From the human T2T-CHM13v2.0 reference genome, Homo sapiens, in NCBI RefSeq assembly GCF_009914755.1, contig NC_060925.1: a DNA stretch of 64,000 nt; one strand, given 5' to 3'. Position numbers and translations under genes: made by a program. How positions within the stretch are numbered: position 1 is the stretch's first letter; each line of letters begins with the position of its first letter. This document shows, piece by piece, positions 1 to 64,000 of the stretch. The notes beneath the pieces were generated by a model. That model was not told where the DNA came from. It searched no databases and saw only the letters and a list, made by a program, of their open reading frames with translations.

Positions 1-832
1 GTGATTTATCAGAACAATATCTGTGTAGAAAATTACAATTAGTGAAAGAATATTGGAGAGGAGAAGAGCATAACATCAACAACAGCTTTCTCTGTTACAT
101 GAAATATAGCATTAGAAATTTTAATTACAGTGGTCACAAATGTTCAGAACATAGCTTAGCGGTGAACCATATTTTGATATACAGAAGATACACTGTTTAG
201 TAAGAAGCAAAATAGTTGGTCAAACAACATTTTAAACAAAGATGTCAACATTAACTAATAAAATTATTTCATAAAGATAAGCCAGAAAGAGGATATGCAC
301 AAGTTGCTATCAGCAGTTTTAGATCTGATGATTCTACTGAAGCTATGACACCTAGTTTCCTAGATCATTAATCCAACAGCATATCCAGGGAATTCTGGAG
401 AGGATGAAGCATTACAAATAGTGTTTCCTTTAGGTGTTATTTGTGCTTGCAGCAGGAAAAGAAGCATTTCCTATTCTTTGTTTCTTCCATTGCCATACTC
501 TTTCCTTCTCCCTTCTCATTCAATCCATCAAGTGCCCCTTCTTACCAACTAGCTTATTGAAATTTGAAATCGATTTTGTAGCAAGGCATGGTGTCCATTC
601 TCGGCATCTAAATACTTATAAAACTATCCATCAAACTATGGTAGTTGAGTAAAATATCTTCTCTGATCTGGAAAGTATGCTTTCCACTATTCTTAAACTT
701 TAAGTGCTACTAGTTTAGGAGATAGGTAGCAAAAAGGAAAGGAGGACTATGAATAATTTCTAAGTATCTATCTTCTCCTCTCTCACATTGGTTTTTGATT
801 AGGCATGAATGAATATGTTATATTTTTATTTG

Positions 833-2103
833 TCTGTCTTAGAACTCTTTGGATTGCAGTGTCAGAAATTCAACTTGAACTACGTTAGGCAATAAGAGTT
901 TATATAATAGGAAAGGGCAATGTATAGGTAGAATAGACTGGAATTAGAGACCGGGCACCTCTTTCTCTATTTATCTCCTTTTATCTATGTGCCTTTATCT
1001 TTCAAACAAGAAATCTCAAAATATATACCTTTTTTCCCAAAACATACAGCCAGGGAATCTTTGAGCGCACAACTTTAATTTTGCTACCAAAAATAAAAGA
1101 GACTTTTACTGCCAAGTTTCAGGTTAAAAAAAATATCGCCTCATACCTGTCAAAATAGCTATTATCAAAAAGATGAAAGATAAGTGTTGGTGAGGATGTG
1201 AAGAAAAGAGAACCCTTGTACACTGTTGGTAGACATGTAAATTAGCCAACATGAAAAACTGTATGGAGGTTCCTCAGAAACTAAAAACAGAACTACCATC
1301 TGATCCAGCAATCCTACTGCTGAGTATATATCCAAAGAAAATGAAATCAGTATTTCAAAAAGAAGATGTCTGCACTCTCATGTTCATTGCTGCGCTATTC
1401 ACAATAGCCAAGATATGGACTCAACCTCAGTGTCTACCAGCAGACAAATGGATAAAGAAAATGTGGTAATATGCACACTGGCATACCATTCAGCCTTAAA
1501 GAAGAAGGAAATTCTGTCATTTCCTGGAGGACATTATGTTAAGTGAATTAAGGCAGGCAAGAGAGGACAAATACTGCATGATCTCACTTATGTTGAACTT
1601 ATAAGAGTTGTTCTCATAAAAGCAGAGAGTATTATTATGGTTACCAGAGGCCAGGATCTGGGGAAGACGGATGGATGTGTTAATTAGCTTGACTGCATTA
1701 TTTTAAATTTATACATATATCATAATATCATAGTGTATCCTATGCATACATGTAGTATTTGTGTATATATATATACACAATTATAATTTACCACTTAAAA
1801 ACAAAAACAAAGTATAAAATAATATTCCAGAGAATACTTAAATGGCTTGATTGAAGTGACAGACTCCTGAATTAATCTTTATGGCCAGTAGTGGTCAAGT
1901 GAAATGATTTGCCTAGCCTGAGCCTGAAGCTAACACCTAGGCCAATCCCTGAAGGTACAGAGATAAAATTTTATAAAAGAATGGCCACTGCCACTCAGAC
2001 AGTATCCTTAGCTTGAGATGAGATGCAAAATCTTAAAACAAGATGCTGTTCCAAAAATAAGAAAAAAACATTTTGTCAGGGTAAACAATAATGTTTCACT
2101 ACA
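833..2103 (-). mobile_element. Old MaLR solo LTR (MLT1K/L-like), split by an L1MA insertion
   Basis: Starts tgtcttagaactctttggattgcagtgtcagaaattcaacttgaactac and ends gatgctgttcc...atgtttcactaca, resembling reverse-strand MLT1J-L termini as remembered. Confidence 0.55.
1133..1820 (+). mobile_element. L1MA-type 3' end fragment (ORF2 C-terminus and 3'UTR)
   Basis: aagtgttggtgaggatgtgaagaaaagagaacccttgtacactgttggt; ORF 1251-1469 (LKTELPSDPAILLL...MFIAALFTIAKIW) is the L1 ORF2 tail. Confidence 0.9.
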
Positions 2104-2894
2104 CAACCTGTATTAAAATCAAAGCCACCTTCTAGCCATTTCCTTTGTCCATGATTTCCTTAAGCTTACCTCTTTAGAGTATAAAGAATAAGAAAAAACT
2201 CATAGAATGTAAACACATTCTTTAACATACTCCTATTTATGTATAAGATAGAGATTTTAAAACTCAGAAAACACAAATTTAAATAACTGAATTATAAGTG
2301 AGAATTTAATAATTCTCACAATATTATCATATTTTCTAAGTAAATATAACTTTTATAAACTTAATAAAATACCATTGTTTTTATTAGTAAAACAAAGAAA
2401 TCATATATAGTGTTATATAACATATGAGTACTTGTACAAATAAAATGACTACATTAATCTAAATAAATGGGATAAAGCAAAATGGTATTTTTATTTCTAT
2501 TATTTCTTATTGTCACTGTAGAACTGTCCTCTGATTTGAGATTTCTTGAGTATTTTCAACAACAACAAAAACAGTTTAACAAAACTGTCTTTTCTTTTTT
2601 CCCTGAAGCTATAGCTGTTTTTAGTTGAGCTTTCTTTGTGAAACTAAATTTAGACAGGCCCTGAGAGATGTTCACTTAATATCCTTCTGTAAAATGTTAA
2701 GGATTACATGTTATTCTGAGTTTTGGATCAATCGCTTTCTTCAACTAATGTGTCATTCTATATTTATTAGTTTATAAAACTCATCTCTAAAGCATTAATT
2801 ATTCCAAATTACAAATGAGACTTTGTAAAAATTTTACAAAAAGTCTGTACCAGAAATAGACAAATAATGTCATGATTAATAAGGTAGTTATATT

Positions 2895-3204
2895 ATTATT
2901 ATTATTATTTTTTTTTTTTTTCTGAGACAAGCATCTCACTCTGTCACCCAGGCTGGAGTGCAGTGGCGTGATCTCGGCTAACTGCAACCTCCACCTCCCA
3001 GGTTCAAGGGTTCAAGTGATTCTCCTGTCTCAGTCTACCAAGTTGCTGGGACTACAGGCATGTGCTGCCACACCCAGTTAATTTTTGTATTTTTAGTGAG
3101 ATGGGGTTTCTCCATGCTGACCAGGCTGGTCTGACCTCAGGTGATCCACCAGCCTCAGCCTCCCAAAGTGCTGGGATTATAGGCATGAACCACAAAACCT
3201 GGCC
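2895..3204 (-). mobile_element. AluS (Sx-like)
   Basis: Full dimer on the minus strand with (TAT)n/T tail; gacctcaggtgatcc; near-TSD aggtagttatatt (2882-2894) / aggtgtttatatt (3205-3217). Confidence 0.95.
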
Positions 3205-3508
3205 AGGTGTTTATATTAAAATTTTAAGAGAAACTTGTTAGAGGAGAGCCAGTCCTTTTTTTTTCACTCCCCCTTCCATGTCCTCTTTCTTTCTTCCTAT
3301 TCCTCTTTTGCCTAAACCCACACACACAGGTATGTACACAGGAACAATTTTGAAAGTGAAGAAAATGAAGATTTTCTGGTGGGTTTTCTTCAAGTTAACA
3401 TTTTTAAGTGGAATTAGTGGGAATATCTTTTTCAGGCCAAAGGAAAAAAACATCCCACTCTACCATGTAATAGCCATGAAAGTAACTTCAGTCTATAGAG
3501 CACTGACA

Positions 3509-3829
3509 GGCTGGGAGCAGTGGCTCGTGTCTGTAATCCCAGCACTTTGGGAAGCCAAGGCAGGCAGATCGCTTGAGCCCAGGTGTTCGAGACAAGCCTG
3601 GGCAACAAGGCAAAAACCTGTCTCTGCAAAAATTAAAAAATAAAAAATTAATTCGCCAGGTGTGGTGGCTTGCGCCTGTAGTCCTAGCTACTCAGGAGGC
3701 TGAGGTGGGAGGATCACTTGAGTTCAAGAGGCAGAGGCTGCAGTGAGCTGAGATCACCCCACTGCACTCCAGCCTAGGAGACAGAGAGAGACCCTGTCTT
3801 CAAAAGAGAGAAAACAAACAAACAAAAAC
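3509..3829 (+). mobile_element. AluJ
   Basis: gcttgagcccagg, ctgggcaac and ggaggatcacttgag are J-type features; A-rich/(CAAA)n tail. Confidence 0.93.
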
Positions 3830-5149
3830 TAAGAAACTAGAATGTGCGTACAAAAAGTAACTGCAAATTTGGTGAAGGTTTTGGAAACTTTATCAAATGC
3901 ATAGTAGCTAAAATAATTAGCGTGAACCAGAAAATGATGGGAGACAACCATAAGAAAGAAGATATAACAATTTTTAAATTTAATATCATAAGAAAAATGT
4001 ATTAATTATTTTCTCCATACAAAAAATCATGATAATTAGTTGGAAAATTCAAGGAGTCAGATATCCATACATATTCAATAGCTCATTATCAGCAAAGGAT
4101 ATTAAATGTTGTTGAACAAAATTCTTACAATGTCTGTATTAGGAAAGCATCAGATGTAAATCAGATCTTTCAAAATCATATTTTTATGTCTTTTAGCTAT
4201 CTTTTTGTGAAAAATCAGCAAGATGTAACTTTCAGCACATTCTATTAGATATCAACCTACTGGACTTTAAAAGCTTAATAAACAATTTATTACACTATAT
4301 ATTAATTTAATAGTGGCTATATTGCTCTATAGCATTTCAATTCTGATTTTAAGTTAATTGTCTATTATAAGATATTTTGCCTCAGGCTGAACTTAGTGTA
4401 TAATCTTATAATTTAGGAATTAAGTATATTGTCTCCACTGAATTCTTCTTTATGGTTTTGAATATTATTTCGGCTTCTGAACTTTTACAAGATTCAACAG
4501 GTTAATGAAGTATAAATTCTCCAATGGTTCTCTTTATGCAAATAGTGCTTTTTCTGAAAAGGTTTTTATGTGATACAGAATTTATGCCAAACTCTCCATT
4601 AAATGGATCTATACTGATGAGCCTTTCCTTCTGACCCACTGTTTTTAACACAAAATTATGTCTGACACTTCCTAATGCTTGAGAATCTTTTCCAAATTTA
4701 GTGAACTTTAATAAATGTCAGTTAAAGGTTCACTGACAAATGGGAGGTGAGTAGAAAGACAAATGAAAGACTTAACACACTAATGTTCTGTGGAAAATGA
4801 GTAAGATATCGCTTGAAACCACCATATTGAAAGAAATAATAAAAGTATGTGATCATTAATACCAGTTTTGGGAGTTTACAGTAAATCAGGAAATTTAAAT
4901 CTAGATTTCCTTACACTCAGTACTATATATTATTTCAATTAGATGCCTATAGAAAATGTGTACCTCTTTAAAACATCTTTTATAAAATTCTAAGTATATT
5001 TCCTAAGTGTTCAGAAATCTTTCTCCTGTTTTAGATAGTTCTGTGTTCCTCCACAGCGCTCAGGGCTCATACCTGCACTCAAATATTTTTTGAATGAAGG
5101 AATAAATGCTTCTTTTATATCAGTTAGTTTTTAATTGACATGAATCTAT

Positions 5150-5400
5150 ATTTCAGGCCTTTCCTTAAATATCACTTTTTCAATGATAATATTTGAAGTT
5201 TTGCCAACTCATTCTTATTGTTTTCCCTGATTTATTTTTATAGCAATTATTATCATTTAACACACTGTAAGTTCTTCTTATTTGTCCATTGTTTGTCTCC
5301 CTCAGCTGGAATGTAAAAGCTCCATATGGACAGGGATTTGTGTTGTATTGTCTGCAGTAATACTAGTGTCTGGCACATGATAGGTATTCAAAATGGAATC
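5150..5400 (+). mobile_element. L2 3' end fragment
   Basis: gaatgtaaaagctccatatggacagggatttg...gtgtctggcacatgataggtattcaa matches the L2 3' terminal motif. Confidence 0.7.
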
Positions 5401-5619
5401 TGGAATGAGCAGCTAAATGTAAGCTTTATCATTCTTGAAATTCAGAAGCTTTTGGGGTGATGCTAAGCCAGAAAAAGAGGTAATCTTTCAAATGTTTGTC
5501 CTTGCAAGTCCTATGTTGATTTTCAATGAGCAACAGAGCAAATTCATTTGTTTACAATTGTAGCTGAAACAACCAAGTTTGCTTATGTGACATGTTTACA
5601 GTTTGATGTAACTGTAGAT

Positions 5620-6080
5620 ATCAGAGGCTAACATTTCTTCTGTGGTCCTTGTTTTTGTATTCACTGTTGTTTTTGGGTTTCCTTAAGGACTTCTTCCTAA
5701 ATAAAGTCTTAGATGTGCAGTCCTTTAAATTCCATTAACCTGTTATTATACAAGACCCCTACTAATTTGAGTGTAAGGTGTGGGATAGCCTTATGCTTTG
5801 TTCTCAATGTTTTAGTTAGTCTGTGCTCCTGGGCTTTGACCTTCATAAATGCTTCTCAGTGCCCTCTTTTCCCCACTGTTAGATGAGACAGAAAGGTTAC
5901 AGCAGGCTATTGGTATTTCCTTTTCCCTTTGGTCTTGAATAAAACCCCACATGGTAGGCTCTGCCAAAATAGGCTATGAGGGTAGGCCTTGTTAAGAAGA
6001 ACACAACGCTCTGGGTGTATTTCAGAATGGCTGTTTTTCCCTCCCCTTTCCAGAGCAGGAAGGAATTTTTCTCTGAGCTA
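5620..6080 (-). mobile_element. Old L1M 5'-region fragment
   Basis: gtaggccttgttaagaagaacacaacgctctgggtgtatttcagaatgg resembles an ancient L1M/L1MC 5' region; subfamily uncertain. Confidence 0.5.
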
Positions 6081-7505
6081 ATTTGATGTGGAAGAATCAA
6101 AAATTAAAAGAACAAACAGCCATCCAATACAAACAATCTAACAGTAGCTATAAATATTACTAGAGTTACATCAATCTCAATATAAAGATATTAGAATGCT
6201 ATATCTCTCTAAATTTGTGTGCATACATGGAACATCAAAAATCTACAGACGCTCATGGTGTAAGAGCACATAAAAGTATCCCTTTGCCCTTTCTGGCACC
6301 TATTGGGATTCTATCAAAGAAACATGGAGAAAAGAAAAGTTCAGAAGCTGCTCTCAAGTAGAAATATCACCGATAGCTACATGTTTACATACAAGAACCT
6401 TCGGCTGAGATTCTAAGGGCTTTTGAAGTTTAGTCAAGTTATTTTTCGCTGTGAGTTCTTTGTCTGCTGTTACTTTAAATGATTTCCTTCCAATGCTTTG
6501 TCTTTTTTGCCATAAATAGTATATTGTCAAAATTTACTCGATAAATATTAGCAATATCTGACCTATGTGAAAAATAAGTTATGTATAAAAACTTTAATGC
6601 TTGAATTTTGAGTAAACTATTCAGAATCAACTTCATTCCCCCTCTTTAATCAAGAGAAAAATCAATATATTTCTAAGAACAGTTAATGAAACATTATTGT
6701 TTTGTGAAGTTTTATGAGGAAACACCAAATAATGTTTTAAATGGATATAAAAATCTTAAACTATTCCTTCAACAACTAAACATTTTTTTCTCAGGTCATT
6801 AAACAGTTGTTATGTTTGGGAACCCAGTATTTTCTATAATTAAAGTTTTGTAATGTCAAATGACTCTTCTAGAAAGTCAACTGGAGACCTTCCTTGTCAG
6901 GCCATTAATTTTAAAGTAAAGTTGTCTAAACAGGAAATTGAAGGAAAAAAGTAGTGGCTTGGAACTAAACATTTTGATATTATGAATCAGCAGTAGGTGG
7001 AAGGATGGAGAGGTCCAAGATGTAAAATTATAGAATATTAATGATGCAGTATTTTCATTTTTTAATAAAACCAATATGATTGCTTTTTCAATAAAAGAGC
7101 CCGAAATAGAATTTCTTCCACCTTAGGCAGGTATAATAAAATATTTCTACTAGTTCCTTTTCTACATTATTTCAATAATTTTGTCATTAGAACCAAACAC
7201 CATTGTTGGCAGCTACTTCCATTTGCCACAATGTACTCTTCTTCAAAAAACAGGAGATAGCATGACCATACCAACATGCAACCTTAAAAGACACTTTTAA
7301 AAACTTCATATCCAAATATAATTCATAAATATAATATTAATAATGAGGACATGATTGTCTTCTCCATAAATAAAGGGCCCATCATTAAATGCAAGCAGCT
7401 CTAATAGTCCCTAAAACACTTCACAATAGGTTTAAAAATCCATTTGTCATCATAAAAAATGGATTTCAAAAAAATGGTATTCTTTCCTTGTCAAGTGAAA
7501 CATAT

Positions 7506-8296
7506 TGTAATCGTTTCCTGTTGTTGCTGTTAACAATTTACCACAAATTCAGTGGCTTAAAACAACACAAACATTGCAGTTATGAAGTCACAAGTCTGAA
7601 ATGGGTCTCACTGGGCTAAAATCAAGGTGTTCGCAGATTTGCATTCCTTCTGGAGGCTCTGAGACGGAATCTGTTTCCTTGTGTTTTTCAGCTTTTAGAG
7701 GCTGCCCACCTTATTTGGCTCATGACCCTTCCTCCCCTTTTAAAGCCAGACATGTTGAACCACGTCTTTCCATATTGCCATCTCTCTGGTTCTCTCTGGT
7801 TCTTTCTCTTCTATGTCTCTCTTCCCTTGTGATTAACTTGTGCCCACCTGAATAATCCAGGAGAATTCACGGACCATCCCAAGGTCAAGTTTTTTCATTT
7901 TTATTTTATTTATTTATTTTTTATTGAGACAGGGTCTCATTTTGTCACCCAGGCTGGAGTGTAGTGGCATGGTCTTGGCTCACTGCAGCCTGGACCTCCT
8001 GCACTCAAGCAATCCTCTCACCTCAGTCTCACAAGTAGCTGGGACTACAGGTGTGTGCCAGCACACCTGGCTAATTTTTTGAATTTTTTATAGAGACAGG
8101 GTTTTGCCATGTTGCCCAGAATGGTCTCAAACTCCTGAGTTCAAGCGATCTGCTAGCCTGGGCCTTCTAAAGTGCTAGGATTACAGGCATGAGCCACCAC
8201 ACCAGCCTGAAGGTCAAATTGTTAGCAATCTTATTTTCATCTGCTGCTTTTGCTAGGAAAATTAATATATTCATATTCACATGTTCCAGGGATTAA
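7506..8296 (-). mobile_element. MLT1D-like MaLR solo LTR, interrupted by AluJ
   Basis: ccacaaattcagtggcttaaaacaacac...aatgggtctcactgggctaaaatcaaggtgt; LTR sequence resumes after the Alu (ttagcaatctt...atattcacatgttccagggattaa). Confidence 0.85.
7889..8207 (-). mobile_element. AluJ inserted in the MLT1D-like LTR
   Basis: gcagcctggacctcctgcactcaagcaatcctc (J-type); TSD aaggtcaa at 7881-7888 and 8210-8217. Confidence 0.93.
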
Positions 8297-8450
8297 ATTT
8301 ATTTTAATGCAGTGCAATTTAATGTTGGATTATCACCTCGAATGAAACAATCATAAACATGTTCTTTAGAATAAGCGTTTGAAAAGTTAATTTTTTAAAG
8401 AAAAAGTCTACAGTAATGAACTAGACTTTCCCTCCTCACTTTTTAAGCTA

Positions 8451-8865
<415 letters not shown>

Positions 8866-9074
8866 GATAGTGGCAATGCTAATAAAGTTGTAACTTCCTG
8901 GAATGCTTATAATAATCAAACTACTTTCTCATTTTCTCATTTTGTTTCACAACAATCTTCTAACATGGACATCCCAATCGTTTGTTTTTTTTAAAAAAAC
9001 TGTCAATTTTATTTATGCTTTTAAATTTACTGGTATGAAGATGTAAATTTCATTATCTTGCAACTTTCTTAACG

Positions 9075-9452
9075 TAGACTGTTTTTTAGAGAAGTTTTAG
9101 GTTCACAGCCAAACTGAGTGGAAAGTACAGAAGTCCCATATGCCGCTTTCCCCTATACATGCACAGTCTCTTTTACTATCAATATTCCCCACCAGAGTGG
9201 TGCATTTGCTACAATGAATGAACCTACATTGACCTACCGTTATCACCCAAAGTTCATAATTTATATTAGGGCTTTCTCTTGGAGTTGGAGATTCTATATG
9301 TTTGGATAAATGTATAATGACATGTATCCACCATTATAGTATTATAGAGCAGGGAAATTGCTTTAAAATTCCTCTGTGTGCTGTCTATTCATTTCTTTCT
9401 CCCCTCCAACTCTGAGTAAACATTGATCCTTTTACTGTCTCCAGAGTTTTGC
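9075..9452 (-). mobile_element. L1MC1/2-like 3' end
   Basis: ttttaggttcacagccaaactgagtggaaagtacag...ccaccagagtggtgcatttgctacaatgaatgaacctacattgac...atcacccaaag. Confidence 0.8.
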
Positions 9453-9854
9453 TACTTTAGGCATTTTTAAATTCTGTTTTACACGTAAGTTAACTGAGAC
9501 CTGAGTGATTCACTGATATTCATCAAGTCACTTAGCAAGCCTCATGTCTGGATTTGAATTAGAACAAAGACCCCACATTACTCTTTCCAAATAATGTTAT
9601 AAGCTTGCATCCTAATGTTAATGGGCCAAAAGAGCAGGAAGTTATTTCTTATAAAATTAAAAAAAATTTAAAAAAAATTTTCGGCTTTATGCCTCTATAA
9701 CATTGTATTATCACAATCTAAGGGAGGCAACGAAGGATAGTAAAAACAAAAACAAAAAACACAGAATTAGAAGTCAAGTGTTCACTCAGCTTTGACAAGT
9801 TGTTTAAACTCTCTGAGACTTAGTCATTTTATCTATAATGTGTATGATATTTTC

Positions 9855-10025
9855 TTTTTATTTTATTTTATTTTATTATTATTATACTTTAAGTTTTAGG
9901 GTACATGTGCACAATGAGCAGGTTAGTTACATATGTATACATGTGCCATGCTGGTGTGCTGCACCCATTAACTCGTCATTTAGCATTAGCTGTATCTCCT
10001 AATGCTATCCCTCCCCCCTTCCCCC
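9855..10025 (-). mobile_element. Young, heavily 5'-truncated L1PA2/PA3-like 3' end (~170 bp)
   Basis: attatactttaagttttagggtacatgtgcacaat...ggttagttac...ctcctaatgctatccctccccc; perfect TSD GATATTTTC at 9846-9854 and 10026-10034. Confidence 0.93.
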
Positions 10026-11214
10026 GATATTTTCAATCAACCAAAACTGTGTAGATTAGACACAGATATGGTGCATTTTAAATTATCTTGCAAATTATAA
10101 AGTTCTTTTAAATATAACAGATCATTAGATTATTAGCTGTGGATGCTCATCTACCCATCAACAACAGATGAAGATAGTTTATAAGTGGATTCAGGTTATG
10201 CTTACAAATTTTCCAGAAGCTATCATCCAAAATTAACCTACAGAGAAGGTAAGTCATATCTAGAAGTTATCACTGGTCTCCAGATTCCAATTAATGTTCT
10301 ATCAATCCTGATTTTTCCTCTACTTATGATAGTGATAAATTTAAGAGTCTAATTGGGCTTTCACATGTGGTTTTCAAAAGTCACTTAAATGCAAAATGTT
10401 CGCCCTTCCTCTTTAAAAAAATCTAAAATTGCTACTAGTGCAATGACTACAATGGCATCACGATTGCATTGAGGTGTCTAGGAAACAGTTCCATTAGTCA
10501 AAGGGCTGAGGTAAAAGTGATGATTTATGTTGGAAAATAAAATTAGGTGTATGTTTCAAGCATGTGTTTAAACTAGGGGTAAATTAAAAAAAAAACACAT
10601 GTGAACACAAGTACCAATATTCTCCATCTGTAAGAAAATTATTAATAATAATTTTAGAAGTATTACAGAACCAGACAGCAAAATTTGGAATCACAGCTGC
10701 TTTTCCACAAACGGTTTCTTATGTTTTTAAAACTGGCATATTCCACAAACTCCACAGCTTAAACTAGCCTTGCATTGAGGCATGGACATTATAAATAAAA
10801 CTATTTTATGTCAGTGGTTTGAATGTAAGTATGTAGCTTTTAAATCTGCATAATGTCAGGGAAGTGAAGACTTATAAACACTGTAAGATACTTTGCAAGC
10901 CTTAGAAGACAGCTAAAATTCAGAACTGAATGACTCTTTTATGAAGACTTTCTCAGAAAGCAATACAAATTGCACTAGTACTGAATTATAAAGTTTTTTT
11001 GGAAATTAATAGGAAAGTTAATACAACACATTTCCATAAGTCAGTCATCTTTTTTCCTATGATATTTTTTGCACAGTTCTAGCAATGGTATGTAGAATTT
11101 TACGCAAAATTTTGTATGTTGATTTTTCTTACCTCAGAGGATGTCACAAACTTTTCTCTGTGACTATATAACTTTTTGTAAGAGTTTTAAAATGTTTACA
11201 ATTATATTAATTTA

Positions 11215-11830
11215 ACATTTATTTGTTCAAAGCATTCATAGACCAATCACTGTGCTAATGTTTTACCAGGAGCCAGAGATACACAATCTTAAGACTTTGC
11301 CATCAATATATTCAAACTCTAATGGAGAAGAATACCAAAATGGATAATTAAAATGCAAGGTAGTCGATGAAATATAGACACACATTATTATGAGGGTCCA
11401 GAGAAGGACTAAATCTAGCTCCAGAAGGATGTCACACTCACTGATCTAATTGTTCATGGATGAATAAAAGTTAATCAATGTTAGCACTGGATGAGTATTC
11501 TCAGGTACAGGAGACTTGGATAATGAAAGTGGCTTAATGAAAACAGCCTGGAATTGTATGAGGGGAAACAAACAAACAAACAAACAAAACCACTGTGGGA
11601 TGGCTAGGATACAAAATGGAAGGTAGAGTGGTGAGAAATGAGCTTGCATTTGTAAGCAGGAACAAATCATGGGAAGCCTCTATGCCTCGATAAGGTATAT
11701 ATGCCAGGGGAGATCAATGCCCGGTTTTAATTAGGGAAATGAAATGGCCAGATGTAGATAGCTTATATTAGTGGCTACAAAATAGGAGCTGGATTTCAGT
11801 GGAAAAGGAATCAAAATCTGGGAATAGTAA
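11215..11830 (-). mobile_element. L2 fragments
   Basis: Begins atttgttcaaagcattcatagacc...tgtgcta; purine-rich decayed L2-like body. Confidence 0.5.
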
Positions 11831-11851
11831 GGAGTCAGTTTCAAGATAAAT

Positions 11852-11893
11852 TCAGATGAGATCGAGCGCGTTCAGGGTTGTATGGCCATAGAC
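11852..11893 (-). pseudogene. 3'-truncated (tailless) 5S rRNA retropseudogene, 5S nt 1-42
   Basis: Reverse complement GTCTATGGCCATACAACCCTGAACGCGCTCGATCTCATCTGA vs 5S GTCTACGGCCATACCACCCTGAACGCGCCCGATCTCGTCTGA (4 mismatches); TSD tcaagataaattca / tcaagatgaattca. Confidence 0.93.
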
Positions 11894-11974
11894 TCAAGAT
11901 GAATTCAATGAACATTTTCACATAAAATGGAATGACTAAAGAAATAATTATATCATCATCTTCACAATAGTGAA

Positions 11975-12180
11975 AATCTAATATTCATTGTGGACCTATT
12001 ATTTGTCAGAAATCGATCTAAGTGTTGTAGTAGTTATATGATCTTGGTTAACCAAATAAGATAGATACCACTGTTACTACTATTTCACAAATGAAGAAAC
12101 TGAGGCAAGAAGAAGGTATGCAACTTTACTCATGGTATATTTTTAGCAACCGACAGAGTAAGGATTCAAAGCCAGGCACA
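11975..12180 (-). mobile_element. MIR
   Basis: Core tttcacaaatgaagaaactgaggc...ggattcaaagccaggca. Confidence 0.75.
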
Positions 12181-12562
12181 GGTGATATGATGTGATGAGT
12201 AAGGAAGTGGGAAGAATCATGCAAAATGCCTAGTTTCTAGCTAAATTTACCAGAATGCAGTGGCTCCAACTGAGAATCACATATGAGTGGTTTAATGTGT
12301 ATCACAGTTTAACCATTTTCCTATTACTGAACATTTATTTCATTTTTCTAATAATTTATTATAACTAATAGTACATTGAACATCATTGTACATATACAAT
12401 TCCATGTTTTGAATTATCTTCTTTTTATGGAAATTAATACACGTAATTTTAGTCTTCAACAACATATATCAAAGTTCCTCTAAAAAACTTATTCATACTG
12501 CCTATTTTTTAATTTTCTTACATAAAACATTAATATTCTGACCTTTTAGAAAAACAACACCA

Positions 12563-12713
12563 CCATTTAAATGTAATTGTAGAATACATCTTTTTGTTAC
12601 TATTGTTCAAGCCTTCTGAAAATTTCAAAATGCCATTTAAACGTAATTATAGAACACATATTTTGTTTTTGTTTTTTTTTTTTGCTGTTGTTCAAGCCTT
12701 CTAAAAATTTCAA
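12563..12713. repeat. Diverged tandem duplication, ~70-bp unit x2
   Basis: ccatttaaatgtaattgtagaatac...ttgttcaagccttctgaaaatttcaa (12563-12628) repeated at 12633-12713 with an expanded T run. Confidence 0.9.
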
Positions 12714-13524
12714 TACACTCACAGGTTATTTTTACAATGACTAGGGAACACCTCCAACACAGACAGCACAAGGAAGGGCCAATAAGGTCTCCATTGAGAA
12801 GAGCAGAATGACTCAGAGATGAAGCACAGCTGGCTGCTTTTTAGATCCTAAATATGGGTTTTGAAAAAGTCATATGTGTCTAGAATCTCAAGGGCTTACA
12901 AATAGAGGACAATATTAACCTAGTTCTCAGATGTCTTTAAAAGGAGTGTTTATTTAACAGACTACAAAGAATTCATTTTAAACAGTAAAACTGGCAGTCA
13001 AAGATATTAAATTGCATATTTTTCCTTATTTTGTTTTTGTTCTTTTTTTTTAGCAGGATGGGTTTATACTCAAAGGAACAATCTGTCATGTTTAATTGAA
13101 ATAATGACCATTGCATTCCCTATTATTTTATTGACAGTTAATTATAAAAAATCATATATGTTGAATTTGTGACCAATAGCCAGTTGTATTCTGTGAGTTT
13201 TACAGTCAGTCCCTAAACAGAGTATACTACATTTATTGGTCCACTTCTTCTCTGAATGTCACACATTCATTGGCTTGCGGAATTCCAATTAACTCTGTTC
13301 TTAGTGGCACACTGTCACAGCAATTCCCTTGCCCTCTACCTATTCTGCTTGACAGCTCACATAAAAAACTAGGCTAAATTAGGACACCAATGACTCACAG
13401 AGACTTGAGAGGCCTTTTACAGCTCTTAGTGCTTAGACTGTATCTAGGAATTCTATGACATTTCTTTTTCTCCTTTGGTTAGGAGAATCCCTAGCTCTAA
13501 TAATTATTTCAATTAAACATGACT

Positions 13525-13589
13525 AACTAACTTACATTCCCACCAGCAGTGTATAAGCGTTCCCTTTTCTGCAACCTTGCCAGCGTCTG

Positions 13590-13622
<33 letters not shown>

Positions 13623-14296
13623 TTTAATTTAATAGTAGCCTTTCTGACTGGTGTGAGATGGTATCTCATTTTGGTTTTCATTTGCATTTCCCTAATACTT
13701 ACTGATATTGAGCTTTTCTTCATATACTTGTTGGCTGTGTGTATGTCTTCTTTTGAGAAATGTCTGTTCATGCCCTTTGCTCATTTTTTTAATGGGGTTG
13801 GTTCTGCTTGTTAATTTGTTTGAGTTGCTTATAGATTCTGGATATTAGACATTTGTCAGATGCATAGTTTGTAAATATCTTCTCCCATTCTATAGGTTGT
13901 CTGTTTTCTCTGTTGACACTTCCCAATTTTAGAGGTTTTTTCATAATTGCTTTTGTCTTCATCATGACGTCTCTGCCTGAGCTGATGTCCAGAATGGTAT
14001 TTCCTAGATTTTCTTCTAAGGTATTTATAGTGAGAGGTTTTACATTTAAATCTTTAATCCATCTTGAGTTGATTTTTGTATACAGTGAAAGGTAGGAGTT
14101 CCCTTTCAATCCTGCATATGGCTTAGTCAGTTATCCCAGCAGCATTTATTGAATAGGGTGTCCTTTCCCCATTGCTTTTTTTTGTCACCTTTGTTGAAAA
14201 TCAGATGGTTGTAGGTGTGCAGCTTTATTTCTGGGTTCTCTCACCTGTTCCATTGCTTTATGTGTCTGGTTTTGTTCCAATACCATGCTGTTTTGA
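13525..14296 (-). mobile_element. Older L1PA (PA13-16-like) ORF2 3' fragment with internal deletion
   Basis: ORFs 13532-13771 and 13789-14109 translate as L1 ORF2 ([10 protein letters not shown]..., [13 protein letters not shown]...). Confidence 0.9.
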
Positions 14297-14359
14297 ATGT
14301 TATTGAGATTCTGCAGTTATTTGTTACATAGTATTCTTGTGGCAATAATTAACTGATGC

Positions 14360-14450
14360 AGGGTGGTAAGGAGAAATTCATTAGCTCAGGTGAAATGCTC
14401 AGAACAGTGCCTAGCACACTGTATGTGTCCAGTAAGTATTAAGTAATTAT
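14360..14450 (+). mobile_element. MIR 3' fragment
   Basis: gctcagaacagtgcctagcacactgtatgtgtccagtaagtatt. Confidence 0.6.
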
Positions 14451-14584
14451 TTAGTTATTTGCATTTGCACTTTTAGAATTCTAAGAACTGTGTTTTGCAA
14501 AGGAAAGTTTAATAAATATCTATAAGCATATTGACTAACTTGGCATAAAGTACTAGGCATTTTATTCTAATTTTTTCAATCATA

Positions 14585-17090
14585 AGATGAGGTTGCAGTG
14601 TACAAAACCAATAGACAAAAATAAGTAGCATTTTTATACATAAATAATGACCTAACTGTAAAATAAATCAAGAAAACAGTCCTATTAACAATAGCTTAAA
14701 AAAAACCCTAGGAATAAATTTAACCAAGGAAGTGAAATACCTGCACACTGAAAACTATAAAACATTGATGAAAGACATAGAAGAAGAAATATATAAATGG
14801 AAAGATATCCCTTGCCAATGTATCAAAAAATTAGTGTTGTTAAAATGTCAATACTATGCAAAATATCTGCAGATTCAATGGAATACCCATCAAAATCCCA
14901 ATGGCATTTATAACAGAAATAGAAAAAAATCCTAAAATTTGCATAGAACCGTAAAAGACTCCAAGTAGCCAAAACAATTCCAAGAAGAAAGAAAAGGTTG
15001 GAGGCATCACACTTACTGATTTAAAATTATATTACAAAGACATAGTATTCAAAACAGTATTTTACTGGCACAAAATAGAAACAGTCCAGTGGAAAAGAAT
15101 GAAGAGTCAAGAAACAAATCTAAACCTAGATAGTTAACTAATTATTGAGAAAGGCACAAAAAGGATATAAAGTGAACGAAACTGTACTCTTATATCATGC
15201 ACAAATATCAATTCAAAACGGATAAAAGACCCAAACATAAAACCAAAAACTATAACATTCATAAAAGAGAATGCATGGGAAAAACTTCTGGGCATTGGCC
15301 ATGGAAGTGATATTTAAAAAAAAAAATACCAAAATCTCAGGCCACAAAAGCAAAAATAAATAAATAGAATTACAAAAACTAAAAATCTTCTGCATAGTAA
15401 AGGAAACAATCAACAAAATGAAACAGAGGTATGGATTGGGAAAAGCTATTTATAAACAATATATCTGATAAGGGGTTAATATTCAAAATTTATGAAGAAC
15501 TCATACAATTCAATAGTGAAAAAAATCACCCAATTAAAAAATGAGCAAATTTCCCGAACAGACATTTCTCCGAATAAGACGTAAATATGGCCAAAAGATA
15601 TATGAAAAAGTGCTCATCATTAATCATGACGGAAATACTAATCAAAACTACTATGAGATACCACCTCAACCCCATTAGAATGGCCACTAACAAAATGTTA
15701 TAAGAGCCCTAGGGTTTAAAACTGTCTCAGGGAGGCTCTGCTTTGTTTTCTGTTACAGATTCTGACTTCCTCCTCTGGATCCTTGCAGCAGTTAGTTTGG
15801 GATTTTTTTTTCTATAGCTTCCTCCTCACAGCTGTTTCTTTGAGCAAAATGGTGACTGTGGTGCTGATGGTGCACCATGTCTGATGGGAATACCTTCAGT
15901 GGTATCAACCGGCGAAATGATGGTGTTGACTGTAGTGTTCTTGAGACGAAGCAATAAATGAAGAGGAGGAAGGACAGTGGTAAAGAACACACTAGAACCA
16001 TAGGCATTGGCCTTTAAGGTTTTAGAATGACTGATATTTTAGATGAGTTTATTTGACATTGAATGTCCATGGGCTTCTGAGCAGGGTTTCAGTTTGATTA
16101 ACAGTTGCAACAACATGGGGCAGCTGTTTTGCTCTTTATCTTCAACTGTACTTCAGATAATAACCCTGAAGCACAAGATAAGGTTGGGCAGAATGCTGCT
16201 AGAGAGGACAACCTGGATGGTCTTTATTCTCTTCAATTGTCCCTCTACATCATCTGGAAGTCATCTCTTGGTGTCACTCTTGCACTTTCTTTGTCCATGC
16301 TATAGCTGCTCACACCTAGTGAGTGTGTGGAGAAGAGGGAATACGTATACTCTTGGGGTGGGAATGTAGACTGGTATAGCCATTATGAAAAACACTATGG
16401 AATGTTCTAAAAATAAACAAGCAAACATAGAACCACCATATGATGCAGAAATCTCACTTTGAGGCATATACCCACCCTACTCCCCAAAATGAAATCACCA
16501 TCTCATAAAGATAACTGCATTAACATGTTCATTCCAGCATAATTCACAATAGCCTAGAGAGGGAAGCAACCTAGGCGTCTGTGGATAGATGAATGGGTAA
16601 AGAATGTGTAAAAGAAAGAGATCTTGCCATTTGTCACAAGATGGATGAACCCAGAGGACATTATGCTAAGGGAAATAAGCCAAACACTGAGGGAAAAATA
16701 GAGCATGATATCACTTATATGTGGAGTCTTAAAAAATTCAAATATACAAAGAGAATGAAACAGCAGTTACCAGAGGTTGGGAGAAGGACAGAGGGGAGAA
16801 AATAAAATGGAGAGGTGTATCTCAGAGGATACAAAGTAGCAGATGTGTAGAATGAACAAGTCTAGAGATGTAATGTACAATATGCGGACCAGAGGTAATA
16901 AAATTTCACTGTATGTGGAATTCATACTAATTTAATAGAGGTTTTGCTGTCATTGCTACAAAAGCAAATACAAAAAATGGGTAATTGTGTGACATAATGG
17001 ATATATTAACTTGCTTTAGTATAGTAAGCTTATTACTATCTATATGTATCCCATAATATCCTGTTGTATACCTTAAATATACACAATTTG
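14585..17090 (+). mobile_element. L1MA6/7-like 3' ~1.9 kb (ORF2 C-terminus and 3'UTR), interrupted by the CTLA4-derived insert
   Basis: ORF 14732 (YLHTENYKTLMKDIEE..KWKDIPC) is ORF2; 3'UTR ggatacaaagtagcagatgtgtagaatgaacaagtctagag; L1 breaks at ~15699 and resumes at ~16318. Confidence 0.88.
15700..16317 (+). pseudogene. CTLA4: Unprocessed CTLA4 gene fragment: intron 2 end, exon 3 (transmembrane, 15759-15851), intron 3 start
   Basis: 15758-15851 reads [31 protein letters not shown] vs CTLA4 [31 protein letters not shown]. Preceded by the acceptor ctgctttgttttctgttacag and followed by gtgactgtggtgctgatggtgcaccatgtctgatggg (CTLA4 intron 3 as remembered). Carries a 1-nt frameshift and an 18-nt deletion. 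A displaced copy, not the functional locus. Confidence 0.92.
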
Positions 17091-17112
17091 TCTTTTTAAA
17101 ATGTTCAGGTTA

Positions 17113-17457
<345 letters not shown>

Positions 17458-17649
17458 TTAGTAAAAAAATGCATTCCTAATGAAGCAACTTCCCAAGGAA
17501 GTATATACCCAAATAAATAATAAGTGTACTACACAGTTCTTAAACCTGGCTTTATAAGGTCTAAATTGAAAGACATTTTGAAATAACAATTATATAATTA
17601 TAATTGTGTTATATATGATGAAATTAAAATTTTATAATTGTATTGACTG

Positions 17650-17742
17650 ATATATATGAGTATCTGTGTGTGCGTGTGTATATATATATATATATATATG
17701 TTTGTATGTGTATATGTGTGTGTGTACATATATACATATATA
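17650..17742. repeat. Compound (TA)n/(TG)n microsatellite
   Basis: Seen directly. Confidence 0.9.
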
Positions 17743-18043
17743 GTTAATAAAAGGAAAGGACCCATCCCACAGGTTTGCTTTTTAGCAAGTTCTATTTGTG
17801 ACACTTCATATTTTCCTTAAAATGAAAACAAAAAAGTTTCACATAATATCATACAGAATGAAATTCACACATGCAAGGGTGACATGAAGAAGTCATTCAT
17901 CTAAGTACCAAAACTAAGACTAAAATCTAGATCTCTTGTCTCCTTATTCAGTATTACTGGCATAATGATTTTAATGGTAAGCCCCTCTCCTCCAGTACAT
18001 TGACTTAATGAGACTGAAAAGAGAAGTATGCTTATTAAAGCAC

Positions 18044-18496
18044 TGCATGGTGCTGGGAAAAGTGGACCACTGAAACCTCTCTTTAAGAGACCCTACTTCA
18101 GGGAGCATAGCTGACTGTCAGCCTCCAGTTGTGCACTTTCACATCCAACACAGTATCTTTGCCAAGGCCGGACTTTCCCAGGCTTCTTTAAGTGATTGAG
18201 CATAGGGGTACTAGAACTGAGACATTTCTTATTGTTTGGGGTTTCTTCTGATCTTTGCTCAAGAACTTCCTATCAGCCAGGCAAAGACTGCCTAAGAACT
18301 ATACTGCATTTTGAAGGTTTTCTTCAATCCTCCTTCCTCTGTCTCTCCTTCCACAGACATCAGATGAGTATAAGTGCCTAAAGTCTCTTCCTGTCTGTTC
18401 TGCTCCATCCCTTTCATCTTTCTTGTTTCCCCTATAAATACTGTAATCAAATTCTATATTGATAACTGCTTCTTGGAAAATCTAAACTGAAACACT
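18044..18496 (+). mobile_element. LTR16-like ERVL solo LTR
   Basis: gggagcatagctgactgtcagcctccag...; ends ctgcttcttggaaaatctaaactgaaaca. Confidence 0.7.
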
Positions 18497-18509
18497 ATAA
18501 ACAAATGAT

Positions 18510-18870
18510 TTAAAAGTCTGCTGATCATCAACTGTGACTATCTAATGCCAGGTGTTGAGGATATTACTATACATAAGAAAAACTTCCCTAACTTGAAGAG
18601 CTCAATATTTAGTATTGGTAATTGTTGTTTGTATTACCTTCAGTACAATTTGCTAAATCCTGTAATCCAGAGGTCTACAAAATGTATAAGAACTTGAGAG
18701 GATGTTATTTCTTCTGCTGGAGGAGCTATAAAAGATTTCACAAATGAGCTGACATTTGAGATTGGCCTTCAAGTATGAGTAATATTTTTTTAATGGAAAA
18801 TACTGATGGGAAAGCAGGTTGGAAGAGAGCATTCCAAACAGAAAGATTAGCATGAATATAGACAAAGCTG
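18510..18870 (-). mobile_element. L2 fragment
   Basis: gagctgacatttgagattggccttcaagtatgagta...gcattccaaacagaaagattagcatg. Confidence 0.6.
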
Positions 18871-19644
18871 CTTGAATATAAATGACATGTTAAAGGCAAA
18901 TCCAACAAGTTTAACTTATTGTAGAACTGTAATTGAACAGCCGTATATAAGATGTTTCCAAGGGCACATCATAGTTTTTCTTAGTTGTCTTGACAGATAA
19001 ATGTACCTTCTCTGCAGAATCCCAGACTTTATGGGAAAGGGAAGTTTGGGGACTGTTGTTAGAAGGAGCTTTGAGGGAAAGTCAGAGTTTTATATGCCAT
19101 ATGCAAGAATAAAAGAAACAGAGAGTAAGTTTAGCATAGTGATTCTTCTCTGTGCTCAGTGAAGTCAGTAGCAACAACAGCAACATTACTGGCAACAAAG
19201 AGGGTGTTCAGACTGCAGAACGCAGAAGATATTTGCAAGTAGGCAGCAGAAAGACATTTCGCAAAGGAGGTACCAAATAAGGTAGCTAGAGAGAAAGTTG
19301 GCAGAATCAAAGGAAAAATGTGCAAGAGCTTTTCACAGGAAAAAACAAAGAATAAGCTCCATGAACTAAGAGAGAGTATAATGAATTATAGCTCTGAAAA
19401 GGAAATCACACATGAGAGAACAGTAAGTGGTTGGGGCCAGAGTAAATGAGCAGAGGGTTAGTAAGCTTCATGCAATACACTAAGAATGACAGAAGAAGAT
19501 GATTAGATAAAAAACATGTTAGTTGTGTACAATTCACTCAAAATTTTAGGTCCATAATATTATAGTTTTATCAGGCTAACTTCAGCACGTATCCTGAAAT
19601 GTTTGGTTGATACTTATGAACCATCCGGTCATAGTACTACCTAC

Positions 19645-20030
19645 TGAATCCAAGTTCCAGCTCTGAATTCCTGCTGAATTACTTATTAGTTTGTCAATCC
19701 TGGCAATTATTTACACTTTCTATGTGGTAGTTTCCTAACCTCTACAGGTGGATAAAAACAATGCTTACTTTATAGGGTTATTCTAAGGATTAAATGAGAG
19801 AACATGAAAAAGTGTTTTAGCTCAGATATAGCATATAGGACATTCTCAACAAATGTTAGCTATTATTAATAGTTTAATTATCACTAGTAAGTTACCAAAA
19901 CTCTATAAACCTCAAACATCTTATTTTTAAAGCCAGGATAAACAACACTATTTTCATGCTGTAAAGATGAGAGACAATGAGCATAAAGCAATTGGCCTGG
20001 CACCTGGAACATGGCAGGTTATCCATACAT
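19645..20030 (+). mobile_element. Two MIR fragments
   Basis: ttatagggttattctaaggattaaatgag...caacaaatgttagctattatt, then a second partial copy ending cctggcacctggaacatggcagg. Confidence 0.65.
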
Positions 20031-22599
20031 GCTTTTCTTCTTTCTTCTAATCCCTCACTCTTCCTTCTTCTTCCTCAATTATTGCTATTATTATTATCAT
20101 TATTATTTTGTAACTAGATTAATCTTATATATGCAATTATTAAAGAAGAGACCATAATTTGAATAGTGTTTAGAATAAGAGCAATTAAATTATGCAGTCT
20201 TTCTGTTAGTTATATTTCCCTTTGCTCTAAAGAACTGTGAGTAAAGTGAAGACTGTGCATAATAGTTCAACAAAATATGACATAATCCAAGAGCTGAACT
20301 CTCCAAACAATCCATTAAATATGAATACACCTCTTGTGACTGACTTCATAAACTTAGCAATTCCTTGTGCAGAGTCTGAAAATTGAGAAACAATAAGGGC
20401 TGCCTTTTCCCAGGAGAGCTGTAGAATGGCTGAGCGATAATGCTGAGAAAAAAGCTACACAAATGGAAATGGAATTCATTGAGATGTTACCATGCATTAA
20501 ATAGGGTTTTCTACCATTAAAATTATATTTACTACTTGAGGTCACCAACATGGGGGAGCGACTAGATGAAAAACATTAAAATACATCTAATATTTTATTA
20601 CATCAGAACCTGAGTTGAAAAGCAGTGTCTTGTGGAAATTGTTCTCAAGTTACTGTTTGGATGTTTAAGATGTTGCTCAGGTCTATAACAAATGTAGAGG
20701 TGCCAAACATCCACATTTATGTTAAGTTGTCCCGCACCCAATGCAAATAAGATGGTATATAAAACCTTTGTATCACTGGTCAACTTAAAGGCTACACAAA
20801 TACTATATTCACCCATATAGGGGAAAATACAAATGCTCTATTTTGGCATTGCATGTCTTTATTCTTTAGATGTAATTTACTGTGAAATATAGAAAATATT
20901 ATAAAATGAGTTTCCAGATTTAAAAATCTAGTAAACACTAGTTTCAGCTTTCAAGATCATCAAAGTAGTTAGCTATTACTCATTCTGTAATTTGTCAACC
21001 CTCAAATTTGTAAAGGAAATAGATCTTTCTCTCTAGTAGTAGCCACTCTTGTTCATATGTAACTTGGAAAATATCATGTAACAAAGTTTACATCATTTGC
21101 CACCTGTTGATTTGTCCCAGTCAGCTGAAATTTAACATGCCATTTGCCAACTTCCAACATGATTTGTAAAACATTAACTATAATCAAGTTTTCTACAAGT
21201 TTTACTCTGTTCATAATTTCTTAATATCCATAGTCTACTTCCCACTCATTCTGTTTTCTTCCCTACTCAATCTAAGTGGATCTCATTAGAGAGTTTATAT
21301 CTTTAATTATGATGCATCTTGGACATTGCATTAAGTCATGACTAAAGTAATGCATACCATAAGCCATTCAAGAGGGGCAGCCCCAGGAGAAAAGAGGACT
21401 GGGCCAGATGATATGGTACCAATGCTAAAGTCTCAGTTTAACTACTTACTAGATATAAAACAGAAAAGCTGACATAACTTCATAATTCTAATAGGCCTTA
21501 AGATACTATCCAGACTATTCTACCTCATTATATAAGCTCAATAAAATCAGAAAGCTAATCACTATTAAAATCTGGTCTCAATCTGAGGCTTCCCAATTCT
21601 CAATGTATTAATGTTAGAATTTCATTGCGTTCTGTGTTAAGAATCTACTGCTTCTTTTAAAACAGGAATGATAAATTCTCATAGAGTACTTTGAGAATTC
21701 AATGAGGTAAAACATTTAGAAGAACTCTGAAAACTGTAATTTTTCTGCAAAAGATTATCATCAGTCTTCTGACAGGATACTCCATGGTATGCTTTGTGGG
21801 ATCTTCATTCACCACTAGAGGGAAGTGATATCCATATTGTTACTTTTCTCTCCCTTGAAAGTCAAATGCTTGCTAATTTTTCTCTTCAAAAGGGGGAAAA
21901 CACCTTGGTCAATTTTCTTTTTTTCCTTTGCTTCAAAGACAATCTTTTAGGATGTCAACATTTTAGGTGGCCAATCTCAAAATGGGCTGATAATGTACTT
22001 TCTCCTTTTATCAGAGAAGGGATGCTATGCTTTCTAGTGCTTTTCTCTTTAGCTGGAAGAGACTTTTCTTTATTTAGGGTTTATCTTCATTCTTAGCAAG
22101 TTACCAGTTGATATTTCTTCCCTCTATAAAGCTCAGCCTTTAATATCAAAATTTCTTAAACTTCAAAAGTTTATCAGTAAACTTCATATTTTTTTCGCCA
22201 CATTTCTGTTTAATTTGTATTAGACTTTTTTCCTAGAAAATATTTATTGAAACAACATAGAAAATATCCTAACACAGTATTCAAAATATGTTTAGTATTA
22301 AATATTTAATCTCAATTCTTAATTTATTTGATCAATTAAACCAAGAATTTAGCATCAGAGCATCTTTGAATGCTACTCATAACAGATCACTGAAAATTCA
22401 AACTAATCTATTTTGCTGTTTTCCTGGGCTCAGCCTATAAGACTTTGAGTTGCTCTACTTTCTTTTTCTTTTGTATTGAATGCCCAGGACCAAAACAAAC
22501 AAACAAACTACTCTAAACCTTAAAAATATTTCTTTCTAAACATGCCATGTTGAAACAGACAATCCAAACCTGGTATATTTTTTAGGTATAACATTAATA

Positions 22600-22820
22600 A
22601 TAATAATAATAGCAGCTATCATGTCCTGGACCACAGGCCAAGAAGAGTCCTATATTGATGCATGATCTTTATTGATCTTCACCACAACCCCGTTAGGTTA
22701 GGCACTGTTTTTATCCTTTTTTGAAGGATACGTAACTGAGACTTAAAGAAATTCAGTGGTAGTAGAGCCACTATTCAAATTCAGGCATGTCTGGCTCTAG
22801 CACACAATCTTAATTACTAT
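22600..22820 (-). mobile_element. MIR
   Basis: atcttcaccacaaccccgttaggt...aactgagactta...ttcaaattcaggcatgtctggctctag. Confidence 0.7.
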
Positions 22821-24299
22821 GATACACTTTCTTAACTTACATGTATGATTCATGTAATGATCCTTCTCACCACTCTACTCCGGAGAATTTAATCAATGCA
22901 TAAGGAAGAGTTTAATACTCTCACCCATATTCAAATCATTCTAAGGATTAGAATAGTTTTGGTTCCTTAAGCTAAAGGAATGTTAAACTGATGTTAAATG
23001 CTGATCTCTTTACTCTCATGAGATGAATATAAAGGGACTCAACCTAGCAACTCTGTGCCATTCTCTAGTTGTAGCTGTGCTTGAAAATATCATAATTAAA
23101 TTTCAAAGCCAGAATATTTTTGAAAGATGAACCTTTCAAAAGGCTCAGTTTTATCAGTAAATTATAAACTTGTAGAGATCAAGAAGGTTGGGATTTTACC
23201 TAGAATTTATGAACATAAATTTTTCCTTTAATGTGCCTACCAATGACACTTCTTTTCAATCTTCGCATTCTGTGTATTTAATACTTTAGGTGCCTGCAGG
23301 TTAATTCACACTTGTAGAAATGGCACTGTTTAATTCTTTGCAACAGCTTATTAATTGGAAATAATTATACATATTCTTTTAGAGCCTATACTTTTAAAAA
23401 TGTGTTTTCTTCACAATGTTTGATTTAAAATCAACACTGACTTCTGTTGTATATCTCAGATAGTGCTTATAACCTTCTGCTTAAACAAGAAGAGTCCTTT
23501 ACAATTATTATTACTCATCCTAGGAGATATTTGTAAATTGTATACTGTTTGCAATTGGTACACAAAAATCTCAGGAGACAATTGTTAGCTGACATATTAA
23601 ATGGAATCATCTCCTTATCTGCTTCACAGTGTTATTAAATTTAGATTTAAAAACAATTCCCTGAGTTCTACACTACTACTGTTCTAATAAGAATTAAACA
23701 ATTATTATGATCTTATTTAAACAATAGTAAGGCCATCAAGTTAGGAAGGTCACTTCAATTTTGAATGACTTATAGCCAGCTCTGGATTGCAGATAAAAAC
23801 AAAACAAGAAAGGGATTAATTCTTAACCTTTACTCTTTCTTCAATATCTATTCTTATATCCATAAATATATGCCCATTAGGAAGAATCTTTTTCTTATCA
23901 TCTAATGTGAAAGTATATTGTATTTTGTAAAAGTAACGCATTTGCACATTCGCTTTCAATAGTTTGTCAACAGCCAGCTTGATGCCCACTGTCTCATTTT
24001 TTCACTGCAGGAAGACAGTCTCCCTATTCAAATGATAAATTGCACTTTTGGCACATAATAAAAATCTCTTATTTTATTTTCCTTTTAAATATGTAATTAC
24101 GTTTTTGAGCTATGTACTCATTCTTGGAATGTTCTCTCCCAAAAGCCAAACAATGTAGCAATTATTTTCTTACCTCTCTGTGAAACCTAATTTACTATGA
24201 AGTACAACTGATGTACTTGGAATTTCAGACTTCTTCTCACTTCTTCAAGTTTACTCATATTAATCTTATACTCTTTCCCACAAGAAGCTAGAAAATTTC

Positions 24300-24550
24300 A
24301 ATGTATCTTTCAAACCCAGCTCAGCTGAGTAGATGTCAAATGTTTGAAAACATCTTCTTGACTTTCCATGCTGTGGTACCTCTGTTCTGAGCTCCCAAAA
24401 TTGTGTTGTCTCTCCTCACTGTATATATGTCTTTCGTCCTTGATAAGGAACTCTTAAATGCTTGGATGCATTTTATTCGTATCTATATCTTGAGTGACTA
24501 GTACTATGGGAGTCCAAAGTAGGCCCTTAGAAATGTTGTTTGTTTAATGA
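24300..24550 (+). mobile_element. L2 3' end fragment
   Basis: ctttcaaacccagctcagctg...agtaggcccttagaaatgttgtttgtttaatga. Confidence 0.55.
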
Positions 24551-27500
24551 TTGGCTAATGAAACCATAAATTATCCCCTGCATAAGAAGACAGAGGTTAA
24601 GAGGTTACATTGCTTGAGAGATATTTCTGTTTTATACATTTCTTTCTACAAAGCAAGTAGATATAGTAATAACCAGGCACACAATAAGACAACTGGTATT
24701 ATATTGTTCATGATACAAGATTGTTATCTTCAAGTCATTTGCTGAAGAACACAGATGATAAAAGAAATAGAAGAAATTCAAATGTAGGGCTGTGTGACCT
24801 AATGACTGGACCTTGATCATTAGTGTCAAGTGGTAAAATGTACCGTGAATATCCTTTCATTTCTTTCCTACTTTTCCTACTCTCTTTTCCCAATCCTCAT
24901 TTACTTATTTCTTTAATTAATAGCACTAAGAAGTCATCGACCTAGAATCTCTAAATTTAATAGTTAAAATATTTTAGTAACAGGGAAAAATATTGGCATA
25001 CTAGCCACGTACACATGAATGAAAAATTTTAATTCCATTTGTCATATATAGCTATATTAATCACAACTTGATAAGTAGTCAGAATACATCCATCCATACA
25101 TGTCAAAACTGTACCAAATGCTGCACATATTTTCTGAAGAAAGTTAATTTAACCCCTTCAATTATCAGTTATTTGTATTTGTATGTGTGTGTACAGACAC
25201 TTACTTGTGTGTATATATGTTTACTTCTATAGAAAATATTTAGCATAATAATTGTATACAGGTATTTGTGAGCATCTAGGATCTAATTTACATGAAATCC
25301 CTTGATAATTGTAAAATGCATGAAAAACGCTTACTGATAATTAGCGATGAATTACATAGAACTGAGCAAACATGGCTTTAGGTATCTATATGGAATGGAG
25401 ATATTTAATTTTAATGTTCCATTTTTATTGGAATAGTTGTTTATCAATCCATAATGCACACAGATAATCACACAATTTTACTTTCTGTCAACAAAGAAAT
25501 GGTATTCCTAAACATATACTTCAATTTAATTTTGTTTCTATTTATTAATATATCAAATTTCTATGTCTATGACATTAACATTTTGATTAAACTTTTTATA
25601 GAGGCAAGAAAGTATACATTTGATAATGTACCTGAATAGCTAATGATTATGTATAAGAAAACTAGGGCCACTAAACTGCTCTTTGGAAATAAATGACCTG
25701 CCACTCTCATTAGGGAACATAACTAAATAATTTTTGATATGTATGCAAAAATTAACTTACAATATTGACATAACATATATACTATGTAATGTTGAAAGAA
25801 CTTCAACCCATTAACTAGTCTGTGTTTACTCTTTAGTTTTTATTTCACATGGATTCTGCTACTTATTTTTTGTCATTTTGCTGGTTTTTGACACTCTGAA
25901 CCATGTGTAAACAGTGGCTTAATTTTATAGTTTTTTTTTATGTTGGTAAAAGTTTTACTTATAGTAAAGGTTTATATAATGATTCAGTATTGATTAATCC
26001 CTAAGCCTACAGATCATTTGATGTGATCCCTAAAACTCCCATCATACCTACAGGATACTGAATGCATAATGTTCTAGTAACATTCTCCAGATAACTAGAG
26101 ATCACATTGCTCTTCCAACTGATTCATAGAGTATTATTAAATATGTACATATCATGAGAGTGTGGATTGATTCTTTCTCCCTAAAGTTTTAGGTTCCTTT
26201 TGATCTCAACATCGTTTCTATGTGGTTAAAAGTTCCATGAATAGTTCCAAAAGTAAATCTTTATCATTATGAGGCAATATCTGATAGTTTATGCTGAGAT
26301 CATAATACACACACATACACACAAAGGGAGAATGAGAGACAGACAGAGAGAGAAGAGAAATTTGTAGCATCAGATGCTTACTTCAACTGGTTTTTGTTAA
26401 TCCCATAATAATCTAAAATCTTTTCTTAGACTTCAGGATATGTTTCTTATGATAATAAACATCCATAGGGTATGTGTATACTTCATTATAAATAACTCCC
26501 TGATAGAGACTGTTTTAATTCATTCTAGAATCCCTTTTTCTCTCATTTACCCTTACCAAATTCATACATTTATTTTATGATAAATTTTTCACAATGCATA
26601 TCAAAGTCCACCTTTAAACTGTGATTACAAATGAGGCAGCAGGCAACCTAAAAAGAGCATCACAGGAGAAGGTAACCTTTTGTAAGGCCATTCATATCAA
26701 CTGTATCTATCTTGCCTAGGCCATGGGGTAGAGGGAAACAGGGTGGATTGATCCAACACTTGCAGGGACTTTTAGCACCAGTTGGCAGTGCCATCTTCCT
26801 CTCACAAATCAATACTCAGAAGCAAATGTCTGTTCCCTAAGGTAACCCAGGCAATTCTCCCCGAAGATCTCTACTTATCACTGAGTATCAATACTGTTTT
26901 ATCTCATATAAAATTATAGTCTTTACTTGTTTTATTTGAAGAAAGTACATTTATAAAATAGTTTTGGAACATTATAAACATTTTATTTAAATGGGTGACT
27001 CAAGCATGTTGGTTTAAATTAAACCACATGCTTGGGATATTCATAGAGCTATGTAAGGACTATATTTTATGAAAATGCAGGGTGCTGAGCAGCAAAATTT
27101 AATCTGGAGGGCACTTGTCCTCAGTCATGTGCGACAAGATGTATTAGCCATGAATGAATTGCAGCAGTGCTACTTGAGTTTCTTTAATTTTCTAAACCAA
27201 GATTGTAAAAAGAATCAGTGGTATTGAATCCCACTGGCTATGGCAAAAAGGCACTGCTCAGAGATAAAGAACAATTTATCTTCTGCTGTAAAAAAGAGCA
27301 GTTTTGGCAGATAGTAAAATACATCACTGTATAATATACTCTAGGAACAACATCAGAAAATATGGATTTTTTCTTAAAATTTTAAGAGTACTGATTCCAC
27401 ATACCTTCCCAAATAAAAGGTAATGATAGTGCTAACTGCAAAGTATAAATATTAAAAATCTAAATTACAGTCTAGGAGGGCATATGCACATGACTTTATG

Positions 27501-30500
27501 AGATGTATTTTTAGCAATGATTCAGTAAGAATAATATTTCACTTAGGTAACTGAAATACTAATTAAGCTTCCAATATTCCATGTATTACCACTATTATAT
27601 CAAATTGCATATTGCCAGATTAGAATGGTGGGCTTCTTCTAGATGTTATTTTACCTACCAGGTTATAGTTTATGGATTATAGAGTTTATCATATCCAGAT
27701 ATTTATAAATATCATTAAATGGTAGGATGGTTCCCCTCTTTTTGAGATCCTGCTTTTTACAGTTTCTTTTTCTATGTGTAATACTTATAAGCAATTAGGT
27801 TATTGATGGCCTGATCATGTCTTATTTGTTTCTTTTTCTTATTCAGTACACCAATAATATTTAACACACTTTAAAAGAAAGCAGCATTTAATTTTGAGCT
27901 CTGATTTTTGAATACCAGGACAAAGGAGAGAAATACTAGTAAATGATGGAACCACTCACTAATTTGGGTTTTAAGTATATAATTAACTTTTCTGCTCCTT
28001 GGATAAAAGGAGCACTACCTCCATAAGACAATAGAAAAATCAATATAATTAATATTTGTCAGATTTTGCAGATGATTGAATGTGTACAGCTATTGTTTTG
28101 TCGATGTCACCAAGGTAACACTGATGCTTTATAATTGAAAAGCAAAACAAGTGTTTCCTTTTCTATCTTTGCAATAATTTCATACAGAATGATCAAGAAA
28201 GTTCTAGTCCAGAAAAAAATCTATTAATCAGTACTAATATAATGTGCATAAAGTATCAGTAAAACAAGCACACAATCAGGAATATCTCTTTAATATAATT
28301 GATATGATAGTGATTCAAAATGGAAAATTTAGGGACTATATGAATCTGCCAAATTTGTGGTCGTGCATTATAAAGCTAATTATAAAACAAGATTAGAGTG
28401 AATGTTAGCTCCTGATATCAACACCATCACTCCCTTAAGCATCCATCTTGCTGGGATGACTTGGAACAAAGAATTAGAAACAAAGGATCCTTAAAAGATC
28501 AAAATATATTTTAAGGCCACAGATATTATTTAATTTTCTAACTCAGTATAAGAAATATATATATTTTTTCATATTATATATTCATTTTTAATTATATGCT
28601 ATTATTTTCTGTATACTTTTATACAGATACATACAATCTGTAGGCATTACATGTATATTTTTAAAAATATAAAAAGAATATTTTTAAAGTGTTCATTTTT
28701 AATCATATTAAGGTGTATCCCAGATCAAATTATAACCCTGAAAGCCTGCCTCCCATACACCATTTTAATTTTGTAGGACTTAGCCCTATAGATTAACCCC
28801 AAGGTTTCACATTCATAGTATATACACACAGTTAGAGATAAAATATAGGGATGATATGCAAATTATTAATGATCTTGATCTAAGGTATCAGATCATTGCT
28901 GTCATTCAATGAGCAACAACTTTATACAAAATTTTAAAAATACTGAAGGTAAATTTTTTAGAATTATTAAAATTTAAAGAGCATATAGTTGGCAAATCTA
29001 CAAAAGTCACATGAAAATTAAACAATTGAATTTACAGAAAGGATTTGAACACAATAAATGGCATTAATATTTGACCAAATGTTTGTCTTACTTCTCTGTG
29101 TATGTGAAAACAGTGACCCTGATAATATATATTATATAATATCTCTCTCAGAATGATAAAGGGAAAAGGGAGCTAATATTTTTGCAAGTATACTTTGTAT
29201 AAGGTACTATTCAGGAGGCTGAAACAAATGAGAAGTTTTTATTTTTAGTAGTATCATGGTGTATTATATAAATATTTTATTTTCCATCAAACTTTGAGTC
29301 TCAAAAGTAAGAACATTTTTATCAGGAAGTAACCGCTGTTAGAGTGAAAGTCCACAGCAAACATGCTCAGGAAAGTTGCCAAGATTCCCTAGCTGTTTCT
29401 CTCAAAAACATGAAGATCAATTATTTCACTCAGAAATAGGCTTAAACATTTTACCTTCTGGGGGATAGTAAAAACTGAAAATAACCAGGAAGCTCCTTAA
29501 CCTCACAGTAAACACTGTTTTCCACAGCACACTGGAGATGATGATACCATGAAAGCATCTAATAAATGTGAAGATCTAGAAAGGATTTTGGGAAATTGAA
29601 TTTGCTTTTCACAAAGGGGATTTTATATTTGTCTTCCTTCTGTCTATTCATCTAAAGATTCTTAATTCATGACCACATGTCACATGAAAGGCAAAAGTAG
29701 CTTTTCAGAGTTTCTAATTGGACATTCATGTTGTATCAGATGTTTTCATTGGCCTCAGCTCTTCTGCACATCTTGAAAGGCCATGCAAGATGGGTTTCAA
29801 ATGGGGATGATGCCTACTGTGTCATCTGCCATGCACGGTGACTTACATATGCATACAGCCCAAGCACAGTATGTGCACAGCATGTTGTATCTTGAACATG
29901 AAAGAAGGCTTCTCCCTCATGCATGTGTTTGTTGGCATCTTTCTGTCAATCTTACCATTATGCATCATGACAATGAGGCACAAGGATTTATCAAAGATTG
30001 TCACATAGCTCTACATTCAATATCCATGCTTAGCCATTGAAACAAGCCAATAACCTAACTGAAGGACGTTCATTATTATAATATTTTTAAACAACCACAA
30101 CAAAAGTACATTAGAAAAGCTAGAGTTATCACTTGAGGATAAAGAGCTACTGCTCTTAGTGTTGTTTATTACTTTCCTAATAGTTTCAGGTTTTACCACT
30201 CATGACTCTACCAATGCATTCTTAATGGGCCGTACATAGTTCAAATTAATTGTTTTCCTATAAAGTGGTGGGCCTAAACTGCTTCTACATTTTTGTTGCC
30301 AAGCATAAAATTCTTTTAAAAGTCCATGTTAATTTTAATTGAAATTATTCTTCCGAAATGTAATAATTCAGATTTTTTTCTTATTACATAATGTAATGTC
30401 TTCATTTAAAAAAAATAGCAATTTGACAATGATACACCAAGATTTTTTTCTTAGACATAAACATGATGTATTTTCATAGACATATAAAAAAACACAAAAT

Positions 30501-31031
30501 ATTTATTTGTGTGTTTCTGCAAAGCCCTACTGGATATGGTCAGGAAGTTAAGATTTTTTTTTTTTTGGCTTAACAGCCATATAGCTTTATTACTCTATAT
30601 CATATCCAGGGACCATATCCAATGTAAAATTCCTGAAAGTACAGACAGATTTAGGAATGATTGATACCTTTTATATACACCTTGTAAGATACTGCATGCC
30701 TTGTGTGGCCATTACATTATAAGGTGTTATATATAGTGTACTAAAAATTAACACCAAGCTGCAATTTTTCTTGTTGTTATTGTGATGGTACTGATGTAAG
30801 TTTGGGGAAAACTGAGAGCAGTTTTGTAGACTCAACCCAAAGGCATTTTCTGCATTAACTAGGTAAATTAGTGCCTTCCTCCCTCAGGTTCACTCACTCC
30901 CTTCTTTTTTCTTCCTTTGAATGAGTTAGGTATTACTAGAATCTATGCACAATCTTTAAAAAAATTTGTTTTATGACAATGAAAGGAGCGTATTGTGGAG
31001 AAGTAAAAAGGAGATTCCTAATAATGCTAAA

Positions 31032-31262
31032 TAAGTTGAACATCCCAAATCTGAAAAGCCAAAATCTGAAATGTTCCAACTTTCAAAACTTTTTGAGCAC
31101 CAACATGATGCTCAAAGAAAATGCTCACTGGAACATTTTGGATTTGGGATTTTTAAATTAGGGATGCTCAACCTGTATATTGCAAAAATTTCAAAATCTG
31201 AAAAAACTCTAAATAAAAAACATTTCTGTGCCAAGCATTTCAGATAAGAGATTTTCAACATG
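31032..31262 (-). mobile_element. Tigger4a/MER46A MITE
   Basis: gttgaacatcccaaatctgaaaagccaaaatctgaaatg...gggatgctcaacctg...ccaagcatttcagataagag; characteristic internal repeats of the terminal inverted repeat. Confidence 0.88.
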
Positions 31263-31394
31263 AATTTGTTTTAGGTTTCAACTTCATTTTTTATTTGCTT
31301 TTGTCTTAACTCATGCTAAAACGCTTACTAAAATATGCACCTATTAGAACATTATAGGAAAAAATGCAATTTTATACTTAGAAAAATAATCGCT

Positions 31395-31723
<329 letters not shown>

Positions 31724-32989
31724 CTACAATAAAAGGATTTCTGGCAAATTGAGATAATAAGGCATAGTGCCACAAAAAGTCATTTTAATAATTGAGAATG
31801 AAATTAAAATTTTAATAACCATTTTCTAATTTTCCTGTGTGCCATGTTACAGTGGCAAGTAGATTTAGGACAACTTATCATATAATTTTGGACAACTAAT
31901 CAGGTTGTCCAAAATTATCTAGCCTCTGATTTCTATTTCAGTAGAATATTCCAAAATAAAATTATCTGAAAATTTTTGTGATGTTACCTGAGCCACAGGA
32001 AATTGAAGAATACACAAAGAGTTATGTATCATGGATTTTTATGTTCCACTAGAAGTCAATGTTTTATTGTTCCTACCCCCAAAGTGATAGATGGCAAAAT
32101 ACAAATAAATAAGTCCTAAAAGTTAATTTTAATCACTACAGTGACCAACTATTAGAAAATCATATTCTTTAGTATTTAAAAATGAGTATCGGAACACTGC
32201 TTAGATGCCTCTCATTTATTCAGTCTTAATTTTGCAAAGCAGAATGGTTGCAAATATAGGTTTATTAACAGAAGCACTACTTTTGTCATTTTGCCTTTAG
32301 ACTTCAATATATTATATTTTATATTTTGAACTTTGCAAAAATAACTGTTTTAGTCTATCACGTAACTTGATAGCCAATGAGCTATCTCTATAATAAATGA
32401 ACTAGATTATTGTACACTAGAGATCAAATATTTAAAAATGAGTTTTTAAAAGGCAATCATTCATAAATTGATTAACAACGTAGAATTATAAACATGCCAC
32501 TTTATTCACTAGCACAGGCACAACCAACAGTCCAATGCTTGACAATATATATTTCCAAATGCTGAAACGTTTCTCCATTTTCATCTGCAAAATAAATTCT
32601 CTTTCATATAATATTACAACCAGCGAAAGCATTTACATTCCCAACCTACAGACCTAAAAATAGAAGACCCTAGCAAAGGAATAAATTAAAATATATTGCC
32701 AAAAAAATGGAGCAAGCCACTTCTACATTTGGTAAGATTCTATGATTTAAAAACAAAATAAGACTTTCATTAGCCCTGGGTTAAGAAACAGTCAGTTTAG
32801 ATTTTTTGGATGAACCCAATTAAATTTTAATTCAGTATTTTCCTTTGCATTTTTTGTTGTATGTGTCAAGGCCACTGTATTGCACAACTCTGTCAGTTTT
32901 TCAGAGAGAAAAAGGCTTTTGTCTTGGAGAATATAATGTTCCATTGCTCTCTCCTGGTTGCTGAAAGATCTATAATTGGTGGGAGAATA

Positions 32990-33490
32990 GGCGGAGGCTG
33001 CTGGTATTTCCCCAAGTAGTTTTCTTCCTGTGGAACTGAAAAGGTACCTTCACTTTTTAGACGGTTGCCCAAAATAAATACCATATTTCTAGCCTCCTTG
33101 ATAGCTAGGAGCGTACATATAACTAAATTCTGGCCAAAAGACTGGAGGTAGTGGAAAGGAAAAAGACCGTTTGTCTGGCAAGCATTTTACAAGAAGACTA
33201 TATGACTTTGCCTTTTCCAGTTCTCTTTCCTATTCCTAGTAGCTGACATGAGATGTAATATGGGAACTGAAAAGACTTAAGCCATGAGACAACTTTGAGG
33301 ATAGGGAAGATGCACATTGTCCTAGCAACAAGGTGGAAGGAGCCTGACTTTGTGATAGGAAAACCATACTAGCCCTGGATTACTAACCTCTGGAAGGTAA
33401 TGTGTGGAAAAAAAAATTTCTATGTTATTTTAACAACTGTTATTTAGTTGTTTTCTTTTTTAACGTACAGCCATATCTATTCCTGATACA
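32990..33490 (+). mobile_element. Old ERVL/MaLR solo LTR (LTR33/MLT1-like)
   Basis: atttctagcctccttgatagctagg...aactaaattctggccaa...agccctggattactaacctc...cagccatatctattcctgataca. Confidence 0.65.
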
Positions 33491-33829
33491 AGGAGAATGC
33501 TGAATTTGATTGTCCTGATACTGTTTTTTTCTGATTTATAATACTCTTCTTTGATCTTTTTAAATTGTATGCTCTCTTTGATTATAATAACAACTAGAAG
33601 AAATTACACATCATTCCAGTAGAGAAAATAATCTGATAAATGTGGAGAAATTGCGGGTCAGCAAGAGTAACAGAGAATGACATCTTACACTTAAACAAGA
33701 ATGTGATATGAATTAAAGATTGCCTCAAATATTTATCTTAAAATAAGTTTTCCTTATTTTTACTTTATTTCTTTAATTGACAAATATCAATTGAATATAT
33801 TTAAAAATTGATTGTGATATTTTGTTCTA

Positions 33830-34035
33830 TGTTTAAGTTCCTCTTATATTCCTTACCCAGTCTCCCCTAATGTTAACATCATATATCACCACAGTACATT
33901 TTTAAAAATTATGAAAACAACGTTGGTGCATTACTATTAACTAAGCCTCAGAATTTATCTGGATGTCACCTGTTTTGCCACTAATGTCCTTTTGCCCTTC
34001 AAGGATCCAATCCAGAATATCATATAGTATTTAGT
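33830..34035 (-). mobile_element. L1MC/MD 3' fragment
   Basis: acccagtctcccctaatgttaacatc...ttactattaactaagcctcag...ggatccaatccagaatatcatat. Confidence 0.7.
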
Positions 34036-34056
34036 ACATTGGAGATCTATCTAGAT

Positions 34057-34060
<4 letters not shown>

Positions 34061-34100
<40 letters not shown>
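34061..34100. repeat. (AG)20 microsatellite
   Basis: Perfect run seen directly. Confidence 0.97.
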
Positions 34101-34103
<3 letters not shown>

Positions 34104-34120
34104 ACATAATATGTATCTTG

Positions 34121-34171
34121 GGGGCTGCATAACATGTATACTGTAAAGGGGCTGCATAACATGTATACTGT
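34121..34171. repeat. Perfect 24-bp direct duplication separated by AAA
   Basis: ggggctgcataacatgtatactgt at 34121-34144 and 34148-34171. Confidence 0.95.
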
Positions 34172-34189
34172 GCTACTCTGGGGGGGTGC

Positions 34190-34400
34190 CATGCACATTG
34201 CTGTGCCAGGTACTATTTATATGCTTATCTATCAACTTGTTTAATTATCACAACATCTCTAGAAGGTAGACAATATAAATATCCCTATTTTAAAAATATG
34301 GGCATTGAGGACAAAGAGCTTAAGTAACCTTAAAAGAGCACAAAGCTAATAAGTGGAGAAATTGAGATTGTAGTTACAGGGACTGTGCAATTAGAGACAC
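34190..34400 (-). mobile_element. MIR
   Basis: tgtgccaggtacta...atccctatttt...cattgaggacaaagagcttaagtaacct...cacaaagctaataagtggag. Confidence 0.7.
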
Positions 34401-34683
34401 TTCAAATTCGCAGGTTTCCTATCCCATTTAACCAGCTATGAGAACACAATTCTTATCCCAACAAACTGGGTGATTGACATTAAATAAGTCAATCTCTCTG
34501 GACCTCTTTTTGTGCATCCATGAAATCATAGAAGTGGATTACATAATCTATAAATGTCCCTACCTTAAAAACAAATCTATGAAATTGCAATATGCATTTT
34601 TAAATTTAATTTCTAGCTCAGAGACCTACTGCATTTTTTACTATTTTCAATCCACTTTTTAAACATAAAATGTTCATTAAAAC

Positions 34684-35580
34684 AGAAACTACACATCTAA
34701 CAAATGTCTAATACCAAAAATCTATGAGGAACTTAAATAAAACAGCACACAAAAAACAACCCCATTAAAAAATGGGCAAAGGACATGAACAGGCACTTCT
34801 CAGAAACACATACATGGAGCCAACAAATATATGAAAAAATGCTCATCATTGCTAATCATTAGAGAAGTGCAAATCAAAACCACAATGAGACACCATCTCA
34901 CACCAGTCAGAATGGTTATAATCAAAACATCAAAAAGTGACAGAGGCAGGTGAGGTGCCAAGAAAATAGAATGCTTATACAGTGCTGGTAGGAATGTAAA
35001 TTAGTTCAGTCACTGTAGAAAACAATGTGGAAGTTTCTCAAAGAACTTAGAACTATAATTTGACCTAGCAATCCTACTATTGGGTATTTATGCAAAGGAA
35101 AATAAATTGTTCCACCAAAAAGTCACATGCACTATGTGCATCACAGTGCTATTCACAATATCAAAGTCATAGAATCAACCTAGGTGCCCATCAGCAGTGG
35201 GCTCGATAAAGAAAATTTATTACATATACACCATGAAATACTATGTAGCCATAAAAAAGAATGAAATCATGTCCTCTGAAGCTCCATGGATGTTGCTGGG
35301 AGCCATTATCCAAGCAAACTAGGGCAGGAACAGGAAACTAAAGATTGCATGTTCTCACTTACAGGTGGGAGCTAAACATTGAATACACATGGACACAAAG
35401 ATGGCAACAATAGATATTGTAGACTCATTGAGCAGGGAAGGCTACGTATTGAGCACTATGCTCACTATCTTTGTGAAGGGATCATTAATACACCAAGCCT
35501 CAGGGATATGAAATGTACCCGTGTAAAAAACCTGTACATGTACCCCCAAACCTAAAGTAAAAGTAGAAAAGAAAAGAAAA
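34684..35580 (+). mobile_element. L1PA16/17-like 3' end (~0.9 kb)
   Basis: aaatgggcaaaggacatgaacaggcacttctc...ggacacaaagatggcaacaatag...cctgtacatgtacccccaaacctaaagtaaaagt followed by an A-rich tail. Confidence 0.88.
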
Positions 35581-36801
35581 GTGTCTAAATATGACATGTA
35601 GATTTTCCTTAAAAATACAATTGGAATTTTAATAAGCAATAGTCTCACTCCAAATATTTAGAAATTAGAAGTAGCTAAGGATTTCCACTCCAATGTAAGA
35701 TTGAGTGCTACTTTGAGTTATGACACGTTTTCAACCTAACTTTTCAATAAAGAATGTGTTCAGAAAGAGTGTATTTTATTTTAGCACTTATATGTATTTG
35801 CTAGATTATATACTTTACTAATAATAAGTTGTCTTTAACTGAAAGATGCACCTTTATATATGATAAGTGACAAAAATCATGTACTATTAGTGATAAACAT
35901 TCTCCTTATATACTATTATAAAATGATTTAACAAAAGTTGTATTTGATATATGAATGGGTAATGTAGACTCTACTCACTTGAAAATCTCTCTCATTTACT
36001 CCAAAGGATTGGAAAATTTCTAATGCCTTCATTTTACATTGTGTGGAAATGACAGATAATTGTATTACATACATTTTAGCAACAAAACAACACATTTCAT
36101 TTAAAAGTATCTTCCTTTGTTAGGTCTTATAAAGTACTTGGTTATAGCTTTGAAATAAAGTATATTAATTCATCCAATATTAAATATTTGCTTCACTAGT
36201 ATAATATAAAAAATAATTTTTTTATATTTTATTTTATTTTATATTTATTTTATTTTACATCATATTTACATAAAACTATAGTGATACAAAATATCAGTAT
36301 TTTATTTGTCTCAGAGTTTCTGAGAGCATAATATTCATAATTTCACTTTTATATCACATATTAGTGTATAATAGTTCAAGATATTTTAATGGCAAGTAAA
36401 TTACATGCTTGTACTCTTAACAATGCATGTAACTCAAGTAAAATGAGAAAAATATGGACAGCTTGGACGAAGTTTGTACAGACACATGCAAGGACAACTG
36501 TGTTGTTTCTCTTGCTTACAAACCACAAAGGTTAAAATCACACGAATTTTAGGATGTATTATAATTTCAAAGATGTTAAAATGTGGTGGGGGGGGTGGAA
36601 GTGTCTTAGAATCAGTGAAATTCAGGGTATGTGATTTTACCAAACAGATGTCCTATTTCATGTCTAAAAGTTGATTAAATTTATCTTAATGAAACATGTA
36701 ATTTTAGTAAAAAGGTATGAGAATATAAAATTGGAATGGTCCTAATAACTAGATCAACCAACCTTAATATGACTCTGCCTTGATCCTACCAAATATTTAT
36801 A

Positions 36802-39014
36802 CAAGCACACAGAATTTTATTGTACTTTTCTTTGTTATGCTTTGCAGATATTGCATTTTTCACAAATTGAAGTTTTGTGGCATCCTTGCTTTGAATAAGT
36901 CTTTTGGTACCATTTTTCCAACATCACGTACTTACTTCATGTCTCTGGGTCATGAGTTACCTGGATTACCAAAATTACCCATTTTGGTAATTCCTGCGGT
37001 AAGTCAAACATTTTAATTATCATTATATCTGTTACAGTAATCTGTAATTAGTGATATTTTATGTTACTATTGTAACTTCTAGAGAATCATGAACCATGCT
37101 CATATATGACAGAAAACTTAATCGATAAATGATGTGTATGTTCTGCCTGCTCCACTTATCAGCCATTCCTCCATACCTATCTTTCCCCTCAGTCTTCCCT
37201 ACTCCCTGAGACACAACAATATTAAAATTAGGCCAGTTAATAACCCAAAAACAGCCTCTGAGTGTTAAAGTAAAAGAAATGATCACATACCTCTCACTTC
37301 AAATCAAAAGCTAGAAATGATTAACCTTAATGAGGAAGACATGTCCAAAACTGAGACTCTAAAGACTAGATCTCTTGAGCAAAATAGCCAAGTTGTAATA
37401 GAAAGGATAAATTCCTGAAGAAAATTAAAAATGCTAGCTCACTGAACACAAGTGATAAAGTGCAATAGCTTTATTATGGATATAAAGAGTGTTTTAGTGG
37501 TCTGGATAGAAGGTTAAGCCAACCACAGCATTCCCTTAAACCAAAGCTTAATCCAGAGCAAGGGCTTATCTCTTCAATTCAGTGAAGGCTAGGAGAGGTG
37601 AAGAATGCTATCTAGAACTTTCATAGCTAAAGAAGAGAAGTCAATGCCAGGCAACAAAGCTTCAAAGGACAGGGTGACTCTGTTAGCTTGGTGGCTAATG
37701 CAGCTGGTGACATTAAGTTGAAGCCAATGCTCATTTATCATTCTGAAAATTTTAGAGCCTTTAAGAATTATGCTCAATCAACTCTGCTTGTGTCCTATAA
37801 ATAGAACAAAGCCTGGACGAAAGCACATCTGTTTACAGTATGGTTTACTGAATATTTAAGCCCACAGTTGAGACTACTTCTCAGAAAAAAAAATCGTTTT
37901 AAATATTACTGCTCAATGACAATACACTTAGTCACCCCAGAGTTCTGATGGAGATGTACAAAGAGATTAATATTGTTTACTTGCCTACTAACACAGCATC
38001 CACTCTGCATCCCATAGATGAAAGAGTGATTTTGACATTCAAATCTTATAATTTAAGAAATACATTTTGCAAGGCTATAGATGTCATAGACAGTGATTCC
38101 ACTGATGGATCTGAGTAAAGGAAATTGAAAACTTTCTGGAAAATATTCACCATTTCAGCTGTAATTAAGGACATTTGTAATTCATTGGGGGAAGTCAAAA
38201 TATCAGTGTGAACAGGAGTTTGGAAGAAGTTGTCTCCAACTCTTATGGGTGACTTTGAGCAGTTCAAATCTCCACTGGAGGAAGTAAATGCAGAAGTGGT
38301 GGAAATCACAAGATAACTAGAAATAGAAGTGGAGGCTGAAGGTATGACTGAATTGCTGCAATCTTATAATAAAACTTGAATGAATGATAAGTTGCTTCTT
38401 ATAGATGAGCAAAGATAGTGGTTTCTTGAGATGGAATCTACTCCTGGTGATGATGTGTGAACATTATTGCAATTACAATAAAGGTTTTAGAATATTTACA
38501 TAAAACTTAGTTGATACAACAGTGGCACAGTTTGAGAAAAATGACTCCAATGGTGAAGAAATGCTAGTGTGGGTAAAATGCTATCAAACACCATCACATG
38601 CTGTGGAAAAATATTTGGTGAGAATCAATTAATGTGTCAAACTTCATTATCCTCTTATTTGAAGAAATTTCCCCAGCCATTTCTATATTAAGTAACCACT
38701 AACCTTTTTCAATCAGCAGCCATTAACATCAAGGCAAGACCCTCCAACAGAAAAACGATTATGACTTATTGAAGGCTCAGAGGATTGTTAGCATATTTTT
38801 AGCAATAAAGCAATTAATAAATATTCAAGTATTTTTAAATTAAGTTGTGAGCTTTTTCTAGACATAATGCTATTGTACACTTAATAGACTTCAGTGTAGT
38901 ATAAACACAAGTTTTGTGGGCACTGAGAAACCAAAATGTCACTAGCAGTATTGCGATATTTGCTTTATTGTGGTGATCTAGAACCATGCCCACAATATTT
39001 CCAAGGTAAGCTTC
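36802..39014 (+). mobile_element. Tigger1 DNA transposon, near full length, decayed with internal deletion
   Basis: Left end ta|caagcacac...tttgcagatattgcatttttcacaaattgaag; right end gctttattgtggtgatctagaacc...caatatttccaaggtaagctt; transposase remnants (gcttcaaaggacagggtgactct, ctaacacagcatccactctgcatccc); TA at both flanks. Confidence 0.93.
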
Positions 39015-40550
39015 TAGAGTGAAATGTTTCAACAAGAACCAAAATGCTAGGAACTTGAAATTGCATCAAACAAAGTTACACCGTGACAACTTTGTGATAG
39101 CCTGAATTAAATGGGTGACTACATAATACATTTCTTGACTATAATCACAAAGATTATTCAATTGGTTCCTTGTAATCATCTTTAGATCTACTAAACTCCC
39201 TAATTAATGAGAAAAAAATATCCATTTCCTCCTTCCTCACCATTTTTTCCCTCTCCAACCTGTGCAATCCAAATAAGATTAAAATTGATTTTAGGAGTAA
39301 AAGAATTTTTAGAGAGGTAAGCCATCAGCCAATAAATGCTAACAAATACAGCCATTTCAGTCAATAGTCATCGTATCAGTAGAACTTCTGTGTTTCTCAG
39401 TTCCCCAAGCAGTGATGTTTGAAAAGTCAAGAATGCTGAGCTTTGAGGGAGAAATACTGTTGGTGCTTTGCTCTCATTCACAGCATGTGAAAACAATGCA
39501 GTCTGTTTTTCAAATATCCAGACAAATTACATGCTGACTTCCTTCAAGTATTATTATAGTTTGGGTTATAAGGACACACAAAAAAAACTCTATTAAAATA
39601 ATCAAGGCAGTGTTAATGAGCCTTAAATATAAATAATATACATGGATACTCATGTTTACTTCAAATCCATTATACAGAACAATTAAGACCTTATGTTTAA
39701 TTTCCAAATGAGAATAAAATGTTTTGTAATTAAATATGTTAATAGGTTAAAGCCTCCAATTCTGAATCGTAAGCAACACTGAAATTATTTCCAGTCTCCC
39801 TTCCACAACTTGTCATGGCAAATCTAAATCACATTGTTAGATATGGAAGGGCACACAACAATGCTTAAAAAATAAAATCATATGCCCTGTGGAATATGAT
39901 ATAAAACAAAAAGCAAACATGAAACTTTACTGATGGAATCAAAACTAAGTGCTTAGAGGTATGAAAAACTGTATTACATTGCAAATGTAGGATCTCCTGT
40001 CACAGGATTACAATTGGAAACAAAACAAAAAAAATCATCTTATTTCGGGAAAAAAGCACCTTGATTAAATTGTTAATATGGAATTTAAAAGTGGTTTTAT
40101 ATTATCCAGGGTCAACTTGTAGTGACTAGGTTCTTGTGACTTCCTGTTACTCCTCCATTCTTACCCAACCCACATATTAATATCAGAGAGTCTCTTAACT
40201 CTATGGCCACTACTTGAAGCTTAAAGTATGGAAAAACCAAATTGGGTTGACACAGCAAGACTCTAAGAGTCAGAGGAGTAAGGGACTGATTCTCAGGCCT
40301 TTATCTAGAGATTGCCTTGGTAATCTCTAGATTACCAAGTAACATGGACCAAGCAGAATAAAACTGCATATTCAAGCCTACCTATATTTATATTAGACTG
40401 GAATTAGAACATGAAACTTGTTATAGTCTTCTAAGATTTTTTCCACTCACAATGCCTTGCTACATTTTTTTTTTTTTAATCAACTTAAACTTTACACTCA
40501 GGTTTAACAGGTAATAGATAATTTTTGTTAACTAAAAAAAAATACTTCCA

Positions 40551-40670
40551 CTGGACATGATGGCTCATGCCTATAATCCTAGCACACTGGGAGGCCGAGG
40601 AGTGTGCGTGAGTGGATTGAGCCCAGGAGCTCAAGACCAGCCCGGGCAAATGGCAAAACCCCATTTCTAC

Positions 40671-40704
<34 letters not shown>

Positions 40705-40873
40705 AATTAGTCAGGCATGGTGGTGCAAGCCTGGTAGGCCTGGCTACTCAGGAGGCCAAGTTGGGAGGAGTGCTTGGGCCAGGGAGGTCGAGGCTGCAAT
40801 GAGCCAAGATTACACCACCACACTTCAGCTTGGGCGAAAGAGCAGGACTCTGTCTCAAAAAAAAAAAAGAAAA
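40551..40873 (+). mobile_element. AluJ with expanded central A tract
   Basis: ttgagcccaggagctcaagaccagcccgggcaa; 28 A at 40671-40698 in the linker. Confidence 0.9.
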
Positions 40874-40879
40874 TACAGA

Positions 40880-41130
40880 TAATTACTTAGAGAATATCTA
40901 GTATGTGTCAAACATGTAGCAAGTGGCTGAGGATACAGAAATGAATAAGATATCTACTATCTGGGGTACATGGTTTGGTGGAGAAAGCAAAGAGATATAC
41001 AGCTAACTCTAATATAATGTAATGTGCTAAATATTATATTAGAAATTTGGTTAAATATGATGTGAGTACAGATGGCATGATTAATTATTTGGAAGAGGAA
41101 GGTCAGGAAATTGTGTGAATGTGTATGGGA
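40880..41130 (-). mobile_element. L2 fragment
   Basis: agaatatctagtatgtgtcaaacatgtagcaagtggctgaggatacagaaatgaataag. Confidence 0.6.
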
Positions 41131-44100
41131 AATGCTATTTTTAAAAACATCAAATACACATTATTACCAGATGATTATATTTGAGCCTTGGCACAAATAT
41201 ATTTTTGAAAATGTGGCTTACTGTGAGAAGAAAACACAAATAACTTTAACATTTATGAAAATACCTGAACTAATAGCAAACTTGAATATCCAAGAAATAC
41301 CATGCCCTAAAGTTCATTGTAAGTATTCAGTGATATTAATTTTGCACAGGATGTTAAAGTGCTTCATAATTTGATGCTGCTATTTATACAACTTGCTATT
41401 TTTCTACATTTACAATCTTGATCTTATTTAATGGCCACTTCTTCCAATGAGCTAACCTTGACATTGTACTTTGTTCTCACTCTATAAGGTGATTTTTTCA
41501 GAAAATAGGGATGACTAATAAATTAGAGACCAAAAAGGCTGGGTTCTCATAGTCAAGACCATTAAACAAATGCAGAAGGAAACAAGTCATGTTTCATTTT
41601 ATGACCTCAAGTTGCATTTCATTTTCACCCATGAAAGACTATGGCTAGAGATGTAGATTTGCTAAACATCAACATAAAGGTGAACTCTAAAATAGCTAAA
41701 ATTTCAGAAAGTCCTAAAGAAGGCTAAAGATGGGTATTTGAGGATATACCTAATTTTATTATAGGGAGGGAGCAGAAAAAACAAACAGTACAAATATCAA
41801 AGAGATTGCAGTGGTATGAAAAGTAAGAGAACCAGTAGAATTAATCACAAAGACTAACAGAGAAGACAAATTTACATAAGAAGGGGTACTTTTTGAAAGT
41901 ATAAATATTAGAGACATAAGTTATTCCTAACAAGTGGCAGGCCCATGAGGAATTGGAAATAAGTGTTTGAAGAACATGTTTAGGATGAAAAAAAAAAAAA
42001 GCACTGAATGAAAAATACTATTCTGATATAACAGGCTACAAAGAAAGATGTAAGTTTGTGAAAAAAGAAAAGTTAAAAAAAAACAAAAGTCAATATATAT
42101 GTACCTCAAACATGTTTATCGTAAAGTAGATATGGAAACAATTATTTCAAGAAGCAAATATCAGATAAGGAAAATCTTATCTTACTTCATAGGATTAAGT
42201 GCATACTCAAAGAATTTAACACCAGATAAACAGAAGAAAGGGGCTAGGGCAAAGATCAAACATACAGTAAAGAAGTTTAGGGCAATGTATGTGCTCTCAC
42301 TTTGAACTTCTAATTAAAATAAAAAATGAAAGTCTTCTTTTTATATATAGAAAGAATGGAGAAAAATTTGGGAACTTGGAGAATTAAAATTTAGAGGAGC
42401 CTTTGTGGATAAAACAATAAGAAATAGCAAACAAGTTTTCCTGAAAGCAAATCATTGTTAAACTATAGCTAGTAAGAATTCATTACTGTTCATATCCTAT
42501 GTATACTATTTTACACTTATTTAACAAACATTACAGATACATGGAGTCTAACAAAAGATTAATCTTTTGTTTGGGAAAGTTGTTTGTTGGAAAAACGTTG
42601 AGACATACTGGATTTAATGTATCATCGTGCTCAGTATCTGGCTATGGTCATTTTTAGATAAATACTTATTTGAATAAATGCCAATTAAAATTCATGAGAT
42701 TAAAAAACGCATTTATTAGCAAGTACAACTAGTTAGCTTTTACTCAATAATTTACACATACTCACATTTTAGACAAATGTTCTAACAATTTATAGTACAA
42801 AAAAGAGCAATTTGAACAGTCTGCTTCATAAAAATTTTTCAATAATTTTGATTATACTGATAAAGGTGACGATTTAACAAGGCAATCAAAAGAAAGTGAA
42901 CTATAAGTAAACTGACACAATTCCATTCCACATGATTGTAAGAATAATTCTGCATATTCTAGAAAAAAAAAGTTGATCGGTTTTTCCTCATTTGTAAAAG
43001 AGAGATCCTGTCATCTGGGCATATAGTACACATTAAAGAATGTATGGCTAGCAGTAATAGAATAGAATGAATATACATATACATGTGTGTGCATTGTGCC
43101 TGCATGCATGTGTGTGTGTCTTCATGTGATTAAATAATGTGGAAAACTATGAAACAGTGATATAAATTTCAAAAATCAGTTTATGCAATTTAAATGCCAA
43201 AGTACAGATAAATCAGAGCAACTATACCATTAGTTTTATGCCAATGCATTTCTGTCAAATTATGAAAATATTCTGTTATTAACTCTCTGAATAGAAATGG
43301 GACTCAGTTTTACTGCACATTAGATTTATTCACTCAACTAATAAACCAGAGTTACATATTTTTGGCTCTCCAAAGAAATCTGCAGATAGTTTTTCTTCCC
43401 GTATAATTTTTTTTTTATGTAGAAGAACTTAAATATCTATACTGGCATCTCTAATAAGGCTTCTTTAAGTCAAAAATATAGTGATTTAGACATGATCGGT
43501 ATATTACAATAAAGTAGATTATAATTAAAGCACACCTATAAAAACAAGGCTCACGTTAGCACTGAGGAAACATTTTTCTCTACGGTCTACACTAGTTTCC
43601 TAAAGGCAACTTTATTTCAAATACAAATATATTATTATTATTTCCTTTTGATAATGCTGCAATGATTTAAAGAGTTTATTTAGGCTACTTTGTTTAAACA
43701 TCTTAACAAAGTGCTAGATATTTTACATTCAATGACTCTAGGAAATAATTTGGTACTTTTGATTACAGACAGAAATCAAACAGTCAAGTTACATCTATAA
43801 GGAAATGTATTGCAAGAATTTTTAAAAGAATGGGTGATTCATCAGTTAAAAAAATAGAAAAAAATATTGTAAGTTTCTTGCTTGTCTCTTCTTTTCTAGA
43901 GTTTTTGCAAATTTTACCTTTGCATTTATCTTGTGAAGATACAAAGCCAAACAAAAAACAGATGTAATTATTTTGAAGTAACTGGACACTTTCAGGCAAG
44001 TATGTGGAGATACTCCTTTTCAACACCAAGAGATTTAGATTTTTTTTCTTATTATTAAACTCTTTTAATTTTACTAATAATTATCTAGCATTCCATCGAG

Positions 44101-45847
44101 ACAATGTACAAAAATTGTGAATTAGAAAAATAGTATATGATCTCATTTATAACAGATACAAATGTTTCTATGAACCTGTACTCAAAACCTGAAAATATAT
44201 TTGACTCTTTATCTCCCAAATATTTATCATATCTTTCAGATCTTTGTCATATCTCCTTGATTCACCAAATTATATTTCTAATATCAGTGCCATTTTTCAG
44301 ACTCCAGCAATATGATTCTAATTGGTCTCTTGATTTCTCTCTTCCTTCCAATACATTTCTTGGATAAATCTACTAAAATTATGTCCCATATCATGGAAAT
44401 ACCTTAAACAAGAAAAAAAATTCTAGAACTCTGAACACCTATCCCACTCATTCAGTGAAGATTCCCTTGACCACTTCAGCCATAATGTAAGAAATATTTT
44501 CTAAATTTCGACAATTTTTATTTTTGTACTACCGATATGACATTTCTATGATAATTATATGTGTACATTTAAAAATCTTAAAAATATGGCTAAATATTTA
44601 CTTCTTTTAACATTGTCTTTCAAAGTAAATATTGAATTCATAGACTCTGGAGATACACGCATGTATCTTAATCTACCACAGTTTATCTGTAACAAACGGA
44701 CAACTATGGTACTAACTTTATAGGTGGTCATAAGGAATCAATGAATTTTATAGCAGCTAGATCTATGTGACAGACACACACACTAAATAGTAATTATAGC
44801 TATAAATACAATAATAACAACTATTATTTCAGGATATTTTCCTATGCTAATTAAACTACAGACATTTCATATTTATTGAATTGCATTTGATTTTTTAGAC
44901 TCATTATTCACTTGTATAAAATAAAATGCGGATGATAAAGGAATAAACTAGGCTTTGGAAGATATTCTTGAAATTACAGTAACAAAGTTTATTTTCTTTA
45001 GTTTTGCAGTTCTCCAACTGTGCTCCATGGTGTGACATCTAGGGGTCTCTGAATTTCATTTACTCCATAAATAAAAACTATTTTCATAAATAGTTTGAGA
45101 TCTTGTCTTTTTTACTATTATGGCATTTGCACTGACATTGCAGAAGCAGTGGTGGATAAAACGTCAGGAATTTCAGCAAAAACCAACTCAGTGGCATAGT
45201 GCGACATCACTGAGTTGAAAAGACTACTGAAAGCCTTGAGTACACATATTTTTAATATTCTAGGTGTTGAAATAAAACAAACACATAAAACACTTCTGTT
45301 GCATTTCTAAGTACAGTTGTTGTCTCAAATAAAACACTTGGGTGATTGAAACGCAAGCAGAATGAGCCACATTTTTCATGGACAACCATTATTACTTTAA
45401 GGAATAACTGATGGAAAAAATCAAAGTTAAACAGAGGCAGGCATTTGGCAGACATTTGCTTGAAAATAAATCACTCAGACTTCATGACAATTTTTGTTGC
45501 AAAGTTGAAGATTTGAATTTCTGACATCTTGATTCTGCCGCTGTGAACTTGAAAGCTTTCTAGTTCTCATAGTATTTTTAGAGAATATGTGTGGTGATAC
45601 TAAGAAATGTGAATCTTTTATGATATTGTTAATGGAGTTGTGGAATATTTGCATAACCAGTGAACCAGTATTTTCTAATTCAAATCATACATGGTGAAAG
45701 ATGTATTCAAAGTGCAATATAAACCAACGTATTTTAATATAACAGAGTAAAAAACAAGGTTCACTGATACAGTTTGAGATTCCATACTGTAATTAACCAT
45801 TTAGACATCACCAGTTGTCAAGTTTTGGTGTAGTACAAAAGAAGAAT

Positions 45848-45983
45848 CGTGGATGTGTTTATTACCTTGATGGTGGTAATGGTATCAAGGGTATATGTGT
45901 ATCTCCAAACTCATGAAATTATATACAATAAACATGCACAGTTTTTTGTACATCAATTATACCTCCACAAAGCTGTTTTAAAA
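45848..45983 (+). mobile_element. Short L1MB-like 3' end inserted in Charlie1
   Basis: ttattaccttgatggtggtaatggt...aaactcatgaaatt...caattatacctccacaaagctg; flanked by aagaat repeats. Confidence 0.75.
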
Positions 45984-46033
45984 AGAATATTCACAATTTT
46001 CTGAAAAAGCTATTGACATGCTCATCCTCTTTC

Positions 46034-46365
46034 ATCAGTGCCATTTTTCAGACTCCATCAATAGGATTCTAATCAGTCTCTTGCTTTCTCTCTTCCTTCC
46101 AATATATTTGTTGGGTAAATCTACTAAAATTATGTACCATATCATGGTAATACCTTAAATGAACAACAACAACAAAAAAATCTAGCACTCTGAACACCTA
46201 TCCCACTCATTTACATGCCTCCTTTAAAAAGGAGCCTTTATAAAGCCTTTATAAAGGCTTTTTTCTAAGACCCATCTGCAATGCAAAGTGGTAAATGAAC
46301 CAGATTTTGGAAAATGTTTTTAATATAAAATATGTAACTGTAGAATACAAAAACAGAGTTATCAG
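46034..46365 (+). repeat. Composite local duplication: 46034-46211 copies 44283-44452; 46216-46365 copies 46816-46940
   Basis: Direct alignment by eye; ATCAG(T) at both outer junctions. Confidence 0.93.
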
Positions 46366-48567
46366 TTATATATGGTGAGCCAAGATTTTCTTTCCGTATC
46401 TAACCAAATATATAGTCACAGGTTGAATGCAGAGTCAGAATACAAGCCAGCTGTCTTCTATTAATTCATTCATTAAGTAGATATGCAAAAAATGTAGGAC
46501 AATGGCATTCATTTTATTTTAAATATATATATTATTTTTATTATACATTAATATGTAATGGGTTTGTCATTTATAAATGAACTAATAATAAATGTTTTAA
46601 AGTTCTCCATTCTAATTTCCAGTAAGATAAATATTGATAGACCTAACTACATAAATAGAATCTGTTTGATGTTCTAAATTTTTTTTTAAGAATGTAAAGG
46701 TGAAGACACAAAAAATGCCTGAGAACTGCCACTGTACCTCACTCTATAAAACAGTCACTCTAGGAAGAGATAAACCATAGACTCTGCCTTATAAAAATAT
46801 CTCTTAGTTCCTCACTGCCTCCTTTACAAAGGCTTTTTTCTAAGACTCATCTGCAATGCAAAGTGGTAAATGAACCAGATTTTGGAAAATGTTTTTAATA
46901 TAAAATATGTAAGTGTAGAATACAAAAACAGAGTTATCAGATGAAATGCCTACTCCTAAAGGAATATGCTCATGATAGATGTGTTCTGATTCCTGCCAAT
47001 CACCTTGTGATTATATTGGCAAAGATGTTTATGCTGTTTTGATTCACTCAACGTTAGGATTTAAGTAAACTAAAAGAATCAGGTTTAGAATTTTGCAGAA
47101 AAACAAGATAAATTGTGTTAAACTTTATCAATTGATGTTGTAAAATTACAATCAATTAACTTTATTAAATGATCTTTTTGCCTATATAATACTGAAAAGG
47201 TCATATTCTCCTTTGTCATGTTATGCTTTGTAATCATTTTTTCTGTCTTTCTTATATCCAGGGTGGCAGATGGCTCATTGGTTAAGCGTTATCCTGAAAT
47301 GGACAGGACCAAATTAAAACATTGGCTGGAACTTGTCTCAGGAAGCCAAGGTTGGTGGTGGGCAGCAGGACACCAAATTTATCAAAAGCCCAACAACAAT
47401 CAAAGCCAAGATTACCTATAAAAACACAAATGTACAATTTCTGAGGATATTCTTATAATCCAGAGCACTGCTTATATTCACCTTTAGATGTCACTTACAT
47501 TTTGATAATTTAATTGTTCATAAACTATTCTGTCTAACCATGTGGTAAAAAGCAATAAAGAAGTAATAATCCAAATAGTAACCACATGGAAACTATGTGG
47601 AAGATAACAGTAGGAATTTAGAAAAGATCAAACAGCTATTCTAAAATTTTTTCTGCTTATTCAATAGGATTGGGAAACAGAACTTGCCATGAGCTAGATA
47701 AAAAGAAATATAAAATACTGCACTTCATAAGCCAGCAACATTTCAACAGAAATAAATAAGTTGATGTAAAAATGCAAAAAAAAAGTAGTCTTTAAACAGG
47801 AGATCACCCTATGTGTCAAGTGTATGATAAAGATGAAGTACTATGAGAGAGCAGTCAGAGAAGACTATGTAAGCAAGACAAGCCATTTGCGGTAGGTACT
47901 CAGGAAGGTTATGGAGTAGGGGTGAGAAGCAGTGGAGGGAGGGTATTTGACATGAAAGGCATAGTTAAAGGCATGAAAATAAGCATAAAATAAGCATTAT
48001 TTTTCTGATGAAAAAGAATAAATATTGCATCTTTCAGATTACTCTGCTGAAGAACTCAAGGACATATAAAATTCTAAAGTTATTAATTTTCATATTGATA
48101 TAGGAGCAGAAGACAAGGTGGGCATATTATGAATGCAAGGTGTAATCCGCAGATACGAATGAGGATTAATTCAGTGTTTTACAGCCAGATATATTTTTGT
48201 CCTGTTGATTTTTGTAAAACTTTTGCAAAATGGACTCAGTCTTTCCATATGCTTAGAAGATTTTTTTTGTTTTACTTTTTGTTCTTCTCAACAAATTCCA
48301 CATGGATTTGACATAGTGATAAATTATGCAGTTTAAAAAATCTTCAATAAAAAGTTTCATATTAGATATTATGAAAACATTCATCCAGGTAATTTATAAA
48401 AGAAACACTTCTACTTTCAATCATATCTTCAGTGATTACGACCTGTTAAATAAACTTTCTACCAGAAAGTGTCAGCTATATTATATTATGAGGAGAAAGG
48501 GGATATAAAAAGTAAAATGTTTCAAACAAAATGTGGTCAACCCAGAAGTCCCAAAATATTGCTAGTT

Positions 48568-51282
<2,715 letters not shown>

Positions 51283-51357
51283 TATATATATATACATATA
51301 TATATATATACATATATATATATATGTATATCTATATACACACATATATATATATGT
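51283..51357. repeat. (TA)n-rich microsatellite in place of the L1 poly(A) tail
   Basis: Seen directly. Confidence 0.9.
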
Positions 51358-54300
51358 AGCTAGTGGAAATATAAAATATATTTTCATTTATGAATAATCA
51401 TTTTTAAAGATGTAATTATTATTTCCAAATAGATAATAATGACAAAGTAACTTGAATAGTTTTATCTAATTATCAAATATTGTGGCCAATTAGGATTTAC
51501 CACATATAAATTATTAACTTTGAAAACATAAAGTTAAAATAAAGTTCAAAACAATTTTTACATTTCTGAAATTTCAGAATATTCTTTGATCACTATGCCA
51601 GTGAGTCACAGAATTTCTAAAGCACTTCTGAATAATAAATTAATGTGATTATTGAGAGGGTTAAATGAAAGGTAATACATTTAGGGTATTTATAATAGTG
51701 TCTAGAACATAATAAAAGTTAGTTATTATTATGATGATGATTATAGAATCTATCATATATATACCTTAAACTGATTTAAAGTGCTATAAAAATATTAACC
51801 AGACTTTCCTTTAGATAGTTCTTGTCATTCTTTATATACTTAATTTATTCAGTATTTATATATTTAATATTTATATTTACAATTGATTTTTCTAATGCAG
51901 CTTTGTTAAAACACTTTTATTAAGCCTCTTTATCTGTAAGGTTTCAACTATATCTTCTATAAATTATATTAGTATCCAGATTAAACAATAGTATCCCCAA
52001 TTTTAAAATCTTGAATTTACTTAGCTTGTATTTTTCTGAAAGCCATTGTTGAGAACAATCTTTTTAGGCACCATGGAATTGAGTTATAGTAAGCGTATGG
52101 CAAAAATTAATACAGCCCTTTGTTTATAACAACAGAATAAATTGTTAGGTGAAATATCAGATTATGATGTTTCAATTATGAAAATAAACATTTTAAACCC
52201 AAGGCATAATAAAAAAATTTCACATTTAAAATTGAACTTTTTCAACAAAAATAGTTGTAGTCTTTTCAGAGCCTTTTATAATATATCAATGTTAAACAAA
52301 TCAACCTTTTAATCTTGAGTGGCTTTTTTTAAGCAATAAAATCAATTTAATAATAAGTAAGGACTTTCTGAGATAAGGTTAATGCCAATATGATTTCTTC
52401 TGGCAAAAATATTAATACTTGGTAGCAATGGGAAAAAACAGCATTACTTGGTAATAACTGTATTAGATATTAAGTGCCAATAAACAGTTACCACAAAATG
52501 TGAAATAATCATATATTCTATATAATTAAGGTTACATCAGAAATAATCATGTATCTTGTGTAACATATTGAGACTGAGGTAGAAAAGTATCAATTTGGTT
52601 ACATTTAAATAATGATTTGTCTTTGTGCAAAACAGTGAAACAGCCCTAACAGTGGAAGTAAATGACTTGTGGATAAGATAAAGTAGTTATAAAACTCTTA
52701 TGATTTGATAAACTTGCAAAAAATAAGCACAAACTTGATTTTATAAAGTGTTAGCTACCAAAGTACATATAATAAGAAAAGTTTTCTCTTAGGCCAGTTT
52801 AGTCTTCTATATCTCCAACTAAGAAAGATGGTATTATAATACACAAGATAATATGTAGTTGGGCATGTTATCATTTAGCTGAGTAATTTATAGTTTTAAT
52901 TAATAATATTTTAATTGAAGAAATTCTTTATACAGTAAAACTTTGGATTTTTCCTGTTATAATTAGGTTAATATGCAGTAATATTACTGCTGCCAATGTT
53001 TCCTTTAAAATTTTTCTTTACCTTTAAAATAAAAAGGGAAATCTGAGAATCCTGTTTTTACTAAAACTACTTAAATTCCATAAGTTCACTAGGATGACCT
53101 ATTGTGACACATTTGAGGCTATTGTCATGAATTTGTTCTTATTTGGAAGACATAAATTGTCATTAGCCAGATCTATACATATGTATAATATATTGGGTCT
53201 AAAATTAAGTTCCAACGAGGATTTTATAAAATCTTTACTTGTAGGTTATGACGTAACTACTTTTTATTGAAGTCAAGTAAGAAAAAAAAGTAAGATTCTC
53301 AAAATATAAAATAAGCTCAATAAAATTATTTTATGAACAACTCACTATTGTGTTTATGGTATATGTTGACCATCAAATGTTTTCTACACCGTACTATTTT
53401 ATGGTAAATAAAAATAATGTATCTTTCTTAAATGTACAAAATGTGTGTAGTAAGCAAAAACTGAATTAACATATAAATTCAAATAGAATCAATGAATATA
53501 TGTTTCTTGAGTTATAGGGAGTTGTTTTTTTTTCCTATGAGACGATATAACAGAGATCGAGATGCCAGACTCATCACAACACAGAGTACTGATTCTCCTC
53601 TGACTTTTGAAGGATTAAGAGAATGAAAAGAAAAATATTAAAAAGACAAGTGTGAAAGAAGAAGCTTAGTAGTGGGTAAGATAAGGGGAGGATGTGACAG
53701 TTAAAAGAATTTAAAATATAAAGAGAGCCCTATTTGTTGCAGTCTTGAAATGCATGTGTAAAGCCCCCAAAAACTTCCACAATCTACCACAAAAAGAAAA
53801 GGTTGCTGTTTGCAGAGAGGAAATCTAGTTGTAATGACCACTGAATTCACAAATGCACACAAGAACAAATGTTAGGACTGACCAGGGCACTCTCTCCTCA
53901 GTGAAGCTTCATCTTCTCCACACAATGACATGTCCTTCCTCATACAAAGCGCCCAGATACTTTTTCTAATACAGTATCCATCATACTGAACTGAAGTTGC
54001 CTGAGTATAGGTCTGTTTTCTTACACCATGATGGCCTTGATGGTGACATTTTGATTTTTCTTTGGCAGTAGGTGGTTAACAACTTTTTGTTGATGGATGC
54101 ATAACAAGCATTGCTGGCTATAAAATCATAACCAAAAAATCATCTCAAAGCAAATAAAATATATCTAGCTTTGACTTGTTGCCATCAATAATAAACAGTG
54201 ATGGTAAAGGGCTTGCCATTTTTGTATGTTCTTAGAGTATTAATTAAAATTGATATTTATCATAATGGTCACATTATGCAATGTTTTGAAATTGTTATGT

Positions 54301-55857
54301 AATTACTCATATGTAACAATAATGTTATATATAATGAGTATTTTCTTTACAGTGCCAAGGCAAGCTTGGCATTTTAGAACTATTTTATTTTTAGTTTGAA
54401 ATTAATTTAAGCAATTCCACTCTGAGTTATATCCATGTCTGCCATGGGAAAAATACTAGCTTATGATATATATTCAAACATATTAAAATTTTAGAAAGTT
54501 GTCTGTCTATAACTAATACATGATTTGATTTATTACACAGCACTATTACCTCCAAACACCATACATGTACAATCAATAGATATGTTTATAATTAAATTAA
54601 AAGGATCTTACATATAGCCACAATATTATCAATCCCAAATTTGACTGTTGTTATGATTAGGTTAATGCTGAAAATAGTGCATGGACATAACTATCTTCAA
54701 TTTTAAAGTTTACAAACCAGCTAACAATCACTTTTCACATAGTGAAGATTGCATCTATTATGTATATAGTTTGCAACAAGTTATTTATTTTGGTTGTACA
54801 AATAGAAAATAATATTAATGGTTGTTACCTACAGTTCCTTGCTCTACAGATACACTATTTTTACTATTTCTTCAGGTAAGATCTACCTACTGTCCAAAAT
54901 TTCACTGAATATATACTTACTGAATCCCTGTTGTGCACATAGATTCATCTTGGAAACTATTTCCCATGTTAATATTAATAGTCACTTTAACTGCCTACTG
55001 ATTGATTTTACTAATAAACTCACATTATTTTAAAACATGTAACAACTCTCTATAGTTACAATTACCAATTAAATCTCAGAAAAAAATGAATACAATAATT
55101 TTGTGAAAAATAATTTTTAAGATAAAAAATTCCCTACTCTACCCAGCTGAATTAAATAAAATTCTCTCTCTCTCTCTCCCCCTTTTTATGTGTGTGTGTA
55201 AAACACAGGGATATCTCTCAGAATCCAAAGGCAGGAATGTAAAACTAAGTTTTACTGAAGAATCAGAATCTCAGTAGTTACCGGGGACCATATGAATTGT
55301 CCCCTCCCCTCCCCTCCCTGTCCTCTCCTCTTCTCTTCCCTCTTCCTTTCTGGCACAAAGTAAATGTATTTTTCTCCATTAATTGACCAAAATCAGTAGA
55401 TTACTTATAACATTGCTTTTCTAATTATTTGTGGTACTGTACCAAAGAAAGAATGGGAAAATTCTATGCATATCGGTAATATGAATTGGCCTGAATTATA
55501 ACCAAATTTGTGATATAGTACTTACTAACTGAATTTCTATATAATTTCAAATTTTTCAACATTCCTGTAACAGAATTAAGATATTCAGAATATAAGGGAT
55601 ATTAAATAATAAATTAAATGGGCCAATTATTTAGGACTTTGTAGGAGCTAGTTTGGAAATGAACTACTATTTAAACTGTAAAAGTAAAATACTCTGAGCA
55701 CTGAAAGAACACACTAAAACTAAAGAATAAGCTTAATTTGTTATAGCACTTCATTGTAAAAAGAATTTTTCTTATAATTATCTTTTAGATTTTGACAAAA
55801 AGTTACTTCTACCTACCTAAAGTTTTTTTTTTTTTTTTTTTTAATAACAAAGAGCAA

Positions 55858-56293
55858 TGCATTTGTTTGCTAGAGCTGACATATAAAATTACCATAATCT
55901 AGGTGGCTTAAAACATGACAAATTTATACTCTCAGACTTCTGGAAGTTAGAAATGTGAAATAAAGATGTCAGCATGGTTGGTTCTTTCTTAAGCCTCCAA
56001 GAAATAATCTGTTCTACGCCATTCTCATATCTTCCTATAGTTGGCATTCCTTGGCCTACAGCTATAACTCGGTCTCTTATCATCATATGGCCTTCTTTCC
56101 TCTATGTATCCTCTATATTCCTATGTCCAAATTTCTCTTTTAAGGATTCTAATCATTGATATTACTGTACACTTTAATCCAGGACAACCTTATCATAATT
56201 TGATTACTGGAAAGCTCCTATTTCCAAATGAGGTCCCATTCACCAGTTTCAGGTGAATGTGAATATTGGGGAGACACTGTTCAATCAAGTAGA
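55858..56293 (-). mobile_element. MLT1C-like MaLR solo LTR
   Basis: attaccataatctaggtggcttaaaac...cctatttccaaatgaggtcccattcac...gggagacactgttcaatc. Confidence 0.82.
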
Positions 56294-56784
56294 ATAAATT
56301 ATTGTATTTATCTAAATCTCGGATGATTGTCAATTAATTTTAATTCAAATAATATAAAAGTTTATGTATTAAATAGACTTCTTCGGGAAGCATGAGCAAT
56401 AACAAAATCACAGAATTTTAGAAATTAAAGGAAACTCAGTCCAGCATTTCCTAATTTTTTTCTGTGGAACTTTAATATTATCGGATATGAAGAAGTGATA
56501 ATTTAATAAAATGTGCCATGATGAAATACAATTGGTAAACATGACATACAATACCACCCCAGAAAGTAGCCTTAAACATTAGTTGACTAAAATCCTCAAA
56601 AAATCCTGAAGTCCTATTAATTTTTTTTACACCAAGTCTTCTTTATTGGATCATTCAGTCCTTTTCCATCACGTCTATAAATAGTTTTCTAAAGCACCAA
56701 TTATGATACAAGATTTAGTCTGTGGTGTTTTTAAATCATAGCCACAGGATCTTTGATATTTCTCCCACTTAGAGGTAGGGTCTA

Positions 56785-57509
56785 ACATGGCACAACCAGC
56801 CTCAAGCTTCAGGCTGCTCCAACATAAAGCCAAGACCCACAGATATATGTTCTAGGCCCACCCCCAAGACTCAGTCCCTAGGCCCACCGAGGAGCAAGGG
56901 TGGACCCAGTGGCCCCAGTCTCCAGACTGACCCTGACACTGGGCTGGTAGTCATCAGGCCAGTACCTGTGAACCCAACCTACAGGCTGGCCCCTGTAGAC
57001 ACAGAGAACAGGTCCATCCCAGCACCTGGATGACCCTTGCAGATCAAAAGCCTTCCTTAGCACCATGTCAGCCCCTATGGAAATAGGCTTCAGGCCAGCC
57101 CCTGTGGATACAGGCTGCAGGCTCATACTTGCAAACCCAGGCTTCAGGCCCACCCCTGCAAACCTAAAAAACAGGTCTACCCCAGTGGGCACCTGCAAAA
57201 GGCCAGCTTGCATGAGGACTCTAGCTGCAAGCACGCTCATGGACCACATTAGCCAGCCTACTCAAAATCTCTGTGAAGGGCTTTCCCAAACAAGCCAGTC
57301 TGCAAAGACTAGAATAAATCTCTACTTCTTCAGATGCATGGACACCAACAGCTAGTCACAAAGATTAAAAACAATCAGAGTAACATGAAATCATTGAAGA
57401 AATAAAATAAAACATCAGTAACCAGTAACCAATCATAAAGACATGGGGATGTATAAACTTCCTGACCAACAATGTAAAATCATTGTTTTAAGGAAACTCA
57501 GCAAGCTTC
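56785..57509 (+). mobile_element. Old L1M (L1M2/M3-like) 5'UTR repeat region and ORF1 start
   Basis: GC-richer degenerate caggccagcccctgtggatacag-like repeats, then YKLPDQQCKIIVLRKLSKL resembling the L1 ORF1 N-terminus. Confidence 0.7.
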
Positions 57510-57844
57510 TAGAGGTAGTGAGGTTCTCTATCCTTACACCTGAAATCTGGACAGGTATGTTAATGGTGGTTAGGTTCACTATGTGTCCAATAAGGTATGC
57601 TGAGATAATCCTACGTGACTTCAGAAGCTGAGGCAAAAAGGTCAAACAGTTTCTGCCTGGTTCTCTTGGAATGCATGCTCTTGAAAATCTTCCTAGAATT
57701 CAGCTTCCATGCTCTAAGAAACCATAATGGAAATGTTGCATCTACACACTTACATCAACAATCCCAGTTGTTCCAGACTTGAGTCATTCCCAACCCAGGT
57801 GTCAGACATGTGAGTGAAGATGTCTCTAGATTAGTACAGTTTAA

Positions 57845-58028
57845 AGAGCTCCCTATGATGTTGGAAATGTTCTCTATATCTAAACTGTCTACCTGGGAGC
57901 CACTATGTTGTGCCTACTGGACATTTAAAATATGGCTAATGTGACTGAATGATTCAATTATTAATTGTATTTCATTTTAATTAATGTATATTTAAAGATA
58001 AATAGTGACTACTTTATTGAGCAGTGGG
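57845..58028. mobile_element. MER3-like hAT-Charlie MITE
   Basis: tgatgttggaaatgttctctatatct...agccact...acatttaaaatatggctaatgtgactga...ttcattttaattaat...gactactttattga. Confidence 0.7.
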
Positions 58029-59164
58029 CAAATAATTCTAGCCCCTAACCATCATTTGCATTACCCTCCGATGACTTCCCAGAAAACATGGAGCAAAACA
58101 CAAGTCATCCTGTTTTACCAGTTCCACATTTATGACCTACAGATTCCATGAGCATTTTTGCATTAACTCAACAAAATTTGGAGTAATTTGGTAGGCAGCA
58201 ATATAACTGGAACCAAATTCCAATCGCTTAATATAAGCAAACTGAGCCCCCAAAATTGTGCTTTGCACAAAATTCTGTGTCTGATTTGCAGAAAAGCTTA
58301 GAGCATAATACAGGACAAAGACTTTTGAAAATCCTACCATAAATGGACTCTTTGGATAATGTTATTATACTTGATAACCTAAAAATCTATGATGAGTGAG
58401 ACAGTTCTCTTCTACATGAAGCATTCTTGAAGTATGCTGTTTAAGTGGCCGTGACTATAATTCCACTAGTCAAGAGAATGTCCTGCCTATTTTATATTGT
58501 CTCTCCTTATAAATGCAAAAAGTTGAAATAAAATTACTCTATACAAGTTATAACACTAAATAGCAAGTGATGCTATTTGCTAAACACTGACCAAAATAAA
58601 TTACAATAATTCTGATAATCCTTCCTCGTCTCCTCTCAAAAAAGATCATGATTCGGTGATCAAATAACGCTTAAATACTATTTATTAAGTCAAATATCTT
58701 CTTTGGATTTTTATGTATTCAGTATTTATATTTAAAATATCGAGAATAAATTAGCAACACAAATCAGCAACATCCCCATCTCCCAGCAGCTTGACAGCTT
58801 TGTTACGGTTTAGATTCCCCAAGGAAAGTCTCAGCACCAATATATTGATTTGCACCACTGCACTTTTCTGACTAATTATTACCAATGCAGTCCCTCCAGC
58901 TTATCAACTCATCTTCACAGTAAGAGTGGCCTTCAGTTTAAATTCATTATGCTGATAAGTGACAACATCACAGTTGCATGACAATTGCTTTAATTAAAAA
59001 TATTTTTGAAGATTAGAAAACTATTGTATTCTGAAGTATACCAAAATGACTACAGAAGTGCCTGTCCCCCAAGAACTCAGGCTTTCATTGATGTATGACA
59101 TTCAACATTTACTAAGTTCTAAAAAGAAGATTCCTCTTTATTAAAATTTATCTTGAGAACTATG

Positions 59165-59570
59165 TCAGTAAGGATGACCTGTAAGAAAACTGTTTAGGAA
59201 AGCTGTCAGATTCTTTGACTTTTTTTTTTTTTCTAATGCATGACCATATTATTTGAGATGTGATGAGGGGAGATAGGAAAGTGAAGGATGCTATTAAAAA
59301 TGGGGTTAGGAAAATTCTTTCTGATGAAGGGCCTTGCATATTTGTGGGAAAAGAGTTCCATGCACAAGACACACAAATGCAAATGCACTAAATTATTTGC
59401 TGTTTACACGCAATATTTTATGTAATTCTCATAACTTCCCCATGAGGTGGGTGCTATTATGATTCTTATTCATTGTAAGCTTGCATGTCGGAATGCATGG
59501 CCAAGCTTAAATAACTAACTTGCATCTTACCCAAGGTTACTCAGGTAGAGTATTGCAGAGTCTGGATTTT
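59165..59570 (-). mobile_element. L2 fragment followed by MIR
   Basis: gggttaggaaaattctttctgatgaaggg...gggaaaagagttccatgcac (L2); taattctcataacttccccatgaggtgggtgctattat...acccaaggttac (MIR). Confidence 0.55.
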
Positions 59571-61974
59571 AAAAAGTAGCTTTTCTTTAACTTTTTTTTT
59601 TAAATGACGTCATGTTATTAGCCACAAAACAATACTACCTCCAATTTTGGAGTAAAACTGAGAAACTCACTAGTTTATTCAAAATATACTTGAATTTTTT
59701 TGCCTGATCTATAGTCAGTTTGTTTCTAGGTTTAAGCTAGTGTAATACAAGATTAGTTAAGCAAACTGCATTATGCAAAGATACGCATAATTCTTATAAT
59801 TATTAATTTAATTAACATCATGAATTATGTTATAGGTTATAGTTATTTCAATGGCTTTACAAACTATGCATTTCAATGTATTTTGGACTTTCCTAATAGT
59901 CTTGAATAAGGAAGTGAATGAAGACATCTGAACACCAAGGGAGAACTGATTGCAAATCTGAGTCTTTTTGCTCCTTCTGTCTTCATTAGACCTCAGGAAT
60001 CTAACAGACATTAATGGAATCAGTGAATGCCCATGTTTTTTTTCCAACACATGTAGCTGAGGCCTTCAGACCAGAATCTATATCATATAGCCCAGAGAAT
60101 CAGAGAAGTAACTTATCCTAGTGAGTAAAAAAATGACAATTTTATTTGAATACAAGTCCTCCTGATTTGAGTATCTGTAAATTATTACCCACATAACAAT
60201 ATCCTTCATTTCTCATCAGATTTGAATTAAATGAGGTAAGATCATGGTATATCTTTTATAATAAAGTTAGTTATTGTCAAAAACTAAAATATAAAACAAA
60301 CTTTTATTTTCTTTAAATATGAGTTTTGTATTATAAAATATCTTAATATTCATATTTTACATAAAAATTATTTTTCAATGTATTTAAAAGGAATAATGAT
60401 TTTATGAAGTATTGACTTTATAAATACTTACCAAAATTCTTCTAGCATTCATAATTGTGCCATTAATATAGGGCTAATACTAAGAAAAATATATATTTAA
60501 ATAACTGAGACTATTCTAAATAGATCCTATTCATGAATATGTATATTAGGCATATATTCAACATCATTAATGGGCATTTAGTACATTTTTAACTGATACC
60601 TGAACTAAATTTTAATAGATAATCTATCCTGATAAATAATTTTTATTTATTTTTGGAAGTGATCATTTCTAAATTAGCTTCATGTAAGACAGAAAGAGAA
60701 ATCAAATTAAACTACTTTAGGTAAGACTACTATTATTCACAAGAATCACAATTACGTTTGGTACAAATCTGTCACTTTTGATGAAAGTGAATTGATTTTT
60801 TATTATTTTTGAAGATAATGTTTTTGAAGACTAATGGGGTACATTACTATGTAAATATAAGTTATTAGGAGGTAACTTAGCAGGAAAAAGTATGTCGTAG
60901 ACAAAAAACTTCAGAAGATGAAGTTCAGAAATAAATAAATTTATGGTTTAAATGCACTGTAATCGAAATAGCCATATATATTGTTAGGGTGGAAGTGAAA
61001 TAATAACATTATCTTCAAAAAATCTACTGGCTTAATCAAGATCTAAACTTTTTGGAAACATGTATTACCTATATTGCTAAAATAAAATTACACAGTCTGG
61101 ATTTCTTATTGTTAAAGAGGAAATTTATTTATAGAAAAGGGAAGTCATAATCATATTACACAATGTTACTTTAATAACACAGGTCTTTTAAAATGTAAGA
61201 ATATCAAGAATCAATGCCTATATGAGTGTGAGATCAATTAGAAATCTTATTCAAAAGTTACGTTTTACAAATGACATATGTGTGCCATCTTTGTTTTCAA
61301 AGCCAGTACCTTATAGAGGACATATACCTACTTTCTGAATCATCAGTGTCACAGGGTATTGACTTTATCAAATTTCTAGAGAATATTGAGAAAATAATTA
61401 TCTTCTCAATGGCAAATATTATAGCCTTCAATTCCTAACTGTCCAAGGAGAACTTACATTTGACTTCATGTATAAATATGTACATTCAAAATTTGCAAGT
61501 TACATTAAAAATTTGATTCGGCCATTGGTGATAACCATCACTTACAGCTATCAGAAGTAAATATTTACCAGTATATTCCCAGTATGTTCCTCAAATATTA
61601 TTCATTGATAAAAATGGTATTCCCATCCATAATGCTTTTTTGAAACTCAGAAAAGTGATTCAGAAAACAAATTATTTTTATACGTATATTTACTTTTATT
61701 TTTCTGAGCTTCATAGGAAACAAAGCAAAACATTCTTCTTTCCATTACACTTCTATTCTGCAACTTTAAAAATGGTACTAAGAAATGTGATAGTTCAATT
61801 ATTGTCATATTAGAGTAGGAAAAATGACCATCCATTCCATTTTCACAGCATAGTTACCAAGCTGATCTCTTTCAGAACAAAATGGAACCTATATACATGC
61901 AAAACATTTAATCATCAAATACTATGTTTAAATAATGAATTTAAGAATATCCACAATCTAAATGAGAAAGTGCC

Positions 61975-62190
61975 ATTGGAAAAATATGGACTTTGGAATC
62001 AGAGCTGGGATGTGCTCTCTTGCATTTAATGTCTTTGAATCCACAAAAAATGAGTTAATTTTCTTGGAACTCAGTTTCCTCATCTCTAAAATGGTAATGA
62101 TAAAAATCTACCTCATGGGAAAGTCATGAGAATTAAAAGTAATGTTATGAAACATAATGCCTCATAAATAATGAGCATCAAATAGGCGGT
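61975..62190 (+). mobile_element. MIR
   Basis: ggactttggaatcagagctgg...ctcagtttcctcatctctaaaatggtaatgataaaaatctacctcat. Confidence 0.75.
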
Positions 62191-62774
62191 AGGGAAAGGA
62201 GTTTAAAATTGTATCATCCTGGCTGCTATTCCTAGAGTCCTCTAGGGTGGGAAGTGCTTGCCTGGGAAAATACTTTAAGAGTAGGTGGACTGAGACAAAA
62301 GATGTGATCTAAAAGCAAGAATGATCCATGAAGAAAAACTGCTTTGCAAGAGAAGCAGGGGGAACCATTTTGCCTCAAAGAGGGAAGAACTGAGAAAATC
62401 AGGATGATAAAAAACAGCAGACGGTGAGGAGGAACAGGGCTGAATATTACCAGGAGTAAGAGAGTTTAAAAAATCTGAGAATGGGAATGTTTATATTTCA
62501 TTGGAAGTGTTTGGCTTTTACTAAGCTTAGACTCTTCCTTTACCATATATAGAAACTTTTTTGTAAAGCAGGGTTTTTCCCTTCTGAAAACCAACGAAAA
62601 GACACTGGTTTGATATGGTATACATAAGTGATTGCATGTTTGCAAAGGAGTCAAGATGACCATAAAAAAAGCATGATTGGCAATTCATAAAGTATTAGAG
62701 ACAGCTTTGAATTTCACAGAATGCGGTTCTGGAATTTCAGCTAGTGTTACCCAGAGCGCAAGTGAGTAATATTT

Positions 62775-62990
62775 CAAACACTGGAGCCAGACTGCCTGAA
62801 ATAGAACACTGCCTTCTTCTATTATGGTGTTTCCCTGGGCAAGTTACTTACCTTCTCTGCTCAGTTTCCTCATCATAATAAAGCAATAATAGCACCTGAC
62901 TAATAACGTTATTGGTATTAATGAGTTAATATATGAAATGCCCTTAGAAAGATGCCTTGCACACAGAGAGATCTTTAAATACAGGCTACT
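62775..62990 (+). mobile_element. MIR
   Basis: ctggagccagactgcctg...ctgggcaagttacttaccttctctgctcagtttcctcatc...aatgagttaatatatg. Confidence 0.8.
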
Positions 62991-63018
62991 ATTAGGAAAG
63001 CCTCCCGCTGAGCCTCCA

Positions 63019-63501
63019 TGTAATGGTGAATTTTCTGTGTCAACTTGACTTTGCCACAGGGTGCCCAGATAAAGCATTATTTCTGGGTGTGTTTGTGAGA
63101 GTGTTTCTGGACAAGGTATGCATTTAAATTGGTGGACTCGGAAAAACAGTTTGACATTCCCAACATGGGTGGGCATCAGCCCATCTGTTTGAGGGCCTTA
63201 AGAGAACAAAAGTTGGAGGAAGGAGCAATGAGTTCCTTTTGCTTCCCGCATACCTGCTTGAGCTGGATCATCAGTCTTTTTCTGCCTTGGACTGAGAGTT
63301 ACACCATTATCTCCCCTGGTTTTCACACCTTCAGCCTCAAACTGCAATCACACCACTAGCTTTCCTGTGTTTCCAGCTAACAGAAGGTGGATTGTGGGAC
63401 TTCTCAGGCCCAATAACTGAATGAGTCAATTTCCTCATAATAAATCTCTTCACATATATCTCCTATTGGTTCTGTTTCTATGGAGAACCCTAATCAGTAC
63501 A
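63019..63501 (+). mobile_element. MLT2D-like ERVL LTR
   Basis: tgtaatggtgaattttctgtgtcaacttgac...aataaatctc...tcctattggttctgtttctatggagaaccctaatcagtaca; TG...CA ends. Confidence 0.88.
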
Positions 63502-64000
63502 GATTTTGGCACAAAGAATGGTAGCTTTTATTATGACCTAAGTAAGATATACTAAGTGGCCTGGAGCTCTCTGATACATCAAAAGGAAGTATGGATACAT
63601 CTATAGACCAAAAGATGACCAGGGACTTTTGAATGGTAATGTGCTCATGTTTTCATTCAGCTGTACTTCTTTGAGGAAAATGAAAGTTAAATAGTCTAAT
63701 TCTGTGGCATTTTAATACAAAGTTTTGCTTCTTACAATTTAGCTTCTTAAGGAGGGAGGTCAGAATTAGAGCAATGGAAAATAGAGCAAGAGAATCATGA
63801 CAAAAATTCATTTTCCTAGGAATACTGCTATCACTATGTTACTAATAACCATCTCTACTACCAGAATTTTTAAAAATGTCAAAGAAGGGTCTGAGTATTA
63901 TTTAGCTTTAATCCATCCTGTTCCATGCCTCTCTCTCTCACAAGTCACAATGCAGGCATTCAGTAAAATTAAATTCCAAATTGGATGAAAAAATGTTGGA

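What the first reader, a model, noticed from the sequence alone, without database searches (positions are those of the whole stretch)
15700..16317. Orphan copy of the CTLA4 transmembrane exon with both flanking introns, captured inside an old L1
Seen: a ~620-bp non-repeat, GC-richer block splits an L1MA at ...ctaacaaaatgtt | insert | agtgagtgtgtggagaag..., with no poly(A) and no TSD. It encodes [31 protein letters not shown] between an AG acceptor and a GT donor. The ORF track misses it. Established: this is the CTLA4 exon 3 transmembrane peptide, and the flanks match CTLA4 introns 2 and 3 as I remember them. Inference: retained introns, no tail and no TSD argue against a classical processed pseudogene and favour a templated insertion patching a germline double-strand break, from genomic DNA or nascent pre-mRNA. 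It must be younger than the host L1MA. I do not know of an annotated CTLA4 pseudogene fragment, but cannot confirm that it is undescribed.
Basis: partly seen in the sequence, partly recalled or inferred. Interest (0 to 1): 0.9.

Follow-up and report, generated by a model that had tools for sequence, protein, structure and literature searches.

The report
Old stray copy of CTLA4 exon 3
A 616-base unspliced piece of the immune gene CTLA4 (its membrane-anchor exon with parts of both neighbouring introns) was pasted into an old LINE-1 repeat inside a NEGR1 intron tens of millions of years ago, most likely as a patch over a broken chromosome; it is a decayed, apparently functionless example of a kind of insertion that is already described.

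Summary
Window 15703-16318 (+) is a collinear copy of chr2:204353208-204353845 and matches nowhere else in the assembly. BLASTN gives 549 of 642 aligned columns identical. The chr2 locus is the real CTLA4: its exon 2 matches solved CTLA-4 chains at E 3e-74.

The copy holds the last 56 nt of intron 2, a 93-nt remnant of the 110-nt exon 3, and about 465 nt of intron 3. The exon remnant has lost 18 nt and has a +1 frameshift.

It splits an L1 ORF2 remnant of the same orientation. There is no target-site duplication and no poly(A). About 12 bp of L1 are missing at the site. CTLA4 exons 2 and 4 are not in the window.

Donor-copy divergence is K2P 0.105. At the rate used in PMC2671141 this means roughly 42-53 Myr. 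The host L1 is about 2.2-2.7 times older.

The best reading is a templated insertion made during double-strand-break repair. Whether the template was DNA or pre-mRNA cannot be decided here. The kind is known (class 2 templated sequence insertions; "distant" repair-mediated duplications). A published pipeline would have caught this locus. Interest is low to moderate.

The parts
14699..15702 (+). Host L1, left part (ORF2 remnant, sense on +). The left limit is a minimum.
   Evidence: Window 14699-14863 matches LINE-1 ORF2p aa 766-820 (E 2.5e-10). Window 15578-15691 matches aa 1084-1122 (E 7e-9). The 223-nt left flank had 3355 first-look candidates in the genome; 40 were scored, and the 39 non-self hits were 75-81% identical.
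15703..15758 (+). Copy of the last 56 nt of CTLA4 intron 2, ending in the acceptor AG
   Evidence: Aligns to L002 1501-1556 with 2 mismatches. Sub-part coordinates were checked. AGA at 15703-15705 is shared by the donor and by L1 relatives, so it may be a 3-nt junction microhomology.
15759..15851 (+). Remnant of CTLA4 exon 3 (transmembrane segment): 93 of 110 nt, with an 18-nt 5' deletion and a +1 T frameshift
   Evidence: Exon 3 is L002 1557-1666, 110 nt. Exon columns give K2P 0.045 over 92 sites. A six-frame protein search of the genome finds the peptide only at chr2 (E 9.4e-17) and here, in two frames (E 0.045 and 6.35). Two further rows at E 3.7 and 5.5 are not significant.
15852..16318 (+). 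Copy of the first ~470-480 nt of CTLA4 intron 3, beginning with the GT donor. The last four bases, CCTA (16315-16318), are assigned to the donor only by allowing a 5-nt deletion.
   Evidence: The BLASTN alignment runs to 16314 = L002 2138. The donor continues TGACACCTA. All intron columns together (both pieces) give K2P 0.116 over 516 sites.
16319..16795 (+). Host L1, right part (ORF2 C-terminal remnant and onward, sense on +). The right limit is a minimum.
   Evidence: Right-flank HSPs to L1 copies are collinear with the left-flank HSPs. In 16 of 29 loci the two HSPs lie within 60 bp of each other in the same orientation. Protein-level identification failed for the two right-flank ORFs tried.

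Best explanation
This is a fossil of chromosome-break repair. It is not a gene, and it is not a retrocopy made by target-primed reverse transcription.

Proposed order of events:
1. An L1 (ORF2 3' part, sense on +) was already sitting in a NEGR1 intron.
2. Roughly 40-55 million years ago, the DNA broke inside that L1, at about ORF2 codon 1123-1130, in the germline or early embryo.
3. About 12 bp (range 8-14) were lost from the ends.
4. The gap was bridged by a copy of roughly 640-650 nt of CTLA4, covering the end of intron 2, exon 3 and the start of intron 3. The CTLA4 locus on chromosome 2 stayed intact.
5. Joining was by end-joining or synthesis-dependent strand annealing, possibly using a 3-nt AGA microhomology at the left junction.
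6. The copy then decayed neutrally. It lost 18 nt at the exon 5' end, gained a +1 frameshift, acquired five further indels, and accumulated about 10% substitutions against the donor.

The copy lies antisense to NEGR1, and I assign it no function.

Shown: the identity and extent of the copy, its uniqueness, the intact donor, the absence of TSD and tail, the collinearity of the L1 across the site, and the age order.

Inferred: the break itself, the germline timing, the exact bases lost, and the absolute date.

Not resolved: the template. My estimate is about 55% chromosomal DNA (a copied or captured fragment) and about 45% cDNA of nascent unspliced CTLA4 RNA.
For: - Unique collinear donor at the true CTLA4 locus (two places in the genome; 549 of 642 columns identical; exon 2 of that locus matches PDB CTLA-4 at E 3e-74; exons 2, 3 and 4 are all present at chr2).
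- Only this piece of CTLA4 is in the window (one HSP for 3,638 nt of CTLA4 against 64 kb).
- Both intron parts are retained, so the source was not a spliced mRNA.
- No TSD, no A tract at the 3' end, and the only AATAAA lies mid-insert at 15953.
- A control for what target-primed reverse transcription (TPRT) leaves lies 800 bp away: an Alu-like element with an A-rich tail and a perfect 16-bp direct repeat.
- Of the 16 L1 copies that span the site, 15 carry about 20 nt between the homologues of window 15696 and 16319, where the window has about 6-8. That is a loss of about 12 bp with no duplication.
- Age order: insert-donor K2P is 0.105 overall, 0.092 at non-CpG sites and 0.116 in intron columns, which is 0.046-0.058 per branch. 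The star-tree branch of the host L1 is 0.125 against 29 relatives.
- These features match the published definition of class 2 templated sequence insertions (no TSD, no poly(A) signal or tract, with microdeletion, microhomology or filler; PMC5110952).
- They also match interchromosomal TE-interrupting duplicons without a poly(A/T) tail (12 of 29 sampled; deletions 1-15 nt, microhomology 2-9 nt; PMC2671141).
Against: - No empty orthologous site could be examined, so the pre-insertion L1 sequence is inferred from paralogous L1 copies that are only 75-81% identical.
- The left junction has a second possible alignment: an 18-bp L1 deletion just upstream, then L1 running to ...AATGTT, a 3-nt filler ATA, and almost no target loss. 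Under that reading the donor's upstream AATGTTGG would be a longer microhomology that was later damaged. The two alignments differ in detail but not in kind.
- The L1 age rests on a star-tree assumption, and subfamily structure inflates it.
- The right flank is identified as L1 only at DNA level. Its ORFs gave no Pfam or PDB hit.
- In the published sample, most interchromosomal duplicons (17 of 29) were retrotranspositions, so the prior for this class is not overwhelming.
- The absolute date depends on an assumed substitution rate.
Confidence: 0.83

Rival explanations
1. Replication-based template switching (MMBIR/FoSTeS type). A collapsed fork in the NEGR1 intron primed on chromosome 2 by microhomology, copied about 650 nt, and switched back.
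For: The donor is intact. Microhomology at the left junction is possible, either AGA or the longer AATGTTGG-like match. There is a small loss at the site.
Against: It is a single simple insertion from another chromosome, with no other rearrangement in the 64 kb. Nothing in the sequence separates this from break repair by SDSA or end-joining. It is a variant of the same outcome, not a different prediction.
Confidence: 0.07
2. L1 ORF2p acted in trans on an unspliced CTLA4 RNA fragment by ordinary target-primed reverse transcription (class 1 templated insertion). The tail and TSD were later erased.
For: The insert lies in sense orientation inside a transcription unit. The L1 target just left of the site is A-rich. 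In the published sample, 17 of 29 interchromosomal duplicons had poly(A/T) tails (PMC2671141).
Against: There is no A run longer than 1 in the last 60 nt. There is no poly(A) signal near the 3' end. No repeat longer than 5 nt links the junction zones, and 1696 of 2000 shuffles reach that length. Target bases are lost, not duplicated. At about 5% decay per copy, a 7-20-bp TSD should still be visible. A nearby Alu-like element keeps a perfect 16-bp TSD.
Confidence: 0.05
3. The CTLA4 piece entered together with the L1. The L1 reverse transcriptase switched from L1 RNA to CTLA4 pre-mRNA and back (a chimeric L1 insertion).
For: The CTLA4 piece and the L1 have the same orientation. Template switching by ORF2p is documented for U6/L1 and mRNA/L1 chimeras (PMC13174262, passages).
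Against: The L1 branch (0.125) is 2.2-2.7 times the insert branch (0.046-0.058). Known chimeras carry the foreign RNA at the 5' end of a truncated L1. Here at least 1 kb of collinear L1 continues upstream. A return switch to within about 12 nt of the departure point would be needed. Neither CTLA4 nor NEGR1 occurs in that paper's text or in its 4 held supplementary files.
Confidence: 0.03
4. Assembly artefact, or part of a larger segmental duplication of the CTLA4 region.
For: None was found.
Against: There is 14% divergence with seven indels against the chr2 copy. Only 612-616 nt are shared. Exons 2 and 4 and the rest of 3.6 kb of CTLA4 have no match in the window. The L1 continues collinearly on both sides.
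Confidence: 0.02

Closest known systems
Class 2 templated sequence insertions (Onozawa & Aplan; review PMC5110952; main text parts 1-3 read)
   Same: A copy of a distant unique genomic sequence inserted with no TSD, no poly(A) signal or tract, and a microdeletion with possible microhomology at the junctions. The donor is left intact. Intronic sequence is a listed template type.
   Different: Those are described as polymorphisms, or as events induced in cell lines with inserts of 73-414 bp (median 191). This one is about 616 bp now and about 640-650 at origin. By its divergence it is tens of millions of years old and presumably fixed. Their evidence favours an RNA template, which cannot be tested here.
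Repair-mediated duplications found as unique DNA interrupting a transposable element (Pace, Sen, Batzer & Feschotte 2009, PMC2671141; abstract, passages and sections 7, 8, 21 read)
   Same: The anatomy used by their pipeline is the same: a TE split by at least 50 bp, halves adjacent in the TE, and a single donor elsewhere. Their set has 254 of 1,136 human duplicons with donors on another chromosome. Distant duplications have a mean of 302 bp and a maximum of 3,424 bp. Breakpoints show deletions of 1-15 nt and microhomology of 2-9 nt. They also report two complete exons duplicated with intron on both sides.
   Different: Their confident set is the 824 proximal (<5 kb) duplications. They did not classify the distant ones as a group, because 17 of 29 sampled had poly(A/T) tails.
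NUMT insertion at natural chromosome breaks by NHEJ (Hazkani-Covo & Covo 2008, PMC2567098; abstract only)
   Same: Filler DNA sealed into a germline break, with microhomology or nucleotide additions and small or no deletions.
   Different: There the source is mitochondrial DNA. Here it is a nuclear gene segment.
Processed pseudogene / retrocopy
   Same: A gene fragment at an ectopic site.
   Different: Here both introns are retained and there is no tail or TSD.
L1 chimeric insertions with other RNAs (Law & Burns 2026, PMC13174262; abstract and passages)
   Same: Foreign transcribed sequence joined to L1 in sense orientation.
   Different: In those chimeras the partner sits at the L1 5' end, arrives with the L1, and the whole is flanked by TSDs. 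Here the piece is internal and younger than the L1.

Membership tests
Class 2 templated sequence insertion / distant repair-mediated duplication | The insert is a copy of a unique sequence from a distant locus, and the donor stays intact | tested here: met
   Two places in the genome. The donor locus still has exons 2, 3 and 4 in order and is CTLA4.
Class 2 templated sequence insertion / distant repair-mediated duplication | No target-site duplication of 5 bp or more at the junctions | tested here: met
   The only shared words between the junction zones are three 5-mers, none of them placed as a TSD; 1696 of 2000 shuffles do as well. L1 relatives show a loss, not a duplication.
Class 2 templated sequence insertion / distant repair-mediated duplication | No poly(A) tract, and no poly(A) signal 10-30 nt upstream of the insert end | tested here: met
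   The longest A run in the last 60 nt is 1. The only AATAAA is at 15953, 365 nt from the end.
Class 2 templated sequence insertion / distant repair-mediated duplication | End-joining signatures: microdeletion, microhomology or filler | tested here: inconclusive
   A microdeletion of about 12 bp (8-14) is inferred from 15 of 16 paralogous L1 copies. Either a 3-nt AGA microhomology or, under the alternative alignment, a 3-nt filler is possible. An empty orthologous site is needed to settle this.
Class 2 templated sequence insertion / distant repair-mediated duplication | Template is reverse-transcribed RNA (as proposed for class 2 events) | not testable with these tools
   The fragment lies wholly within the CTLA4 transcription unit and is unspliced. 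That fits either nascent RNA or DNA.
Pace et al. pipeline criteria for TE-interrupting duplicons (PMC2671141, section 21) | Two TE segments of the same name and orientation, at least 50 bp apart, with consensus positions within +/-30 bp; one donor only; reciprocal best hit | tested here: met
   Same orientation, with the halves adjacent to within about 12 bp as judged on 16 L1 copies. The gap is 616 bp. There is a single donor. RepeatMasker names and consensus coordinates themselves were not available.
Processed pseudogene (TPRT retrocopy) | Introns removed | tested here: not met
   56 nt of intron 2 and about 465 nt of intron 3 are present.
Processed pseudogene (TPRT retrocopy) | Poly(A) tail and flanking TSD | tested here: not met
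L1 chimeric insertion by template switching or RNA ligation | The partner RNA is joined at the 5' end of the L1 segment and arrives at the same time | tested here: not met
   The piece is internal, with at least 1 kb of L1 upstream. The L1 branch is 0.125 and the insert branch 0.046-0.058.
Segmental duplication | Duplicated block larger than 1 kb (size as stated in PMC2671141; the usual 90% identity threshold is recalled) | tested here: not met
   612-616 nt at 86% identity. Nothing else of 3.6 kb of CTLA4 is in the window.
LINE-1 (host element) | Encodes ORF2p-like sequence and is highly repeated in the genome | tested here: met
   ORF2p aa 766-820 and 1084-1122. 3355 first-look candidates for the left flank. 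The subfamily L1MA was not tested because no repeat library was on hand.

The most novel reading that the evidence does not exclude
The patch was reverse-transcribed from nascent, unspliced CTLA4 pre-mRNA and used to seal a germline or early-embryo break. If so, this is a roughly 45-million-year-old fixed fossil of RNA-templated break repair. It would also imply that a T-cell-restricted gene was transcribed in the germline of an ancestral anthropoid. More broadly, it shows an intact exon with both splice sites being dropped into another gene's intron without any transposon machinery. That is the intermediate that exon shuffling requires. Here it failed because the piece is antisense to NEGR1 and the exon is 110 nt, which is not a multiple of three.
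Probability: 0.35. Interest if true: 0.45.

Novelty: new member of a known kind. Interest (0 to 1): 0.3.

Why it matters
Its importance is modest.

(1) It is a clean, datable example of break repair by a templated patch from another chromosome. The host L1 serves as a built-in ruler for what was lost at the break.

(2) It shows that a whole exon with both splice sites can be moved into an intron of an unrelated gene without retrotransposition. That is relevant to how exon shuffling starts, although this copy is dead and in the wrong orientation.

(3) Practical point: the copy shares six exact runs of 20 nt or more with CTLA4 intron 2, exon 3 and intron 3 (41, 37, 34, 32, 26 and 25 nt). Primers, probes or guide RNAs designed on CTLA4 exon 3 can therefore have a perfect second target in the NEGR1 intron on chromosome 1.

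I found no named CTLA4 pseudogene in print. One search returned only false matches to a probe name and residue labels. One search returned one unrelated paper. The RefSeq table supplied with the finding lists nothing here.

Tried and rejected
- Pfam scan of ten ORFs from the flanks and the insert: 0 families. The L1 identity was obtained instead from solved ORF2p structures.
- The two right-flank ORFs (16306-16410 and 16593-16805) gave no ORF2p match in the PDB sequences. The right flank is therefore tied to L1 only through DNA collinearity with other copies.
- Rfam gathering scan of the whole window: no match.
- Two primary papers on templated insertions (PMC4419790, PMC4040595) are not held. 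I used the authors' review instead.
- The supplement list of PMC2671141 could not be opened. Whether this locus is already in their Table S1 stays open.
- I considered that the insert's 5' end might mark the intron 2 branch point, which would indicate a cDNA stopped at a lariat. I rejected this. The copy starts 56 nt upstream of the acceptor, further than the 18-40 nt where branch points usually lie (recalled), and no good branch-site motif sits at the start.
- I considered an L1 twin-priming inversion to explain the minus-strand L1 at 13789-14130. I rejected it because its ORF2p range (947-1063) overlaps the range covered by the + strand L1 (766-1122).
- No primate or other mammalian genome is reachable with these tools, so the empty-site test and phylogenetic dating could not be done.
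Full report
**What is there.** Window 15703-16318 stands out from its A-rich surroundings. Its GC content is 0.429, against 0.298 for the 600 bp to the left and 0.387 for the 600 bp to the right. A 641-nt query across it found two places in the 3.1-Gb assembly. One is the query itself. The other is G000:C2:204353208-204353845, same strand, E 1.4e-210 (2 of 2 candidates scored). BLASTN aligns window 15703-16314 to that locus with 549 of 642 columns identical, 59 mismatches and 7 gaps covering 34 columns.

**The chr2 locus is the functional CTLA4.**
- The ORF 390 nt upstream of the matching block equals solved CTLA-4 ectodomain chains at E 3e-74.
- The block contains ...[37 protein letters not shown] followed by GT.
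- [34 protein letters not shown] follows about 1.2 kb further on.
- Exon 3 is 110 nt, at L002 1557-1666.

**Anatomy of the chr1 copy**.
- 56 nt of intron 2 (15703-15758).
- 93 nt of exon 3 (15759-15851).
- 463-467 nt of intron 3 (15852-16314, or to 16318).
- The exon remnant lacks 18 nt at its 5' end, a deletion between two CAGAT repeats. That is why the acceptor AG now abuts ATTCTGAC.
- The exon remnant has one extra T in a T run.
- The GT donor is kept.
- A six-frame search with the 36-residue exon peptide found only chr2 (E 9.4e-17) and this copy in its two frames (E 0.045 and 6.35). Two further rows at E 3.7 and 5.5 are not significant.
- When 3,638 nt of CTLA4 (exons 2-4) were compared with the whole 64-kb window, only this one HSP appeared. 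Exons 2 and 4 are not nearby.

**The host.**
- The left flank translates to LINE-1 ORF2p. Window 14699-14863 matches residues 766-820 (E 2.5e-10). Window 15578-15691 matches residues 1084-1122 (E 7e-9).
- The 223 nt left of the insert had 3355 first-look candidates in the genome. Of 40 scored, the 39 non-self matches were 75-81% identical.
- I compared 29 of these loci with both flanks. In 16, a left-flank HSP reaching the junction and a right-flank HSP starting at the junction lie within 60 bp of each other in the same orientation. The other 13 of 29 were left out of the junction alignment because one HSP stopped short.
- In the alignment, 15 of the 16 carry about 20 nt between the homologues of window 15696 and 16319. 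The window has only about 6-8 L1-like bases there. The sixteenth, L011, has a deletion of its own.
- The L1 is therefore one element, collinear across the insert, and has lost about 12 bp (8-14, depending on how junction bases are assigned).
- The two right-flank ORFs I tried gave no ORF2p or Pfam hit. The right side is identified as L1 only at the DNA level.
- The subfamily name L1MA could not be checked.

**Junctions.**
- Left: the window reads ...GTTATA-AGA-GCCC. L1 relatives read ...GTCAAA-AGA-TAAC. The donor reads ...GGAGT-AGA-GCCC. The three bases AGA (15703-15705) could belong to either parent, so this is a possible microhomology.
- Left, alternative alignment: the L1 runs to ...ACAAAATGTT, with an 18-bp deletion of its own just upstream and ATA as filler. 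In that reading the donor's upstream AATGTTGG resembles the L1's AATGTTGG. That would be a longer microhomology, later damaged. I regard the first alignment as more parsimonious because it needs one event. I cannot exclude the second without an empty orthologous site.
- Right: the BLASTN match ends at 16314. The next four bases, CCTA, match the donor five bases further on, so a 5-nt deletion probably hides the true end at 16318. The L1 then resumes at GTGAG.
- There is no target-site duplication. The longest word shared by the two 60-nt junction zones is 5 nt, and 1696 of 2000 shuffles reach that.
- There is no A tract at the 3' end. The only AATAAA lies 365 nt from the end.
- As an internal control, an Alu-like element 800 bp downstream keeps an A-rich tail and a perfect 16-bp direct repeat.

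**Age.**
- Kimura two-parameter distance between copy and donor is 0.105 over 608 sites (37 transitions, 22 transversions). It is 0.092 without CpG-involved columns, 0.116 in intron columns, and 0.045 in the 92 exon columns, where the donor is under selection.
- PMC2671141 relates donor-acceptor divergence to time at 2.2e-9 per year (section 8). By that convention these values give about 42-53 million years. This points to an event near the base of the anthropoid primates. It is an inference from an assumed rate, not a phylogenetic date.
- For the host L1, I avoided building any consensus. I estimated its private branch as the mean distance to 29 relatives (0.259) minus half the mean distance among them (0.268). 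This gives 0.125. The relatives' own branches have a median of 0.127.
- That is 2.2-2.7 times the per-branch value of the insert (0.046-0.058). Subfamily structure inflates the L1 figure, but not by enough to reverse the order. The insert arrived long after the L1.

**Mechanism.**
- An unspliced gene fragment is not the product of ordinary target-primed reverse transcription when it has no tail and no TSD, shows a small target loss, leaves the donor intact, and is younger than its host.
- It fits the published description of class 2 templated sequence insertions. These have no TSD and no poly(A) signal or tract, and they show microdeletion, microhomology or non-templated bases. They are interpreted as patches at double-strand breaks in the germline or early embryo, and intronic sequences are among the templates (PMC5110952).
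- It also fits the anatomy used by Pace et al. to find repair-mediated duplications: a TE split by at least 50 bp of unique DNA with a single donor (PMC2671141, section 21).
- That study reports 1,136 such duplicons in the human genome, 254 of them with the donor on another chromosome. Distant duplicons average 302 bp, with a maximum of 3,424 bp.
- In a sample of 29 interchromosomal cases, 12 lacked a poly(A/T) tail and showed deletions (1-15 nt), microhomology (2-9 nt) or filler.
- Two complete exons with intron on both sides were among their donors.
- This locus meets those criteria as far as I could test them. I could not see their supplementary table.

**RNA or DNA template.** This cannot be decided from the sequence.
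- For RNA: the piece lies entirely inside a transcription unit, and the reviewed experiments favour RNA. Reverse-transcriptase inhibitors cut such insertions more than three-fold.
- For DNA: both introns are retained. CTLA4 is, from general knowledge, largely restricted to T cells and so is an unlikely germline transcript. Synthesis-dependent strand annealing from an ectopic chromosome is an established route.
- My estimate is about 55:45 for DNA.

**Function and prior description.**
- NEGR1 lies on the minus strand and the window holds none of its exons (table supplied with the finding). The piece is therefore antisense to the host gene and intronic.
- It is broken as a coding exon, and no RefSeq feature covers it. 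I assign it no function.

**Is it described?**
- I found no CTLA4 pseudogene in the searchable literature. One search returned two papers, and both matches were artefacts of a methylation-probe name and residue labels.
- One search returned one unrelated paper.
- CTLA4 and NEGR1 are absent from the text of the 2026 L1-chimera catalogue and from its 4 held supplementary files.
- The kind of event is well described, so I rate it a new member of a known kind.

**Practical note.** The copy shares six exact runs of 20 nt or more with CTLA4, the longest being 41 and 37 nt. This is relevant to primer and guide design on CTLA4 exon 3.

Noticed in passing
window 17097-17431: An Alu-like GC-rich element (about 17113-17416, + strand) with an A-rich tail, flanked by a perfect 16-bp direct repeat at 17097-17112 and 17416-17431. 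This is a textbook target-primed insertion lying in or just past the 3' end of the host L1. It serves as a local contrast to the tail-less, TSD-less CTLA4 piece. The name Alu is from recognition of the sequence, not from a tool. Rfam gave no hit in the window.
   Followed up: partly
window 13789-14130 (- strand): A second, better preserved L1 ORF2 fragment in the opposite orientation, matching ORF2p residues 947-1063 at E 2e-26. Its ORF2 range overlaps that of the + strand host L1, so it is a separate insertion and not the inverted half of a twin-primed element.
   Followed up: partly
window 15714-15888, 16112-16137 and 16185-16209: Six exact runs of 20 nt or more shared with the CTLA4 locus (41, 37, 34, 32, 26 and 25 nt). 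These are potential perfect off-target sites for oligonucleotides or guide RNAs designed on CTLA4 intron 2, exon 3 or intron 3.
   Followed up: partly
L002 3487-3609 (chr2, downstream of the CTLA4 exon 4 coding part): A dinucleotide (AT)n-type repeat shows up as a YIYIYI... reading in the frame translations of the CTLA4 3' region. It is presumably the known 3'UTR microsatellite (recalled). It is not part of the copied segment.
   Followed up: no
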